Positions 1 through 64,000 of a stretch of DNA of 64,000 nucleotides are shown here, one piece after another. The position numbers and the translations under genes are program-made. The DNA lies in the IMG/VR virus record IMGVR_UViG_3300042290_000544; one strand, written 5' to 3'. Origin of the DNA: a virus. Every line of letters starts with the position of its first letter. The first letter of the stretch is position 1. The notes under the pieces were generated by a model that was not told the DNA's origin, searched no databases, and saw only the letters and a program-made list of their open reading frames with translations.

Positions 1-1535
1 CCTTGAATACCCTGAGTTCCTTGCGTTCCCTGTGTGCCTTGAATTCCTTGAATGCCCTGGATACCTTGCTCGCCTTGTGTTCCTTGAGTACCTTGAGCAC
101 CGGTTGCACCAATGTCACCCGAACGAGCAAAGGTAATAATGATGTCTAAATCATCCGTAAATGATGTCGCACCAGAAAGATAGGAGACGGGTACCTGGAA
201 ATAATTCGTACCATGCGTATGATTTCCGGTAATCGCAAAGATTGCAAAGTTGTTTGCATTTGCCTTTTCCGAGATTGTAAAGTGACCTTTGATTGTTGAT
301 GTAGAATCGTCAATGGTCTGTAAGAAGTTGTAGATCGAAACACTGAGGTCATCAGTATCATTAATGTACAATGCAGAAGAAAGAGAAAGGTTGGCAGTAT
401 TGAGACGAAGAACGCCGGTGCCAGGATTTGAATTTGTAGTAGTTGTATCAAAGGTATAGTCGAATGCGGCACCGCCAAAGGTACCAGCAGGACCTTGAAT
501 ACCCTGAGTTCCTTGTGTACCTTGCACGCCTTGAATTCCCTGGATACCTTGTGCTCCTTGAATACCTTGAATTCCCTGGATCCCTTGGATTCCTTGTTCA
601 CCCTGAGTACCCTGAGTTCCTTGAATACCCTGCACGCCTTGGGTACCTTGGACGCCCTGAATACCCTGAGTGCCCTGAGTGCCTTGAACACCTTGGATAC
701 CTTGAGTTCCTTGAATTCCCTGTTCGCCCTGAGTTCCCTGTGTTCCTTGCACACCTTGAATACCTTGTGTACCCTGAGTCCCTTGAATACCTTGCTCACC
801 TTGCGTACCCTGTGTTCCTTGTACGCCTTGGATACCTTGAATGCCTTGAGTACCTTGTGTGCCTTGGATTCCTTGAATTCCCTGAGTTCCTTGGATGCCT
901 TGCTCGCCTTGCGTACCCTGTGTTCCTTGCACACCTTGGATACCTTGAGTTCCTTGGATACCCTGGATACCTTGGATGCCTTGCGTGCCTTGAGCACCAT
1001 CGGATCCAACGTAACCATCTGCACCCTGAGCACCCTGAGTTCCCTGCACGCCTTGAATGCCTTGAATTCCTTGTTCACCCTGAGCACCCTGCGTACCTTG
1101 CACGCCTTGAATTCCCTGGATACCTTGCTCGCCCTGAGTACCTTGTGTTCCTTGTACACCTTGAATGCCTTGAATACCCTGGATACCTTGCTCGCCTTGT
1201 GTACCCTGATGTCCTTGGATACCTTGTGTTCCTTGAATACCTTGAATGCCCTGCAAGCCTTGAATACCCTGTGTACCTTGGATACCTTGGACTCCTTGAG
1301 TACCTTGTGTTCCCTGTGTGCCTTGGATTCCTTGAATGCCCTGGATACCTTGCTCGCCTTGGAGACCCTGTGTTCCCTGCACGCCTTGGATACCTTGAAT
1401 GCCTTGGAGACCCTGAGCACCTTGCGCGCCGCCATTAACGGCGTTCCAGTATGATCCATTCCAGATCCAGCTACTGTTGTTAGCTGTATGAATGTAACCG
1501 TTGATCGGATTGGTTGGAAAATTAATTACGGCCAT
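1..1535 (-). CDS. collagen-like tail fibre protein (partial; runs off the left edge; not in the ORF track)
   Basis: ATG at 1535 reads MAVINFPTNPINGYIHTANNSSWIWNGSYWNAVNGG, then about 105 uninterrupted Gly-X-Y triplets (mostly G-I/T/V-Q), a globular domain (GGAAFDYTFD...IIITFARSGD) and more collagen. Late-promoter-like TAATAAATA lies upstream. Confidence 0.9.
   Translation of the reverse strand, partial: MAVINFPTNPINGYIHTANNSSWIWNGSYWNAVNGGAQGAQGLQGIQGIQGVQGTQGLQGEQGIQGIQGIQGTQGTQGTQGVQGIQGTQGIQGLQGIQGIQGTQGIQGHQGTQGEQGIQGIQGIQGVQGTQGTQGEQGIQGIQGVQGTQGAQGEQGIQGIQGVQGTQGAQGADGYVGSDGAQGTQGIQGIQGIQGTQGIQGVQGTQGTQGEQGIQGTQGIQGIQGTQGTQGIQGIQGVQGTQGTQGEQGIQGTQGTQGIQGVQGTQGTQGEQGIQGTQGIQGVQGTQGTQGIQGVQGTQGVQGIQGTQGTQGEQGIQGIQGIQGIQGAQGIQGIQGVQGTQGTQGIQGPAGTFGGAAFDYTFDTTTTNSNPGTGVLRLNTANLSLSSALYINDTDDLSVSIYNFLQTIDDSTSTIKGHFTISEKANANNFAIFAITGNHTHGTNYFQVPVSYLSGATSFTDDLDIIITFARSGDIGATGAQGTQGTQGEQGIQGIQGIQGTQGTQGTQGIQ
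481..1431 (-). repeat. 9-bp collagen (Gly-X-Gln) coding tandem repeat
   Basis: Continuous ccttga(a/g)tac / ccctgagt / ccttgtgt units; Gly every third codon on the minus strand. Confidence 0.95.
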
Positions 1536-1548
1536 AATAGTATTGAGC

Positions 1549-1557
1549 TATTTATTA
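1549..1557 (-). promoter_or_regulatory. T4-type late promoter variant TAATAAATA
   Basis: One mismatch to TATAAATA, just upstream of the fibre ATG at 1535. Confidence 0.6.
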
Positions 1558-1566
1558 AAATGATTC

Positions 1567-4500
1567 TTATTTCTTGATGAGGGCTTTTAATTCATCAATT
1601 TGCTTTTGTTGCTCTTTAATTGCTTCGATGAGGAGAGCAGTAATGTTACCGTAATCAACCGAAAGAGTGCCTTCTGCATCTTCCTTGTCTTGATGCAACA
1701 TGACAACTTCTGGCACAACTTTTTGTACTTCCTGAGCGATGACACCCATCTTACGGGTTTTTGTTTCATCACGAATAAGAGTGTAATATACACCGCGAAG
1801 AGCTAAGGTCTTGTCAAGAGCACTTGTAACTGTTTCTACATTTTCTTTCAGCTTTGCATCGGAGTAAGCTGTAACATTACCAGCAGCCCAAATAGCTCCA
1901 CCGAATGTGGCATTATTATTACTCAGGTCCCAATATACTGGCCAATATCCACCAACTTGGGACCAACTAGTGGTATCAACTCCACCTCTAAGAATATAGA
2001 AGAGGTTAGAGTTATTGTGCAGCATCGCCGACATTTGATCGGCATCTTGAAAGTGCAATGTAGGTGAGCCGCCGCGAATAGTGATTTGATTTCCCCAGAA
2101 TTTTGCAGTAGATAAACTAGAATCGCCGTTGGGATTGAGATAATAACTTGTATCATTACTATCCCTAAATTGGGTAGCATCAGCTATGTTGAAAGTTACG
2201 TTATTTCCTGTGCCTACGCTTTGGTTGATCGTGTAGGCGGTGATGTTGGCGGCATTACCCGTGACGGAGATGCCCCAGCTCCCGCTCGCACCGGAGCCGG
2301 TCAGTGACGGTGCCCATGTCGTAAAATTTTGGTTCGTCAAAACCCTGTTCCATGTCTGCCATTGAGATGCGCCAGATGCACGCCAGCCGCCACGGAACGC
2401 TAAGTCATTTCCTGCATGTGAAACATACACCTGAGCCTGAGCGTCAGAGTTCGCGTCAAAATTTATTAACGCTCCGTATTGGTATGCCACGGTCGGAGAG
2501 TTGCTACCGAAATCGGCTTGGTTTACCTGCACAACGGTTTGAGAAACATCCCCGAGGGTATTCCAATTAGTTGAACTCGCCGGACCTATGCTCTTGAGCA
2601 CTCGCCCGATTGCGTAACCCCCAAAAAGCGTTGAATTTGCCGCCGTCGTCGCCGTCGCCGCATTGCCGCTGATCGAACCAGTAATTGTATTACCTACAGT
2701 TAATCCAACAAGATTCGAAGTGCTTGCTGGGTCTGTATAGTAAACAGTATTGTTTGTATCATAAAAAATAGGAGCGCGAAGCGATCCATTACTATATGCG
2801 TAACCGTCGGTACAGTTAAAAGGATTGTAGTCGGTGCCTCCGCTACTTGTCACGGAGAATATAATTGAATTGCCTTCATCGAAACGAATCATCTGTCCCG
2901 AGAGTCCGGTATTTGGTCTTGCAAAGGAAGAACCGGTATTGGATTTATTTCTTGCGATACCAGCGGCCGTCCAAGAAACGGCGGGTTCTGAGGTCCAAAG
3001 ATAAAGATACGCATTTCCGGTCCCAGCGCCGTTATTTCCGGCTGGAAGACCAAAGGCGGTACTCATTCCATGAGTATAATTAAATGTATTGGTTCCCGTC
3101 CATGTATTTGTATTACCGAGAATGGTCGCACCCGAAGTTCCTTGCGTACCTTGAGCACCCGTCACACTTGTACCAATCGTACCCTGAGCGCCAGTGCTAC
3201 CAGTTGATCCTGTATTGCCAGTCGCACCAGTAATACCTTGACGACCCTGGATACCCTGAGTTCCCTGCGAACCCATTGCGCCTTGAGCACCAGTTGAACC
3301 TGTGATGCCTTGAGTTCCCTGGATACCTTGGATACCTTGAGTTCCCTGCGAACCAAATGTTCCCTGCGCACCCTGAGTTCCTTGAATCCCTTGGATGCCC
3401 TGAGTACCCTGAGTGCCTTGAGTCCCTTGAATACCTTGGCGACCTTGGATACCCTGCGTACCTTGAATACCCTGAATACCTTGAATACCCTGTGTTCCCT
3501 GAGTTCCTTGAATTCCTTGAATACCCTGTGTTCCCTGAGTTCCTTGAACACCTTGAATGCCCTGAGTACCTTGAAGACCCTGAGCGCCTTGAGTTCCGAT
3601 TGCTCCTTGAATACCTGTAATACCTTGGATCCCTTGAATGCCTTGAGTTCCCTGTGCACCGACATCGCCGGTACGTGCAAAGGTAATTATAATATCGGCA
3701 TTCGATGCAAAAGATGTAGCACCCGCAAGATACGATGCAGGAACGCCGAAGTAATTCGTGTTATGAGTATGAGCCCCCGTGATTGCAAATAGCGCAAATA
3801 CATCTGGATTGCCTTTGATTGAAATTGTGAAGTGACCCTTAATAACAGATGTCGAATCATCAATTGTCTGTAAGAAATTATAGTTCGAGTTATTTAAATC
3901 GTCCAACTCGTTAATGTAAAGAGCATCGGCGAGCGAAAGATTTGCATTATTGAGCCGTAGCTTTCCGGCTCCGGGATTGGAATTTACAGTAGATGTATCA
4001 AATGTGTAATCGAACGCTGCACCGCCAAAGGTGCCTGCGGTACCTTGAATACCTTGGATACCTGTAAGACCCTGAATGCCTTGAGTACCTTGAGCTCCAG
4101 TAATACCAGATGTTGCGGAAACCCATTGAGATGAGTCACCGTCAAAATAGTAAATCATGAGCATACCGCCAACAGAATTCCACCAAAGATCATTTACCTC
4201 TGGAGAAGTTGGTGCAGTGTCGCTAATAGAAATTTCTGTACCCTTGAACCCTTGAATACCTTGAAGACCCTGTGTTCCTTGTGTACCTTGGACGCCTTGA
4301 ATACCTTGGATGCCCTGCTCACCCTGAGTGCCTTGTGTCCCTTGGATGCCCTGGATTCCTTGAATACCCTGGATGCCTTGTTCGCCCTGTGTCCCTTGAG
4401 TCCCTTGGATACCTTGAGCACCTTCGGTTCCCTGTGTTCCCTGAGTGCCTTGGACGCCTTGCGTTCCCTGCACGCCTTGAATACCTTGAATGCCTTGGAT

Positions 4501-5418
4501 TCCCTGCTCACCCTGAGTGCCTTGTATCCCTTGAATGCCCTGGATACCTTGGGTACCTTGTGTCCCTTGGATACCTTGCGTACCTTGTGGTCCAAGTTGG
4601 GTATACATTACCTGCGTTGCCGTCAGAATAATCGACGGTGTTCTTGGGCGATTATCATTACCCGCAATTGTTTCTAACGTAACATTAGCACTATTTGTTT
4701 CCCAGAAAAGTTGAATGTAATCATTTGCCGCCAATGACAATACAAAATTCACCGTCAATATATTAGATGAGTATGCACCTCCTTGTTTATCCGGAACATC
4801 ATAATGGGAATTTGTATCTACAAGAACTGTTCCATTCTTCTTAAGGAAGAACTGAGTTGCACCATTCGCCGTGCTTCGATTTGTTAATTGAACGGAAAAT
4901 GTGATGCTATAAACACCTTGATTTGTAAAGGTTACCCGGCTTCCAGAAACCACAGAAACCGCATTACTATCGGTGTCATAGCTATCCAGTGTTACAGCTT
5001 GAGGAGTGTTAAGAGCTACTGCCGTTTGATTTGTGGTATCCCAGAATGAACCCCAATAACCAATTGCACCACCGGTGCCAGGAGCTCCGGAGATACCTTG
5101 GATACCCTGACGACCTTGGGTACCTTGAGTGCCCTGAGTACCTTGGACACCTTGAATTCCTTGGATACCCTGAGTTCCTTGAATACCCTGGCGCCCCTGT
5201 GTTCCTTGCGTACCCTGTACGCCTTGAATACCTTGTATACCCTGAGTGCCTTGTGTTCCACCACCCTGATAATAGAATGTCCCGTCTGTATCCGATACTA
5301 AGAAACGAGTGAGCCCCTGGGTACTTTGGATACCTTGGACTGCGATTGTTCCAGTTACGGTTGCGTTACCGGCTACATCTAAGCCGTTTTTGACTTTAAA
5401 GTTTTTATCTATAGACAT
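1567..5418 (-). CDS. collagen-like tail fibre with knob domain and C-terminal peptidase S74 intramolecular chaperone
   Basis: 1283 aa; N-terminal KNFKVKNGL, several G-X-Q blocks, pyocin-knob-like segment (YQYGALI...QWQTWNRV), and S74 signature YSDAKLKENV...GVIAQEV...VDYGNITALLIEAIKEQQ. Confidence 0.88.
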   Translation of the reverse strand: MSIDKNFKVKNGLDVAGNATVTGTIAVQGIQSTQGLTRFLVSDTDGTFYYQGGGTQGTQGIQGIQGVQGTQGTQGRQGIQGTQGIQGIQGVQGTQGTQGTQGRQGIQGISGAPGTGGAIGYWGSFWDTTNQTAVALNTPQAVTLDSYDTDSNAVSVVSGSRVTFTNQGVYSITFSVQLTNRSTANGATQFFLKKNGTVLVDTNSHYDVPDKQGGAYSSNILTVNFVLSLAANDYIQLFWETNSANVTLETIAGNDNRPRTPSIILTATQVMYTQLGPQGTQGIQGTQGTQGIQGIQGIQGTQGEQGIQGIQGIQGVQGTQGVQGTQGTQGTEGAQGIQGTQGTQGEQGIQGIQGIQGIQGTQGTQGEQGIQGIQGVQGTQGTQGLQGIQGFKGTEISISDTAPTSPEVNDLWWNSVGGMLMIYYFDGDSSQWVSATSGITGAQGTQGIQGLTGIQGIQGTAGTFGGAAFDYTFDTSTVNSNPGAGKLRLNNANLSLADALYINELDDLNNSNYNFLQTIDDSTSVIKGHFTISIKGNPDVFALFAITGAHTHNTNYFGVPASYLAGATSFASNADIIITFARTGDVGAQGTQGIQGIQGITGIQGAIGTQGAQGLQGTQGIQGVQGTQGTQGIQGIQGTQGTQGIQGIQGIQGTQGIQGRQGIQGTQGTQGTQGIQGIQGTQGAQGTFGSQGTQGIQGIQGTQGITGSTGAQGAMGSQGTQGIQGRQGITGATGNTGSTGSTGAQGTIGTSVTGAQGTQGTSGATILGNTNTWTGTNTFNYTHGMSTAFGLPAGNNGAGTGNAYLYLWTSEPAVSWTAAGIARNKSNTGSSFARPNTGLSGQMIRFDEGNSIIFSVTSSGGTDYNPFNCTDGYAYSNGSLRAPIFYDTNNTVYYTDPASTSNLVGLTVGNTITGSISGNAATATTAANSTLFGGYAIGRVLKSIGPASSTNWNTLGDVSQTVVQVNQADFGSNSPTVAYQYGALINFDANSDAQAQVYVSHAGNDLAFRGGWRASGASQWQTWNRVLTNQNFTTWAPSLTGSGASGSWGISVTGNAANITAYTINQSVGTGNNVTFNIADATQFRDSNDTSYYLNPNGDSSLSTAKFWGNQITIRGGSPTLHFQDADQMSAMLHNNSNLFYILRGGVDTTSWSQVGGYWPVYWDLSNNNATFGGAIWAAGNVTAYSDAKLKENVETVTSALDKTLALRGVYYTLIRDETKTRKMGVIAQEVQKVVPEVVMLHQDKEDAEGTLSVDYGNITALLIEAIKEQQKQIDELKALIKK

Positions 5419-5464
5419 TCTGTTTCCTTATTCCACAGAAGGTTGAACACCGACGTTGAATGTC

Positions 5465-5472
5465 TATTTATA
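5465..5472 (-). promoter_or_regulatory. T4 late promoter TATAAATA
   Basis: Exact gp55 consensus upstream of the fibre gene starting at 5418. Confidence 0.85.
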
Positions 5473-5492
5473 ATAAATTAGTTCACAGGACT

Positions 5493-7040
5493 TTAAAAGC
5501 CCAAATACTTCTGACGAATGAAGCGAAGATCGTAGGACGTGTAACTAATCGGACGGTTCTCGAATGGAAGTTTGCTTGGAGCACACCATCTCCATTCCTT
5601 ACCCCATTTATGAGTCATGTAGTCCATGTTCATGAGATTCACTCGGTCCAATTTCTCTTTGAGTACCGGATCGCTCTTGCCCGTCTGACTTCCATGAACA
5701 TGATATTCGTTCTTCTTGCCCTCGCCGTGATAGTAATCGCTTTGAAGATTCATCATCTTGCGGATTGGACTGTGGATGAACCGTAGGAAGTAATCGGCGT
5801 CCTCGTTGTACGCGGGATACAGATTCTCATCAAAGAGACCGTAATCGGCAACAATATGATCTCGAAGTAGGAAAAGGTCCCAGCTACCGACATTATGGTC
5901 GCCTTCGTAGCCGTGAATGATACCGAGCGAAGGATCACGCATAGTTGCAGCATACATTTCCGCAAGGAAACCACGACCAAACGCAACATCATCATTTACA
6001 ATGATCCAGTACGGAGCCTTCAGATAGGATTTAATCATAAGGTTCCATGAGCCCGGAACACCTAGATTTGCCGGCATATGAACCACTTTAATCTTACGAA
6101 TGTAGGGATGCGGAGTTGCAGCAATCGCATCCAATTCGGCATCAATCTCTCCGCGTCCGTTGTTATTGATGATGCAGAACTCCTTGACGGGAAAATCAAC
6201 ACTCTCAACAAGGCGTTTTACCCATTTTGGATTTGTGACCACTGCCGTTCCGATCATAGGAATGATGGGAGTCGGCACTGGCTTCTTCATAATGGATTCC
6301 AGTGATGCTGTGGGACCATTCTGTTGCCACCACGTTGTGACGTACTTCTCGGAAAGAGCATTGTATTCCTTGACCTTCTTGGTATCGTTACTATAGAAGG
6401 TCGACGAGAATGTATTCTTTTCAGTGAAGAGCGGGATACTGTACGACTTTGGTTCTCCCGGGAAATACACGAGGTTCTCTACGATGGGCTGGCACTGTTT
6501 GTCATTCTGAACAATGAGACGGAAACGACCATCAATAAAGTAATCATCAATCAGCTGTTTGGCGTATGATCGTTTGATCAGATACGCAGTGACGCACCAG
6601 TCGGAAGCAATGCGTGGACGGAAGCCAATATCATTAATTTCATCCGACCGAATCTGAGCCAACTGTACATTCTTCCAGTCCGAAGGAAGCGATGCAAAGA
6701 ACTCTGACCACGTGAAACTCCAGTTCTCGCAGTTCTCAAGGTTCACATCATCTTCCAAGAATAACGCAACATCGGTTTCGGAAGTATCGTACCAATACTT
6801 GATCATTGTGAGGTGACCCATTGCACACGCAATATCGGTCGACTTCATAATGTCAAAGTAAATGCCAGTGACGACATCTCCTTTCTTGCGATAATCCGTT
6901 ACGCGACCATCAAAACCATCAATGCGAGTATGCTTGCCGATGCCGTACTTGGCAAACTGGTCATTAATGCACTTATGTCTGTCGGGCTGGTCGGGAAGTG
7001 TGAGCCAATAGACGGGAGGAAAATTATCCAGTTTGCTCAT
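5493..7040 (-). CDS. GT25 + GT2 double glycosyltransferase
   Basis: N-half has GT25-type motifs (VYWLTL..DR, IDGFDG, ACAMGH, LFLEDDV); C-half is GT-A/GT2-like (WIIVNDDV, GLFDENLYPAYNEDADY). Confidence 0.8.
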   Translation of the reverse strand: MSKLDNFPPVYWLTLPDQPDRHKCINDQFAKYGIGKHTRIDGFDGRVTDYRKKGDVVTGIYFDIMKSTDIACAMGHLTMIKYWYDTSETDVALFLEDDVNLENCENWSFTWSEFFASLPSDWKNVQLAQIRSDEINDIGFRPRIASDWCVTAYLIKRSYAKQLIDDYFIDGRFRLIVQNDKQCQPIVENLVYFPGEPKSYSIPLFTEKNTFSSTFYSNDTKKVKEYNALSEKYVTTWWQQNGPTASLESIMKKPVPTPIIPMIGTAVVTNPKWVKRLVESVDFPVKEFCIINNNGRGEIDAELDAIAATPHPYIRKIKVVHMPANLGVPGSWNLMIKSYLKAPYWIIVNDDVAFGRGFLAEMYAATMRDPSLGIIHGYEGDHNVGSWDLFLLRDHIVADYGLFDENLYPAYNEDADYFLRFIHSPIRKMMNLQSDYYHGEGKKNEYHVHGSQTGKSDPVLKEKLDRVNLMNMDYMTHKWGKEWRWCAPSKLPFENRPISYTSYDLRFIRQKYLGF

Positions 7041-8203
7041 ACTTCGGCTTTCATGAACTTAAGGTTATTCAGAACAGCACCCTTATGAGTAGGATCCAGT
7101 TGATAGTTCTTATGAAGGTCGATGAACATATTCTTTGAATCTTCACAGAGACCCACCCACCATGCGCTTACGGCTTTTTCAAATAGCATACCATAATAAC
7201 CAGGATATTCTACCCAGGTCCGAAGAGGTCCGCAATTAAAATCACAAATCTCCAGCGCCATTGACGCATAGGTATAACAGTTTACCCAGCTCTCAACCGT
7301 GCTTTCGCGTTCATGATACCGAGCAAGGAGGAAGTACGCCTCAGGACGCGTTGGTAGAATCGAGATTGCGCGTTGAAGCAATCCACGAACCGAAAGACCT
7401 CGGGTACCTTGTTTCTGGAAGCAGAGTGCCGCACGAATCAGGCACTCATATTGATAGAACGGAATATCACTGCGTTCGGCGGCACGAATGTAATAGGAGA
7501 TGGCAGAAGCCGTCTGGCCGATATTGTCGTACCAAAGAGCAAGAACGTAGTTATTGTATTCGTTGGATGGGTCGCCAACATAGGCATTCATCATCTCATT
7601 AAAACCAATACCATGAGCCCACGTATGGAAGTCAACAAGATTCAACCACTTTTTGCGGTTCTTCTCAAGGTTCTCATATGTAAGTTCTTCCTTTACCTCG
7701 AGGAATTCAATATCCGTAAAATTATGCTTAAGACTAAGGATACCGCAACCATGGTCGACATCGACGACGTTCACATCAAAAAGATACTCTTTTTTACGGA
7801 ATTCAACAAGAGCTTTCCAGCAATCTCCGTTCCACATACCCTGTCCAGAATATGGAATCTCCTGAGCCCGTTGAGTCAATGGATTCATATCATGGCACAC
7901 AATGTAACCATTCGGATTCAGACACTCTGCGGCATTCTTGAGGTCCTTAAAGACCTGATCGGCATGATGAAGCCCATCAATAAAGATCACATCAAACTTC
8001 TCGGTATTCTGAGCAAAGAATTCATCCGAAGTCATGACCTTACAGAGTTCCGGGTTCTTTAATTTCTCCGGAGACGGGTCAACACCAACACGTTTAGGGC
8101 AAACAATATTGTCAAAGTTATGCCCATTCCATACGCCAATCTCAAGATAGGATTGAGCTTTGCACTTGGCAATTAGATAATTAATGATTGTGGTGCGGTT
8201 CAT
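7037..8203 (-). CDS. class I SAM methyltransferase (Methyltransf_24-like) fused to TPR domain
   Basis: YLEIGV, DVIFIDGLH and VCHD motifs; helical C-terminus with TPR-like PTRPEAYFLLARY. Confidence 0.75.
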   Translation of the reverse strand: MNRTTIINYLIAKCKAQSYLEIGVWNGHNFDNIVCPKRVGVDPSPEKLKNPELCKVMTSDEFFAQNTEKFDVIFIDGLHHADQVFKDLKNAAECLNPNGYIVCHDMNPLTQRAQEIPYSGQGMWNGDCWKALVEFRKKEYLFDVNVVDVDHGCGILSLKHNFTDIEFLEVKEELTYENLEKNRKKWLNLVDFHTWAHGIGFNEMMNAYVGDPSNEYNNYVLALWYDNIGQTASAISYYIRAAERSDIPFYQYECLIRAALCFQKQGTRGLSVRGLLQRAISILPTRPEAYFLLARYHERESTVESWVNCYTYASMALEICDFNCGPLRTWVEYPGYYGMLFEKAVSAWWVGLCEDSKNMFIDLHKNYQLDPTHKGAVLNNLKFMKAEV

Positions 8204-9198
8204 TTGTTATTCTCCTCAATGAAGTTCATGATTGTAGAAATCGGGCAACGGAACACATAGGCTGCATTATCCTGGAAGCCAAAAGTAATTGCGACATTCT
8301 TTTCATCGACCAAGCACATTCCAATTGCAAATTCAACCTGTGCGTCAAGAAAGAAGAACTCTTTGGAGTATTTTACAATGTTCCAGTTCTCATCCCACAT
8401 GACCCAACGGTGATGATACACCGCGTCCTTGCGACCGACATCGGATTTAAAGAGGTCGACCTCGTGAGTGATTGCAACATAATGATTGCCAATCTTGACG
8501 GCTTGAGTACCACCTCGGAGGTCACGTCGGAGTTCGGCATGGTTTTGAGCCAACAGTACTCGTTCGCAACCCTGTGTTTCTGGAATTGCTTTTACAATCT
8601 CCGTGGGTCCGCACCATTTAATGAAGTGATATGGTTTGTCAAGGATTGGCATCCAGTTCTTTTCACAATATGAATTCGGATCGATCGGCGTCGGAATACG
8701 GAAGCGAGATACTTCCTTTACGGTATCATTCGAGACCTGAATCTCCGAAAGTTCCATGCGACCCTGACCGTTGGTCGTGGTATCTCTACGGACGCCAGTA
8801 ATAAACAGTTTGCCGTCCCAACGAACGAGTCTTGCATCCTCAAGACCCACAAATTCCCATTTGGGCTCATAGGTATCACCGAAACTCATATCAATCTTTG
8901 TGACTCGGGTGAGGTTAAGATCATTCGAGTTGTCCAACTCGCCGTAGTAGTTTTCCGTACGGAGATGCTGGTCGTTCTCGGGATGTAGATAGGTCAGTGG
9001 ACCCCAAGGATGCAAGAACAGTTTGTTCTCGGAATGATAGAAGGTATAATTCACGTGGCGAATTACAACCTTAAGTTTACCACCATCATTAAAGATGGAT
9101 GGATTCATAAGTCCAGTACCCTTCGTGAGGTTTGCTGGAACAATTAATGGCTTGATGGCACCGCCATCCTGCAAAGCAGATTTTACAAAGTTTTTCAT
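8200..9198 (-). CDS. GH43/GH130-like five-bladed beta-propeller glycoside hydrolase/phosphorylase
   Basis: NPSIF, EDARLV, EKNWMP and LRGG motifs. Confidence 0.65.
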   Translation of the reverse strand: MKNFVKSALQDGGAIKPLIVPANLTKGTGLMNPSIFNDGGKLKVVIRHVNYTFYHSENKLFLHPWGPLTYLHPENDQHLRTENYYGELDNSNDLNLTRVTKIDMSFGDTYEPKWEFVGLEDARLVRWDGKLFITGVRRDTTTNGQGRMELSEIQVSNDTVKEVSRFRIPTPIDPNSYCEKNWMPILDKPYHFIKWCGPTEIVKAIPETQGCERVLLAQNHAELRRDLRGGTQAVKIGNHYVAITHEVDLFKSDVGRKDAVYHHRWVMWDENWNIVKYSKEFFFLDAQVEFAIGMCLVDEKNVAITFGFQDNAAYVFRCPISTIMNFIEENNK

Positions 9199-9221
9199 AA
9201 GTAGTAACTCAATTAGCTACT

Positions 9222-9251
9222 ACTATATATCAACCCTTTTTAAAAGTAAAC
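9222..9251 (-). promoter_or_regulatory. early (sigma70-type) promoter for the glycan cassette
   Basis: GTTTAC at 9246-9251 and TATAGT at 9222-9227 (18-nt spacer), same family as the other early promoters. Confidence 0.55.
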
Positions 9252-9252
9252 C

Positions 9253-9756
9253 TTAAACCGCTACACCCGTACGAAAACCTTTCACTATTGTATTCGTAAA
9301 TGTCGGGCTCACTCGGAGCTTTACAAGACCGCCTTCGATAATCGAAGAAAAAACACCTAAACTTAGATCAGTTTGAATTACGGCGTATTCTGTAGTGTAA
9401 ACTGTTGTACCATCTTGAAGCAACAGCAACTCGGTCGAGTGGAAGTCTGCTCCGTATGATAGCTGGAGAACGTATTTAATTGTACGGTATTCCGTAACCG
9501 GAAAGCTATCAATTAATTGATTCGCGGAACTCAGAATTAGTCCCTTTTCAAATGAGAAATTCTCTCCGGACCCCGAAAGAGAACTCGCGCGGAGTCTTAC
9601 AACCTCGTCAATTGCAAGACCCGTATCCTTACGACGCAAATAAACATAACCGTCTGCTGTATTAAGTGCCAATTCGCCAAGAGAAAGGTCTCCGATACTC
9701 GGAACCGCATCTCTTGTTGAACTTCTTCTGTGTTTTAGAATTGTGCCGACAGCCAT
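9253..9756 (-). CDS. virion structural protein
   Basis: LGELALNTADG N-terminal fibre motif plus IDSF..EYRTIKYVLQ..ELLLLQDGT..TEYA domain typical of aquatic T4-like structural genes. Confidence 0.65.
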   Translation of the reverse strand: MAVGTILKHRRSSTRDAVPSIGDLSLGELALNTADGYVYLRRKDTGLAIDEVVRLRASSLSGSGENFSFEKGLILSSANQLIDSFPVTEYRTIKYVLQLSYGADFHSTELLLLQDGTTVYTTEYAVIQTDLSLGVFSSIIEGGLVKLRVSPTFTNTIVKGFRTGVAV

Positions 9757-9777
9757 GGTATTGTATTATGTATAATG

Positions 9778-9810
9778 AAAAAATTGGGTCCCGCCGCGTG
9801 ACGGGACCCA
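9778..9810 (-). terminator. rho-independent terminator
   Basis: TGGGTCCCG/CGGGACCCA stem followed by ATTTTTT on the minus strand, after the 9821 gene. Confidence 0.85.
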
Positions 9811-9820
9811 GTGGGAAACC

Positions 9821-11659
9821 TTAGTAGGTTCCGCCGTCAATAATGTCGGAAACTTCTGGATGACCTTCAGCATTAATCTGAAGGATACCAACACTTCCAT
9901 TAACGGACGTGTAGGTAACAAAGTCCAGAGCCGGAGCAACGCCGGTAGAACCTTCCGTAGTAATTACGAAGGCATTACCAGTAAGAGCATCGAGTCCGGT
10001 ACCGCCAGAGGTAACCTCGAGCGGAGTAGTGCTGAGGGTAAGAGTTCCATCAACAGTAAGGTTACCACTTACGGTAACATTTGTTGTGGCTGCCCAACCT
10101 GCACTACCATTGGTAATACCGAATACAATTTCGCCGGTGTCGGAATTAACAATTAGATCACCAGTAGTTGTGGTGATTGTATTGAGTGTACCGTCGCCGC
10201 CAAGTTTAATGTTTCCAACTTCGGAAACAACAACATAGAGGCCATTAAATTCTGCATCACCCCAAGGTGTAGTGAATTCATTTACGCCGGAGCCTGAGGT
10301 GCCGCTTGAACCGGTTTCAGTTTGAAATACAAAGCGTTTGCTTTGCATATCCATACCGAAGAAGCCTTCCTTCACTACGCCACCTTGGCCATAGTAGAAA
10401 GCAATACCGCGGTCATTTGCATCGCCACCAGCAGTTGCATTTGAAGCAAGTTCCATTACCGGATCGGTAAGGGTGGTGACGGTTGTATTTACCTGAGTTG
10501 TGCTACCATTGACGGTAAGGTTACCAGCAACAATAAGGTTATGGTTAACAACGGTATCACCGGTGCCGGCACCGATGCTGATAGAAGTGGCTGCACCGAA
10601 GGCGCTTACCGCGGTCGCCGTATCATTGAATAGATCAATTTGTGCGGTACCAGCAACGATTGCGTCATTGATTGTTGGGCTATTGTTGAATACAAGCTTT
10701 GCACCAGAGTTGTCGGTATCGTAACCGGTCTCATCGGTAATAACTCCTGCAAGTTCTGCAGAAGATGTGGCAGTAAAGAAATCAAGTTTGTCGGCGTCTG
10801 TTGCAACAGTTTCATCAATTGCGACTGAAACATTTACATTGCCGCCACTGTCGAGAGCAATAGTGACATCAATACCGTCGCCGCCAATGAAGTCAAGTGA
10901 CTTATTGAGGATGTCGAGGCTTGCGGTTGATGCAAAGTCTCCGTTGATTTCAATTGCGGTAGAAACCGATACGGTATGAATTGCGGTAACAAGACCCTTT
11001 TCGTTAACAGTAATAACCGGAATTGCACCAGCATTACCGTATTCGCCTGCTGCGGTACCAAGTACAGTCGCAAGAGTCAGTTCGCCGGTATTGTCAATTG
11101 TGGCATCGCCGTCAATTGATTGATTCTTCCATTGTTCGGCACCGTTGTCGTAAATGAGAACCTGTGCATCACCAAGACCGCTACCATTAATTTGAACATC
11201 TCCGAGGTTATTGAGGAAAATGTTTGAACCATCGGTAATAGCATCGAAGACAGCTCTTGCTGTTGGAAGTTCGGTGTCAAGTGATTGATAATCAAGACCC
11301 GAGGTAATGATTGCCGTTACGGTTTGGTTAGAATTACCAGTGGTACCAAGTTGAAGACCTCCCGTCTTGATATTAGTAACCCAGCTGTTAACATCAACAA
11401 GGATTGCAGAATCCGCGGTAAGGGTACCACGGGTATGATCCATCATGTCGGTAAAATACTTACCGCCGATGACTACCGGATCGACATTAGGAGTTCCGAA
11501 GCCGATGTAGAGTTTATCGCCACCAGCGCCAAGACCAGAATCGGTATGAGCTAGGAATGAATAAGCTAATTCACCTTGTTTAAGTACGTTTGTACCTGGT
11601 TGACCATTAGCGGTACTGTAACGTGTGAGGAGTGTTGTTCCTTTAACTGGAGTTGACAT
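9821..11659 (-). CDS. virion structural / fibre protein
   Basis: 612 aa; LKQGELAYS, GDKLYIG, VIGGKYFTD, GNLTVNGSTTQVN..LTDP, DRGI motifs and C-terminal IDGGTY. Confidence 0.7.
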   Translation of the reverse strand: MSTPVKGTTLLTRYSTANGQPGTNVLKQGELAYSFLAHTDSGLGAGGDKLYIGFGTPNVDPVVIGGKYFTDMMDHTRGTLTADSAILVDVNSWVTNIKTGGLQLGTTGNSNQTVTAIITSGLDYQSLDTELPTARAVFDAITDGSNIFLNNLGDVQINGSGLGDAQVLIYDNGAEQWKNQSIDGDATIDNTGELTLATVLGTAAGEYGNAGAIPVITVNEKGLVTAIHTVSVSTAIEINGDFASTASLDILNKSLDFIGGDGIDVTIALDSGGNVNVSVAIDETVATDADKLDFFTATSSAELAGVITDETGYDTDNSGAKLVFNNSPTINDAIVAGTAQIDLFNDTATAVSAFGAATSISIGAGTGDTVVNHNLIVAGNLTVNGSTTQVNTTVTTLTDPVMELASNATAGGDANDRGIAFYYGQGGVVKEGFFGMDMQSKRFVFQTETGSSGTSGSGVNEFTTPWGDAEFNGLYVVVSEVGNIKLGGDGTLNTITTTTGDLIVNSDTGEIVFGITNGSAGWAATTNVTVSGNLTVDGTLTLSTTPLEVTSGGTGLDALTGNAFVITTEGSTGVAPALDFVTYTSVNGSVGILQINAEGHPEVSDIIDGGTY

Positions 11660-11678
11660 AATTTTTAAGAATTAAAGA

Positions 11679-11897
11679 TTAAAAGTAACCACCGCTAACG
11701 ATTGTGTTAGGGTTGTTGGCTTCTGTTGTAGCTACGAATTTGTGGCGGGTGCCGTTGTAAATGAGCAGGGCTCCATCCGATGCTTGGGATAGATCCATGT
11801 CAGATAGTTCTGCGAGCGAGATAGGTTTGCCGAGGGCTACAACTTTAGCTTGTATACCCGGATTAAGTGCAACTGTTGCTCTGATTGGTTGACTCAT
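11679..11897 (-). CDS. small virion structural protein
   Basis: LAELSDMD..DGALLIYN motif and C-terminal GGYF; sits in the structural cluster. Confidence 0.6.
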   Translation of the reverse strand: MSQPIRATVALNPGIQAKVVALGKPISLAELSDMDLSQASDGALLIYNGTRHKFVATTEANNPNTIVSGGYF

Positions 11898-11898
11898 G

Positions 11899-12243
11899 TT
11901 AGACTATTGGTTGAGTGACTCCTGGAGTAATTTCCACTTGTCCTTCTACTACACGTGTAACACTACCCGAAACATCATGAACAATCTCTACGTCATAAAC
12001 GTAGCGACCAGGCTTCATTATCCGCGTCTGTTCGTTTGTTAATGAAATTATAAGTGTGCCGGATTCTTCGGATTGAACTGCAGCTTCAAAATCTATTGCA
12101 GTGAGCGAAGTATATGTCTTCCGGATCTGTCCTCTGGCGCTGTAACCATCAAGATTCACGACTAAACCATCTCCGCCTTCAACGGTAATAGTAGAAGAAA
12201 AGTCGGAACCCTGATCGATTGAAATGTTTGCAAATACTGCCAT
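11899..12243 (-). CDS. virion structural protein (BppU-N-like fold)
   Basis: ANISIDQGSDF...GRYVYDVEI...TRVVEGQVEITPGVT, a conserved T4-like structural family. Confidence 0.7.
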   Translation of the reverse strand: MAVFANISIDQGSDFSSTITVEGGDGLVVNLDGYSARGQIRKTYTSLTAIDFEAAVQSEESGTLIISLTNEQTRIMKPGRYVYDVEIVHDVSGSVTRVVEGQVEITPGVTQPIV

Positions 12244-12253
12244 GGATTGCTTC

Positions 12254-12261
12254 TATTTATA
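12254..12261 (-). promoter_or_regulatory. T4 late promoter TATAAATA
   Basis: Exact consensus 10 nt before the ATG at 12243. Confidence 0.85.
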
Positions 12262-12280
12262 TTAATAATTTATTGATCAA

Positions 12281-13246
12281 TTAGAACGTAATACTGCCCG
12301 AACCACTTGTCCATTTGTAGATTTTTCTACCATTGGCAATGGTGAGAGTAAATGATCCAGATACCGATGCTGCATTCGAATATTGTTGAGGATATGATAT
12401 AATCACAACACCGGCTGCACCGCTACTTCCGAGGACGAGACCATCACCTTCTTGACCAGGCGCTCCACCGCCACCGCCGCCTTGATTTGCAAATGGTGTG
12501 CCCGCCGCGGCGCCCGCCCCGGCGCCGCTTCCTCCGCTACCACCACCCGCGCCGCCGCTGTTACTATAACCACCGCCACCGCCGCCACCGCCGTATGTTA
12601 GCGATGTTCCACTAATACTCGTAACTAATCCGTTGCCACCATTTCCTCCTAATGTCGTTCCATATTCTATGAAAGAAGCAGCAGAAGTTGCTCCGCCACC
12701 ACCGCCGGCAGCAAAACCAGTCCCAGCGGCACCATTGTTACCTTGACCCGGAGTACCCAGACCTCCTGGGAACTGAAAAAGTGCAGTGCCGCCGCCCGAG
12801 CCACCATCTATTCCGCCGTCATTTCCGAAAGAACCAGCGCCACCACCAATTGTCACAATTGATGCAAAGCTTGAATTTTGTCCAGAAGTCGCATTGACCT
12901 CTGGAACAGCTGTCGCACGAGTACCTCCGCCACCGACGGTTATATTATAGGTAGTACCAGCCGATACCGAATAATCGGAAGTATATATGACACCACCACC
13001 GCCACCACCGCCGCCAGCAAAACTGGATCTGCCTGCGCCTCCGCCGCCGCCTGCAACAACCAAGACATCAAACAACGGTGTTCTATTACTCTTTCCGAGT
13101 AATTCAGAAAACTTAACATCTCCTGTCGGTTGTCCGGCTAATGTTCGTACGGCGTCCGATAACATTGAAATAGACAAATTTGACGCTATACCAAGTTCAT
13201 CACGAATCTCAAATGCCGAAAGAGGAAATTGTGTGCGTAGTGCCAT
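12281..13246 (-). CDS. glycine-rich tail-fibre tip adhesin (T2 gp38-like arrangement)
   Basis: Poly-Gly motifs (LVVAGGGGG, GGGGGG, GVVIISYP); lies directly after a fibre with an S74 chaperone. Confidence 0.7.
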   Translation of the reverse strand: MALRTQFPLSAFEIRDELGIASNLSISMLSDAVRTLAGQPTGDVKFSELLGKSNRTPLFDVLVVAGGGGGAGRSSFAGGGGGGGGVIYTSDYSVSAGTTYNITVGGGGTRATAVPEVNATSGQNSSFASIVTIGGGAGSFGNDGGIDGGSGGGTALFQFPGGLGTPGQGNNGAAGTGFAAGGGGGATSAASFIEYGTTLGGNGGNGLVTSISGTSLTYGGGGGGGGYSNSGGAGGGSGGSGAGAGAAAGTPFANQGGGGGGAPGQEGDGLVLGSSGAAGVVIISYPQQYSNAASVSGSFTLTIANGRKIYKWTSGSGSITF

Positions 13247-13247
13247 A

Positions 13248-16200
13248 TTACTTCTTTAATTGAGCTTCAAGACTTTCAACTTTTGCGTTGAGACCTTTGA
13301 TCGCTTCAATGAGAAGCGGAACCATCTTGGCATAATCAACCGTCATATACGATTCATCAACCGGAGCATCCCTAATAACTTCCGGAAGAACCTTAAGAAC
13401 TTCTTGAGCAGAAACACCAACTCGTTGACCTTTATTTACAAGACCCAATTGTTGAGCAGTCTTGTTGTGTGTATAATAGAATCCATTGAGTTGAAGAACT
13501 TTATTCAGAGCATCAGGAATGTTCCCAAAACGAGTCTTGAGTCGATCATCCGAAGTTCCAGCAGTAATGTCACCAACCGCGGTAATATAACCTCCGCAAA
13601 CAATATTGCTACTTGTATTAACAGTAGTTGCACTTACAGTTCCGCCGCTTTGATTTGTTGCGGTTCCGGCAGATGTTGCAAATGTGCAAGATCCGGCAGA
13701 TGTGATAAATCCTGAAGGGTTTGTGCTATTGTAAGGAGTGTAACCAAGTGCAGAAGTTACATTTCCGCTTGTAATACCTGAAATATAACCGTTTGGATTG
13801 GTGCTATTGTAAGGAGTGAAACCAAGCGCCGTTGTAACATTACCGCTTGTAATACCTGAAATATAGCCGTTTGGATTTGTGTTATTGTAAGGGGTGAAAC
13901 CAAGTGCAGAAGTTACATTTCCGCTTGTGATACCTGTGATGTAACCTCTTGTAGTTACATAGGTTTCAGTTGCATAGCCTCTTGTAGTTACATAGGTTTC
14001 AGTTGCATAACCCGCAAGAGCTGCAGAACTAATATAACCGTTTGGATTGGTGCTATTGTAAGGAGTGTAACCAAGCGCCGTTGTAATCGATGAAAAAGTT
14101 TGAGCCGGAACTTGAGCAGCAGTAATGTAACCTCTTGAAGTTACATATGACTCTGTTGCATAAGGTAATGCAGAAGTACCGACCGCCGTCACGTGCCCGA
14201 AAGCATCAACAGTAATCGAGCTAATACCGTTACCGCCCTGAGCGCCACTCAAAGTCGAAGTAGAACTGTGTGATATGGTAATGGCGCCCGTAGATGTATT
14301 TACTGAAATGCCGGTACCACCAGCAGCCGAAGTAACGCCTGCATTTGTAAGGGTAACAGAACCACCCAGTGATACAGCTCCGCCGCCGCTAAGACCTGTA
14401 CCAGCCGATACGGTAACAGAACTATTTGTCAATTTGCTGTTAGCAATTGAACCAGCCAACATCGCATTCGTAACAGTTTGAGAATCACCAGTTGTTACAA
14501 CAGTTCCTGTAGTTGCTGGAAGAGTAATAACAACGCCGGAACCTGCTGCAGCAGTTGCCTTAAGATTCAGTTGACCACTCGACGAACCGGAGAAATTTGC
14601 CCCTGCGCCGCCAATTAATGGAGTGGTAAGCGAAGGTGACGTAAGAGGAAGATTAGCTCTTGCTGTGGTACCGACCGACGCGGTATATGTACCAGCTGCC
14701 AACTCTGCCAATGTTACAGATGCGGTACCGGTCACATCGCCCGTAAGAGTTACCGTAACAACTGGAGAAGGTTTACCCGTAATACCCGACCAAGCAGGAA
14801 CATAATTTGTTGAAGTAATATCAGTAACACCTTCAATTTTAAGATTACCTTTAATCACAACATCACCCGATGATGCATCATACGTGAATGCCTTATTTAC
14901 GGGACTAGTGGGACCAGCAGTAAAATTACCCGTGGAACTTAAGGTTCCAGAAAATACACCATTGGTTGCAGTAATAGAAGAAGCTCCTAAATTAATGCCA
15001 GTAGCCGATAAGGTTCCTGCAACAACGGTATCACCAGTCGAAGCGTTAACAGTAAATTTATTAGAGCCAACAACAAAATTACCAGTCGAGGTTAATGCAG
15101 TGGAAACTGTAATTAAACCGTTTGTTACGGTTAATCTAGACCACTCAACAGTTGCCGCATTATTCGTGAATTGGATAAGTGCTGCAGCATTTGTTGAATC
15201 GGCGGCTGCTCTTAAAGCAAAACCATTAGCCAATACTGTTGTACCTTGTAACCCCGTCGAAAAGGATCCTATACCACTTACCGATAGAGTTCCATTAACA
15301 GATGTATTTCCGGCAGATACTGTTCCAGAAAATACACCACTTGTCGCAGATAAAGCTGCAATCGTTGATTGGCCAGTAACTCCTAAAGTACCAGAAAATG
15401 TACCACTCGTTGCGGATAGAGCTCCAATGGTTGTTTGACCAGTAACACCCAAGGTTCCGGCAATAAGAGTATTACCACTTGAGGCGGCAACCGTAAATTT
15501 ATTAGTATTGACCGCAATATTACTTGTAGAACCTAATGTGAGTAAACCGCCCAGAGTTGTATTACCGGAAATGCCTACGGTACCACTGAATAACGTATTA
15601 CCAGAAAATGTTTTGTTTCCGTTAAATGTGATGCTATCATCCTTTAATTCATTTACGGCATTTACTAAAATCTTTGAAGAAGTAACAAGGTTTTCGACAA
15701 TACCAATATCAGACTGATGTTCATTTAAAGAAGCAACGACATCTCTGTTAAAACTCTTTAATTGTTTTGATACTGATGGAGAAGCCTGGACAATATTTTC
15801 ACCGGAATCCGATGAGTTATTTAAAATGACTCCGATTAATTGGCGGGTTGTTCCACCCTGAACAATATTTTCTGGAGGAGAAGATTGAAATGCACTGGTA
15901 ATGTTATAGATTACCAGGGTGCTATCAACGGAATTGAATGAAAATACCTTTGCGGTTGCTCCTGAAATTGAACCTGTAATTGTGGCTCCTGGAGTATAGG
16001 ATCCAGAACCATTCACGACCGACATATAGGACTTCTGAACACTACGATCAATAAAGGTACCAGCAGAAACATTTTTAACAGTCAGAATTGTACCATTAAT
16101 AGAAACAACGGTGGCTGTTACACCAGATAGCGAACCAGTAACAACCTGACCAGCCACATAATTGCCGGTTTCAGTAAGAGTGATTGTCTTGTTAATTAGG

Positions 16201-16301
16201 TTTGAATCAAGTGCCGAAGTCGTACCAATATCGGCAGAAATGGTATTGCTTTTTTGGCGCCATGTTTCAAATGTATCTGTGCGTAGGACTTCGGTTGGCA
16301 T
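13248..16301 (-). CDS. long tail fibre with C-terminal peptidase S74 chaperone
   Basis: 1017 aa; N-terminal DTFETWRQKSN, Ser/Thr/Gly-rich repeats, and SDDRLK...GVSAQEV...VDYAKMVPLLIEAIK. Confidence 0.85.
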   Translation of the reverse strand: MPTEVLRTDTFETWRQKSNTISADIGTTSALDSNLINKTITLTETGNYVAGQVVTGSLSGVTATVVSINGTILTVKNVSAGTFIDRSVQKSYMSVVNGSGSYTPGATITGSISGATAKVFSFNSVDSTLVIYNITSAFQSSPPENIVQGGTTRQLIGVILNNSSDSGENIVQASPSVSKQLKSFNRDVVASLNEHQSDIGIVENLVTSSKILVNAVNELKDDSITFNGNKTFSGNTLFSGTVGISGNTTLGGLLTLGSTSNIAVNTNKFTVAASSGNTLIAGTLGVTGQTTIGALSATSGTFSGTLGVTGQSTIAALSATSGVFSGTVSAGNTSVNGTLSVSGIGSFSTGLQGTTVLANGFALRAAADSTNAAALIQFTNNAATVEWSRLTVTNGLITVSTALTSTGNFVVGSNKFTVNASTGDTVVAGTLSATGINLGASSITATNGVFSGTLSSTGNFTAGPTSPVNKAFTYDASSGDVVIKGNLKIEGVTDITSTNYVPAWSGITGKPSPVVTVTLTGDVTGTASVTLAELAAGTYTASVGTTARANLPLTSPSLTTPLIGGAGANFSGSSSGQLNLKATAAAGSGVVITLPATTGTVVTTGDSQTVTNAMLAGSIANSKLTNSSVTVSAGTGLSGGGAVSLGGSVTLTNAGVTSAAGGTGISVNTSTGAITISHSSTSTLSGAQGGNGISSITVDAFGHVTAVGTSALPYATESYVTSRGYITAAQVPAQTFSSITTALGYTPYNSTNPNGYISSAALAGYATETYVTTRGYATETYVTTRGYITGITSGNVTSALGFTPYNNTNPNGYISGITSGNVTTALGFTPYNSTNPNGYISGITSGNVTSALGYTPYNSTNPSGFITSAGSCTFATSAGTATNQSGGTVSATTVNTSSNIVCGGYITAVGDITAGTSDDRLKTRFGNIPDALNKVLQLNGFYYTHNKTAQQLGLVNKGQRVGVSAQEVLKVLPEVIRDAPVDESYMTVDYAKMVPLLIEAIKGLNAKVESLEAQLKK
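13705..14162 (-). repeat. intragenic tandem repeats (78-bp and 33-bp units) in tail fibre
   Basis: ITSGNVT(S/T)ALG(F/Y)TPYN(S/N)TNP.GYISG three times plus a partial copy; GYATETYVTTR twice plus a variant. Confidence 0.85.
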
Positions 16302-16309
16302 GATGTTCT

Positions 16310-16531
16310 TTATCTTAAAGCTATAAGGGAATTAACAAGTTCTTTGAGCGCCTGAACTTCAGATTTTAGGGTCTGAAGTTCTTCTTCTTTTTTCTTACTT
16401 GCATTTTTATATGCAAGACGTTTTGAGTATTCTGTATGGTTTCTATTTATTACAGCCTTTGTTGACATATCCCGCTCAAACATGGGATTGTCAATAACCG
16501 TAGCACGAGTTGCAGATGAAGGTTTATTCAT
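16310..16531 (-). CDS. small conserved protein downstream of VrlC
   Basis: RDMSTKAVIN motif plus C-terminal coiled coil; stop/start overlap with VrlC. Confidence 0.65.
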   Translation of the reverse strand: MNKPSSATRATVIDNPMFERDMSTKAVINRNHTEYSKRLAYKNASKKKEEELQTLKSEVQALKELVNSLIALR

Positions 16532-19500
16532 TAGGTAACTGCAACCGCTCTGAAGTCACGAAGGGTTGGAATTTGAGACGAATTAGATGAGATGAATACG
16601 ACCTTAATTGCAAAGGCAGTAAAGTTACCGTCGAGTTCATCTACATTGTCGCCGATCGTGTATTCGATTTCAAGATAATTATTTGGATCATCGGATATTG
16701 GAATTTCAGCATCAGGCTGTCCTTCCTTCCACCCAAGGGCTTCAAAGTCCACGTCAGGGTGATATGCGACCTTATAATATACCTTAATGTCGGATGCTGC
16801 CGGACGATTTGCCAAGAAATAGATCTTGAGGGCGGAAGCCGGATCATTCAGTTCAACCTTACGGGTAATGTACTTTGCAAGTGCCGAACCGCCAACCGAA
16901 GTTTCTTCGGAGATTGGGTTACGGACCTCATTTTCATCATCGCCCAGGGTGCTTCCGCTGCTTGGGATATATGGGTTGTCAATACGGTTTGAAATCGTAA
17001 TGAGTGATAGACGATCAAGGTCAATCACCGGAGAAATGTTATTTCTGAGACTTACCAGAGTGCCCTCCAGAATAAAACTGTTATTGAGACCTGGTATATT
17101 GGTTCTTTCTGGTTCGGATAGAATGACCCGTGGTGTAGTAAAGAATGTATTATCGTTTACCTTAACGTAAGGTGCATCTTCTGAGGCTACCAATTCGCCG
17201 AATGATTCACCACCGGCAAGGGATTTACCCTGGGTCGTCTGAACACTCCAGTAAAGATCGGTATCGGGAAGAATGAGTTGTTGTACAATAGGATTCAGAA
17301 CATCGAACATTCTGTTTTCTGTTGCGACAACTGCCGATCCGCCGGAAAGCCCACTTGAGGTAGCGGAAGTTGTCGCGACGGTAATGACGTAACTGTCAAT
17401 TTCAACATCGCTTACGGTGTGTGTTTTATTTAATTCAATGATAGGAATACCATTGACCGCAGATGTAATCCCAGAAATCGTCACCTTTGAACCATTTGTG
17501 TGCCCGTGGTTCTTATGGAATACAATAACATCTCTGCTTGAGCTTGTTGTGGTCAATGGATTTACCTTTAATGCTCTCGATGGAAGCGGTAATTCATTCA
17601 GAACAACAGTGCCGGTCGAATAGAATACAGCACGATTCATTACGAATTTGATGTCTCTTGTTTGATCCGGTGTCCATGTTGAAGCATTTTGGGACTTAAA
17701 CATAACACCCAAATGCGGTTGGCTTGTAATACGGAAGGCTGGATTTGTAATATCATATCCACCAACTTCCGATACCCAAACTTTATATTTGTCCGAGTTG
17801 GAGATAAGAACGAAACAGTATTCAACACCCTGAAGAAGATGAACCGGAGCTTCAAAATTAAAGCGTGTCGGTACAGTTGCATCTTCCGAAACAAGAATAT
17901 TATCTGCAGAAGCCTTTACAACTGAGAAAGGTACAACCCGTGGGGTCGGAATACCATTCTCCATAACTCTAATGTCGAGAGTAATAGGGAGATTTTCATC
18001 TTTATCCTTAAAGTATAGATCCAGAGATGTAATAAATGCGCCACCTTGAAGGTCAATGAGGAAACTCTGTGCAAGAGGATCGACCCACTTAATTTGGTGT
18101 GCATCCTGACTAAACACATCCCAAACCCATGGTTCCGATGGCGGAACTAGAGTTGTTTCGGTCGGAGTATTATCTTCCTCGACAACTGGAATTACAATCG
18201 CTTCGGGTGGTGAGATAAGAGATTCCGTATCCGGTGGGACCTCGGTATAATCGGTATAAGTTGTTTCACCCGGAGGAACGGTCTCATCGACAATAACCGA
18301 TGGAGCTCCGACCGAATTATCCAACCAAGGCGGGGCTAAAAGCCACGTCCATGGTGCAGGAGGTGGTTGTACCTCTGGCGATGGTCCCACATTTGGTGTA
18401 GTTGTATTAGTATCTACCGGTGAAACAATTGTCGCGGGCGGTAAAGGTGATCTTTGAATATCAGTCTCCGACGATGTAGTCGAACGAGACGTATTTGAGA
18501 CCGTACGATTTTCACCAATTTGAGTTCGGGTAATGCGCGGAACCCGTGTTGAAACAACTACATTTTCTTTGGTTTCGAGAAGACCACGAGCATCGTAAAC
18601 GGCTTCTGCGCCTGTCGATTCTTTGACTCTATCGTTTGTTTCGCTATCGGTAAGACGGAAAATACGAACTCCAGTCTTAAATTTGACCGAACTTGTGCTC
18701 GGAATAATAAATGAACCGGCTATTCTTCCTGCTTCATCCGTTTCAAGGAGTGTGCCGGTTACATAATCGGGGTGTTGAGTCGCATTAATGTAATTGGTAT
18801 TATCGGTGCGTGAAGAATAAACTTGATATGCCTCCTCGTGGACATATTGGTCGACAAGAGTATTGTCAAAAAATGCATGTAGCTTTGTATTCGGCTTTAA
18901 ACCGTCCGCTCTGAAGTAAATCATGCGGGAACGAATAAAAGGAACAAAGTTGATTTCAACCGTACGGTCACCCATATCTGTTGTAACTGTATCCGGAACA
19001 ACCGAGGTACGGATACCGCTGCGAGCCTGTTCGGTGCGAGTGGTTGTAGTAAGTGTGGTTGTTGAAGTTCTCTTGTACGAATTGTAATCGTTATCAATAT
19101 TTGTAATTGCGGATTCCGAAGATACGCCGGTCCAATTATCCTGCCATTCGTTCCATACCGTACCGATGACACCATCTTCTTCTGCTCCGTAACGGAGAGA
19201 ATCATATGTTCCCGATTGGTCAATTACAACTTCCGGACGACGTTGGGTTTCCTTCCATTCATCTGATTCCGGAGAAAGTGTCATGTCGCCCTTCCACGTA
19301 AATACATTGTATGGATTTACAAATTCTGCCATAGAAGCATATGGCTGAGAGATAAGAGCTTGCTGAGTGTAATCAAGTGTAATTAATGAACTTGATTTTC
19401 TTACATTTGTTGTATTGCTCAGAGGAGATGAATTCCATGTAAGACGGACATTGTCCTGATGGAATGATGGGCGGAGACGACCGTTTGCTTTATCAATAGA

Positions 19501-22227
19501 GCAACGGTAGTCTGGATGAGTTACGGCACCAATGCTGTGACCATAGAAGCTATCAACGACAAAACCATTCTTATACCGTTGAGCGATACCATCATTTGCA
19601 AGAATCTGGCGGTCGGTCGTATCCTTCTCGAGGAGTGACAGAGAGGTATAGTATTCCAGTTTTGAAACACGTTTCTCGATTTTACCAATATCACGCATTG
19701 TATAGCGTTTATTGTCCACCATTGTAGGAATGATGTCTTCACCGCCAAAGGTATATGCACCAAGACGAATGGTATAAAGAACCATTGAATCGTTTGGATC
19801 CTGTGGAGGTGTTGGAGAAATTGCTGAAATACCTTCGACAACTCCAAAATTACCCTTCTTATCCACAAAGATTTTATCTACGCGAGAGAGATAATAGTCA
19901 AGGTCTGCTTCGAACAGACTGTTTGGGCTTACCATTGATGTTAGATCGCCACCAGCGAAGGTAGTTTCATCTGCACCGTTCTTGGAAGGACGGAAATCAA
20001 TTGCATCGCGGAGCTGAATTAAGCCCTTCGACGATTGAAATGCAGGAATCAAAGAATAATCGATCAAATATGAATTGCGGCTGAAATAGTCACCAGCACT
20101 ATGAGTAAAATGCTTAAACTCAATTCGAAGTTTTCCTGTAGGAGCGGAAGCGGTTGCTTTTAATTGAATTTTTGCTACATCATAAAAATTGTCGCGCTGA
20201 CCATTATCTACAATATAGTTTTCGGTAACATTTTTGCTTAAAGTAGTTGCGTTTTGAGTTGGATTTTCGGAATCGTAAATTGCCGTTACCTCAAATAGAT
20301 CCGTAACCCCAAGAGAAATTGTGTTTGACGGAGAGGTGATATTTAACGGCTCTGGTGTAGTAAGAGTCTTTACCTTTCTGGCTTTTCTGCGACGAGCAAG
20401 AGCAATGACTCTTACGGTATGACCGTTTGTTGCACTATTAAATGTAAGAGTAAGTGTATTATTGCGGGTAGTCGGATGTTCAGCACCCGCGCTGGGCGCC
20501 GTCGAGGGAGTATAACGTAGACCTGTAGTAGTATCTACTGCAATATAATCGGCTGCATCACCCTGAGGGAAAAACTCATTGGTGTCGCCTGATTTAGTCC
20601 ATGTTCCAGAACTTACAACGTCGTCGTATGATCTAAGGGTATAATAGGCAACATCGCTTACATCATCAACAACGTCAACGGGCAGTTTAAAGAGAAGTGA
20701 ATTATTCGCGGTTTCTTGAAGAATTGCAGAGCCAGAAATGTTACCAGAGAAGTCATACCCATCGACAGAACTTTCAAGAGTTGCCGTTGAGCTGAATGAC
20801 TGCCCAGCGTTCATCTGAATATCAAATAGATATAAACGATAAACACCGACGCCAGAAGGCGTCATGGCACGAGCACGAGCAAATCCAATAGTTGTGGATC
20901 CAGAATTTTTAAGTGTGATTCTAGTGAAACCGTTAATGTCTGGAAGACCAGAATTTGTAGCAAGAGTAATGTAAACGTAATTACCAACAAGAGCATTTAA
21001 AACTGCGCCGTCAAAGGTATCCTTTTCGCGGGCTTTCGGAACCTCAACGTATTTAGTATCCAGAAGTTCAATACGGTAGCCATTTACATAAGCAATAGAT
21101 GGTTCAATGCCAACAGCCAAACGCTTTTCACCATACGCAGCAGCCGTGAGACCGCCAAGATTGCGTACATTTGAACCAATCTGGTCCGCAGTATAGAGAC
21201 CGCCATTTGAATTTGCATTTAGATATTGGCGAATATTGATTTGGAATGGTCGTACTGTATAATTTCCGGATTCCTCAAATGTTCGTTGAGCAAGAATATC
21301 ACCAAGTTCCGAATATTGAGTACGGGCTTTAGATACTACTCTACCGTCTTTAATAACCATCAATTGAATGATGTTATTTTCTGTGCGGTCGGCAAACTGA
21401 TATGGCTGCACCTGGAGCTCAAGTGAAATCTGATAACGATCGGCACCTGGAGCCGCAGTATTTGGAGTGCCAATAGAATTATCAAAAAGTGAAGATGCTT
21501 CACCTTCGCCGGCTGTAACAATACCTTCGGTGACTGCATAAACAATACGACCCGAACCAACCGGATTGTATTTTGAAAGAATTACTGAGCTTTGTGGCGT
21601 GTAAACAAAATTACCGGATACAAAGAATACGCCTTCCGATACTGTAACGCGGGTACCTTTACCAATAGGGAGTGTATTTGCGGCTTTTACTTTTACACGG
21701 AATGGCTCATCGGCAGCAGCAATTTCTTCTGGAGTTTGAGAAAGAACCAGAACTTCCTGAGCGTAAAATGATTTGTCAATACCAGCAGCATTTAAAGTCG
21801 TTTCGGAATTCGACGAGGTATAATGAATGTAAAGAGTTAATGGATTATTTTCGTCGATGTACGGAGTGTAATCAATGACGGTAGCAGTAATTCCAGTGAA
21901 CTCGCCGGTAAGGGTTCTTCCGATAAAGTTACCGTTTGCCGATTGAGTTACCGAATCATATGGTAAGCCAGAACTGTAATCAAAACCAGATTCAATTTTA
22001 ACGAATGCAAATGCGGTATCCAATGATGCCTCACCACCAATGACAGAGGAACCATCCTTAAATACGTGACGACCGAAACGGTCGATTTGTGCTTGGATGG
22101 ATGTCTGAAGCTGGGTTAACTCTCTTGCTTGTATTGAATATCCAGGCTTGAAAAGAATTCTTTGATAATTCTTTTCCTGATTGAAATCATCATAATACGG
22201 AGCAAGTGGGAATACTTTAAGAGGCAT
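16531..22227 (-). CDS. VrlC-like (DUF4815) large virion structural protein
   Basis: 1898 aa; PYYDDF..KNYQRILFKPG..QARELTQLQ, NKRYTMRDIG.IEKRV..LEYYTSLSLLE and DPLAQSF motifs. Confidence 0.9.
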   Translation of the reverse strand: MPLKVFPLAPYYDDFNQEKNYQRILFKPGYSIQARELTQLQTSIQAQIDRFGRHVFKDGSSVIGGEASLDTAFAFVKIESGFDYSSGLPYDSVTQSANGNFIGRTLTGEFTGITATVIDYTPYIDENNPLTLYIHYTSSNSETTLNAAGIDKSFYAQEVLVLSQTPEEIAAADEPFRVKVKAANTLPIGKGTRVTVSEGVFFVSGNFVYTPQSSVILSKYNPVGSGRIVYAVTEGIVTAGEGEASSLFDNSIGTPNTAAPGADRYQISLELQVQPYQFADRTENNIIQLMVIKDGRVVSKARTQYSELGDILAQRTFEESGNYTVRPFQINIRQYLNANSNGGLYTADQIGSNVRNLGGLTAAAYGEKRLAVGIEPSIAYVNGYRIELLDTKYVEVPKAREKDTFDGAVLNALVGNYVYITLATNSGLPDINGFTRITLKNSGSTTIGFARARAMTPSGVGVYRLYLFDIQMNAGQSFSSTATLESSVDGYDFSGNISGSAILQETANNSLLFKLPVDVVDDVSDVAYYTLRSYDDVVSSGTWTKSGDTNEFFPQGDAADYIAVDTTTGLRYTPSTAPSAGAEHPTTRNNTLTLTFNSATNGHTVRVIALARRRKARKVKTLTTPEPLNITSPSNTISLGVTDLFEVTAIYDSENPTQNATTLSKNVTENYIVDNGQRDNFYDVAKIQLKATASAPTGKLRIEFKHFTHSAGDYFSRNSYLIDYSLIPAFQSSKGLIQLRDAIDFRPSKNGADETTFAGGDLTSMVSPNSLFEADLDYYLSRVDKIFVDKKGNFGVVEGISAISPTPPQDPNDSMVLYTIRLGAYTFGGEDIIPTMVDNKRYTMRDIGKIEKRVSKLEYYTSLSLLEKDTTDRQILANDGIAQRYKNGFVVDSFYGHSIGAVTHPDYRCSIDKANGRLRPSFHQDNVRLTWNSSPLSNTTNVRKSSSLITLDYTQQALISQPYASMAEFVNPYNVFTWKGDMTLSPESDEWKETQRRPEVVIDQSGTYDSLRYGAEEDGVIGTVWNEWQDNWTGVSSESAITNIDNDYNSYKRTSTTTLTTTTRTEQARSGIRTSVVPDTVTTDMGDRTVEINFVPFIRSRMIYFRADGLKPNTKLHAFFDNTLVDQYVHEEAYQVYSSRTDNTNYINATQHPDYVTGTLLETDEAGRIAGSFIIPSTSSVKFKTGVRIFRLTDSETNDRVKESTGAEAVYDARGLLETKENVVVSTRVPRITRTQIGENRTVSNTSRSTTSSETDIQRSPLPPATIVSPVDTNTTTPNVGPSPEVQPPPAPWTWLLAPPWLDNSVGAPSVIVDETVPPGETTYTDYTEVPPDTESLISPPEAIVIPVVEEDNTPTETTLVPPSEPWVWDVFSQDAHQIKWVDPLAQSFLIDLQGGAFITSLDLYFKDKDENLPITLDIRVMENGIPTPRVVPFSVVKASADNILVSEDATVPTRFNFEAPVHLLQGVEYCFVLISNSDKYKVWVSEVGGYDITNPAFRITSQPHLGVMFKSQNASTWTPDQTRDIKFVMNRAVFYSTGTVVLNELPLPSRALKVNPLTTTSSSRDVIVFHKNHGHTNGSKVTISGITSAVNGIPIIELNKTHTVSDVEIDSYVITVATTSATSSGLSGGSAVVATENRMFDVLNPIVQQLILPDTDLYWSVQTTQGKSLAGGESFGELVASEDAPYVKVNDNTFFTTPRVILSEPERTNIPGLNNSFILEGTLVSLRNNISPVIDLDRLSLITISNRIDNPYIPSSGSTLGDDENEVRNPISEETSVGGSALAKYITRKVELNDPASALKIYFLANRPAASDIKVYYKVAYHPDVDFEALGWKEGQPDAEIPISDDPNNYLEIEYTIGDNVDELDGNFTAFAIKVVFISSNSSQIPTLRDFRAVAVT

Positions 22228-22244
22228 AGTAGTACAGAATTAAA

Positions 22245-23627
22245 TTAGAATTCAATGATGATCTTTACGTCTTCGATCTGAGATAAGGTGCGATTAATGG
22301 CCTTTCTGTTTTCAAGGAATAGAATCTCGCCGCTAAATCTTTGTACTTCGGGATTTCCAAGAGAAACAATTTCAGCTTCACCGACGTCGCCAGTTCCATT
22401 AACAAATTCATCTACCATAAATGCGGTGTAACCGGTTTTATCATTTTGGTGATACTTTAACTGGCCTGATGGCACGTCATATGCATCAACAAATGCAATT
22501 GCACCAGAATCTTGCCCAACGATATAATCTGTTACCTGAATACCAGTGTCAACAGTGCTACCAAAAGTCATTGTTTTTAATGCGGAATATGTTTGTTCGG
22601 TTGCTGCAGCACCTGCAATCGTCTTTGGATTCTTGATGATACCAATCTGTCTGAAGCTATTTTCAACAATAAAGTCACCGGAGCCGTCATCCTCTTCAAG
22701 ACGAACATTAATACCAATAAAGAAGGCTCCAAGTTCTTTTACTGGATCCGAACCGTGACCCTGAGCCGGAGAAAGAACAGGTTGAATGATTGCACCACTG
22801 CCGCCATATACGCCCGTGTTTAACTCGACAAATGCTACCGTATAACCGGATCCCGCATTACCCTCAAATGTACCGCTCGAGGTTCTTACCCTTACATCGG
22901 TAATAACACCACTTGAATCCACTGTTGCTGTGGCTGCAGCTGCAGTTCCATTGCCACGAATAATTACTGTTGGTGGATTGGCTTGGCTATAACCGGCACC
23001 GCCATTTAGAACTTTGTAACGGTAGATTTTACCATTTAGGTTGGCAATACTTTGTTGCTGATTAGTAAATTTAATTTGATCTTCATCATTTAAATCGCCA
23101 TCATCAATAACGGTTTTTACTGGAATATAGAAATTTGTAAGGAATTTAGAACCATCGGAAAGAGAGATGGTGAACATATACTTCCAAAGGTATCCATCGG
23201 CTTCAAATTGTGGATACAGTTCGGTATGTGTTGGTTTGTTTACAGAGGCACCAGTACCGGCGCGAATGCACTTGTAAACCTTAAATTCATCGGTAATGGC
23301 ATAGAACTCTTTAGTAAAAATGTCATTATCACCGTCATCCCACGGAGTATAACCAAGACCCGATGTCCAATTGTGACGCGGCGAAAGATTAATGATCTGA
23401 CTGGAGTTCACCTTTTTCATGGCAATCATATTCTGCCACGCATCATTTATCTCGGAAATCGTATCCAGCGGAGTCGTAGCAGCGCTATCGGTATTAATGT
23501 CTTTAGAAGTAGACCATGCGTCCGACTTACCAATAAAGACATATACGCTGTTGGATACATCGGCTGTTGAAGCAATAAAATTGTTTGCGTTTTCCAGACG
23601 GAATTGTGAGGTAATGATTGCTGACAT
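22245..23627 (-). CDS. gp8: baseplate wedge subunit
   Basis: MSAIITSQFR, YVFIGK..W, VYKC, DGYLWKYMF, GHGSDPVKELG and C-terminal EDVKIIIEF. Confidence 0.9.
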   Translation of the reverse strand: MSAIITSQFRLENANNFIASTADVSNSVYVFIGKSDAWSTSKDINTDSAATTPLDTISEINDAWQNMIAMKKVNSSQIINLSPRHNWTSGLGYTPWDDGDNDIFTKEFYAITDEFKVYKCIRAGTGASVNKPTHTELYPQFEADGYLWKYMFTISLSDGSKFLTNFYIPVKTVIDDGDLNDEDQIKFTNQQQSIANLNGKIYRYKVLNGGAGYSQANPPTVIIRGNGTAAAATATVDSSGVITDVRVRTSSGTFEGNAGSGYTVAFVELNTGVYGGSGAIIQPVLSPAQGHGSDPVKELGAFFIGINVRLEEDDGSGDFIVENSFRQIGIIKNPKTIAGAAATEQTYSALKTMTFGSTVDTGIQVTDYIVGQDSGAIAFVDAYDVPSGQLKYHQNDKTGYTAFMVDEFVNGTGDVGEAEIVSLGNPEVQRFSGEILFLENRKAINRTLSQIEDVKIIIEF

Positions 23628-23635
23628 AGAAGAAA

Positions 23636-26116
23636 TTAGTAGAGTTCGATCGAGGATCCGACGTTATTCCAGTTTATTGAATTATTTATATCATTTCCGA
23701 TGACGTAATCTGAGTAATCGGAAATTGGTGTTTCATCAAAGAATTTAAGCTGTTTTGAATAATTTGATTTTAGTATGCCTCTTTGATTTGAATTTTGGGC
23801 TACAAGTTGAAGGATAAGAACAATATCCGTCCAATCCCATGTTGCTTTACCGCTGTGCATCGTACGATATGCGCCGGTAAAGTAATCATCAACGGTATGT
23901 GACGCATATGATTTTTGCCCCTCGATGCTATCCGCAGAGGTAATGGTACCGTCTAAATCTTCAATTGCAAGGGATTTTGTCGTATAGTTATAGGCTCTCA
24001 CTTTGGCTCTTGCAACTCTGGTCTCACCGTCATAAAGGGTAACATATTCGCCTGGACGGTAGCGTTTTACATTGGAACCGCTTAGATCAAGGTAGTAGGT
24101 CTGAATCGGCGCATCCGATTGAATTCCAGAAGTAATGACCTTAGAAGTCCCCGAAGTCTGACCGATTAGAGTCTCACCTTCATAGAAGTCCTTAATGCCG
24201 AGAGAATTCGCACTTACATTACGGAGAACAGTATGCCCGTACTTACGTTTAACATATAGCGTTTCACCATTTACAATTTCAGTACCAATACGATCTTGAT
24301 CGCCGACAGTGGTATAATACTTGATAGATTCAAACATCTGTACCTCGGCAGTAACACCGGAGGTCTGACCCACAACAATCTCGCCAGGGATAAAGAATGC
24401 ATTATCCGAAAGAGTTTCCGCGGTAATAATGTAATTGATGTCTCTAATTACCTGTGAAAGGACCAGGAGAGGAATATCTTCAAGACCGATGAGGCCTGGT
24501 TGATATTTTGTCATCTTTGAAGCCAACCACTCTCTTAAAAGATTCGGATCGGTGACATCGGCATCGGTGGCATCGGCGAGTGGTAACATCTCGCCGGTTT
24601 CGGGATCCTTTAAACGGTTTTGTTTAATTACCTGATAAGTTTCGCCATCATTCAAGAGTTTTAGAAGGATCAGAACCTCTCCGAAGAAAATAAATCCGGC
24701 TGGGTGGACAAGACGATTAAATTCATTTCTCCATGCACTTACAGTCTGACCAGTTCTAATAACATAGGAGAATTGTTGATAGAAATAAGAATCTTGTAGC
24801 TTCTTAATATCGGAAAGAAAGCCATTACTATCTAGATACTTTCCAGGAGTGTAAATTGATATGAAATTTCTGTTGTCATCTTCACCAACTAATTGATCTA
24901 ATATGTTAAAATTACCCGATGGGTTTTTAACTACAAGAGTATTTGTGGTAGAGTTATACGCCGTAACAGTTGCAAAGGACTCCGAGACGCTTCCAGTAAT
25001 TCTTTCTCCGATGGTATAAAATCCTGGGTTCGGAGAGTCAGCCAATTCAAACTGAATTAGAATGTTGCCGTCCTGGTAGATTGAAAGTATGGCACCGGAA
25101 TTTATTTCGGCACTTATGAACGAACGGTTTTCACCCGGCATATCATGTCGGGTATTAATATCATTCGGATCGCTTTGGATCGTCGTAACTCTGCTTGAAA
25201 CAACTGAATCGGCGCCCGTCAGGCCCGTACCAATACCACTATCTGCTGTAATGATTCTGCAAGCCAAAATATCATCAGAGAAACTTACGACATACGCAGT
25301 TGCTATTTGATTGTCGGAACTATCCTTGATTGAAACAGTTTCTCCCGCGTGATAATAACCATAATACTCAACGCCGCTATCGGGGTGCGTCCATGGGGTG
25401 CCTGGGGCAACTGTAATATAGGTATAATTTCCAGAAACCGTTTCACCTTTTATGAATCCGTTTGTAAGAGATGGATCATATCCCGCCGGAATTCTAATAC
25501 CTTTTAAGGTGAGAACGTCACCCACATAGGAATCAACAATTGCTGTTACACCAATCTCGGAACCCGTAACTGTTTCACCTTTAGTGAATGAATTCATTGA
25601 ACCCGTTACGCTTTCTAAAACAACACTAAATTTCATCAGTTGTTTTTGGTCGAACAACTTTACTTTAGCCGGTCTACGAGATATTGTATCCCATGTACCG
25701 GATGAAGGAACCAACATATCTTCACGAGGATAATATACCTCAACGTTGTCGGAGAACAGAATCTTAAAAAACAATTCGACTGAATCCGTAGAACCGCGGA
25801 TCGTATAATACCGCATTAGGTTCTTATACAATTTAACCTTATCGGCAACAACTGTACGAGGAACTGAAAATGCAATTTCCCTTTGAATTAGATCCAAATA
25901 CTCATAATCGGCACTATCAATGTCGCGGACGTCATTAATTGAATCAATTTCGTAGCTCGGCATCCCGCGCTCATTCATATGTTCATAGTAATCTTTTAAA
26001 AGATCAATAAGAACCTTAGAATTTTCACGTAGTTCATCGGGAAAGAGAGATTCAATACGAACCGTCTCTTTTGTCTTTTTACGCGTGCTGGCAATACTTT
26101 CGACGGTATGTAGCAT
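23636..26116 (-). CDS. gp7: baseplate wedge initiator
   Basis: RGSTDSVELFFKILF, LQDSYFYQQFSYVI and LVHPAGF motifs; lies between gp6 and gp8. Confidence 0.8.
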   Translation of the reverse strand: MLHTVESIASTRKKTKETVRIESLFPDELRENSKVLIDLLKDYYEHMNERGMPSYEIDSINDVRDIDSADYEYLDLIQREIAFSVPRTVVADKVKLYKNLMRYYTIRGSTDSVELFFKILFSDNVEVYYPREDMLVPSSGTWDTISRRPAKVKLFDQKQLMKFSVVLESVTGSMNSFTKGETVTGSEIGVTAIVDSYVGDVLTLKGIRIPAGYDPSLTNGFIKGETVSGNYTYITVAPGTPWTHPDSGVEYYGYYHAGETVSIKDSSDNQIATAYVVSFSDDILACRIITADSGIGTGLTGADSVVSSRVTTIQSDPNDINTRHDMPGENRSFISAEINSGAILSIYQDGNILIQFELADSPNPGFYTIGERITGSVSESFATVTAYNSTTNTLVVKNPSGNFNILDQLVGEDDNRNFISIYTPGKYLDSNGFLSDIKKLQDSYFYQQFSYVIRTGQTVSAWRNEFNRLVHPAGFIFFGEVLILLKLLNDGETYQVIKQNRLKDPETGEMLPLADATDADVTDPNLLREWLASKMTKYQPGLIGLEDIPLLVLSQVIRDINYIITAETLSDNAFFIPGEIVVGQTSGVTAEVQMFESIKYYTTVGDQDRIGTEIVNGETLYVKRKYGHTVLRNVSANSLGIKDFYEGETLIGQTSGTSKVITSGIQSDAPIQTYYLDLSGSNVKRYRPGEYVTLYDGETRVARAKVRAYNYTTKSLAIEDLDGTITSADSIEGQKSYASHTVDDYFTGAYRTMHSGKATWDWTDIVLILQLVAQNSNQRGILKSNYSKQLKFFDETPISDYSDYVIGNDINNSINWNNVGSSIELY

Positions 26117-26121
26117 AATAA

Positions 26122-28020
26122 TTAACGGTGGCGAGAGGTTGTGGTGTAATTAATAGCTCCCGCAGTACCGGCAACAGCGATTGTATCAATTTCACCTGTT
26201 ACGGATGTTGCCGCCATAGAAACCTGTAATAGTTGATTTCTCTTTGGGGCTAGATCGTTCGAGTTTGGTGTTGCCGTAATACGAATTGGTGTTGCGGAAT
26301 CTGGAATAAAATTGTCAATAATAACTCTACCTTCGGAAAGATAAATTTTGCCGGCGTCGCGGATTCTTATCTTATTGCCAGAAACTAAACGGTAGATATA
26401 CACGGTACGGTCTCCGTATTCGACACGTTTTGTTGGATCTGTATTTGTTGTAGGTGAATCTGAAAAATAGTATTCGATACCATTTTGTAGGAATGATGTT
26501 GATTCGATTACTTCCTCGGAGGTACTTGATTTGTAAATAGGAGCAGAGAAATCAAGAGTTACAGAATTTAGTTTTCCAACGACCGGAGTAAAATCCCTGT
26601 ACATATACACGCGGATTAAAGAATTTAGGATTGATGGATCGGCCGAATCAATGTTCTTCGATAACTGAGAATATCTAAATACACCGTCGAATTTATTCAG
26701 ATTGTCATCATTATAGTCGCTAATGGTCTGGCGTACTAATGACTGTAATTCAATCTTAGTGCGGTCGGTTAAATTTGGATTGTACTTAAAAAACACTTCC
26801 AATTTAAGATATGAGTATTCAGGATCAACGATGACGGGAGTAATGGAAACAACATTCTTACCCTTCAGAATCGTAGAAATGATTTGGGTCCTCTGAACTT
26901 CATTGAGTACCGTACCGTCCGGACCGTTTGGTTTGACCGAAATAAATACCTTGCCGTAGTTTGGTATAATAGAATCCTCACCACCCCAAACAGAAATTGA
27001 ACTGATACCGCCAAATTCTTTTAGAATAATTGCACGGTAATCATCGGCGGTTACGGCACGATTTTGAGATACAAAGGTAATTGGGGCATTGAATTTGATT
27101 GATTCAATTGATTCTCTCTGTGCGCCCCCGTATGTAAGAGGTGTGGCGGCGAGTAGTGTTGTTGCAACATACTCTTTTGAATAACCTTGGAATGTACCAT
27201 AAGCTCCCACATTATCGTATGCATTTACTACGGAGCCATTGTTTGCTGCATCACCACTGGTATAAATGTATTCAACCTCGACAATCTGATTTGATTGTGG
27301 TCTATTTCCAAGAGTATCATCCCCGAAATAGATTTCATATTTTCCAGCGGCATTTTCTTGAATAAAATAGATAAGAGATTCCGGACCAATGTTCAGAAGA
27401 GTGCTGAATTTAGTATAGATTGTGTAATCGTTGGATGTTTCGTTGGCTTTAAGACGGACGCGGAGTGTGGTAGTATCAATGTTAGTGTCCGGAATCTCAA
27501 ATTTTTGCGATGGTAATGATGTATCCACGCGATACAACATTCTCTTTAAAGTGCCTTCCTTCAAGGTAACCTCGTCGAATACATACTTGTTATCCGAGTT
27601 ACGTGCAGTTGTAAGAGGTTCTAAATTTACAAAGTTATATTTGGTAGAATCAATAATTGAAGTAAAACGAGTACCGCGATTCAGTTGAAGCTCTGCCGGT
27701 GCATTTAATAGATTTGATGGCGATACGACGACCCTAACCTTTGCAGTTGTAGCAAGAGTGGAACGAGGCGTGTATCCCAACAGTTTGGCGTGTGAGACTA
27801 CGTTGCCACGAATCTGTGCGGTATCTAAAAAGGTCTCATTCATTGAGAAGTGAGCCAGCATCGCATTGTAATGCGTGTTATATGCCAGAACGTCTAAAAG
27901 CACCGACAGACCCGACCCCTCAAAGTTCCAGTCATTGTACTTTGACTGAAGTTTAAAGTGCTCCTTGATGTTTGCTTTGATTTTATCAAAGTCTAGTTCG
28001 GTTACATTAAATTGTGCCAT
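26122..28020 (-). CDS. gp6: baseplate wedge subunit
   Basis: LDFDKIK, FEGSGLSVLLDVLAYNTHY, QNRAVTADDY and WGGED..P.YGKVFIS. Confidence 0.95.
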   Translation of the reverse strand: MAQFNVTELDFDKIKANIKEHFKLQSKYNDWNFEGSGLSVLLDVLAYNTHYNAMLAHFSMNETFLDTAQIRGNVVSHAKLLGYTPRSTLATTAKVRVVVSPSNLLNAPAELQLNRGTRFTSIIDSTKYNFVNLEPLTTARNSDNKYVFDEVTLKEGTLKRMLYRVDTSLPSQKFEIPDTNIDTTTLRVRLKANETSNDYTIYTKFSTLLNIGPESLIYFIQENAAGKYEIYFGDDTLGNRPQSNQIVEVEYIYTSGDAANNGSVVNAYDNVGAYGTFQGYSKEYVATTLLAATPLTYGGAQRESIESIKFNAPITFVSQNRAVTADDYRAIILKEFGGISSISVWGGEDSIIPNYGKVFISVKPNGPDGTVLNEVQRTQIISTILKGKNVVSITPVIVDPEYSYLKLEVFFKYNPNLTDRTKIELQSLVRQTISDYNDDNLNKFDGVFRYSQLSKNIDSADPSILNSLIRVYMYRDFTPVVGKLNSVTLDFSAPIYKSSTSEEVIESTSFLQNGIEYYFSDSPTTNTDPTKRVEYGDRTVYIYRLVSGNKIRIRDAGKIYLSEGRVIIDNFIPDSATPIRITATPNSNDLAPKRNQLLQVSMAATSVTGEIDTIAVAGTAGAINYTTTSRHR

Positions 28021-28031
28021 AAGAAAAAGGT

Positions 28032-28499
28032 TTAGCGAAGACGTACTAAATAAACTGAAATGTTGACTTCCGTATCGATGGTAATAACTCTGAAGCCGAT
28101 TGTAACATTATACCGATTGCGGTCGGAATCATCTATAATTTGAATTGTTACCGAATCAACGCGAGGCTCGTACTGAGTAATTACTCGTTTAATTGATTCT
28201 CTGATGGCAATTGCCGTGAGCCGGTCGGCTGGTTCAAACAGTAGCGATCTTAAATTGGAACCGAGTTTCGGCTGAAAAGGACGCTCATTATAGTTTGTAA
28301 GAACTAGGTTCTTTACGGCCGCTCTTACGGCATCAATATCTATCAATGGAACAATATCACCAAGCTGTCCTTCTTCTCTCACAATCGGATATATCTGTAA
28401 GGATAGATCCAAGTCGGTATATTGACGATTCTTGGAGACAATCGCGGCTCTCCGAGCCAATACCGATTTATCTGAAAGAGGGTCTTGTAATATAGCCAT
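28032..28499 (-). CDS. gp25: baseplate wedge subunit
   Basis: YTDLDL, VKNLVLTN..ERPFQP.LGS.L..LLFE and YEPRV. Confidence 0.92.
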   Translation of the reverse strand: MAILQDPLSDKSVLARRAAIVSKNRQYTDLDLSLQIYPIVREEGQLGDIVPLIDIDAVRAAVKNLVLTNYNERPFQPKLGSNLRSLLFEPADRLTAIAIRESIKRVITQYEPRVDSVTIQIIDDSDRNRYNVTIGFRVITIDTEVNISVYLVRLR

Positions 28500-28507
28500 G
28501 AGTTACC

Positions 28508-28515
28508 TATTTATA
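28508..28515 (-). promoter_or_regulatory. T4 late promoter TATAAATA
   Basis: Exact consensus 8 nt before the gp25 ATG. Confidence 0.85.
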
Positions 28516-28520
28516 AGTAT

Positions 28521-28778
28521 TTACCCACAATTAACCGTTGCGGTAGATGCTGCAACGTGACCGCAGGACGCCTTATCTCCCGACCGAGAAACACCCTTAC
28601 CACCAATAAAAACCTTGGTCGATTTTTCTATCATCTTGGCGCTTGAATGGACTCCGGCACCATGAGAAGCTATTGGATCTTGATCCACAACAATTGCTTT
28701 ACCATTTGCAAAAACAGTGGATTGGGTTGCTGTAACCTTACCTCCGACAATGCTTTGATCTAATAATACTGCTGGCAT
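28521..28778 (-). CDS. PAAR-repeat spike tip (gp5.4-like); start revised to 28778
   Basis: MPAV..., TVFANGKAI, KVFIGGKGVSRSGDKASCGH; the longer track ORF overlaps the upstream gene. Confidence 0.85.
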   Translation of the reverse strand: MPAVLLDQSIVGGKVTATQSTVFANGKAIVVDQDPIASHGAGVHSSAKMIEKSTKVFIGGKGVSRSGDKASCGHVAASTATVNCG

Positions 28779-28779
28779 A

Positions 28780-29832
28780 TTATGCAGATTTTTTGTTTTG
28801 CTGGTAATCCGAATGATTAAGAACCAACACTTTATTACGGTTGAGCAGTAATTCCGTAAGAACGATATAATCCGAATAGTTTCCAAATTCGGGATTCATA
28901 TTTAATTTGTTTTTCTCGACCACAAATGCTTCGTTATTTGGATTTATTAAATACTGTTCATAAATTTTACGCCAAGCAACTATAGAACCAATTGCTTGAA
29001 CCTTGTCAAGATAGATCTTCTGATGGGTTTTGTGTGTACTGTTTACAGCAATTTCTTCGGCTGTAAGTAGACCTGCTGCCTCTAATTGGTCCGAACTCAT
29101 TCCAAAACTTTTCATTTTGTTTCCAAAAACGCCAGTTGGAGTCTTACCACTTACATTTGTGTCAAATTGTTTTTCGGCTATTTTGATTTCTTTAATTAAA
29201 GGCGTATGAATTTCATCTTGATAAGATTTTTCCACCTCGGTTGCATAATCGGTTACAACTGTATAACTAAACCCCGAATTGCTTATTGTAGTGTCCGAAG
29301 TTTTATCGACTATCGTAGGAACCACAGAAACCGCAATAGGAGGACTTTCATTCGGAATAATTGCAGCCTTAGATTCAATGGAAATTGCACCTGTTTCAGG
29401 ATTAATCTTGATGTTTGGTAGGTCTTGGCAATAGTCCAATGGAGTTTTACTGAATAGATCGGTTGCCCTTGTGATGTACCCTTCAAGATCCGGAACCTTT
29501 CCTTTCCAGCGATTCAGTATTGCAGCAATTGTTGCGGGCGATGGGTTGTTCTGAAGCGAAGCTAGATCGGATTGGAAGGAATAAAACTCTTCGATCTTTG
29601 GCTGAATTGCCAACAGTTTTTCATTTGCGGTATTGATTAAAGTTCCCAATGTACCGAGTGCGCCCTTACCACTGGCAAGTTCATCCTTAATTTTGTTTTG
29701 AATCAATGTTAAAGCATCGAGTGCTGGATTCTGACCGCACGGAAGATTCACCGAAACTATACTTGTCGGAATACTCGGAAATTGTGGTACCGATGGGATT
29801 GACGGGATGGATATATTCTGTAATGTAGCCAT
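28780..29832 (-). CDS. hypothetical protein between gp5 and PAAR
   Basis: 350-aa ORF tightly packed between gp5 and PAAR. Confidence 0.7.
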   Translation of the reverse strand: MATLQNISIPSIPSVPQFPSIPTSIVSVNLPCGQNPALDALTLIQNKIKDELASGKGALGTLGTLINTANEKLLAIQPKIEEFYSFQSDLASLQNNPSPATIAAILNRWKGKVPDLEGYITRATDLFSKTPLDYCQDLPNIKINPETGAISIESKAAIIPNESPPIAVSVVPTIVDKTSDTTISNSGFSYTVVTDYATEVEKSYQDEIHTPLIKEIKIAEKQFDTNVSGKTPTGVFGNKMKSFGMSSDQLEAAGLLTAEEIAVNSTHKTHQKIYLDKVQAIGSIVAWRKIYEQYLINPNNEAFVVEKNKLNMNPEFGNYSDYIVLTELLLNRNKVLVLNHSDYQQNKKSA

Positions 29833-29833
29833 T

Positions 29834-31147
29834 TTAGTTCAGATTAATTGTCGAACCATTAATTGTTACGGCGCCCGAAGCGGTAACTCCGATTGTGGAT
29901 GAACCATTTACAGAAATTGCTCCGGAGACCGTAGTGTTCTGGGTCGAACCGAATGTCTCAGTTACGGCACCATCAATTGTCATATTCAGTGTTGAAAGAG
30001 ATTCGATCTTCATATATTCCTTTGATACGAAAACCAAATGGCCATTGGTGGTTAGTTCGAGATGAGAGCCCGTGAACTCCTGTCTCTTACCCACAACGAT
30101 ATGACTATCGTCTCCTCCCACAAATAAATCTAAATTACCGCCTACGGTCTCCGCCTTATTCTTGTCAATAAGTATTGTTGCATTACCACCGATGCGTTCA
30201 ATTGAATTGGAGGTAATGTTGGAAGCAAACTCTTGGCCAATTTCGATTTGTTCCGATTTACCAATTTTAGACTGACGCGAGCCTTTAATGTATTCAGTTT
30301 TGTTACCTTCAACCTCAAGATGATAGTTACCCTTTACAAGATGCCTAAAATCACCATCAACCGTAAGATTTGCCGATCCTTTAATGTAGATATTGTCGGC
30401 GCCTATAATAACGGTATAGTTATCACCCACAATTGTTGTGGTCTTATTACCGGCATAATCAATTTCATAATAGGTACCCGACTTATGCATCTCAAATAGG
30501 CGTTCCGCTCCGGAAGTGTCATCCATTTCTTTCACATGACCCGATTCGCTATGAAACGAGTGGTTACTTGGATAGATAGGATTTACTATGGTATCAACAT
30601 CCCAATTGCTCCAGGTGTTTCGGGTATAATATGAACTTGCTTCCGGTACCGCGACGGAAGATAGTTTACCCGGAACCGCAGTTTCAATCTTTTCCTGGCG
30701 CAGTTGTTTCCGTTTTATGTAGCTTTCGGTCTTGGAAAACTCGCTTCTAGATTCTTTGGGTAGATCAATGGTACCTGGATTCTTAGGATGAACATTACTT
30801 GGATCCGAAAAACCCTTTAGTGGATTACCACCCATTGTCATTGATGGAACTGTACCCATCACAATTGGATCCTGTGCAGATTTACCGTCACGAAAGAAAC
30901 CTATTACCCATGAACCTCGAAGAACACCCGTTGCCGATTGGCCAATACCGCTCATACCCGCGGAGGTAACGGGAGTCATTACTAATGCCCAAGGGAGTGA
31001 TTCTGTCGGAATTTCCGCTTTGTCATCGGTATGGTAACCAAAGCAACGGACCCGAACTCTACCCATTTGCATAGGGTCAATAATGTCCTCAACCACACCG
31101 GTAAACCAAGCAAACTCACCGCCAATATATTGATCAAGACTGTTCAT
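29834..31147 (-). CDS. gp5: baseplate central spike (OB-fold + beta-helix, no lysozyme domain)
   Basis: WFTGVVED..DP..GRVRVRCFG.H, GFFRDG..AQ.P, YP.NH..SESGH.KE.DDT.GAER, then VxGN beta-helix repeats. Confidence 0.92.
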   Translation of the reverse strand: MNSLDQYIGGEFAWFTGVVEDIIDPMQMGRVRVRCFGYHTDDKAEIPTESLPWALVMTPVTSAGMSGIGQSATGVLRGSWVIGFFRDGKSAQDPIVMGTVPSMTMGGNPLKGFSDPSNVHPKNPGTIDLPKESRSEFSKTESYIKRKQLRQEKIETAVPGKLSSVAVPEASSYYTRNTWSNWDVDTIVNPIYPSNHSFHSESGHVKEMDDTSGAERLFEMHKSGTYYEIDYAGNKTTTIVGDNYTVIIGADNIYIKGSANLTVDGDFRHLVKGNYHLEVEGNKTEYIKGSRQSKIGKSEQIEIGQEFASNITSNSIERIGGNATILIDKNKAETVGGNLDLFVGGDDSHIVVGKRQEFTGSHLELTTNGHLVFVSKEYMKIESLSTLNMTIDGAVTETFGSTQNTTVSGAISVNGSSTIGVTASGAVTINGSTINLN

Positions 31148-32511
31148 ATACGAATTGTTCTAAATGAAAACGGTAATGAATCCTTCTTTATTTTAAGGTC
31201 CATTGTATATTCTTCCGAGAATTTATGCGCAACCGCGGTTACCACATACTTACCCGAGAAGAATTTATCCTGCATTTTATCACCTTTACTGTTATCGTTC
31301 TGTACGGTTGCTTCAGGATCAATCGAGGGTGCAATGCTTAGATTGATTGCAATACCTGAATTGACCTTAAAATCACCAGCCAACGATATATCATGGATGA
31401 TCGAATCCAAGTTTTCAATATGAGCCTGTGCTTTATTGATGGATCCATCCAGAGTCGGAGCATGGTAATTACCTTCCACACCATTAAATGCATTGTGGTT
31501 GGTCGATACAAAATTAATTTTAGAGTTCGGATAGTTTGCCATCGTTTCGGAAGTATCTTCTGGCCAAAAGAAAGGTGACAGAATTTCATTGGCGTCCACC
31601 GAACTCATTTTCTTAAATTCATTCTCATAGTTAAACACACTACGAGTAAGAGTCTTTGTTGAAAGATCAAGATAGTTTGTGGTGGAAGCATATGCACCAT
31701 TGGAGCCAGCAATGTATTTTGACATTCTAAAGTCGGAACTCATCGTCATAATTCTCCTTGCGCGTTCTTTATAATCGGCTTTTATATGCGCATCATTCTG
31801 TCTGTCCGACTCGAGAAATTTACCATCTCTGTATTCTCGGTATGGTTGCTTTAATGCCATATCCGTCTGAGCATCCAAACGTATATCACCATTTAATGTC
31901 TGATAGCAATAGAATGGACTGCCGCTTCCATCATAGGCTCTCCGTAATGCCCAAAAGATAGCGTCCAATGGGTTCATATTCGGAACAATAAACTTAGCAG
32001 AAACTGTGGCTGCACTAGAAATAATGACCTTTTTAGGATCGACTCCGAGGTCGGTAATAAGAACACCCTTCACAAAGTCTCCGATATTTCCCGAATATGC
32101 ACGGGAAATACGTTTCAGTTTTGAGATAAATGCAAATGGTGAAATACCTGTAATGCTATACACCTGCAAACGGTTATTCATTTTACCGAGAAGAGGGTAT
32201 TCGCTTACATAGAAATTTAAATTAATAATCTCCTCGTCATTGGATCCAAAGTCTTTTCGGGCAAGAATAACGTTGATCTTTTCTTGGCCCGTAAATTGGT
32301 ATTCTTCAACTAAATTTACTGGGTCCTTTACATTCATTGTAAGCACCAGAGATGATCTATAGATGCTTTCAGTAATTGTAAAATCGGTTACTAATGACCG
32401 AATATCAGCCTGGTCACCCGAATGATTCGTAATTGTGACCTCTTGTAAAGAATACGCCGTAGGCAATAATGCCACCGACGAATTAATTGAAATGCCTGTA
32501 ATATTAGCCAT
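31144..32511 (-). CDS. baseplate hub protein (gp27-like)
   Basis: Position between gp53 and gp5; ITESIY, FTGQEKI and SGKYVVTAVAHKF motifs. Confidence 0.7.
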   Translation of the reverse strand: MANITGISINSSVALLPTAYSLQEVTITNHSGDQADIRSLVTDFTITESIYRSSLVLTMNVKDPVNLVEEYQFTGQEKINVILARKDFGSNDEEIINLNFYVSEYPLLGKMNNRLQVYSITGISPFAFISKLKRISRAYSGNIGDFVKGVLITDLGVDPKKVIISSAATVSAKFIVPNMNPLDAIFWALRRAYDGSGSPFYCYQTLNGDIRLDAQTDMALKQPYREYRDGKFLESDRQNDAHIKADYKERARRIMTMSSDFRMSKYIAGSNGAYASTTNYLDLSTKTLTRSVFNYENEFKKMSSVDANEILSPFFWPEDTSETMANYPNSKINFVSTNHNAFNGVEGNYHAPTLDGSINKAQAHIENLDSIIHDISLAGDFKVNSGIAINLSIAPSIDPEATVQNDNSKGDKMQDKFFSGKYVVTAVAHKFSEEYTMDLKIKKDSLPFSFRTIRI

Positions 32512-33388
32512 TTAACAGATTCTTGTATGCCTGCGCAAACTGATAAATTGCTTTTGGACGAACTACTCGGATTTTTGATCTTTCTTCATTCAGAGTTGTT
32601 TCATGCTGAAAATTAGAAATTGCCGTAAGGTCTCCGTCTGTGGTTCCGGGTTGTACTCCGGGTCCGCCATTATCTATGGTTTTACTTTCATCAATGTTTA
32701 AGGCATTATATGAAATAAGACCATTCGCATCTTCGTAGTGGTGCGGAGCATCACGATGAGAATATACCTCATACGTTGAAACAATATCACCTGATAAGTT
32801 ACCTCTGATGTTTTCGGAGATTAACTGATTGGGATTTCTTGTATCGGCAAGAAAGGTACCCGTTACACTTCTTAGTACCAATTGACACATCTGAACATTC
32901 TTTTCTTTTAGAATACCAGTGGCTCCCGAAGTCATACCAACAATAGTCTCACCCCGGAAATATGAATGTGATGCCACATCAAATCTGTCAATAAGGTTGA
33001 ATCTATCTGCCAGAGAATTTGCAACCTGGGCGATCAGACCATCTCCCGTGACAACGTATTTTGGACGAGTCTGAATAACTGTGCCACCATATTCAAGATT
33101 CATATAGTCTTCAAACTGAGTTCCCGTCATCGGCCAACCGGAAAGACCATTCTTTAAGTGATCGTTACAAAGAAAAAAGGTCCAATAGTATTCTGGGGTA
33201 CCGTAAAGAGCATTTGATACGATGTCGGGACGGTCGCCGTCCTTAATGTCGTAATACTCATATGTTGCAAGGTCATCAAAAAAGGTCTCATCAATTTTGA
33301 TAAAACGAAATAAATCAACGATTGTTGTATCTATTCCATTCTGTTCAAAATCATAGGTGGTTTTCGGAAACTGTCTGAAGAAGGCCAT
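32504..33388 (-). CDS. gp53: baseplate wedge component; start revised to 33388
   Basis: MAFFRQFP, YDIKDGDRPDIVS..LYG...YYWTF..N and HHYE motifs. Confidence 0.88.
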   Translation of the reverse strand: MAFFRQFPKTTYDFEQNGIDTTIVDLFRFIKIDETFFDDLATYEYYDIKDGDRPDIVSNALYGTPEYYWTFFLCNDHLKNGLSGWPMTGTQFEDYMNLEYGGTVIQTRPKYVVTGDGLIAQVANSLADRFNLIDRFDVASHSYFRGETIVGMTSGATGILKEKNVQMCQLVLRSVTGTFLADTRNPNQLISENIRGNLSGDIVSTYEVYSHRDAPHHYEDANGLISYNALNIDESKTIDNGGPGVQPGTTDGDLTAISNFQHETTLNEERSKIRVVRPKAIYQFAQAYKNLLNG

Positions 33389-33392
33389 TGTA

Positions 33393-34163
33393 TTATTTTG
33401 TTGAGAGCGCTGCAATTTCCTGACGGGTCAGAGCTTTAATCTCTTGGAATTGAATGGCAACATCAACCTCAAGAGGGCTTCCATCATCATGGAACATATT
33501 AGTCGAAGAATTAAATGTAGTGGTAAGACCCGTAAGGTATGAAGTATAAATTCCTGGAATGTGTTTATTATTTTCAATACCTTTACCGTCAAAAAATTTA
33601 ATCGACCAGGTAGGAGGATATGCCATGATCACGTCGGTACCGATCGGATACATTTTTTCTTGAAATGTCCGTATAATTTCTCTGGCGGCATACGAATCTT
33701 TTAAGGTTCTGCTTACCAACTTAAAATTAAATTGGAATGAACGTATATTAGAATTTTGAAAGGTCGTATTAGTATTTGGAGCAATTACTTGCTTATTTGC
33801 AAAATCAATCACGTTTGCGACCTGTTCTTGTCTAAGAAGCTGTCGTGCGGCAATTGATGCTGCTGCCGCTACATTTGCACTTTTAGCTTTTGCTAAAAGT
33901 TCATTTCCCGCGGTTTTAGCCCCTGCCCCAATTGCGTTTGCTAGATTACCCTCTCCAGCAGCAGCAACCATACCCTTTGCCGCAACATCGCCTAAAATTC
34001 CTAAATCAATCGTCGAATACGTCATCGAATCGGAGAAAGTAAGACCCTGTGGGATGGGAAAAAAGATAGGTTTAGCATCATTATCCGCACACGTAAAATT
34101 GACACAGGGCCAAGCCTTAAAATCATCTCGGAGTTCTTGGGGGAATGCTAGAATAGAAGACAT
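33393..34163 (-). CDS. gp48: baseplate tail-tube cap
   Basis: PN...FQ...RSFQFNFKL, P.EVDVAIQFQE..LTR; divergent from gp4. Confidence 0.8.
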   Translation of the reverse strand: MSSILAFPQELRDDFKAWPCVNFTCADNDAKPIFFPIPQGLTFSDSMTYSTIDLGILGDVAAKGMVAAAGEGNLANAIGAGAKTAGNELLAKAKSANVAAAASIAARQLLRQEQVANVIDFANKQVIAPNTNTTFQNSNIRSFQFNFKLVSRTLKDSYAAREIIRTFQEKMYPIGTDVIMAYPPTWSIKFFDGKGIENNKHIPGIYTSYLTGLTTTFNSSTNMFHDDGSPLEVDVAIQFQEIKALTRQEIAALSTK

Positions 34164-34178
34164 AAATATCTATTTATA
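34161..34178. promoter_or_regulatory. back-to-back divergent late promoters (CATAAATA on plus, TATAAATA on minus)
   Basis: CATAAATA at 34161-34168 and tatttata at 34171-34178; each touches the start codon of the opposite gene. Confidence 0.75.
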
Positions 34179-34618
34179 TGACATATAAGGGCACCTTCAC
34201 ACCTAAGAATCCATCCAAATATCGAGGCAATGTGTCGAACATTGTCTATCGTTCTCTCTGGGAGCGACAGCTCTTTAGATGGCTCGACGAACAGTCATTC
34301 ATTGCGTCATGGTGCTCGGAAGAGGTTGTGGTACCGTACCGCTGTAAGACGGACGGACGGATTCATCGGTACTTTGTCGATGTCAAGTTTGAATTTACCG
34401 ATGGGCGCGTAATGTTGATCGAGGTAAAACCCAAGAAAGAAGTGAGTCCACCCAAGAATCCTGGTAAAAAGACTAAGAGATACATTACCGAGGTCATGAC
34501 ATATGCAAAAAACATCTCTAAATGGGAAGCGGCAACCGAGTACGCGAGCGACCGAGGGTGGATTTTTGAGATTTGGGACGAAGACATGCTCCGTAAGTTG
34601 GGCATTAAGATACTCTAA
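34178..34618 (+). CDS. gp4: head completion nuclease
   Basis: YKG.F.PKNPSKYRG..NIVYRSLWE, HRYFVD, IEVKP and KWEAA. Confidence 0.93.
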   Translation: MTYKGTFTPKNPSKYRGNVSNIVYRSLWERQLFRWLDEQSFIASWCSEEVVVPYRCKTDGRIHRYFVDVKFEFTDGRVMLIEVKPKKEVSPPKNPGKKTKRYITEVMTYAKNISKWEAATEYASDRGWIFEIWDEDMLRKLGIKIL

Positions 34619-34623
34619 ACACA

Positions 34624-34631
34624 TATAAATA
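34624..34631 (+). promoter_or_regulatory. T4 late promoter TATAAATA
   Basis: Exact consensus 6 nt before the gp2 ATG. Confidence 0.85.
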
Positions 34632-34637
34632 GAACTA

Positions 34638-35237
34638 ATGCCAGTCTCACTCTTCACAACACTTGAAAAAGAATTCAACTCCACGGGGTTTGAAAAGCGT
34701 TCGATTGAGGCAAAGGATTGGTTCATTCAGAGAGTAAAGGAGCTAAATGGTAGAATCAATCGTAGGGCGCTCCTCAACGACGATAAGGTGCAACAGCGTT
34801 CAAAGGCAATTTGGGGCAATATGTACATGTTTGCCTATGATCCTAAGTTCAAAGAGGAACTTCCGTATTACGATAGATTTCCGTTGGTTTTAGTAATCGG
34901 TCCCGCGACCGGAGGTTTCCTTGGTCTCAACCTACACTACCTACATCCAAAGATCCGGGCCAAATTTCTTGATAAACTGCTTGGCACCCTTTCCGATGAT
35001 AAACTTACAGAGAAAACTCGGCTCAAGATTCGTTATAGCCTCCTTGCAAGTGCCCGAAGACTCCGTGAATTTGCACCTTGCCTCAAGCACTATCTTACGG
35101 GTCATATGAAAACCCGCCCATCTCAGGTATTCGCACCCGACTGGGAAACAGCAATCTTCCTACCAACCGAACACTTTAAAGGTGGCACAAAGACTCAGAT
35201 TTGGTTGGACTCTCGCAAACAGTATTCCGCGCGATAA
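34638..35237 (+). CDS. gp2: DNA end protector protein
   Basis: MYMFAYDPK.K..LPYYDRFPL, GLNLHYL, PCLKHYL and W..AIFLPTE.F. Confidence 0.93.
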   Translation: MPVSLFTTLEKEFNSTGFEKRSIEAKDWFIQRVKELNGRINRRALLNDDKVQQRSKAIWGNMYMFAYDPKFKEELPYYDRFPLVLVIGPATGGFLGLNLHYLHPKIRAKFLDKLLGTLSDDKLTEKTRLKIRYSLLASARRLREFAPCLKHYLTGHMKTRPSQVFAPDWETAIFLPTEHFKGGTKTQIWLDSRKQYSAR

Positions 35238-35240
35238 TTT

Positions 35241-35762
35241 ATGTCATCAATTAACGACTTAAAATCCCAGTTAATTAAAAGAAGCGGTCCTGCTCATCAG
35301 AATCGGTTTAAGCTCATGGCCACGCTACCACCGGCGGTGAGGTCACTTACAAACTCAGAGGATCTAAATATCCTATGTGAGAATTGTACACTTCCGGGAA
35401 GACAGATCAATACCTTCGACTATCAGCTATTGAGACAGTCTATTAAAATTCCGAATGGATACATTAACGAAGATGTAAATTTTACTTTTCTTCTTACAAA
35501 CGACTACCACATTAAAAAGGTATTTGATCTTTGGTCTTCAAGCACCATTGATTTTTCAACATACCGAGCCAAGTACCTTGATAGTTACGCTGGCACATTT
35601 GAAATTTGGCAATTGGATAAAAATGACAGAAAGGTTTATGGTGTTCGTTTAAATAATGCATTTCCTATTTCTCTGACGGGTATTGGTCTTGACAATAATG
35701 CAGAGAATACCATTCAGAAATTTAATGTAACAGTAGCATACGAGGACTTTGCTACAATCTAA
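35241..35762 (+). CDS. tail tube / tube initiator family protein (gp54/gp19-like)
   Basis: NRF, LCE...LPG, IWQLD, L.NAFP.S and F.VT.AY motifs. Confidence 0.8.
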   Translation: MSSINDLKSQLIKRSGPAHQNRFKLMATLPPAVRSLTNSEDLNILCENCTLPGRQINTFDYQLLRQSIKIPNGYINEDVNFTFLLTNDYHIKKVFDLWSSSTIDFSTYRAKYLDSYAGTFEIWQLDKNDRKVYGVRLNNAFPISLTGIGLDNNAENTIQKFNVTVAYEDFATI

Positions 35763-35804
35763 TTAGTCCTCATTGAGTGAATCACTCTACAAAATCATAA
35801 TACT

Positions 35805-36512
35805 ATGGCACTACCAATCATTGAAACACCGAAATATGAAACAAAACTTCCTTCCAGCGGAAAGAAGTTGGTCTACCGTCCGTATCTGGTAAAGGAAGAA
35901 AAGATCCTAATGATGGCGATTGAATCTGAGGATCAAAAGCAGATTATGCAGGCAATGAAGGATACTATTGCTTCCTGCACCTTTGGTAAAATTGATCCCA
36001 ATACCCTACCGATTTTTGACCTGGAATACATTTTTCTAAAACTACGTTCAAAATCCGTGGGCGAAGTTGCCAAAATTGGTATCAAGTGCACAAGTTGTGA
36101 AAAATCAACTGTGAATGAAGTAAATCTTGATGAAATCGCTGTGAATACAGAGAACGCTCCGTCCAATAAAATTAAACTGAATGACAAAATCGGAGTTATC
36201 ATGCGTTGGCCCGATGTAAATTTCATTACGGAAATGACGGGCAAATCAAAGGTCGAACAAAAAGCTGCGGCATATGACGTGCTTGTTCATTGTATTGAAT
36301 CCATTTTTGATGACAAAAAGGTATATCCAACCTCAGAACAGTCTCGGGAAGAGGTTATTACCTTCATTGAATCATTGAATCAGGTCCAATTCCAGAAGAT
36401 TCAAGAATTCATTGAGGCAATGCCAAAGCTTGAACATGAAGTTTCTTTTACCTGCAAACACTGCCAACATGAAAACAAGGTAATGCTCAGAGGACTCCAG
36501 AATTTTTTCTAA
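35805..36512 (+). CDS. gp26: baseplate hub assembly chaperone
   Basis: MALP...P.Y...LPS, RPYLVKEEKIL, FDLEYIFLKLRSKSVGE, two CxxC motifs, ends GLQNFF. Confidence 0.9.
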   Translation: MALPIIETPKYETKLPSSGKKLVYRPYLVKEEKILMMAIESEDQKQIMQAMKDTIASCTFGKIDPNTLPIFDLEYIFLKLRSKSVGEVAKIGIKCTSCEKSTVNEVNLDEIAVNTENAPSNKIKLNDKIGVIMRWPDVNFITEMTGKSKVEQKAAAYDVLVHCIESIFDDKKVYPTSEQSREEVITFIESLNQVQFQKIQEFIEAMPKLEHEVSFTCKHCQHENKVMLRGLQNFF

Positions 36513-36697
36513 TAGCCCTCTCCCACGATACACTGGTTAACCACTATCAAACGAACTTTGCAATGATGCAACATCATAAATACAGTCTTACAGAACTTGA
36601 TCATATGATGCCTTGGGAGAGGGAAATCTACGTTTCACTATTAGTTGAGCATATCAAGGAAGAAAACGAAAGAGCTAGAAAGAAATCTCAAAAATAA
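36503..36697 (+). CDS. gp51: gp51-like hub assembly catalyst in the -1 frame of gp26 (first ATG at 36563; probable frameshift extension)
   Basis: Reads LIALSHDTLVNHYQTNFAMMQHHKYSLTELDHMMPWEREIYVSLLVEHIKEENE...; not in the ORF track. Confidence 0.8.
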   Translation, partial: FFLIALSHDTLVNHYQTNFAMMQHHKYSLTELDHMMPWEREIYVSLLVEHIKEENERARKKSQK

Positions 36698-36705
36698 CAA
36701 CACCC

Positions 36706-38892
36706 ATGGCCGACGATAAAGACAGCACATTTAAAGATATTCTATATCAACTTCAGGTTGCGAATGAAGGCATGTTTGATAATATCTCGGTACTCAATAA
36801 GATTGAAAAACTTCTTGATGTGGGAAATATGCAGTCGTTGGCTTTCCAAACCGCCGAAAAAGAGGGTCCGAAAACTGAAACATCGGACGTCGGCGATAAT
36901 AAGGAGGTTGTTGCGGGATTGAGTTTTCTGGCTGATATAGGCACCTCAAGTCTAAAAACTCTAAACAGAATAGACTTTGCATCAGATATTACGATGCAAA
37001 GAATTGTGGAAATGACGGATGCAGCAAAAGCAAGCGGTCTTCAGGCATTAGAAAATAATAGGGAGATGTTTGAAGTATTTGAAAAAATTCAAGAAGCTCT
37101 AAAAAACAAACCAGAAAACCCAGAGAAACCAGACAAATCAGATAAACCAGAAATGAGTTGGGCCACATGGGCAGTTGCCGTGGGTGCAGCTCTATTGGGT
37201 TTTGTCGAAGGCTTTGTGGCAGAATTGGCAATTCAAGCCAAAGCTCTATTCACTAGACTCACTAAACTTTTAGACTTTGGTCCTCTATTAGCAAAAATTA
37301 AAGGTTCAAAGTTTGTTCTTACGATAACAAGAGCATTTGAATCCATTGTTTTATTTGGCGAACGTCTTGGTGCCAAAATGGGTGACTTGTTTAAGATGTT
37401 CAAAAACTCGAACTTTGTTACGAAAATTACCGAAGGATTCACCAAGGTTTTAGATATCGGTAAGGACTTTGGTGCAAAGGTTAAAGGTATTTTTACCTCA
37501 GTTAAGAGTTTCTTTACTAATATAATACTAAAAATTAAAAATATTGCAACAGGTATTTCTACGGCATTTGCTCCGGTAAGAGCTGCATTTGATGCGGTAA
37601 TGAAATCTTTAGGGTTTGTGGATGAAGGAGCAAAATCAGTAGGTTTCTTTGGAAGAGCCATTAAAAGTATATCGGAAAAATTCGGGTTCTTAAAAAATAT
37701 TGCAACTAAATTTTTTGGATTGGGCAAAGCATTTGGATCATTTCTAGGAAAATTCATGAAATTCATTCCTGGCATAGGAGCTGTTGTAGCAGTTATTGTG
37801 GGTATATTTGATTCAATTACAGGCTTCATCGATGGGTTTACAAAAACCGAAGGCAGTCTTATTGATAAGATTGTGGGCGGACTTAAAGGTGGTTTAACCG
37901 GACTTGTTAACGGTTTAATTGGAGGTCTCCTTGATATGCTCAAGGGTGCAGTTTCATGGATTGCAAAGGCTCTTGGTTTTGACGGTATTGCGGCAGCCCT
38001 GGACAGCTTTAGTTTTAGTGAAATTCTCGGTAAACTAATCGGCAATCTTGTCGATGGTGTTGTAGGATTCTTTACCGATCAATTTGCGGTATTTAAAGTT
38101 CTATTCGATAACATTAAAAAGATGTTTAGCGGAGAGATTGATTTTAAAACGCTATTCCTTGAACTAATGGGTGGTATCATTAGAACCTTATTGGCACCAG
38201 TAAATGCCATTGGCAAATTAGCTGGGTTCGACATTACCAAGAAGGCTCTGAGTCTATTGGGCCTTCCAGATACAGGAAGAACCGATGTTGGTGGTACTCC
38301 TAAAGCTCCAAAGGTTAAAGCCGATGCAGAAGTAAAGCCGGGAGAAAATGCTACTGAAACAAATACCGTAACAACTTCTACATCCGAAAGCATTTCTCTA
38401 TCCGACAGAGAACGTCTTGAAAAAGAAGCACTCACTTCTACATCTGCGCTAGTAACAAATAATTCTATAATTGCCGCGCCGGGACAAGTTCAAACCTTGG
38501 TTGCACCAGCAGACATTAATTTAACACCAATTGCAAATGTTAATGCGCCGATGGTCGGTAGCGATGCCGAAGTTCTAAATCGCTATGCCGAAACTGCTGA
38601 ACTTGAGGCTCCGATGGTCGGTAGCGATGCCGCAGTTCTAAGTCGCTATGCCGAAACTGCTGAACTTGAAGCAATTGATAGTCCTATTGTCGGCGCCGAA
38701 ATGAATGCACTTCAGTCAGACACGGCTCAAGCAGAAGCAGAACGTGCATCTACTCCTATTGTGATTCCTGCACCTGCATCGGGTCGAGGTGGCGACCGTA
38801 AGGTTATCAATAACTCACAGGCAATTACCTACAACTCCAATAATATGCCCGACCGTACGGGCTGGATGTTGACTCCACAATTCGGGTACTAA
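36706..38892 (+). CDS. tape measure protein (gp29-like)
   Basis: 728 aa, helical with aromatic-spaced repeats and hydrophobic segments; follows gp26/gp51. Confidence 0.75.
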   Translation: MADDKDSTFKDILYQLQVANEGMFDNISVLNKIEKLLDVGNMQSLAFQTAEKEGPKTETSDVGDNKEVVAGLSFLADIGTSSLKTLNRIDFASDITMQRIVEMTDAAKASGLQALENNREMFEVFEKIQEALKNKPENPEKPDKSDKPEMSWATWAVAVGAALLGFVEGFVAELAIQAKALFTRLTKLLDFGPLLAKIKGSKFVLTITRAFESIVLFGERLGAKMGDLFKMFKNSNFVTKITEGFTKVLDIGKDFGAKVKGIFTSVKSFFTNIILKIKNIATGISTAFAPVRAAFDAVMKSLGFVDEGAKSVGFFGRAIKSISEKFGFLKNIATKFFGLGKAFGSFLGKFMKFIPGIGAVVAVIVGIFDSITGFIDGFTKTEGSLIDKIVGGLKGGLTGLVNGLIGGLLDMLKGAVSWIAKALGFDGIAAALDSFSFSEILGKLIGNLVDGVVGFFTDQFAVFKVLFDNIKKMFSGEIDFKTLFLELMGGIIRTLLAPVNAIGKLAGFDITKKALSLLGLPDTGRTDVGGTPKAPKVKADAEVKPGENATETNTVTTSTSESISLSDRERLEKEALTSTSALVTNNSIIAAPGQVQTLVAPADINLTPIANVNAPMVGSDAEVLNRYAETAELEAPMVGSDAAVLSRYAETAELEAIDSPIVGAEMNALQSDTAQAEAERASTPIVIPAPASGRGGDRKVINNSQAITYNSNNMPDRTGWMLTPQFGY
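38545..38670 (+). repeat. 63-bp tandem duplication in tape measure
   Basis: APMVGSDAEVLNRYAETAELE followed by APMVGSDAAVLSRYAETAELE. Confidence 0.9.
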
Positions 38893-38920
38893 AAAGAGGG
38901 TCCCCTTTCGAGGACCCTCT
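38891..38920 (-). terminator. rho-independent terminator of gp32
   Basis: AGAGGGTCCTC-GAAA-GGGGACCCTCT followed by TTTT on the minus strand. Confidence 0.88.
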
Positions 38921-38951
38921 CATCATAATATAAAGATCAAGCCGATACGGA

Positions 38952-39881
38952 TTAGTCTTCCTTTGCTAGCTTGGCAAAGTAACTAAGGGTGTCCCCTGTA
39001 TCTTCTTCATCATCGCTGCCTGCCTCAACAGGCTTAAATGCTTCTCTTGGAGCAGCCGCTTCAACAGTGGCCTTTCGCGGAGCCGGTTGGGATTCGCTCA
39101 ATTCAACCGCTTCCGCAGTTGTAAGGACCTGACCTTCTTCACCGAGAACTTCATACAATTTACGTTTGAGTTCGGCGTATGACTTGTAGTTCTTAGGATC
39201 AACAAAGTCCTTAAGTGCGTGCATTGAGTTGTAGATGGCTTCCAACTTAGCTTCATCTCCACCGAAGAGAGGAGCCGCAGGAGCAAACTCCGATTTGTCG
39301 TAGTTGCGGTAACCCTCAACATTACGAATCTTGAGCTTAAAATCGGCACCCGACCAGAAGTCAAATGGATTCACCGGCTTCTCATCTTGGAAGGCTGGTT
39401 GCATTACATCCAGCATCTTATCGAAGATTTTCTTGCCGAATTTATAGAGGAATACCTTACCTTCGTTGGCTGGATTTGCTGGGTCGGAAATCACGAGGAT
39501 GTTTGAAACATAGTGAAGACGGCGTTTCTGAGTACGAGCGACTTCCTTATCCTTCTCATCACCAGAATTCCAGAGCTTGGAGTTGAGTTCACCAACGGGG
39601 TCTTGCTGACCAATTGAACTGAGAGAGTTCTCGATGTACCAACGTCCGGTTGGACCCTTGAAGCCATGGTCCCAGTAACGGACCCATGGAAGTTCCTCAC
39701 CAGCCTTAGCCGGAAGGAAACGAATAACTGCATAACCGTTACCAGCTTTGTCTACAATAGGAGCCCAGAGGCGGTCGTCCGTGTAGGATTTCTTCTCGCC
39801 GCCACCGGCGACTTTTTGAGCAGCCGCTGTGAGGCTACTGATTGCATTATTGCGATTATTTTTGAGTGCTGCGAATGACAT
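38952..39881 (-). CDS. gp32: single-stranded DNA-binding protein
   Basis: DDRLW...DKAGNGYAVIRFLP, WYIENSL, NEGKVFLYKFGKKIFDK, YRNYDKSEF and acidic tail ending YFAKLA. Confidence 0.97.
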   Translation of the reverse strand: MSFAALKNNRNNAISSLTAAAQKVAGGGEKKSYTDDRLWAPIVDKAGNGYAVIRFLPAKAGEELPWVRYWDHGFKGPTGRWYIENSLSSIGQQDPVGELNSKLWNSGDEKDKEVARTQKRRLHYVSNILVISDPANPANEGKVFLYKFGKKIFDKMLDVMQPAFQDEKPVNPFDFWSGADFKLKIRNVEGYRNYDKSEFAPAAPLFGGDEAKLEAIYNSMHALKDFVDPKNYKSYAELKRKLYEVLGEEGQVLTTAEAVELSESQPAPRKATVEAAAPREAFKPVEAGSDDEEDTGDTLSYFAKLAKED

Positions 39882-39916
39882 AGTATTTTAGTATGGTTGT
39901 ATGATTGACGTATATG

Positions 39917-39945
39917 ATAATATCCTTTATTCCCTATTTGTAAAC
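39917..39945 (-). promoter_or_regulatory. early promoter for gp32
   Basis: GTTTAC (39940-39945)-N17-TATTAT (39917-39922). Confidence 0.7.
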
Positions 39946-40547
39946 CTCAAAAGTACGATTTCTCGTAACTTTTTTATGTCTACCTTCTGTCTTAGGAATG
40001 GCTTGAACTTTAGAACTTTCTTGGAAAACTCGGGCCATAGAATGGTCTCCGTAATCTTCGAGCGTTTCATAAAGCCCACCATAATGTCGAGAACTACCAA
40101 GGTTTCAAGCTCAATAGTTTTGTCCATCACCAGTGTGGCAATTCGTGGATGAGCTCCATTCTCCGACTTGAATAAGTCATCAAATGAAATCCCACTACCC
40201 CTACAGTGCTCCACCAGTCTGTCTACTTGATCGCCAAAGAAATAACTCATTGACTCTATCCGTTTGAGATAGAACTTGTAGTTATCGTCTGCCGATTGTT
40301 CAACTAGATTGCCTGCCCAGCACTTACCCGTATCCAAGGATGCAAAGTTCGCAACCAGGAAGTCAATCAAAATTTGTTTGTCGGGATACTTCTTGGCCAA
40401 TTTAGCAAAGAAGTATTTGTCCTTACGTTGAAAGAACGACTTCTGGGTCGCAGAAGTTTTAAAACTGTATTTGAGTGCGTCATAAGAATCGCTCTCAAAG
40501 TGCAGTTTAACACTAGTATATATCAAATATGAGTCCCAGGGCTGCAT
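39927..40547 (-). CDS. gp59: helicase loader
   Basis: Y..Y..VKLHF...YD..KY, F..RKDKYFF.KL, IELETLVVLD and K.LKFKPF. Confidence 0.9.
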   Translation of the reverse strand: MQPWDSYLIYTSVKLHFESDSYDALKYSFKTSATQKSFFQRKDKYFFAKLAKKYPDKQILIDFLVANFASLDTGKCWAGNLVEQSADDNYKFYLKRIESMSYFFGDQVDRLVEHCRGSGISFDDLFKSENGAHPRIATLVMDKTIELETLVVLDIMVGFMKRSKITETILWPEFSKKVLKFKPFLRQKVDIKKLREIVLLRFTNRE

Positions 40548-41023
40548 TTTAATTTGTCAATTTCCTGTTTAATATGATCCCTTAGCCTGCATTCAAGGTC
40601 AGACGCAAGGTTAATGATTTTGTTATCGATGTAGTGTTTAAGACTGGTCTCATAGGAATTATTACACTCCTTAACATACATCTGTTCCAAAATCGGAACA
40701 TGATTTTCTAGAACGGATTGGGCAATCTTTTCCACATACTTATCTAAGGGGTATATACCCGAAACTGTTCCTCTTGTGGCTTGAACTTGAATATGATCCT
40801 CGCTATAGGTAACACGTTGCGTGGTTGTTGAATTCCACGTGGAGGGAAACGAAAGACTATTAGCTCCAACAGAATATAGCGATGAGGCGCCGTTAGCCCA
40901 ATCATTGGTCATCTGAATCGCCGGCGACTGAACTGCAACGGCTGGAGGCTCTTCCTTTACAGGCTTGGGCTTCGGATATAGCTCCTCAAGTTTTTCAATG
41001 AGACTGTCACTGATTGTATTCAT
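40523..41023 (-). CDS. hypothetical protein
   Basis: 166-aa ORF packed between gp33 and gp59. Confidence 0.65.
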   Translation of the reverse strand: MNTISDSLIEKLEELYPKPKPVKEEPPAVAVQSPAIQMTNDWANGASSLYSVGANSLSFPSTWNSTTTQRVTYSEDHIQVQATRGTVSGIYPLDKYVEKIAQSVLENHVPILEQMYVKECNNSYETSLKHYIDNKIINLASDLECRLRDHIKQEIDKLKCSPGTHI

Positions 41024-41024
41024 A

Positions 41025-41258
41025 TTACATGAAGGAATCTAATGAGTTGCTTTTGGGTAATAGATTGCGTGTCATTGCTTCGGCTTCAATCTTTGATTTA
41101 ATGACGGGAGAGATGAGTTTACCAATGTCCAATGGGTCAATTTGCTTCTCTTCACAATAATGAAGAACTGCTTCCATATAGGTCATCTTTTCATCAATAA
41201 CCAATTTTTCAATGATGGTTGCAAGACTTTGTTTCGTGAGGATATTATCGAGGAGCAT
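41025..41258 (-). CDS. gp33: late transcription coactivator
   Basis: IEKLV....TYMEAVLHYCEE..ID...KLISP.IK.KIEAEA..NLL. Confidence 0.88.
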   Translation of the reverse strand: MLLDNILTKQSLATIIEKLVIDEKMTYMEAVLHYCEEKQIDPLDIGKLISPVIKSKIEAEAMTRNLLPKSNSLDSFM

Positions 41259-41265
41259 GGTGGTA

Positions 41266-41613
41266 TTAACGGTGGAGTTCTACGCGTTGAATACGGTAGT
41301 TAATGACCGTTTCAGGAAGGTTCATGTCCTTTACAATTTTGGCACGTTCGGGAGAATTGTCAGTTTCATAGTAGTACATGATACCATATACAAAATGGCT
41401 GTTCTTGTACTTATTAAAGTTGAGTAACTTTTCAATCTGCGCCTCGAACGGCATATCCGAATAGAATTTTGGTGACGGATTCGTCTCACTCTTGACTTCA
41501 AGAGGATATAATTCATTCAGTTTATCTAAGACGGATTTCTTGCTTCCGATGATGACGGTGCTCATGCGAGCAATCGCCATTACATCTGTTGGTTCTTTTA
41601 CTGGAGTGTCCAT
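41266..41613 (-). CDS. hypothetical protein
   Basis: 115-aa ORF in a co-directional array. Confidence 0.6.
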   Translation of the reverse strand: MDTPVKEPTDVMAIARMSTVIIGSKKSVLDKLNELYPLEVKSETNPSPKFYSDMPFEAQIEKLLNFNKYKNSHFVYGIMYYYETDNSPERAKIVKDMNLPETVINYRIQRVELHR

Positions 41614-41619
41614 AATTTT

Positions 41620-41997
41620 TTAGATTGATACTAACTTGTACTTCTTACCGTCGATCTCAACAACCTTGCCTTCGCAAGATGGTTTGGGTTTAGTGTATTC
41701 GTTGAACTCTTTTTCGGACATTAGTTCACCATTAACCCACCATTCTTTATAACTATTAGCCCATTCAATAGCTGGTCCATCAAGGCGATGACGTTTATCA
41801 TTCACATACCATTCTTTATCACCATCGGCGCATTCGATAGCGGGACCATCTAACCGATGTAATTTATCATTTACCCACCATTCTCTATCGCCGTTAGCGC
41901 CTTCAAAGGCGGGTCCGTCAAGGCGGTGCCGTTCCTCTTTATCGTTGAACCATTGAATGTTTTTACCACAGTCGACCGTTACTTTATATGTTTGCAT
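41620..41997 (-). CDS. HRLDGPA-repeat protein (paralog 1); start revised to 41997
   Basis: Three (L/R)HRLDGPAxE..G..EW repeats; start MQTYKVTVD matches the paralog at 44099. Confidence 0.8.
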   Translation of the reverse strand: MQTYKVTVDCGKNIQWFNDKEERHRLDGPAFEGANGDREWWVNDKLHRLDGPAIECADGDKEWYVNDKRHRLDGPAIEWANSYKEWWVNGELMSEKEFNEYTKPKPSCEGKVVEIDGKKYKLVSI

Positions 41998-42001
41998 AAT
42001 T

Positions 42002-43249
42002 TTAAAGGATTCTGAGGAGCACAATGTCACCATTGATGCGCCCATTTGGTTTTGCAATCTTTGTGGTGAGTTTTTCCCACGCTTTTTCAAGTTGTTTCTC
42101 TGTGCTTCCTACGGCAATAGGAATAAATTCATCGGGCTTGCGGAGACGAATGCAGCGGGAAGACACCTCATCATAGTTCTGGATAGTGGTACCCTTGATA
42201 GTAAACCCAGTGGTTACCGTGCAAACATAGTCAAACAGTACCCGGGTCTTCACATTAAAGGCAAGGAGACGATAGGCTCCGACAATCCGAATAGGATTGA
42301 TGGAGGTAATCTTAAACTCCTCACTGTGCTTGAGGTACTGGAGCTTGGCAATCTGCTTTGTGGCAGCCGTGGGTTTCTTCTCACGTGGAGCCTTTGCCGC
42401 TTTGACACTCGTCTTAAACATCGTTAGATCGTCGACCATCGATGATAGTGCATCAATACGTGCGAGCATCTGCTTCTTGGTATAACAGCTGTAGGCTTCA
42501 GCAAGATACTCGCTGGCACCGGTCTGGGCATCGCTCATTTCCTTAAGTACGTCTTGAAGGTATTCTTCCACAAAGGTACACGCAGCCGCAGGGAGTTCAT
42601 AGTGCTGCATTGATTTGTAGATGGATAAACACTTTACCTCATCACCCGACTTGCACCATTCATCCATAAGCAGCTCAAGGTCCATAATGATGGTCTTGTT
42701 GCACTTTGCCCGAAGACGATCCATGGGAGAAATACCACTTGGTTTTTCGGCTACGATAGTTTGCACGGTATCCTTTTGCTTTGTTTTCTTACCTTCGATG
42801 ATGGCGTTTGCAATGGCTTCTTTTACAAAGATATCGCAGGGTTCAACCTTAGCCGCATCCTCGCGAAGTGTCTTAAGATACTCATTGATACCAGGATGAA
42901 TTGTTGGCATACCTTTATTGAGACACGTGCAAAGTGCACCGGTGGTCATACCAGGAAAGTAGTCGGGTGCAGCTTTTACTGCTGAAATATCTTCCTTGGT
43001 ATAGCCATTGTTACCCATCCATTCCAGAACGGCGGGCTTGGTGTCCTTTGCCGTTAGGTAATAGTTGTAGAAATTAAACAACCGAGAATACTCCTTCCAG
43101 AATTGTTCCACTGGCCAGGTCTCCCAACCATCCCAGATTGGTTCTTCGCCGGTATAACGAGAGTCGACCGCAGCAACGCCATTTCCCGACTTGCGCCCTT
43201 TCTTGCGGTTCTTTGCCGCAGCAGCTTTCAGAATGTGTTCGACAGACAT
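42002..43249 (-). CDS. conserved T4-like hypothetical protein; start revised to 43249
   Basis: FNFYNY, SINP..IVGA..L..FN.KTR, KGTTIQN.D, LRKP and NGRIN..IVLLR; the track start overlaps the upstream gene. Confidence 0.75.
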   Translation of the reverse strand: MSVEHILKAAAAKNRKKGRKSGNGVAAVDSRYTGEEPIWDGWETWPVEQFWKEYSRLFNFYNYYLTAKDTKPAVLEWMGNNGYTKEDISAVKAAPDYFPGMTTGALCTCLNKGMPTIHPGINEYLKTLREDAAKVEPCDIFVKEAIANAIIEGKKTKQKDTVQTIVAEKPSGISPMDRLRAKCNKTIIMDLELLMDEWCKSGDEVKCLSIYKSMQHYELPAAACTFVEEYLQDVLKEMSDAQTGASEYLAEAYSCYTKKQMLARIDALSSMVDDLTMFKTSVKAAKAPREKKPTAATKQIAKLQYLKHSEEFKITSINPIRIVGAYRLLAFNVKTRVLFDYVCTVTTGFTIKGTTIQNYDEVSSRCIRLRKPDEFIPIAVGSTEKQLEKAWEKLTTKIAKPNGRINGDIVLLRIL

Positions 43250-43250
43250 A

Positions 43251-43508
43251 TTAGAGGGTCTCAATAGAGGTAACCGAATCAACTCGGAACGAGCGCCAAC
43301 CATCATTCTCAATGTCGTAGACGCGAACGGCATCTTCCGACAGATTTAGCTTCTTCTCACCCTTGGGCCAATGGTCCTCTGGAATAAAACGAGCATCCAG
43401 AGTTCCGCGGAGTGCCCGAGCCGTACCATCAACCTTAGTAAAGTTGATCAGCACCAGCTTATTATTTTGCAGCGTATCCTTGATTTCAGCGTATGTGTAT
43501 TTTTTCAT
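43251..43508 (-). CDS. WYL_2 / Sm-like SH3 beta-barrel protein
   Basis: FTKVDGT.R.LRGTL...VYDIE..GWRSFR.DSV. Confidence 0.8.
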   Translation of the reverse strand: MKKYTYAEIKDTLQNNKLVLINFTKVDGTARALRGTLDARFIPEDHWPKGEKKLNLSEDAVRVYDIENDGWRSFRVDSVTSIETL

Positions 43509-43517
43509 TATGTAGAT

Positions 43518-43547
43518 ATATTAAAGTGAAGTCGGTCGAATGTAAAC
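43518..43547 (-). promoter_or_regulatory. early promoter
   Basis: GTTTACA-N17-TAATAT, 9 nt before the ATG at 43508. Confidence 0.7.
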
Positions 43548-43551
43548 AACA

Positions 43552-43677
43552 AAAGCATCGTTTCAAAGGAGCCTACTCAAAGAAGATTCTTTATAAAAGA
43601 TAAACCACCATAAGTGGTCGTAATTGATCGATGATCTACTTCTGAGTGAAAGTAAGCTCTTTTGAAACGATGCTTTC
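43552..43677 (-). ncRNA. candidate structured small RNA (long rod hairpin)
   Basis: 26-bp inverted repeat (43552-43577 and 43651-43676) enclosing further stems; late-promoter variant 6 nt upstream; U-run at the 3' end. Confidence 0.55.
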
Positions 43678-43683
43678 AGAGGT

Positions 43684-43692
43684 TATTTATTA
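43684..43692 (-). promoter_or_regulatory. late promoter variant TAATAAATA
   Basis: Same variant as at 1549; points into the hairpin, not into a gene start. Confidence 0.55.
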
Positions 43693-43715
43693 CTTTAGGT
43701 TTTTGTAATCTGATA

Positions 43716-44099
43716 TTAGGCCATTACTAGCCGATATTTCACACCATCTACCTCAACAAACTTACCTTCACAAGATGATTTTGGCTTGGGTTTAGTGTAT
43801 TCGTTGAACTCTTTTTCGGTCATTTTTTTATCATCCACCCACCACGCTTTATAACCATTGGCACATTCAATAGCTGGTCCATCAAGGCGATGGAGTTTAC
43901 CATCAATATACCATGATTTAGAGCCATCGGCACATTCAACAGCAGGACCATCAAGGCGATGACGTTCGCCATCAACATACCATTCTTTAGAGCCATTAGG
44001 CCATTCAAAAGCTGGACCATCAAGGCGATGAAGTTCCTCTTTATCGTTATACCAACGAATGTTTTTATTTTCGTCAACAGTTACTTTATAAGTTTGCAT
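43716..44099 (-). CDS. HRLDGPA-repeat protein (paralog 2)
   Basis: Three HRLDGPA repeats; C-terminal SCEGK.VE.DG.KY.LV shared with paralog 1. Confidence 0.82.
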   Translation of the reverse strand: MQTYKVTVDENKNIRWYNDKEELHRLDGPAFEWPNGSKEWYVDGERHRLDGPAVECADGSKSWYIDGKLHRLDGPAIECANGYKAWWVDDKKMTEKEFNEYTKPKPKSSCEGKFVEVDGVKYRLVMA

Positions 44100-44107
44100 T
44101 TTATAGA

Positions 44108-44545
44108 TTATTTAAGGTTTTTGTAGACCTTGGCCCAATAGGCTTCCAGATTCTTTTGCTTGGTGTCCGAAATCGGAGCCGCCACACGGCGCCAAGAACT
44201 ACCGCCACCGTTCCAAATAAAACCAAGCTCTTTTTCGGTTGCTTTACGGTTCATGGTTTTTTCAATGTGTTTTGAGTAGAAATTCAGAACGCCTCTGGCG
44301 ACCTCCCGAGAGGTAATTTCGTCGAACATGTCAGCATGTCTGTAATTCTTACCGGTGATACGGTTAAAGTCCTTGACCATCACATCATGAATCTGAAGGA
44401 TTCCAAAGGCCTTACCGCGGTCACCGATGGCAGCGGCATTGCCGTTACTTTCGGTACGAACGAGGGCTTCCACCAAGCGGTCGATATTTTGACCCGAAAC
44501 AGTCGCGGTAAGAGCAAGAATTGCCAAGATGTGTTTGACTTTCAT
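44108..44545 (-). CDS. secreted lysozyme-superfamily muramidase / transglycosylase
   Basis: Signal peptide, ES catalytic motif (TESNGN), GD.G.AFG.LQI and WNGG. Confidence 0.75.
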   Translation of the reverse strand: MKVKHILAILALTATVSGQNIDRLVEALVRTESNGNAAAIGDRGKAFGILQIHDVMVKDFNRITGKNYRHADMFDEITSREVARGVLNFYSKHIEKTMNRKATEKELGFIWNGGGSSWRRVAAPISDTKQKNLEAYWAKVYKNLK

Positions 44546-44554
44546 TATGATACA

Positions 44555-44610
44555 ATCATAAACAAAACCACGCGGAAGTAAATCAAATAGATTGTCCTAA
44601 GCGATTGATT
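44555..44610 (-). promoter_or_regulatory. early promoter cassette with IHF-consensus site
   Basis: AATCAATCGCTTA (44598-44610), then ATTTAC-N17-TATGAT, 9 nt to ATG. Confidence 0.75.
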
Positions 44611-44627
44611 AGCAACAACCGTTGTTT

Positions 44628-44840
44628 TTAGTTACGATCAAAGCCGGTGAAAGCCTGAACCATAGGGTTCCAACACACATCCATCTTCATCTGAGCAAAT
44701 TCTAATTGAAAGGTCACCGTCCAAGTATTGAATCTTGGGTTGCTGAGTTTGCCTTTTCGAATGACTGTGGCCTTGACGTCGTCACCCATAGAGTAAACAG
44801 TAATTATGTCGCCGACATTTGGATTTGGTACGTTATTCAT
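44628..44840 (-). CDS. hypothetical early protein
   Basis: 70 aa with its own early promoter. Confidence 0.7.
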   Translation of the reverse strand: MNNVPNPNVGDIITVYSMGDDVKATVIRKGKLSNPRFNTWTVTFQLEFAQMKMDVCWNPMVQAFTGFDRN

Positions 44841-44849
44841 TATGATACA

Positions 44850-44905
44850 ATCCTACAACATTCCAGCTAAAAGTAAATCAAATAGAATGACCTAAGTGAT
44901 TACCA
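44850..44905 (-). promoter_or_regulatory. early promoter cassette
   Basis: ATTTAC (44873-44878)-N17-TAGGAT (44850-44855); 34 bp identical to the cassette at 59572. Confidence 0.78.
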
Positions 44906-44913
44906 ATCAACAA

Positions 44914-46953
44914 TCATTTAGAATTTGCACGGAAAACACCATCCCAGAGCGGTCCAGGATCGGCTTTTTCGAGGTCATCTATACGTTCTATCATCATGTC
45001 GTAGTAATCACTTAGAAAAGTCATATGTGATTTTAGATCAACGGCTAATGCACGTGCCTTGGTCCATTCTCTGGCACGGTAGAAATCGAGAAATTTGTCG
45101 TGGGAATCTGAATAGACGCGCGTACCCTTATCAAATACGGTATAAATCTTCACGCCTTCCTTCTTACCCTTTACCGCGATGCAATCAAGTTCCAGCGTGG
45201 GATACACGTCCTTCACATATTCTCGGGTGATGGGACCAATTACAAATTTCACGCCGTACGGTTTCGACTGACCTTCCAGGCGAGAGGCAAGATTCACCGA
45301 ATCTCCGAGGCAGGTATAGTCGAAGCGTTGAGTCGAGCCCATATTACCCACAACAACGGTACCAGTATTCACGCCAAGACCCATTCCGAATGCCGGGATA
45401 CCTTCCTTCATTACCTCATCGTTGAATGCCTTGAGACTTCCCAGCATTGTAAGACCCGTTTCAACTGCGTGTAAAGCATGGTCCTTATCATCAAGTGGTG
45501 CGTTCCAGAAAGCCATCTGAGCATCACCAATGTACTTATCCAGGGTCCCTTGGCTATCCAGAATGGCCTGTGTCATTGCCGTCATATACCGATTCATAAT
45601 CTTCGTGAGACCCTGAACGTCTTTTCCGTAGTGTTCGGAGATTGCGGTAAAGCCACGAACATCGGTAAACATAATGGATAGTTCTCTTGACTCACCACCC
45701 AGTTGTAGAAGGTCGGGATTCTTTTGCAGTTTCTCAACCATGGCCGGAGATAGGTACGTGCCAAACTGTTTCTTGATCTGCTGTTTTAATTTAAACTCCA
45801 TGACGAACCGCATGAAGAGTGAACCTGCCCATACAAGGGATGACGTACCCACAATCCAGGTATAGTCGGCAAGGAGTCCTTTATCGAATAAATGAAAGCC
45901 GTAATACACTGGAAGGCATACGGCAATAAGATAGATGCCAAGATTCAAGGCATAGCCCAAAAAGGAGATTGCTCCGATTAGAATAAGTGCTGCGCCTACG
46001 CCGATTGCAATTTCATATAGATCAAATTCTGCGCGGCGTTCAAGTCGGTTACCATCAAGAAGCATCTGAAGAGTCTGAAGGCTGAGTTCGTGTCCGTACG
46101 CCGTACCCAATGGAGTCGCAACGGTATTTGCAAGCCCCTCGGCCGTAAGGGCGATCACTACAATCTTGTCCTTCACGTGCCATTCATCATCGGTGTATGG
46201 AACTGATTTAAAGGTATATTTAAAATTGATCCAGACCCGACCATTGCCATCGGTCTTAATTGGAGAGGTACCCGGAACTCGAATGGCAGACACACCCGAT
46301 TCTGTAACCTTGACCTGGAAGCTGGGTTGATCGCCAAAGACGCGGAGAATTTCCAGTGGCATTGTGGGATACTTTTCCTTTTCAATCTGAATCATGAGCG
46401 GTAATCTACGCACCACACCATCAAGCTCCGGAGCCGTCAGCAACATACCCACGCCCGCGGAAGCCTCACCGATTTCCTTTAAAGGTCCGATCGCCGCTGG
46501 GTAATCAAATAGCCAGTCATCCGTGGTGCCGCCGATTGTTGCAACGCCTCTTGGAATTGGAACGCCCTTACCCTTTAATGAAGCTGATTGGCCTGTAATG
46601 ACGGGCGACTGACTCAGCATCTCAACGAATTCTTTATCTCCACCCAAACGGTCGGGCTCAGCAAAAATGATGGGTAACACAACACCGGTGGCGCCTGACT
46701 CCATGGCTTTTCTGATTGCGCCTGCCAGTTCGGTACGCTTCCATGGCCACTGTCCGTTCTTTTCCAGCGCCTTTTCATCAATTTCCACGATTACAATGTT
46801 ATCCGATACCACCTTGTCCTGCTCTCGTTGATAGTAATCCAGACCCTTGAGACGCATTACCTCAATGGGATATGGGTTGGTAATACGGAGACCCACAGCA
46901 ACCGTGAGAAGCATAAGACCAACAAGAAGGATTCTGAATGTGTGTTTGTTCAT
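44914..46953 (-). CDS. CHASE2-domain class III adenylyl cyclase
   Basis: N-terminal TM, CHASE2 motifs (IVEIDEKAL...GQWPW.R, IFAEPDR, DGVVRR.P), three TMs, and cyclase motifs FTDVRGFT, DKYIGDA, FDYT..GDSVNLASRLEG, VKGK. Confidence 0.93.
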   Translation of the reverse strand: MNKHTFRILLVGLMLLTVAVGLRITNPYPIEVMRLKGLDYYQREQDKVVSDNIVIVEIDEKALEKNGQWPWKRTELAGAIRKAMESGATGVVLPIIFAEPDRLGGDKEFVEMLSQSPVITGQSASLKGKGVPIPRGVATIGGTTDDWLFDYPAAIGPLKEIGEASAGVGMLLTAPELDGVVRRLPLMIQIEKEKYPTMPLEILRVFGDQPSFQVKVTESGVSAIRVPGTSPIKTDGNGRVWINFKYTFKSVPYTDDEWHVKDKIVVIALTAEGLANTVATPLGTAYGHELSLQTLQMLLDGNRLERRAEFDLYEIAIGVGAALILIGAISFLGYALNLGIYLIAVCLPVYYGFHLFDKGLLADYTWIVGTSSLVWAGSLFMRFVMEFKLKQQIKKQFGTYLSPAMVEKLQKNPDLLQLGGESRELSIMFTDVRGFTAISEHYGKDVQGLTKIMNRYMTAMTQAILDSQGTLDKYIGDAQMAFWNAPLDDKDHALHAVETGLTMLGSLKAFNDEVMKEGIPAFGMGLGVNTGTVVVGNMGSTQRFDYTCLGDSVNLASRLEGQSKPYGVKFVIGPITREYVKDVYPTLELDCIAVKGKKEGVKIYTVFDKGTRVYSDSHDKFLDFYRAREWTKARALAVDLKSHMTFLSDYYDMMIERIDDLEKADPGPLWDGVFRANSK

Positions 46954-48104
46954 TTCTGAATGATGTTTACTTTAAGTTTGTCTCCGAAGTTGAGTGGGTA
47001 TACCGTTGTCCCATTGGAGTCGGTAATCTTAAATGTTGCGCTTGTGTCGGCTTTTAATTTATACTGAATAGTCCCTTTGGATGTCGAGAGATTCATTATA
47101 GCGTTTGTACCGTCGGTTGTAAATCCATTATTGACGGTGGCGGTGACAATAAGAGTGGGTAATGTATTTGTCGGTGTTGCAACGGTGACCTCTGGATTCT
47201 TGGAGATAACCTCTGCTACGGCTTGCAGTATTTCTGGTTGCATTGCCTTTACATCAATAATGGCGGTTTTAGTTTCCTCAATAGGGCTTTCTTCAGCCTT
47301 AACCTGAGTAGCCGCACTAGGCTCGACCTGAGAAACCGCAGTAGGGGAATCGCTCTTGCCGCTTGATTTTTTGTTTGGTTTATCATCTACGGAATCCGAT
47401 GTATTTGCCTGTGTCTGTTTCTTTGCTTCTTTGACGGCACCAGTGACGGGTTTTGGAGTTTCAACGAGAATTAGATTATTGATTTTGCTTTCATCCTGGA
47501 AATTAAGTACAACGGGATTTGTAGGAACGGACTGCATTGACGCGATAAAGGTCGCCTGATATGCCTGAGTCATAAGGACACTACCCGCTGCATTTGAAAC
47601 CTCGATTACACCTACGATGCCCGGTGTCGCGCTATACTCGGGGCGTGAAGGTAACAGAATGACAAGACTCTTACCATCCTCCGAAACCGTCATTGAGAAG
47701 TCGGTACCGCGAACAGAAATCTTTGCCGTAGGAGTTTGGACCTTAATGTTTTCTCTGCTGTTCTTTGCAATCATGCCCGACGCATAACGAACGGTACCAA
47801 ACGCCGTCTTCATTCCGACCTTACCCTTACCACTTGCAGGATCATATACAAACTCATCAATCTTGAGCTTCGAGAACTCGGTTATCTGCATCAATGTATT
47901 ATCTTCAAATGTAATGGATACCCGAGCCTTTAATGTCTCAATGGTATCATACTGTTCTATCTCGGTTCCGATCTTACCTTCCAGCCTATCATTACCACGA
48001 ACAATCTGAGTGGGTCCGGTAACCTCGGTCAGTTTTCCGACCGAGGCACCGGCTTCAGATACAAAAATAGCCGCAATCAAAAACAGTACTGCGGCTATGC
48101 GCAT
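46950..48104 (-). CDS. FecR-domain periplasmic protein
   Basis: Signal peptide; F.D.T...I.E.S.L.ID.F.YD and V.TPTA.I.VRGTDF motifs; low-complexity linker and small C-terminal domain. Confidence 0.82.
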   Translation of the reverse strand: MRIAAVLFLIAAIFVSEAGASVGKLTEVTGPTQIVRGNDRLEGKIGTEIEQYDTIETLKARVSITFEDNTLMQITEFSKLKIDEFVYDPASGKGKVGMKTAFGTVRYASGMIAKNSRENIKVQTPTAKISVRGTDFSMTVSEDGKSLVILLPSRPEYSATPGIVGVIEVSNAAGSVLMTQAYQATFIASMQSVPTNPVVLNFQDESKINNLILVETPKPVTGAVKEAKKQTQANTSDSVDDKPNKKSSGKSDSPTAVSQVEPSAATQVKAEESPIEETKTAIIDVKAMQPEILQAVAEVISKNPEVTVATPTNTLPTLIVTATVNNGFTTDGTNAIMNLSTSKGTIQYKLKADTSATFKITDSNGTTVYPLNFGDKLKVNIIQK

Positions 48105-48107
48105 ACA

Positions 48108-48908
48108 TTAGGGAGTCGGAGGCGAGATGGTCGCAGTTGGATTTGCTGCACCATAGTTTGATGTACCCGTGGTCATAATCGGAGCAGCAGCCGTTGTGGT
48201 CTGGATAATCTTAACGGTATTGTTGCTACCAGTTAAGCTATAGACGAGGGTCTGTTGTTCCACACCAGCCTGATAGACGGTGAGGTTGTTCGTGCTACCC
48301 AGGATGGTAATATCTTGAAAATGCCCACCTTTCTGAGTCGACGCGCCGACGCTTCCGATCTGAGTAGATTTAACAATGTTTGAATTACCAGTAATGTTGT
48401 AATCAATCCAGTTGTATGAAGCATTCTCGAATCCTAATTTCAGTGTATTTGAGTTACCAACTACGTCGATGGTCACATCGCTGTTCGCAATGGTCGCCTT
48501 CGATGTATTGTTATCGGAGGTGTGATCAACGCTTACATCCTTATTCACGGTGAGTGAATTTGTGTTTCCGACCAATGACACATTGAATGTATTGCTGGCA
48601 CCGTCCATGAAGTATTTCTGGGTGTTCGCATTACCGGTAACAACTGAAAGTAAGCTCAGATTGTTGGCTCCGATAATAGAGAAATCAGTATTGTTGTTGT
48701 CTCCCATCTGGCGTGTTTCAAAGGTGATATTGTCACCCGTAATGTTGCTTGGTGTTCCAGACGAGCCAATTTTATTCAGGCTACCGACCTGAATAAGGGT
48801 TGTGGTACCCGCGGTTGTGATCTGATTGACATAGATTTGATTCTGAGCAAAGGCTGGAGTGAATAGCATAAGCCCAAGAATGAATCCTAGTATTAGTTTT
48901 GTTTTCAT
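48108..48908 (-). CDS. curlin-repeat (CsgA/CsgB-like) secreted protein
   Basis: Signal peptide (AFA-Q); Asn/Gly/Thr-rich repeats of (Q/I/V)xGxxN such as QVGSLN, QMGDNN, VGNTN, ITGNSN, LGSTN; directly after csgG. Confidence 0.7.
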   Translation of the reverse strand: MKTKLILGFILGLMLFTPAFAQNQIYVNQITTAGTTTLIQVGSLNKIGSSGTPSNITGDNITFETRQMGDNNNTDFSIIGANNLSLLSVVTGNANTQKYFMDGASNTFNVSLVGNTNSLTVNKDVSVDHTSDNNTSKATIANSDVTIDVVGNSNTLKLGFENASYNWIDYNITGNSNIVKSTQIGSVGASTQKGGHFQDITILGSTNNLTVYQAGVEQQTLVYSLTGSNNTVKIIQTTTAAAPIMTTGTSNYGAANPTATISPPTP

Positions 48909-49720
48909 TTCTTTTTAGCGTTATTGTTGGTTGCGTCTTTGAATTGCCAAAGACCTGCTGTTTGCCCCTGCTTAATAATTTCAATTACTGCCTGATCAAT
49001 AGCGCTCCGTACGGCAATGCCATTCGGTTCATTTGCAGTGAGACCAAGTTCTGACTCAATCGGGGTTGTTCCGTGATCATAAAATTTAAATAAATTGCCC
49101 GAGAGGGCAATACTCGTAATGGTTTTAGTAACAGCCACGCTCAGTAGGACCTCTCCTGTTTGAACGCTTACAAGCCTCAGTGACACTGTTACTACGTCCT
49201 TACGATATTGAGTGCTACCGGAGATACCAAGAACACTGGCGCCCGCGCCTCCCGTAAGGATATTGCTATCATATCCGATGATGCCGCCTTGCGCTATAAT
49301 GCCGGCAAATAACATCGGAGTGAGTTTCTCGGCGTCTTTACCGAGGAAAGTTTCTCTTGTCTGTGAAATGAGTTGGCGTTCCTTAATAATGTCATCAAGG
49401 CTTGCACGTTCAAGTACCTGAAACCACGTGCCATTACTTGCAAGACGTAATGCATCGATGAGCCAACTCTCCGCGCCCTGCGTGACGGCAGAAGAGAATG
49501 TGGCATACGCGTCTGCGGTCTTTCTCTGTCCCGTCTTATCCGCAAAGCCATAGACTGCAATTGTCATCCGAGGACCATCAATTGGTGGAAGCTCCGATAG
49601 CTGCTTTGCCAATGGGGATATCTGGACCTTGGGTATCTCGAGGATGGTGGGCTTGGATGGTACCGAAGCACAACCCCCGAACAACAGAGACAGTAAGAGT
49701 ATGGAAATAAATTTTACCAT
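48905..49720 (-). CDS. csgG: curli secretion pore lipoprotein
   Basis: Lipobox FGGC; AVYGFADKTGQRK, FSSAVTQGA, WFQVLER..L..I.KERQ.I, GGIIGYDSN..TGG.GA, QYR.D.VTV.LR and NEP...AV..AI. Confidence 0.93.
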   Translation of the reverse strand: MVKFISILLLSLLFGGCASVPSKPTILEIPKVQISPLAKQLSELPPIDGPRMTIAVYGFADKTGQRKTADAYATFSSAVTQGAESWLIDALRLASNGTWFQVLERASLDDIIKERQLISQTRETFLGKDAEKLTPMLFAGIIAQGGIIGYDSNILTGGAGASVLGISGSTQYRKDVVTVSLRLVSVQTGEVLLSVAVTKTITSIALSGNLFKFYDHGTTPIESELGLTANEPNGIAVRSAIDQAVIEIIKQGQTAGLWQFKDATNNNAKKK

Positions 49721-49723
49721 TGA

Positions 49724-50182
49724 TTAGCCGCCGGCGGGTTTCAATGTTCCCACAGGAACCTGAATCGTCGTAGTATTACCGGTTGCAGGATCAACAATGT
49801 AAAGAGTCACCATATCACCATTTTTTTGCCAGGTGACTGTCGATCCGCCCTGAAGATTAATGATACCAAAGTTGGCTCCATCCGAGTTAAAGATGGCATC
49901 CGTGACCTGAGATGCTAGTTGAGAATAGATTCGAGCCTGCAGGTTATTAATGAATGCATTGAGCGGTGTATTTTGCGCCGCCACTTTTGCAGTTTCAGCG
50001 TCTGCTTTTGCTTGATCTTTGAATGATTGCTTTCGGGTGCGTGCAAGGTTTTCAATGGTGATTTGATGAGAAGAAAATCCAACGCCGTTAAACATTGGAG
50101 ACTTAAAACCATGCACCATATCCGATGCAAAGACAACCTTAAACAGGAGGGCGAGGAGTAGGAATAGTAGCAGGTTTTTCAT
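49724..50182 (-). CDS. csgF: curli assembly protein; start revised to 50182
   Basis: Signal peptide, then MVHGFKSPMFNG (CsgF F.NP.F.G motif), F...LQ.RI..QL and I.D..TG.TT.I.VP. Confidence 0.82.
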   Translation of the reverse strand: MKNLLLFLLLALLFKVVFASDMVHGFKSPMFNGVGFSSHQITIENLARTRKQSFKDQAKADAETAKVAAQNTPLNAFINNLQARIYSQLASQVTDAIFNSDGANFGIINLQGGSTVTWQKNGDMVTLYIVDPATGNTTTIQVPVGTLKPAGG

Positions 50183-50453
50183 TGGTGATTGATGCGGTTG
50201 GTACGACATGCGGACCTCCGCGTTGCATTTCGATGGCTGTATTAATCTTTTGCTCCAATCTAATTAGATCATTATCAAGCATACGAATTCGGTCAATCAA
50301 CGCAATCATAGTTTTCTTTGCTTCCGACAGCTCAGAATTAATGTTCTCCGTCACAAATTTCCAAACAAAGTAAATAAAGTAGCCCATACCAGCGGCAGCC
50401 ATCATTGGCATACCGTACTGGTTGATCATCTGTTTTAATTCAATAGGATCCAT
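50139..50453 (-). CDS. small single-TM coiled-coil protein (holin-like)
   Basis: YG.P..AA.GMGYFIYFVWK TM followed by LIDRIRMLDNDLIRL. Confidence 0.7.
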   Translation of the reverse strand: MDPIELKQMINQYGMPMMAAAGMGYFIYFVWKFVTENINSELSEAKKTMIALIDRIRMLDNDLIRLEQKINTAIEMQRGGPHVVPTASITNEKPATIPTPRPPV

Positions 50454-50456
50454 AGT

Positions 50457-50741
50457 TTAATCCTTTCTGGCATCCGTCTTACCATCACTGCGTGCCAGAC
50501 GTTCAAGGTCGACGCGTAATCCGAAACGTGATGAGATGAGTGCATCAATACGAATAAGGTCATTATTCATTGTGCGCACACGGTTGTTCAACATACCGGC
50601 AAGACCATTTAATGATTTCACATCATCCACAACTCCCGCAAGGATATACTTGAGGAGAATGACGATGAAGACGCCGCCAGCAATAACTGCTGCAACAGAG
50701 AATCCAAGGTCCGCAAATGATTTCAGTGTTTCAAAACTCAT
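50457..50741 (-). CDS. small single-TM coiled-coil protein, paralog of the 50139 gene
   Basis: LGFS.AA..GG.FI..LLKYI TM followed by L.NRVRTMNNDLIRID. Confidence 0.7.
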   Translation of the reverse strand: MSFETLKSFADLGFSVAAVIAGGVFIVILLKYILAGVVDDVKSLNGLAGMLNNRVRTMNNDLIRIDALISSRFGLRVDLERLARSDGKTDARKD

Positions 50742-51004
50742 TATCCATTTACAATCTTAGAAATCTTAGATTCAAACTCTTCGATCTTTTTAATACGGTT
50801 GGGCCATTTAATGTATTCCTTCTCTGGGTTCTTCTTCAGATTCTGAAGGAGTGGAAGGATTGCTTGGTATAATCGATTCAGTTTATCTTCGTGATACGCA
50901 GCAGCCTTCTCGGCTACGTCAACTTGTTTTGTTACGTCAAGTTCGTCTTCGGCGATCGTTGTGAAACCAAAGTCAAAGGGGTCTATAGAATTATTTGTGG
51001 CCAT
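50741..51004 (-). CDS. conserved T4-like hypothetical protein
   Basis: FDFGFT...E.EL and LY.AI.PLL.NLKKNPEKEYI.WPNR motifs. Confidence 0.75.
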   Translation of the reverse strand: MATNNSIDPFDFGFTTIAEDELDVTKQVDVAEKAAAYHEDKLNRLYQAILPLLQNLKKNPEKEYIKWPNRIKKIEEFESKISKIVNG

Positions 51005-51018
51005 TGTAATAAGAGTGT

Positions 51019-51059
51019 AAATAAAAATGCTACCTCATCAATAAAGACAAGGTAGCATT
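51019..51059 (-). terminator. terminator-like hairpin in the leader of the curli operon
   Basis: AATGCTACCT-TGTC / GATG-AGGTAGCATT stem followed by TTTATTT. Confidence 0.65.
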
Positions 51060-51068
51060 CAGTATTGC

Positions 51069-51076
51069 TATTTATA
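51069..51076 (-). promoter_or_regulatory. T4 late promoter TATAAATA
   Basis: Exact consensus upstream of the 51004-44914 operon. Confidence 0.75.
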
Positions 51077-51140
51077 AAATAAACAGTTTGTAGTATTACG
51101 GTATTTGAATCCTATGAGACATTATGTTGAATAGAGATAC

Positions 51141-51169
51141 ATTATAACGTATCTAAGCAGAATGTAAAC
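51141..51169 (-). promoter_or_regulatory. early promoter
   Basis: GTTTAC (51164-51169)-N17-TATAAT (51141-51146). Confidence 0.75.
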
Positions 51170-51186
51170 AATAAAGCGCCGTCGTA

Positions 51187-51771
51187 TTACTTAGTTTTAA
51201 TGAATGAGCCAGCTTCTACAGGTTTGAATATGTTCTTGATACCGCGTGTTTGAATGGCGCGAAAAACGAAATATGGCCACCAGATAATTTTTGGAATCTT
51301 GACGACCTTAATGTTGGAGTCGGTAATCACAGGAACCTCAGCGTCCCAGACTTTCAGCACAAGCGGTTCGCCGCTCACAGAGTTGGTGAGGTTGATTTTA
51401 CCGTTACGTGTTGGCGGGCGACCGATGTACCAATAGTTGTCGTATTGACCGAATTCAATATCGCAGTCGGAGCCCGATGTGACAAACGATACCTCATTAA
51501 TTGAGTAACCATTGACTGAACCCTTGATGGTGATGCCATTCTTGCGTGGAGCCAGGACGGTATTGTTGAACGTATAGTTTGAACCTCTTACGGCATCGAT
51601 GCAGTCTTCCTTGCCGCCTTCAATGGTGCAACCATCGACAACGACATTGGTGCAATTGGAGAATTTAAGGACATCGGAGGTTTGAGTCCAATCATCCGGC
51701 GCAATGACCCGATTGGAAATTACTGTTCCGTCCTCACCAGCGTAGGACTCTAGGTTTTTATCGGCGGCCAT
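51187..51771 (-). CDS. short right-handed beta-helix (pectate-lyase-like) protein
   Basis: NVVVDGCTIEGG.EDCIDA..GSN and GITIKGS repeats. Confidence 0.6.
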   Translation of the reverse strand: MAADKNLESYAGEDGTVISNRVIAPDDWTQTSDVLKFSNCTNVVVDGCTIEGGKEDCIDAVRGSNYTFNNTVLAPRKNGITIKGSVNGYSINEVSFVTSGSDCDIEFGQYDNYWYIGRPPTRNGKINLTNSVSGEPLVLKVWDAEVPVITDSNIKVVKIPKIIWWPYFVFRAIQTRGIKNIFKPVEAGSFIKTK

Positions 51772-51773
51772 GT

Positions 51774-52028
51774 TTAGAATGATACGGCGACCATACGGAT
51801 TGTTGCACTACCGAAGATGTTTTCGGCTGGTAGTTTTCTGACAAATGCCGTTTCATATGCGCGAAGGGTAAAGCTACCAGTAGTGACTACTGCAGCATCT
51901 TTTACAAGAACAGAAACGTCTGAAGCAGTATTGTTGTATACGCGGATCAGAGTCTTTCCGCTGAAATTGTTACCGCCCGTTCCTACTGCGGCTTCTTCGC
52001 CTAATACTTTGAGGATTGTTGAGACCAT
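51774..52028 (-). CDS. small late hypothetical protein
   Basis: 84 aa, beta-rich, downstream of the late promoter at 52058. Confidence 0.65.
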   Translation of the reverse strand: MVSTILKVLGEEAAVGTGGNNFSGKTLIRVYNNTASDVSVLVKDAAVVTTGSFTLRAYETAFVRKLPAENIFGSATIRMVAVSF

Positions 52029-52057
52029 AGAATTAATTGTTTGAGGTTAAGTCTATC

Positions 52058-52086
52058 TATTTATAAACATCGGTCGGTTATAAATA
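52058..52086. promoter_or_regulatory. divergent pair of TATAAATA late promoters
   Basis: tatttata at 52058-52065 (minus) and tataaata at 52079-52086 (plus). Confidence 0.85.
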
Positions 52087-52091
52087 GGGTT

Positions 52092-53051
52092 ATGCGTTTT
52101 GTCGTTTCATTATTATTTGTAATGAGTCTGACTGGTTGCACCATGCTCGGTGGGTTAAAGATGCCCAGTCTTGGCGGAGGTAAAACCGGAGACTCTGCCG
52201 GATCCGTAGCTGCTGCTCAAAACACTGCGGAAGCCGTCGACCGTATGGCAGAGATTAGTAAACGGAATGAGGAAGCACGCAAAGCAATGGAAATAGAGTA
52301 CGCTAAGTTCCGTGAACAATTGACGGCAGCCTACGCCAACCGTGAAAGGCTGGACAACGAAAATTTTGACCGCATCTCCGAGATCAACTATGGTATCTTT
52401 AAAGCCACAGAGGATGTTACCAAACTGGATGCTCGGGTACTGATTGCAAATTTAAAGTCAAAGGAAAACATGGCTCGTTTAATGCCGATTGGTGAAGCCA
52501 AGAAGAAAGAGATCATTGCCGAGCTTGAAGGCGACCGTAAAAAGCTCGAGGCTGAAATCGTAAAGAAGTACGAAGTTAGGATCAAGGAAGGCGAAGCCGC
52601 TGCTGCCGCCTACGAGGAAGCCGATAAACAGGTCAAACTCAAAGAGGCCGAGAAAGGTAAATTACGCGATCAGCAAGCAACCATCCTTGAAAAGCTAAGA
52701 GCCGATCAGGAAGCCGAAAGAGAAAAGCTCCGTAAAGAAGCAGCAGATGCTGTCGCCATTGCCAAAGAGAAACAACGCCTCGAGATGGTTGGCTGGATTG
52801 TAAAGGCTCTATTGGGTGTCGGAATTGTAATCCTAGTGATTGGCTTCCTCATGAAATCTCCAACCTTTATTGTGTCGGGCATTGCAATGCTCGGACTCGC
52901 CTACGTTGCGGCAACCATTCCATTCTGGGTCGTGGCAAGTATTATGGGTGTCTTTGTAATCGTGATGGTAATGATGGACCCAAAGACGGGCAAGATTTCA
53001 TTACCAGGCAAAAAGAAAGCGGAGTCAATTACGACTCCGCCTGCTCCTTAA
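52092..53051 (+). CDS. lipoprotein with long coiled coil and C-terminal TM helices; start revised to 52092
   Basis: MRFVVSLLFVMSLTGC lipobox, E/K/A-rich helix and three hydrophobic segments; ATG is 5 nt after the late promoter. Confidence 0.75.
   Translation: MRFVVSLLFVMSLTGCTMLGGLKMPSLGGGKTGDSAGSVAAAQNTAEAVDRMAEISKRNEEARKAMEIEYAKFREQLTAAYANRERLDNENFDRISEINYGIFKATEDVTKLDARVLIANLKSKENMARLMPIGEAKKKEIIAELEGDRKKLEAEIVKKYEVRIKEGEAAAAAYEEADKQVKLKEAEKGKLRDQQATILEKLRADQEAEREKLRKEAADAVAIAKEKQRLEMVGWIVKALLGVGIVILVIGFLMKSPTFIVSGIAMLGLAYVAATIPFWVVASIMGVFVIVMVMMDPKTGKISLPGKKKAESITTPPAP
53010..53040 (-). terminator. terminator of the early-gene array, embedded in the opposite-strand CDS
   Basis: GCGGAGTC-GTAATT-GACTCCGC followed by TTTCTTTTT on the minus strand. 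Confidence 0.8.
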
Positions 53052-53071
53052 TAGCCAGTAACGGCTGAGGG

Positions 53072-53341
53072 TCACTCCAGGTCGTCAAGAACGACTTTGG
53101 CTGGGTTTGTTCCTCCTACAATTACACAATTGCGGTATTGCTCCAATGCCTCCCGCAGCTTTACATTTTTTCCAATAAGATCATCGGCGTGCTGCGAGTG
53201 ATGATCCACCCAGTTTTGTGCAATGCGAAGTTCAGCCTCGGCTTTCTCGGCACGAATCAGAGCGGCGTCACGTTGCTTCATTAACTCGGCTACTTTCTCT
53301 TCCGCAGTAATGAGATTTTTACTATAGTTTGATGCGTACAT
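53072..53341 (-). CDS. hypothetical coiled-coil protein; start revised to 53341
   Basis: RAEKAEAEL...LREAL; revised start removes the overlap. Confidence 0.6.
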   Translation of the reverse strand: MYASNYSKNLITAEEKVAELMKQRDAALIRAEKAEAELRIAQNWVDHHSQHADDLIGKNVKLREALEQYRNCVIVGGTNPAKVVLDDLE

Positions 53342-53345
53342 AAAT

Positions 53346-53561
53346 TTAAATAATATAAGGTCCACAATTCGCAAAATCATTAGGAGACATAACTTTTGGG
53401 TTAACTATATCTATAGCACCAAGAGAAAATACCCTATCATACGATTCGTTATGTATTTTCTTGCTATGTTCACGCACATAATCCCCCATCTCCATATGAT
53501 TCATTTCTGATTTAACAGCTACGGCTTTAAAACAATCTCCTTTGATAATGTATTGAAACAT
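53346..53561 (-). CDS. hypothetical protein; start revised to 53561
   Basis: Tiles between its neighbours. Confidence 0.55.
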   Translation of the reverse strand: MFQYIIKGDCFKAVAVKSEMNHMEMGDYVREHSKKIHNESYDRVFSLGAIDIVNPKVMSPNDFANCGPYII

Positions 53562-53566
53562 AAATT

Positions 53567-53893
53567 TTACCCTTCCTCCTCCCATTTGCCAACCGTTTTC
53601 AAGAATGCCTCTGCGCGTTGGGCGGCGGTGGCGTTTGCAACGTGACCCACTTCATTACTTGTTAAATCCCACCAATACTTTTCACGATTTTCTAAGACAA
53701 TACCGGAAAGATTTGCTGCAAATTGATTTACCTGTTCCGGCTCTAAGTGAGCCATAGCCTCGTGCATGGCGTTGAGGTCGTGGATGTAGTCGGGGATGAA
53801 CTGCGCGACAAGTTGCCCCAATTCGTGCGAGTCTTCGCTACATTTCCATCCACACGCTTCCGCGATGGCTATTCTTTGTTTTTCAGCTTTCAT
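53567..53893 (-). CDS. phage hypothetical protein (ABA-sandwich-like)
   Basis: IAIAEACGW, PDY..DLNAMHEA and ATAAQRAEAFL motifs. Confidence 0.65.
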   Translation of the reverse strand: MKAEKQRIAIAEACGWKCSEDSHELGQLVAQFIPDYIHDLNAMHEAMAHLEPEQVNQFAANLSGIVLENREKYWWDLTSNEVGHVANATAAQRAEAFLKTVGKWEEEG

Positions 53894-54369
53894 TTGTTAT
53901 CAACTAAAGCAGCAACAATCTTCTCTGCATTCTCTTGAATAGAAGGATAGCAAAGAGTATTAAACGAGTCACCGTGTTTTGCAATGAATTTATCCCAGTC
54001 TTTCTTTTCTTCGGGAGTTAAGGCCATGTTAACTGGACGAGCCGCTGATGCCTCGCGAATAATTTTAATAAGTTTTTCTTCCATAAGACGAGCCGCAGCA
54101 GTAATTGCAGACTTCTCTGGGTGAATTTGCTGACGAATAGAAGTGCATCCTTGTGTAATATGAATGAGCCAAAAGCCTTCGCGCAGACCATCATAAGCGT
54201 ATGGGTCATTTACAGGAACAAACTTCTTGCCTACCTTACGGTAAAGGCGCTGGTCTTCTTTAGCAGCTGCGCTTGCAGTTACCGGATCAATCTGGAACTT
54301 ATAGTTAAGCTGGAAACGAAGACGCTCGCATTCGTTCTTGTAATGTTCTAAATCTTTATTCTTTTTCAT
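53890..54369 (-). CDS. hypothetical protein
   Basis: 159 aa, LYRKVGKKFVPV motif; overlaps the next start. Confidence 0.7.
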   Translation of the reverse strand: MKKNKDLEHYKNECERLRFQLNYKFQIDPVTASAAAKEDQRLYRKVGKKFVPVNDPYAYDGLREGFWLIHITQGCTSIRQQIHPEKSAITAAARLMEEKLIKIIREASAARPVNMALTPEEKKDWDKFIAKHGDSFNTLCYPSIQENAEKIVAALVDNK

Positions 54370-54370
54370 T

Positions 54371-54625
54371 TTATTTAAAAGTTATTTTTTTAGGTTTCAT
54401 AAAAATTGTTCCTCTATTGATATTTCCAAGAAGACAGTCGTAAGCATCAAATCGTCCTTCGTCTCGTCCTCGCTGAACATCATCTCGATGAAGATTGTTT
54501 TTATAAAGCATATTTAAAGCCCTTAAATGCTTCAACCATTTTACTAATTTCTTCTGATCAATCTTATAGTATGTGTCATTGGGGTCAACTACTTCGTCTT
54601 CCCAAGTTTTTACATATGTTTTCAT
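54371..54625 (-). CDS. hypothetical protein
   Basis: 84 aa in a packed array. Confidence 0.65.
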   Translation of the reverse strand: MKTYVKTWEDEVVDPNDTYYKIDQKKLVKWLKHLRALNMLYKNNLHRDDVQRGRDEGRFDAYDCLLGNINRGTIFMKPKKITFK

Positions 54626-54888
54626 TTTAAATCTTTTTCAATTTCAAAGGTGAATGGCTTAACCGGTTTCCCACCATCAAATCGTTTAATAAAAGTTTGC
54701 GCCTTTTTAGGCAGTGTGTATGTGTCCCATGAACATCCATTGCGATGAAGTATTCGTGTCGCGCCGATATTTAACCCAGTATGAGATGTTGGTTTAACTT
54801 CCCGTTTAACCGCATGAGCTATAGGGCAATCATAACAACTCCCTCTATATCCTTCTTCAATATCCTTAAGAGTAACTTTAATTTTCAT
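54622..54888 (-). CDS. hypothetical early protein; start revised to 54888
   Basis: MKIKVT..DI..G....C..CPIA.A and FI..FD.G.PV.PF.F; promoter directly upstream. Confidence 0.75.
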   Translation of the reverse strand: MKIKVTLKDIEEGYRGSCYDCPIAHAVKREVKPTSHTGLNIGATRILHRNGCSWDTYTLPKKAQTFIKRFDGGKPVKPFTFEIEKDLK

Positions 54889-54897
54889 TATGATACA

Positions 54898-54958
54898 ATC
54901 ATACACCAAACCATGCAAAAGTAAATCAAATTGATCGTCCTAAACTATTCATGTCCAA
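54898..54958 (-). promoter_or_regulatory. early promoter cassette
   Basis: ATTTAC (54921-54926)-N17-TATGAT (54898-54903), with a degenerate upstream box. Confidence 0.75.
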
Positions 54959-54969
54959 CATCAATCTTA

Positions 54970-55179
54970 TTAAGTAAAAATTGGCATTTTCGAGGGGTCA
55001 TAATCATTCGGACCCTTAATGTAAGGTTCGTGCAGAGGAGTTATAACAGGTGTGCTGTATGTAATTACAGATATCTTACCGAGTTCTTCTCTTAAAATAT
55101 CGGTTTCCTTCGTGCAAAGGTATTCTTTGCCAGCAATAAAACCGCGGAGCCAATAAATGAATTGTTCTTGTGACATCAT
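54970..55179 (-). CDS. hypothetical protein
   Basis: EQFIYWLRGF motif common in small phage genes. Confidence 0.65.
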   Translation of the reverse strand: MMSQEQFIYWLRGFIAGKEYLCTKETDILREELGKISVITYSTPVITPLHEPYIKGPNDYDPSKMPIFT

Positions 55180-55397
55180 TTTAAGTTACCTCCGTAATAG
55201 TCGAATACTTCCTCCATGGCATTTAAAGCTACAATAAGTTCGGCCAATTCACGTTTTTGGTAATCTTGGAGTTTCCTTGTTTTCTTAAGGACGGTAATGT
55301 CTTCGCGAAGGTATTCAATCGTTTGTTTTACGGAAGCACGGACAATACCGTCGGCTGTTTCTGGGTCAATTTCTACATTCATATTTTTAATTTTCAT
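55176..55397 (-). CDS. hypothetical protein; start revised to 55397
   Basis: Tiles with its neighbours; ends YYGG. Confidence 0.6.
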   Translation of the reverse strand: MKIKNMNVEIDPETADGIVRASVKQTIEYLREDITVLKKTRKLQDYQKRELAELIVALNAMEEVFDYYGGNLK

Positions 55398-55398
55398 A

Positions 55399-55674
55399 TT
55401 AATTCCAAGTTCTGTGTTTTTCAGCAATCCATTCGTCCCCGTCGTATTCTTGAATCTGCCATTGGACATCATCGGGAATCTTTACAACTTTAAGTTCAGC
55501 AAATTCACCGTTGGCAGCTTCACCAAGTTGTTCCACAATTTCTACTAGAATAGGATTGTTGCGCTTGATGTCATCTTCATTGGTAATAATCGCACCGGCA
55601 CGTTCATTAAAAAGAGCAAGAGCAGTCTTAGAAAGCCCAAAGGCACCGTGGCAATCATTAATTACAATTTTCAT
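55399..55674 (-). CDS. conserved phage hypothetical protein
   Basis: KIVIN.C.G.FGLS, R..P.LV..VE.LG and W.I.EYDG.EW.AE.HRTW. Confidence 0.75.
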   Translation of the reverse strand: MKIVINDCHGAFGLSKTALALFNERAGAIITNEDDIKRNNPILVEIVEQLGEAANGEFAELKVVKIPDDVQWQIQEYDGDEWIAEKHRTWN

Positions 55675-55999
55675 TTTTTATTGAGTACAACTGAACAGCT
55701 GATTTTATCGCGAGTGCAGCCGCGCACGGAAACTGTTCGCCTTTCTTAAAAGAAAGTTTGTTAAGTTTAAATGGTTTTAGAACTATATCTCCGTTCCAAT
55801 ACGTAGGTTCGACGGAGATGTAACCCAGCTCACAAAGCCTATTGCGCAACTTTGTAAATTCTGGATGATCCTTGCACGCATACGAATCTCCTTTTAAAAT
55901 AATTTTGCCAACAAGATCGCTCAGAACCAGGTACTTCTCATCGGGTACCGAACTCAGGTATTCTTTCTTGAGTCTAAATTGTTTAATTGGTTTCTTCAT
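55658..55999 (-). CDS. hypothetical protein
   Basis: DHPEFTKLR..L...GYI...WNGD motif. Confidence 0.65.
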   Translation of the reverse strand: MKKPIKQFRLKKEYLSSVPDEKYLVLSDLVGKIILKGDSYACKDHPEFTKLRNRLCELGYISVEPTYWNGDIVLKPFKLNKLSFKKGEQFPCAAALAIKSAVQLYSIKNENCN

Positions 56000-56585
56000 T
56001 TTTAGGAATCTCCGAGTAAGGAATATAGTTTTGCGTCGTTACATTGGTCTTTGCGAATTGTTTGTTCAGCGTCTTTAACCATCCACCAGACGAATGCAGT
56101 TCACCAAGTTGACCCGTCGCTTCACAAGTTCTACCAGAAGCAGTTTCAGCAAAGTGAATGATACCCTCAATGTAATTATAAAACCGTTCATTAGCCTTTT
56201 CGATAGCAGGATACTTTTCAGTTTCTACTAGAGAGGTATTTTTTTCGTCAAGCTCAAACCTGTAATAAAACCGAAGTGTGCCGAACTTCTCTTTAACTTG
56301 CGTTGCGATCACTTGAGGTGGCCCTACTTTAAAGTAGTAGATAGCTTCTCCGTCCTTCTTGTTAATATACGGTGTGATACCAAGACGCTCACCATCTTCT
56401 TTATCCACCGGTACGCTGGTAGTATAAGTGTGGGTAAGAGCTTCGCAAAGAATATCAATAAGATCGTACCAACCATCACCTACCTCAAGACCCCAGAACA
56501 TACAGCTCTCGGTCTTTGGCTTGGTACGGTCGCCGAAAATCTTTGGATACTTCTCAAATAGTTTTTGTTCTAGTTCTGTTTTCAT
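55983..56585 (-). CDS. conserved phage hypothetical protein
   Basis: GDGWYDLI, QVKEKFGTLRFY, AE..S..TCE..G and GWLKTL. Confidence 0.75.
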   Translation of the reverse strand: MKTELEQKLFEKYPKIFGDRTKPKTESCMFWGLEVGDGWYDLIDILCEALTHTYTTSVPVDKEDGERLGITPYINKKDGEAIYYFKVGPPQVIATQVKEKFGTLRFYYRFELDEKNTSLVETEKYPAIEKANERFYNYIEGIIHFAETASGRTCEATGQLGELHSSGGWLKTLNKQFAKTNVTTQNYIPYSEIPKNEETN

Positions 56586-56782
56586 TCGAATAATGTGGTG
56601 GCATTTAAAAATTTAGCAAGAGGTTTAATCCAAAATGGAAGAGCCAGTATAAAAAGCCAGATCATTTGAATAACGATAATATCTGTAAACCTATAGATGA
56701 ATCCGTTATAGAGACCTACACAAAGGTACACGAACGTAACCCAAACGGCGTAATGGACTAAAGAGCGTTGAAATAGTTTCAT
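56582..56782 (-). CDS. small two-TM membrane protein
   Basis: Two hydrophobic segments. Confidence 0.6.
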   Translation of the reverse strand: MKLFQRSLVHYAVWVTFVYLCVGLYNGFIYRFTDIIVIQMIWLFILALPFWIKPLAKFLNATTLFE

Positions 56783-56786
56783 AAAA

Positions 56787-56987
56787 TTATTCTTTTGTCA
56801 TCCAGCGATAAAATGGAGTTAGGACTACCTTTAAAAATATGAAGCCCCATGGAATAGGACCACAAATGATAAAGAATACGAGTCTCTGAGGAAACCGATT
56901 TACCGAATCGTGTAGAACGATAAATGCCAGAGTTCCAAGCCCCAACCAATACATAAGTACCGCATTAATAAATTCAGGCATTGTCAT
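56787..56987 (-). CDS. small two-TM membrane protein; start revised to 56987
   Basis: Two hydrophobic segments. Confidence 0.55.
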   Translation of the reverse strand: MTMPEFINAVLMYWLGLGTLAFIVLHDSVNRFPQRLVFFIICGPIPWGFIFLKVVLTPFYRWMTKE

Positions 56988-56991
56988 AAAG

Positions 56992-57204
56992 TTATTCTTC
57001 GACCTGATGAAGAGCATTTCCTGCTTCGGTGCGAATAGCTTGGGCAAGTTCTTCTACCGTTTTAAAACGATCGGTACCGTGCTTCAATATATTGCGACAC
57101 ACGGAATCAATTTCATACAATGACGCCCAAGCTTGATTGCAATGAACGGCTCGCATATGTTCGTAATTATCATCGGGTAGGTTAAATTCCAGTATTGCTT
57201 TCAT
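56992..57204 (-). CDS. conserved phage hypothetical protein
   Basis: MKAILEFNLP N-terminal motif. Confidence 0.7.
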   Translation of the reverse strand: MKAILEFNLPDDNYEHMRAVHCNQAWASLYEIDSVCRNILKHGTDRFKTVEELAQAIRTEAGNALHQVEE

Positions 57205-57208
57205 AAAG

Positions 57209-57475
57209 TTATTCCAGTTCGATCATCCAATGTGAATTGTTGTAAATGTAGTCCCATACGATGGTATCTTCTGGTTCTTTACCCGAGAATCCCATGGACT
57301 CAATGAAACCATCAACAAGTTTATCTTGCTCCGCGTGATGAGCAGCAATTACCTTGCGGATCTTTGCGATTTCCTTCTGCTGCTTTTTAGTGAATTTGAC
57401 TTTTAGTTTATGGTCCATTGCTGAAACGGAATACATTTGGTCGATTGCTTTTTGCTGGTTTTTAGTGGTTTTCAT
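57209..57475 (-). CDS. hypothetical early protein (leaderless)
   Basis: Promoter -10 lies 6 nt before the ATG. Confidence 0.7.
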   Translation of the reverse strand: MKTTKNQQKAIDQMYSVSAMDHKLKVKFTKKQQKEIAKIRKVIAAHHAEQDKLVDGFIESMGFSGKEPEDTIVWDYIYNNSHWMIELE

Positions 57476-57481
57476 AATACA

Positions 57482-57510
57482 ATCATATACTGAAAGTGCT
57501 GAAAGTAAAC
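57482..57510 (-). promoter_or_regulatory. early promoter
   Basis: GTTTAC (57505-57510)-N17-TATGAT (57482-57487). Confidence 0.78.
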
Positions 57511-57517
57511 AACAAAG

Positions 57518-57883
57518 TTACTTCTTGGAGTTTTCAATGTATTGAATGATGTTTTGCTTACCAATAATGTTCATCGAATGAACCTCATAGTCGGGAAACT
57601 CAACGCCTTTTTCATGGCAGTAGTTCACTAGCCATTTAGCGCAGTCGTATCCAGTTTTCTCCTTATAGGAGTCATACGTCGGTTCGGTACCAGCAATGCC
57701 AGCGGCATAGTGTTCCTGTCCCAGGTCGTGATCAAAGGTCACGAATGAAGGTATACCAAGCCGTTCAATACATTCAACGAATTTTTTATAGCTTCGCACC
57801 GTGGTATAAGGTCCCAGGGGTAATTGTACCCATTTTACCTGAGAGGGAAGGCGTTCGTCATCCAGAAATAGTTTGTAGCTCAT
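57518..57883 (-). CDS. cyclic-phosphate-processing receiver-domain protein; start revised to 57883
   Basis: LFLDDER, FDHDLG, TGYDCAKWL and VHSMN motifs. Confidence 0.72.
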   Translation of the reverse strand: MSYKLFLDDERLPSQVKWVQLPLGPYTTVRSYKKFVECIERLGIPSFVTFDHDLGQEHYAAGIAGTEPTYDSYKEKTGYDCAKWLVNYCHEKGVEFPDYEVHSMNIIGKQNIIQYIENSKK

Positions 57884-57887
57884 ATAG

Positions 57888-58439
57888 TTATGTTGTGTGT
57901 GGACCGTGATGGTCAACGGGCTTATAAGTTTTAGTCTTCATCTTATCCCGAAGCTGCTCCATAGATACTGGAAAGTAGTTCCAGCAATCTACACCAACAT
58001 CACAGCTAAGAGTGGTAGGATCATCCGGAAGAGTGCCGTGCGAGTGTCCGTAAAGTTGCCAGTGCCCTTTGTGGCTGCCGTTCCATACCTTCATGGCATA
58101 GTGACAGAGAATGATTTCTTGTTTGTCAACTGTTACTTCTCGAAGATGTGGTATATCAAACTCCCATCCAGAATCTAGGTAGCTCCGCATGAGCCGTTTA
58201 TCATGGTTGCCCAAGCAGAATTGAATTTTACCATTTAAACGCCGGAGATAGGGAGCGGCAGGACCGCCACCCACCGCAAAATCACCGAGATGGTACACGG
58301 TATCTTCTGGACGAACAATAGCGTTCCAATTATGAATGAGTGTATTGTCCATCTCTTCTACCGAGGCAAAAGGACGTTTACAGTATTTAATGATGTTTGC
58401 GTGCCCAAAATGGGTATCGCTTGTGAAGAATGTGTTCAT
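57888..58439 (-). CDS. calcineurin-like metallophosphoesterase
   Basis: SDTHFGH, LGDF, GNHD, CHY, LYGHSH and DVGVD. Confidence 0.88.
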   Translation of the reverse strand: MNTFFTSDTHFGHANIIKYCKRPFASVEEMDNTLIHNWNAIVRPEDTVYHLGDFAVGGGPAAPYLRRLNGKIQFCLGNHDKRLMRSYLDSGWEFDIPHLREVTVDKQEIILCHYAMKVWNGSHKGHWQLYGHSHGTLPDDPTTLSCDVGVDCWNYFPVSMEQLRDKMKTKTYKPVDHHGPHTT

Positions 58440-58441
58440 AG

Positions 58442-59002
58442 TTAAAATACAATTCGGCGAGCCTCAGCAAGAATCTCATTGAGTCTCTTACCGTCCATTG
58501 CTCGACAGCTGCTGATTTTGTTGGGACGAAACTCGTTTCCAGAATCGCTTTCCTCGGTGATTTCCATTAGGGTAATGAACTCTTTCCAGAGACGCTCCGT
58601 TATCTGGGCGCATTGTTCGGCTATGTCGGCACAAGCCGATTTATCTGCAGCAAACCGTGCCCAAGTTAAAGCTGAGGATTGCATATGTTTTAGATCAGCC
58701 TCGGCACGTTCGGCGCGGGCTACCTGTAAGCTGATGTGCTTTCCTGCGTCCCGGTAGTCGTCTTTATACCGCTCCACCTCGGCGCGAAGGCGGGAATTTT
58801 CTTCAAGCACAAACCTTAGCCTTTCGGCTCCCGTTGCATTTACGCTAAGTAGCTCCTCGCACTCCGCTTTCGCGGCGGTGAGTTCGCGTTCAAGCGTGCG
58901 ACATAGAGCGGTATGCGCTTGGTCCTGCCTGTTGCCCCACTCGCATCCATTGAGCATGGCATCCGTGCGTGGCGTGTCGGTGGGTTGGTCGGGTGGGTTC
59001 AT
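58442..59002 (-). CDS. TPRTDA-motif coiled-coil hypothetical protein
   Basis: DTPRTDA...CRTLEREL and RAERAEA. Confidence 0.7.
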   Translation of the reverse strand: MNPPDQPTDTPRTDAMLNGCEWGNRQDQAHTALCRTLERELTAAKAECEELLSVNATGAERLRFVLEENSRLRAEVERYKDDYRDAGKHISLQVARAERAEADLKHMQSSALTWARFAADKSACADIAEQCAQITERLWKEFITLMEITEESDSGNEFRPNKISSCRAMDGKRLNEILAEARRIVF

Positions 59003-59385
59003 TTGATTTCCTCCGTCGCGGCAAGGGCGGCAAGAAACGCCTGCTCATGTTTTGCGAAAACCGCTACCGAGTCGGGCGAGAGCTTGTCTCCCCAAACCAT
59101 TTGCCAAGATCGCGCGATCATAAGGGATTCGACGCCGTGCTCCCTTAGCACGCGCACCCGCTCGCGCTCGGCGGTGAGGGCGGCAAGCGCGGCAGTCCCT
59201 TCGTCATGGTAAAGCGTCTCGCTCGCCTTGGTGTAGTTGAGTTCACTGCGTAGTTGAGCCACCGCCCACGCCTCGGAGTCGGCGATGAGTTGGGCGGCTG
59301 CGGTCAGGTCGCGGTTGTGAACCATGCGGAAAACATCGGCGGCAAGTTGCTTGTGTGTCTCGCTCGGTTGATCGGGTGGGTTCAT
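58999..59385 (-). CDS. hypothetical protein; start revised to 59385
   Basis: Starts MNPPDQP like its neighbour; ATGA overlap with the 59002 gene. Confidence 0.65.
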   Translation of the reverse strand: MNPPDQPSETHKQLAADVFRMVHNRDLTAAAQLIADSEAWAVAQLRSELNYTKASETLYHDEGTAALAALTAERERVRVLREHGVESLMIARSWQMVWGDKLSPDSVAVFAKHEQAFLAALAATEEIK

Positions 59386-59386
59386 A

Positions 59387-59572
59387 TTAGTTTGGATTGG
59401 TTTTAGAGTATTCCTTGGCCAACTCATTGGCTCTAGCCAATTCTCTTTCAAGAAATTCTTCAAAGAGGCCATGGTTCGTAATTTCTACGCCTGGTATTGA
59501 AAAGCGATACTTGAAAGATTTGATAGTGCCTTCAAGCACGCCGCATTTGTAAGCCAGATCGATGTTATTCAT
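59387..59572 (-). CDS. hypothetical early protein
   Basis: 61 aa behind an early promoter cassette. Confidence 0.7.
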   Translation of the reverse strand: MNNIDLAYKCGVLEGTIKSFKYRFSIPGVEITNHGLFEEFLERELARANELAKEYSKTNPN

Positions 59573-59581
59573 TATGATACA

Positions 59582-59645
59582 ATCCTACAACATTCCATCA
59601 AAAAGTAAACCACAAAGATGTGGTCTAAGTGATTGATAGTCAACA
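59582..59645 (-). promoter_or_regulatory. early promoter cassette with IHF-consensus site
   Basis: TATCAATCACTTA (59626-59638), then GTTTAC-N17-TAGGAT. Confidence 0.8.
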
Positions 59646-59646
59646 C

Positions 59647-60738
59647 TCACTCATAATTTCTGATAGAAGTGACGTATGGAAACCGTGGAATACCGTATGG
59701 GCTGAGGTGGAAGAACTGGCACGTGGCTTTCTCACCGATGTATCGATCCTTGTTCTGGAATAGATCGGCAAGGAATTCGTGAGAACCCTTGATGTTGGAA
59801 TTGAAGTTCTCACCCTTATCATTTTTGAGTACCATGAATCCAGCCATGCCCGTGCGGTTACCCGTACCCTCACCGATTTCAAGGATTTCATATTCGGCGT
59901 CCTGGAATTCTTTGCGCTTCAGCAGAGTCTTTGACCGTTTGCGTTCATAGAGACCATCCGTGCGAACCATCTGACCCTCATAACCGTCGCTCATATAGCT
60001 TTCATATTCGGTATCAAGGTCCTTTTTGTCGAAGGCGACCGAAGTTTCCACGAGGACAATGGTATCGTCTTCCGGAAGGTTTCCGCAAAGCCACTTACGA
60101 CGGTCGCTAAATGTCTTATCGGTATCAATGACATCATAGACCCAATACTGAATCACATTGGCAGATTCATCTAGATCAGCCTGAGTCGGCTTGGTCTTAC
60201 GGACCAGCGATACAATCTTATTGAAATCATTATTTAACTTGTCGCAGTAAAGCTCACCGTCCAAAACGGCATCGGGAAACTCTTGAAAGAAGGACTCCAG
60301 AGCCTTAAGGACATGCGGAGCCGATTTAAAAATCTTGCCCTGACGACTAAACATCGTCGTAGAAGTGCAGAGGCAACGAATGCCATCTAGCTTGGGCTGT
60401 GAAAAGACGGGGTATTTAAGGTCGTCTTCACGGTCCTCAAACTTCTGCGCCAGCATACAGTCGATCATCGTGGGCTTGTCGATGTTTTTAATGTCGAGAT
60501 GGTAACCTGTTTCCTCACGTTTACGGAAGATTGCATCGGCCTCAAAGCGCGCCTGCATTTCCGCATTACGTTCATTTGCGCGGCCGACATTGGTGGGCTG
60601 GGCATAGTACCATTCGGTCGTGGTTTTCTTACCATCGACCTGACCATAGATGGTGCGGTAACGACCGCCGTCAATTTCGATGGTCCAGGTCTGCGTGGCA
60701 CCCGTAGAAGTGCGTGAATAAAGTGTTGGAAGTTTCAT
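59647..60738 (-). CDS. ATP-dependent DNA ligase with N-terminal WGR-like domain; start revised to 60738
   Basis: Motif I QPKLDGIR, LDGELY, YDV, EGQMVR, LLKRK and C-terminal GIPRFP. Confidence 0.9.
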   Translation of the reverse strand: MKLPTLYSRTSTGATQTWTIEIDGGRYRTIYGQVDGKKTTTEWYYAQPTNVGRANERNAEMQARFEADAIFRKREETGYHLDIKNIDKPTMIDCMLAQKFEDREDDLKYPVFSQPKLDGIRCLCTSTTMFSRQGKIFKSAPHVLKALESFFQEFPDAVLDGELYCDKLNNDFNKIVSLVRKTKPTQADLDESANVIQYWVYDVIDTDKTFSDRRKWLCGNLPEDDTIVLVETSVAFDKKDLDTEYESYMSDGYEGQMVRTDGLYERKRSKTLLKRKEFQDAEYEILEIGEGTGNRTGMAGFMVLKNDKGENFNSNIKGSHEFLADLFQNKDRYIGEKATCQFFHLSPYGIPRFPYVTSIRNYE

Positions 60739-60745
60739 GTTAAAA

Positions 60746-61105
60746 TTAAGCCGCGTAGGCATTCTGCAATTTATAGGGCGACTTGGTTGGCTCCTTGACG
60801 GAACCATACCACTCAACTTGCTGTTTCTCCTCGTGAGTCAGTTCGCCCACGGGAAGAAGGTACCAGTCAATGACGTACTCCTGCCACGAGTCATCGTTGC
60901 GGGTTACCGCAATACGAAGCTCTTCCACAAAGGAACTGACCTTTGACCGATCCTGGACCTCGGTGAGGTCTAGAGCAATCGGATGGCGGTACTCATAACC
61001 ACCCTTGGCTTTCCAGTACTGCGGGCACTGGCCTTTGCCGTCCCAGTCATGGGCTCCGTAGTTCTCGTGAACCTGAGTGGAAACGACAATGTTAAATTTG
61101 ATCAT
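60746..61105 (-). CDS. conserved T4-like hypothetical protein (leaderless)
   Basis: TQ..ENYGAHDWDG.G.CPQYWK.KGG motif. Confidence 0.78.
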   Translation of the reverse strand: MIKFNIVVSTQVHENYGAHDWDGKGQCPQYWKAKGGYEYRHPIALDLTEVQDRSKVSSFVEELRIAVTRNDDSWQEYVIDWYLLPVGELTHEEKQQVEWYGSVKEPTKSPYKLQNAYAA

Positions 61106-61111
61106 GCATAC

Positions 61112-61175
61112 ATCCTACATCAATCCATCAAAAAGTAAACCACAAAGATATGGTCTAAGTTGTTGATAGTCAATA
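61112..61175 (-). promoter_or_regulatory. early promoter cassette with IHF-consensus site
   Basis: TATCAACAACTTA (61156-61168), then GTTTAC-N17-TAGGAT, 6 nt to ATG. Confidence 0.8.
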
Positions 61176-61210
61176 TGAGCAATATTAATATGCCCAAAAA
61201 ACCAAGAGTA

Positions 61211-61966
61211 TCAGAAAATCTTCTCTAACTTGTTGATTATGTTGGCCCTCTTGTCGCGGGCGTGTTTTTCACCAGGATCAAAGTTACCCCACTTCTGTTT
61301 TACATTGATTTCAGCTAGGCGAGTGCGTTGGACATCATACTTCTTTCCCACCCGAGCTATGGGTCCGAGGTGTTTGCAATGAAGCAACCAGCACGTTGGT
61401 ACCGTGAACTTATGGTTCTTATTGTCTATCAGATACCGTTCACCCAACTTAGAGGTCACGTGGCACTGGTGAGCGCCAGGAGCAAACTCCAACTTGGTGA
61501 TTCGCTTTGGCGCAAACAGAATCGGCTTGGAGTACCATCTGTCATCTCTGGCTCCATGGACCACCTCATCATAAATCTGACCCGAGCCCGTGGGAAAGTT
61601 TTCCGAATACATTTCGTAGCCATAGGGCTGTACGATATGAACATTGTTGCGGTCGTATTCCTCCAATGTCTTGGTAACACCATTCGGAAAGTAGATCAGT
61701 TCATCGGCATCCGCAGTAATGACCCAATCGGCGTCGGTTCCAATCCATGCTGTGCTTTTGAGTTCACGGCTTAGATCGTCATTGAGCACGCCGCCCGTAT
61801 CCCAATCACGTACCTCTGCACCATACTCCTTACAGATTTCTCTCGTTCTATCCGTGCTAAAGGAGTCATGAACTATGATTCGAGTCGCAAATTGGGAGTA
61901 ATGCCTTAACGTGTAGGGCAGAATATCCTCCTCATTGTAGGTAAGGATATGAACCTGAATCTTCAT
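61211..61966 (-). CDS. GT2-family glycosyltransferase
   Basis: YNEE..LP..L.HY, D..STD.T and W...DADE motifs. Confidence 0.82.
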   Translation of the reverse strand: MKIQVHILTYNEEDILPYTLRHYSQFATRIIVHDSFSTDRTREICKEYGAEVRDWDTGGVLNDDLSRELKSTAWIGTDADWVITADADELIYFPNGVTKTLEEYDRNNVHIVQPYGYEMYSENFPTGSGQIYDEVVHGARDDRWYSKPILFAPKRITKLEFAPGAHQCHVTSKLGERYLIDNKNHKFTVPTCWLLHCKHLGPIARVGKKYDVQRTRLAEINVKQKWGNFDPGEKHARDKRANIINKLEKIF

Positions 61967-62550
61967 TCTTTAATCTTCTTGAGGGCGACCTGGTAACCAC
62001 GACCCGGAAGAAGTTCCATTTCCTTGGCATAGCAATTGATGAAAGCATCAACAGCCATCTTGGGGCGGTCAATCTCCTTTGGCAATGCTGTCCATTGATA
62101 GTCGTCAAAGATCATGATACCGCCGACCTTGAGCAGCTCAAAACCAATGACGGCATCACGGAGACAACCACGCGCCGAATGGTCGGCATCGACATAAAGG
62201 AAGTCAAAGGTACCGGAACCCACACTCGTCACAGATAGCATCTGTTTGTGGGACATGTTCTCGATGAATGCCTTATTGGTGAAACGGGCTAAACGTTCCT
62301 CTGCAATCTCATAGTTCCTCGATACATCAATTCCATGGAGATGATGTTCGTCACTACCTTTAAAGGTATCGACGCAATACAGAAAAGAATCTTTATGGGT
62401 GCAGATGTTATCCAAAAACCATTCGGCAGAAGAACCCTGGAAGGTTCCAAGCTCCATGCCTTTACACGGTGTGTCCTTGAGATGGCCGAGCCATTCAATC
62501 CAGCGCGGTCCTCTTACAGTTCCTGTTTCCGATTTTGCAATGTGTTCCAT
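61963..62550 (-). CDS. class I SAM methyltransferase (Methyltransf_24-like)
   Basis: ELG.FQG.S, CVDTF.GS, FDFLYVDADH and LK.GGIMIFDDY. Confidence 0.85.
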   Translation of the reverse strand: MEHIAKSETGTVRGPRWIEWLGHLKDTPCKGMELGTFQGSSAEWFLDNICTHKDSFLYCVDTFKGSDEHHLHGIDVSRNYEIAEERLARFTNKAFIENMSHKQMLSVTSVGSGTFDFLYVDADHSARGCLRDAVIGFELLKVGGIMIFDDYQWTALPKEIDRPKMAVDAFINCYAKEMELLPGRGYQVALKKIKE

Positions 62551-62554
62551 GGGT

Positions 62555-62704
62555 TTATTTAGGCTGTTTTAAAGGTTTGTTTTTCTTGACTACTTCCTTG
62601 TGCTCCTTGGGAATCTTCTTGAAGATGTCGTCCCAGGTTGAATTAAACTCATCTCGCGATACAGAGAATGGTCGCGGCTTTGATCCTTTGCCATTTGTGC
62701 TCAT
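62555..62704 (-). CDS. 49-aa small protein (not in the ORF track)
   Basis: MSTNGKGSKPRPFSVSRDEFNSTWDDIFKK...; ATGA overlap with the upstream gene. Confidence 0.7.
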   Translation of the reverse strand: MSTNGKGSKPRPFSVSRDEFNSTWDDIFKKIPKEHKEVVKKNKPLKQPK

Positions 62705-62928
62705 TTTAGTTTCTTACCGTAAAAAGCCCCGACCCTGCGTATTGCGGGCAATAAGTTTTCAAGGTATTTAAGTTCTTGGATATAAACCAGTTTTCCTGAT
62801 TTCTCTGCTTTCTTACGGAGCTTTCGGATGTCCTCCGACATTAACGTATAATGGTACTGAAGGTCATTTGCCACAATGTGATCAAATACCTCAACCTCAA
62901 GTTCCATCTGGAAAACCTTCTTTTTCAT
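62701..62928 (-). CDS. hypothetical protein
   Basis: 75 aa in a packed array. Confidence 0.6.
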   Translation of the reverse strand: MKKKVFQMELEVEVFDHIVANDLQYHYTLMSEDIRKLRKKAEKSGKLVYIQELKYLENLLPAIRRVGAFYGKKLK

Positions 62929-62933
62929 ATTAA

Positions 62934-63158
62934 TCAGTACAATCCATCGCCAGGCACATTTGTATCAAGGTACTCTTTGAGTTCAATGTTCTCGTTATAC
63001 AGTTCTTCTAATCTTTGAGCGGCTTCAAATATGGCTGCATTGGCTACTCCATCGTCGCTTTGTATATCTCTTGCGAGTATGTGCATAGCCGCTATTAAAG
63101 TTTCGGTGGATGATTTCACAGCTTCGTCCACTTGGTACCAAGGAAGAATCGTTGGCAT
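62934..63158 (-). CDS. hypothetical protein
   Basis: LA.DIQS.DGVANAAI.EAA.RL motif. Confidence 0.65.
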   Translation of the reverse strand: MPTILPWYQVDEAVKSSTETLIAAMHILARDIQSDDGVANAAIFEAAQRLEELYNENIELKEYLDTNVPGDGLY

Positions 63159-63331
63159 TGTCTACGGAACCAATTCGGTACATGCTTTTTTTCATAGACA
63201 AAACAGACTACGAGCCAATTATCTCCAAATACATCGCACTTATAGATGGGCTCTTTCTTTTCCCGGAACGTCAACGGTTCAACGGTACTAGTTTTATAGA
63301 TTAGGGTATTGTCGGCACGAGTCTCAGTCAT
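63116..63331 (-). CDS. hypothetical protein; start revised to 63331
   Basis: PNWFRR....FFLG.KW motif. Confidence 0.6.
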   Translation of the reverse strand: MTETRADNTLIYKTSTVEPLTFREKKEPIYKCDVFGDNWLVVCFVYEKKHVPNWFRRQCQRFFLGTKWTKL

Positions 63332-63461
63332 AGTAGCCGTCCTCTCTAAGTTCTTTTTCAATTTTTTTGTTTTTTTCATTTAGAACTGATATAAAGACAA
63401 TTAGCACCACTACGGCACAAAGCGCAATAAGACCTCCAATAATGAGAATGCTTTTAATCAT
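63324..63461 (-). CDS. 45-aa single-TM protein (not in the ORF track)
   Basis: MIKSILIIGGLIALCAVVVLIVFISVLNEKNKK...; overlaps both neighbours by a few bases. Confidence 0.55.
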   Translation of the reverse strand: MIKSILIIGGLIALCAVVVLIVFISVLNEKNKKIEKELREDGYYD

Positions 63462-63951
63462 TGATAAAATCCACAATTTCTTGGATCATTTCTGGAGTGA
63501 GGTCCTGAGCTTCATAACCGTAATACGGCTTGATGTTAAAATACTTTGGAATCGGATCAATGAGGTTAAGAAATTCAATCTTGCTCATATTGTCTCTCCT
63601 AGGAAGGTTATCAATAAGGTATGATTGTGCATTTGGAAATCCAGACAGCTCAATTCCTCCGCGGATATGAATGTCGTCCCGATGATAGATTTGTGAATTC
63701 TTAAACCCTAATTTAAATACTTCATTCCAGCTTTCCGCATATTCCTGCGTTGCAGCGGTAAGAATGTAACAGGGTGCAATTTCTCTGAGTACCTTTAATA
63801 GGTCGAGTGCTCCGGGGCGGAGCACCGCTCTATAGGTATCATTATGGTCAATTTTAATGACCTTGGAACCTTCACGCGGCTCATCATTCCATGGGTCGCA
63901 ATGAATCAGAGTTTCATCAAGATCAACAAAAATGTATTTAGTTTTAGCCAT
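63454..63951 (-). CDS. HAD-family (NIF/FCP1-like) phosphatase
   Basis: FVDLDETLIH, LRPG, ILTAA...YA and LIDN. Confidence 0.8.
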   Translation of the reverse strand: MAKTKYIFVDLDETLIHCDPWNDEPREGSKVIKIDHNDTYRAVLRPGALDLLKVLREIAPCYILTAATQEYAESWNEVFKLGFKNSQIYHRDDIHIRGGIELSGFPNAQSYLIDNLPRRDNMSKIEFLNLIDPIPKYFNIKPYYGYEAQDLTPEMIQEIVDFIND

Positions 63952-63957
63952 AAAAGA

Positions 63958-63987
63958 ATACTATATTACTTATCCAAATTTGTAAAC
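63958..63987 (-). promoter_or_regulatory. early promoter
   Basis: GTTTACA-N17-TAGTAT, 6 nt before the ATG at 63951. Confidence 0.7.
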
Positions 63988-64000
63988 AAAAAAGGACCCA

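Follow-up and report, generated by a model that had tools for sequence, protein, structure and literature searches.

A divergent, intact copy of the viral curli module, with a CHASE2 adenylate cyclase, in an uncultured T4-like phage

Layout of the locus and its upstream elements

The window, i.e. the whole stretch of 64,000 nucleotides analysed here, comes from an uncultured T4-like phage and carries a module of eight ORFs, all on the minus strand. An earlier sequence-only reading had described these as co-directional genes that overlap or abut. All eight ORFs are indeed intact, and the module junctions are either overlaps of 1–4 nt or gaps of 3 nt; the start of csgF overlaps gene 3 by 44–71 nt, depending on the ATG chosen. 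The first gene (50741–51004) encodes an 87-aa acidic, soluble, lineage-specific protein that had no Pfam or NCBIfam match in profile searches and was found in 14 related loci, mostly immediately 5′ of the two genes that follow. These encode small membrane proteins, the single-pass paralogue A (94 aa; 50457–50741) and paralogue B (104 aa; 50139–50453), which match phrog_18771 at 1.3e-24 and 1.5e-30, respectively. Then come a CsgF homologue with a signal peptide (49724–50209, likely start 50182), the CsgG outer-membrane lipoprotein pore (48905–49720), a predicted secreted, CsgA/B-like curlin protein (48108–48908), an exported FecR-domain protein (46950–48104) and an inner-membrane CHASE2 sensor fused to a predicted class IIIb adenylate cyclase (44914–46953). 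Neither csgE nor csgC was seen in the module of the window, as had been noted before. Outside this core, and possibly associated with it, lies a minus-strand gene for an exported SLT lytic transglycosylase (44108–44545), whose PF01464 match (1.1e-5) exceeds the cut-off and which has a promoter-like element of its own; such a gene stands 3′ of the cyclase in 20 related loci.

Three elements on the minus strand precede the block. A consensus scan gave a sigma-70-like promoter, TTTACA-16-TATAAT (51141–51168), with 11/12 matches, a motif match only. The T4-type late promoter motif TATAAATA (51069–51076) lies 65 nt 5′ of the first ATG. In 15 of the 57 related loci, the window included, an exact TATAAATA stands no more than 200 nt 5′ of the gene that opens the module, where ~0.02 would be expected per 200 nt, so the motif is enriched upstream of the module. 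Lastly, the leader can form a 15-bp hairpin followed by a U run (51025–51060; ΔG −21.9 kcal/mol, z −4.9). This hairpin is kept in the closest relative only and may be either a 5′ stabiliser or the terminator of the upstream gene.

The encoded proteins

The identities previously given to csgF, csgG, the FecR gene, the CHASE2 domain and the cyclase were all recovered with Pfam (CsgF, CsgG, FecR, CHASE2 and Guanylate_cyc). Both the CsgF homologue (PF10614 at 1.7e-16, 61 bits versus a curated cut-off of 25.8; phrog_35372) and the CsgG lipoprotein (PF03783 at 2e-49, 168 bits versus 20.8; lipobox LFGGC) score above the curated Pfam thresholds, and CsgG aligns over its full length with Escherichia coli CsgG (E=1.7e-43). 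The third export gene matched the curlin repeat signature below the Pfam cut-off (PF07012, E=0.017, 15.5 bits versus 20.7). Its Q-x-G-x-x-N repeat motif is invariant across 29 homologues. An AlphaFold model (pLDDT 80.7) folds as a two-strand-per-turn beta-solenoid, the fold that had been anticipated for this product, and its top match among solved structures is Pontibacter korlensis CsgA (8c50_A, Z 17.9, 197 residues, 21% identity). Judged by its modelled fold this is a CsgA/B-like subunit; its secretion via CsgG and its amyloid polymerisation are putative.

The cyclase matches PF05226 (CHASE2) at 1.6e-40 over residues 17–318 and PF00211 (Guanylate_cyc) at 1.5e-18. Its hydrophobic segments (residues 6–24, 308–326 and 329–347) give the layout of a CHASE2 receptor: an N-terminal TM segment, CHASE2, further TM segments and a cytoplasmic output domain. 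By alignment with Pseudomonas aeruginosa CyaB (3r5g), CyaC (1wc0), Cya2 and other class III cyclases, the catalytic residues are D431 and D477 (metal), K473 and T547 (substrate), and N554 and R558 (transition state); most of the six are invariant in 11 phage homologues. This agrees with the sequence-only reading for the metal-binding aspartates and the Asn/Arg pair (NLASR). It corrects the proposed Lys/Asp pair (DKYIGD, RFDY), because the partner of K473 is Thr547 of DYTCLGD and not Asp545 of RFDY. The Lys/Thr pair therefore places the enzyme, on its residues, as a class IIIb adenylate cyclase; this is still an adenylate-cyclase signature. In the Melnitz cyclase Ser replaces the transition-state Asn, a hint that some members may lack activity.

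In the model of the FecR-domain protein (PF04773 at 2e-10), a FecR/PupR-like beta domain is followed by a disordered linker of ~120 aa and a small C-terminal beta domain. The model resembles the periplasmic PupR CCSSD (6ovm_R; Z 15.5, r.m.s.d. 2.4 over 134 residues) and the retention module 5ix9 (Z 10.6). We considered and rejected an anti-sigma regulator of the FecR/PupR type: there is no N-terminal anti-sigma domain, since the signal peptide comes first and the FecR domain starts at about residue 20, and domain searches of the block found no sigma factor or TonB-dependent receptor. The product is thus a FecR-domain protein and not a FecR regulator; with a cleavable signal peptide and no cytoplasmic anti-sigma domain it is unable to work in the manner of FecR.

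The two small membrane proteins had been called paralogues, and BLASTP (E=5e-7) together with their common phrog_18771 match confirms this. The pair always accompanies the module, and among deposited phages the family was found in HTVC008M and Melnitz only. The homologous proteins have been called histidine kinases (PMC9599517), a label that we reject. Searches with Pfam/NCBIfam at E up to 0.1 or 0.01 found no HisKA/DHp or HATPase domain in either protein, paralogue A (TM at residues 12–30) contains no histidine, and the best 150 of the 876 representatives of the family profile are all short (68–209 aa). On their sequences, the proteins labelled 'HK' are not kinases. The nearest named neighbours of the TM protein in feature space, YvrJ (0.88) and the BhlA/UviB holin family (0.84), are leads only.

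These assignments bear on the view taken by Wittmers et al. 2022 (PMC9599517), in which curli fibres are themselves the function and the FecR, cyclase and small 'HK' proteins only regulate them; the fibres would aggregate cells ('sibling capture', an idea from PMC7029224) or shield them from superinfection. The block does hold a complete minimal export set of alphaproteobacterial type plus a CsgA-like subunit, and module-wide co-occurrence and metatranscriptome expression have been reported (PMC9599517). However, the proposed regulators fit poorly: the FecR-domain protein lacks the parts for FecR action, the 'HK' proteins are 94–104 aa long and lack kinase domains, and the module encodes no transcription factor (CsgD, CRP or ECF sigma factor). 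Furthermore, the genes apparently form a single transcription unit behind a late promoter, so there would be little left for a cAMP-dependent transcriptional loop to regulate. Melnitz infections also gave no clumping (Buchholz et al., PMC9004378), which counts both against fibres as the function and against the sensor considered below. We regard this view as unlikely, though it is the likeliest of the alternatives.

Conservation in phages and bacterial relatives

The sequence-only reading would require csgF, csgG, the curlin gene, the FecR gene and the cyclase to be co-conserved across genomes. For phages this held: the five genes are collinear in 47/47 related IMG/VR loci whose upstream flank is 4.2 kb or longer, where cyclase identities range from 49 to 100%, and the order of the window recurs in HTVC008M and Melnitz. 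Among bacteria, 0/80 loci around the nearest bacterial cyclases (34–39% identity, mostly Alphaproteobacteria) join csgG/csgF to a FecR–cyclase pair; the coupling is therefore without cellular precedent in this set. What the bacterial loci do contain is the second half of the module. A FecR-domain ORF was present in 28/80, and among the 66 whose upstream sequence reaches 1.5 kb, 14 had it immediately before the cyclase on the same strand; in a Thalassospira locus, genes for a TPR/beta-barrel protein, a FecR-domain protein and a CHASE2 cyclase abut in that order. Together with published examples (PMC5192318, PMC5498481), the 80-locus survey establishes the FecR-domain protein and CHASE2 sensor as a recurrent bacterial pairing.

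These counts allow us to weigh whether a curli export cassette and an unrelated FecR–cyclase pair, an auxiliary for host reprogramming, have simply come to lie together in a hypervariable island. Pelagimyophages have such a hypervariable region between their replication and structural modules (PMC7029224), the two cassettes were never adjacent in the bacterial loci, and podovirus modules without a cyclase have been reported by Wittmers et al. (PMC9599517). Set against this are the unbroken collinearity in phages, with overlapping or abutting genes even where the cyclases are down to 49% identical; the FecR gene, which always sits between the curlin gene and the cyclase; and the movement of the unit as a whole between phage families (PMC9599517). 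Chance co-location is very improbable.

In sister lineages, a divergently oriented gene for a 213-aa cNMP-binding membrane protein adjoins csgF in nine distinct viral contigs. This protein (PF00027 at 4.6e-21) has an intact phosphate-binding cassette and a hydrophobic C-terminal tail; the PycTIR/TIR-effector models of PADLOC matched it in the cNMP-binding domain only. We found no PF00027 domain in 73 kb of the window's own phage or in a relative of 140 kb whose cyclase is 95% identical. A Pycsar-like cyclase/effector pair was thus rejected for the window lineage. A holin-like 105-aa protein with three TM segments lies 3′ of the cyclase in 17 loci, with weak matches to phrog_6384 (6e-4) and PF05106 (0.009).

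These neighbours might suggest a module for timing lysis, in which an envelope-cued cyclic nucleotide would gate the TM pair or the sister-lineage cNMP-binding protein, or in which CsgG/F would itself serve as a gated pinholin or secretin, the proposal of Buchholz et al. for Melnitz (PMC9004378). The enrichment of late promoter motifs is consistent with this, as are the exported SLT transglycosylase 3′ of the module in the window lineage, the holin-like protein, and the YvrJ and BhlA/UviB leads; the hydrophobic-tailed cNMP-binding protein next to csgF recalls the cyclase and cNMP-effector logic of Pycsar. Moreover, free uL2, a ribosomal protein, is a cue for the CHASE2 cyclases of Sinorhizobium meliloti; since bacterial extracts contain it too, it could mark lysed neighbours (PMC7529298). 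Yet all the holin-type matches are under or near threshold, the window lineage lacks the cNMP-binding effector, and the flanks of the module are hypervariable, which leaves chance as a possible reason for the co-location. In addition, CsgG is in the outer membrane and could not alone depolarise the inner membrane. We consider lysis timing in this form distinctly unlikely.

A probable surface-to-cytoplasm sensor and its relation to known systems

The earlier suggestion that the parts span the envelope is supported by prediction: signal peptides were recognised in CsgF, the curlin-like protein and the FecR-domain protein and a lipobox in CsgG, and the cyclase has TM segments and a cytoplasmic catalytic domain. 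Our preferred interpretation, to which we give a probability of about 0.55, is that the block is one unit, probably a sensor that links the surface to the cytoplasm and produces cAMP late in infection, its parts being physically coupled by inference. Two bacterial cassettes of alphaproteobacterial type would have been joined in phages into one functional unit. The first would be a minimal curli export set, in which the CsgG pore and CsgF cap, both placed in the outer membrane, export the CsgA-like subunit; the second would be the periplasmic FecR-domain protein with the inner-membrane CHASE2 receptor, whose cytoplasmic cyclase makes cAMP. The FecR-domain protein would relay the state of the CsgG/F pore or fibre, or a surface-bound ligand, to the periplasmic CHASE2 domain, and the infected cell would raise cAMP late in infection. 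Host receptors could detect this cAMP, or the module-encoded cNMP-binding membrane protein could do so in those sister lineages that have one, and the two small paralogues may be module-specific inner-membrane partners.

A sensor that outputs cAMP, as suggested earlier, is therefore plausible. Physical coupling, the way the signal runs, the nature of the ligand, and whether the output is lysis timing, aggregation or host reprogramming are all matters of inference. The evidence for superinfection sensing, a lysis-inhibition analogue or aggregation is circumstantial, and comprises the late promoter motifs, the lysis-type neighbours and the sister-lineage cNMP-binding protein. Several points count against the sensor. 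In S. meliloti, cyaD1 adjoins a gene, smc02177, for a periplasmic FecR-domain protein that is dispensable for signal perception (PMC5498481). The 73 kb of the window's phage and its 140-kb relative yielded no cNMP-binding domain that could receive the signal, none of the 80 bacterial loci offers a precedent for the coupling, and the Ser of the Melnitz cyclase may mean that activity is lost there.

A more specific version would make the FecR-domain protein a tether or plug for CsgG. Its folded N-terminal domain, similar to the module that retains LapA/MpIBP-type adhesins in the periplasm, would remain on that side of the outer membrane and lie against CHASE2, the ~120-residue linker would reach or thread the CsgG pore, and the C-terminal domain would touch the fibre or surface. 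The cyclase would be switched by a pull, a cut or occupancy on the outside of the cell; the cue might be contact, superinfection or, by analogy with the free uL2 sensed through NsrA/CyaK, protein released when neighbours lyse. Lysis time would then be set by cAMP gating of small effectors in the inner membrane, namely the TM pair in the window and the cNMP-binding protein in sister lineages. Taken jointly these steps are a long shot. If true, they would amount to a phage-owned outside-in signal with Pycsar-like logic.

The coupling itself had already been published. Wittmers et al. 2022 describe "HK"-CsgF-CsgG-CsgA/B-FecR-AC in pelagiphages and count FecR and the cyclase as part of the viral T8SS region (PMC9599517), and both proteins are annotated in the GenBank records of HTVC008M and Melnitz. 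The window, with its csgF, csgG, curlin and FecR genes collinear, small 'HK' genes before and a cyclase after, holds a divergent, intact copy of that module. The families and their order are those of the pelagiphage T8SS known from HTVC008M, Melnitz and uncultured Myo-/Podoviridae (PMC9599517; PMC7029224; PMC9004378), the two small membrane proteins included; both adjoin baseplate-hub/tape-measure genes and both lack csgE, csgC and csgD. The window is nevertheless distant from the HTVC008M/Melnitz type (cyclase 42–43% identical, baseplate gp6 ~36%; G+C ~44%). It has the extra 87-aa first gene and a single curlin-like gene, the second copy between FecR and cyclase being absent. The same papers call the small membrane proteins histidine kinases and are silent on the CHASE2 domain, the subclass of the cyclase and any cNMP receptor.

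Relative to the E. coli curli system (CsgGFEABCD), the phage shares a CsgG that aligns over its full length, a CsgF family member and a CsgA-like solenoid fold, but lacks the CsgE gate, the CsgC chaperone and the CsgD regulator; the residues of its CsgG constriction loop also partly differ. The likeness to Pycsar, a class III cyclase with a cNMP-binding protein bearing a membrane tail, is confined to the sister lineages. The module differs in being phage-encoded rather than a host defence, in the purine (Lys/Thr) residues and CHASE2 receptor of its cyclase, and in that the window has no cNMP effector, with PADLOC matches confined to common domains.

The closest parallels to the second half of the module are cellular. 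In the LysM-FecR operon of Burkholderiales and P. aeruginosa (PMC5192318) and in the Thalassospira operon, an exported FecR-domain protein is encoded immediately 5′ of a CHASE2 sensor, as in the phage, but without curli genes; in Burkholderiales the output domain is a histidine kinase and FecR is joined to LysM, whereas the phage FecR domain carries the linker and small beta domain. In the S. meliloti NsrA-CyaD1/CyaD2/CyaK-Clr pathway, the CHASE2 cyclases CyaK, CyaD1 and CyaD2 require the outer-membrane receptor NsrA (PMC7529298). That partner is a beta-barrel rather than CsgG/CsgF, and its signal is read out by Clr, a regulator of the CRP type that has no counterpart in the phage block. In both, an outer-membrane protein and an inner-membrane CHASE2 cyclase would give a trans-envelope cAMP signal (PMC7529298, PMC5498481, PMC13001267), and the nearest cellular relatives of the phage cyclase are alphaproteobacterial CHASE2 cyclases.

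Composition of the gene block and its surroundings

The gene block (44914-51004, minus strand) comprises eight ORFs whose ends either overlap by 1-4 nt or lie 3 nt apart, and both ORFs and Pfam domains agree with the sequence-only reading of eight co-directional genes with overlapping or abutting ends. Pfam identified, all on the minus strand, CsgF (PF10614, 1.7e-16), CsgG (PF03783, 2e-49), a FecR-domain protein (PF04773, 2e-10) and a CHASE2 cyclase (PF05226, 1.6e-40; Guanylate_cyc PF00211, 1.5e-18); the 266-aa curlin-like protein on the same strand gave a sub-threshold match (Curlin_rpt, 0.017). Each of seven module products has a PHROGs family, the cyclase matching phrog_35576 over its full length. 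By sequence, CsgG carries a lipobox, and three products have signal peptides (CsgF, the FecR-domain protein and the curlin-like protein). One transmembrane (TM) segment of the cyclase is N-terminal, and more lie near residues 308-347. We found no ORF of note on the opposite strand of the block, no Rfam family in the window and no megablast match of the 8-kb region to deposited phages.

Among 29 homologues of the curlin-like protein, Q, G and N columns are invariant at regular spacing, and its AlphaFold model (pLDDT 80.7) is a series of paired strands. Foldseek of this model against the PDB returned nothing at E<=0.001; an exhaustive structural search placed Pontibacter korlensis CsgA (8c50_A) at the top (Z 17.9, 197 residues aligned, 21% identity), with generic beta-helices ranking below it. 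The beta-solenoid expected of a curlin is the predicted fold, with CsgA as its best match.

Three elements lie ahead of the first gene (87 aa): a sigma-70-like promoter, the late motif TATAAATA and a strong hairpin. In 15 of 57 loci the late motif falls within the 200 nt before the first module gene, where ~0.02 would be expected per 200 nt. The hairpin (51025-51060, minus strand; 15 bp and a U run; dG -21.9 kcal/mol, z -4.9) sits between the late motif and the first start codon. It is kept only in the nearest relative, where its conservation ends, and was rejected as a feature of the module.

The genes downstream of the cyclase have promoter-like elements of their own. A ~60-nt repeated element (…CTATTTGATTTACTT…GATTGTATCATAATG) precedes each of two small genes there (44545-44620 and 44840-44905, minus strand) and looks like a reused early promoter and ribosome-binding cassette. 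An exported SLT lytic transglycosylase (44108-44545, minus strand; PF01464, 1.1e-5) accompanies the module in 20 related loci, where it lies downstream of the cyclase at a distance of one to a few genes, and could be an endolysin or an aid to envelope assembly. In one sister lineage (L026:6753-7067 and 16 other loci), a protein of 105 aa that has three hydrophobic segments and a weak holin match (phrog_6384, 6e-4) follows the cyclase, 0-3 genes downstream. The late motif and the SLT and holin-like neighbours hint at a late, envelope-directed role; lysis control is not established by them.

The window also encodes two paralogous small proteins (43716-44099 and 41620-42090, minus strand) with 'HRLDGPA-x-E-x-x-(N/D)G-x-x-x-W'-type repeats and a common C-terminal tail, 'KPKP..SCEGK.VE.DG.KY.LV'. 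Pfam gave nothing at threshold for either.

Distribution of the module among phages

The module is already published, and the window carries a divergent new example. A tblastn search found relatives of the cyclase (42-43% identity) in the cultivable pelagiphages HTVC008M and Melnitz, whose records list two small hypothetical genes, csgF, csgG, curlin, FecR, a second curlin and the cyclase. Apart from the second curlin, the gene order is common to the window and both phages. The window phage is distant from them (gp6 ~36% identical, G+C ~44%). Zaragoza-Solas et al. (PMC7029224) and Buchholz et al. (PMC9004378) discussed the curli genes alone. Wittmers et al. 2022 (PMC9599517) described a single conserved T8SS region of viruses made up of HK, CsgF, CsgG, CsgA/B, FecR, a second CsgA/B and AC, traced its parts to Alphaproteobacteria, reported its expression and global distribution, and put the module, which is very common in ocean viromes, at ~0.1% of assembled viral proteins; their paper makes no mention of CHASE2 or of a cyclic-nucleotide receptor.

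Relatives of the cyclase are encoded by at least 597 IMG/VR stretches, and the cyclase is not encoded by its hosts. We retrieved the best 80 of these stretches, and 47 had at least 4.2 kb upstream. In all 47, csgF, csgG, curlin and FecR are collinear with the cyclase on the same strand, spanning 4.9-7.3 kb, a co-conservation that speaks for the sequence-only reading. One lineage carries, directly upstream of csgF, a 630-aa secreted Thr-rich protein (L071:3242-5131; also L069, L070 and L074) with an outer-membrane-barrel-like C-terminal part and Phe as its last residue; the L071 protein had no Pfam or PHROG match.

The two small membrane proteins are paralogues (BLASTP, 5e-7). The pair occurs in 35 of the 47 collinear loci, nearly always in tandem; its position is upstream in 24 (same strand) and downstream in 10 (opposite strand). 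Deposited phage records, 50,697 in all, show the pair only in HTVC008M and Melnitz. A profile search of 1.84 billion proteins yielded 876 representatives, of which the best 150 are all 68-209 aa long, with no added domain or fusion. NCBIfam, Pfam and the protein atlas contained no informative relative. The published label of these genes, 'HK' (histidine kinase), fails because no Pfam or NCBIfam kinase model matches the pair and one paralogue has no histidine at all.

The cyclase and a candidate receptor for its product

The closest solved structures to the cyclase are Cya2, Pseudomonas aeruginosa CyaB (3r5g) and Spirulina CyaC (1wc0). Alignments with these relatives place the metal ligands at D431 and D477, the substrate-defining residues at K473 and T547, and the transition-state residues at N554 and R558. 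The metal-binding Asp pair and the Asn/Arg pair noted from the sequence are both kept. The ATP-specifying Lys/Asp pair, for which Asp545 of 'RFDY' had been proposed, has to be corrected: the residue that corresponds is Thr547, within 'DYTCLGD' (compare 'DYTIIG' of CyaB). Lys/Thr is the signature of subclass IIIb adenylate cyclases. By this pair, the window enzyme is a predicted subclass IIIb adenylate cyclase, and a guanylate or pyrimidine cyclase was rejected. Across 11 aligned phage homologues, D431, K473, D477 and R558 do not vary. The Melnitz cyclase (L001:8974-11025) has Asp at the Thr547 position and Ser at that of the transition-state Asn (N554), and because of these substitutions its activity or specificity may differ from that of the window enzyme.

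We searched the record of the window phage and four large relatives for the cNMP-binding domain (PF00027), and one lineage was positive; there was none in the 73 kb of the window phage, nor in a 140-kb relative. The 213-aa protein found there (L037:3709-4350, minus strand) combines a cNMP-binding domain (4.6e-21) with a hydrophobic tail at its C terminus. In several sister phage lineages its gene is divergent from csgF, the position where the window carries the two small membrane proteins, and this arrangement is seen in nine distinct contigs, one of 220 kb. Further copies are at L040:1867-2484, L049:513-1157, L055:4043-4687, L018:4396-5049 and L178:8001-8648. The gene lies away from the module in two other contigs, and L167 is too short to tell. 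Across lineages the protein is 213-218 aa long and its phosphate-binding cassette has an invariant Glu and Arg; the family forms 79 clusters at 90% identity. PADLOC matched the cNMP-binding domain of its Pycsar and TIR effector models and nothing beyond that domain; the scan gave generic cyclase and cNMP-domain matches only, with no PycTM. The viral T8SS papers cited here do not mention this 213-218-aa protein, which is the first internal evidence that in some sister lineages, not the window's own, the module itself reads the product of its cyclase.

The cNMP-binding protein is also encoded, without the module, on a phage-like contig (L180/L181:2081-5087), together with a TPS-domain protein, a match to PF03496 (ADP-ribosyltransferase exotoxin family) and a tyrosinase.

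FecR-CHASE2 pairs in bacteria and the phage module

In the model of the FecR-domain protein, residues 20-200 form a confidently predicted beta domain, residues 204-325 are disordered, and residues 328-382 make a second, small beta domain at the C terminus. Structural matches to the first beta domain are the anti-sigma regulator PupR, in its cell-surface signalling domain (6ovm_R, Z 15.5), and an anti-sigma factor from Bacteroidales (4m0h, Z 13.9). The phage protein is not a FecR-type regulator, because the cytoplasmic anti-sigma domain is missing. A further match, over residues 19-113, is 5ix9 (Z 10.6, 23% identity), the retention module from the MpIBP adhesin and the template for that of LapA, which is periplasmic while the adhesin threads its outer-membrane pore (bioRxiv 10.1101/198937).

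Amongst bacteria, the best 80 genome loci are nearly all from Alphaproteobacteria, with cyclases 34-39% identical. By tblastn, csgG, csgF, curlin and the TM proteins had no match in these loci except in L083, a phage-like contig with the whole module that was binned in a Bacteroidetes MAG; the fused module has no bacterial precedent among the 80 nearest loci. An HMM search found a FecR-domain ORF in 28 of the 80; of the 66 loci with sufficient flank, 14 have it immediately upstream of the cyclase and on the same strand. In Bradyrhizobium, giant proteins with an N-terminal FecR domain (1,400 to >2,900 aa) lie directly upstream of CHASE2 cyclases (L147:4694-8839, L128:1542-8780 and L154:2-8797). 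The L147 protein, the sole one scanned with Pfam, has cadherin/Ig repeats after the FecR domain and its gene abuts that of the cyclase; the layout is reminiscent of LapA-type adhesins that have a retention module. Thalassospira sp. MCCC 1A03138 (L136:5883-11181) has an envelope-spanning operon without curli genes, in which a TPR and beta-barrel protein (BBP2/Slam-like, by weak Pfam matches), a FecR-domain protein and a CHASE2 adenylate cyclase abut.

Our best reading of the phage module, held at somewhat better than even odds (roughly 0.55), is an envelope-spanning unit with cAMP output. The sensor of this kind proposed from the sequence is supported in part; the observed gene block is confirmed, with one residue corrected. 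If the sensor reading is true, this would be a rare example of a lytic phage that installs a trans-envelope second-messenger pathway of its own.

Similar pairings have been described in bacteria. In Sinorhizobium meliloti, outer-membrane NsrA with CyaK/CyaD1/CyaD2 answers free ribosomal protein uL2 (PMC7529298; PMC13001267) and the FecR-domain gene smc02177 adjoins cyaD1 (PMC5498481); in Burkholderiales, LysM-FecR is paired with a CHASE2 histidine kinase (PMC5192318). Judged by these pairs and those in the bacterial loci, the phage module looks like two parts joined, a FecR-CHASE2 receptor pair as in bacteria and a curli export set of alphaproteobacterial type. FecR and the cyclase would then be not vague "regulators" but a bacterial-type receptor pair grafted onto a secretion pore, accompanied in some lineages by a dedicated cyclic-nucleotide receptor.
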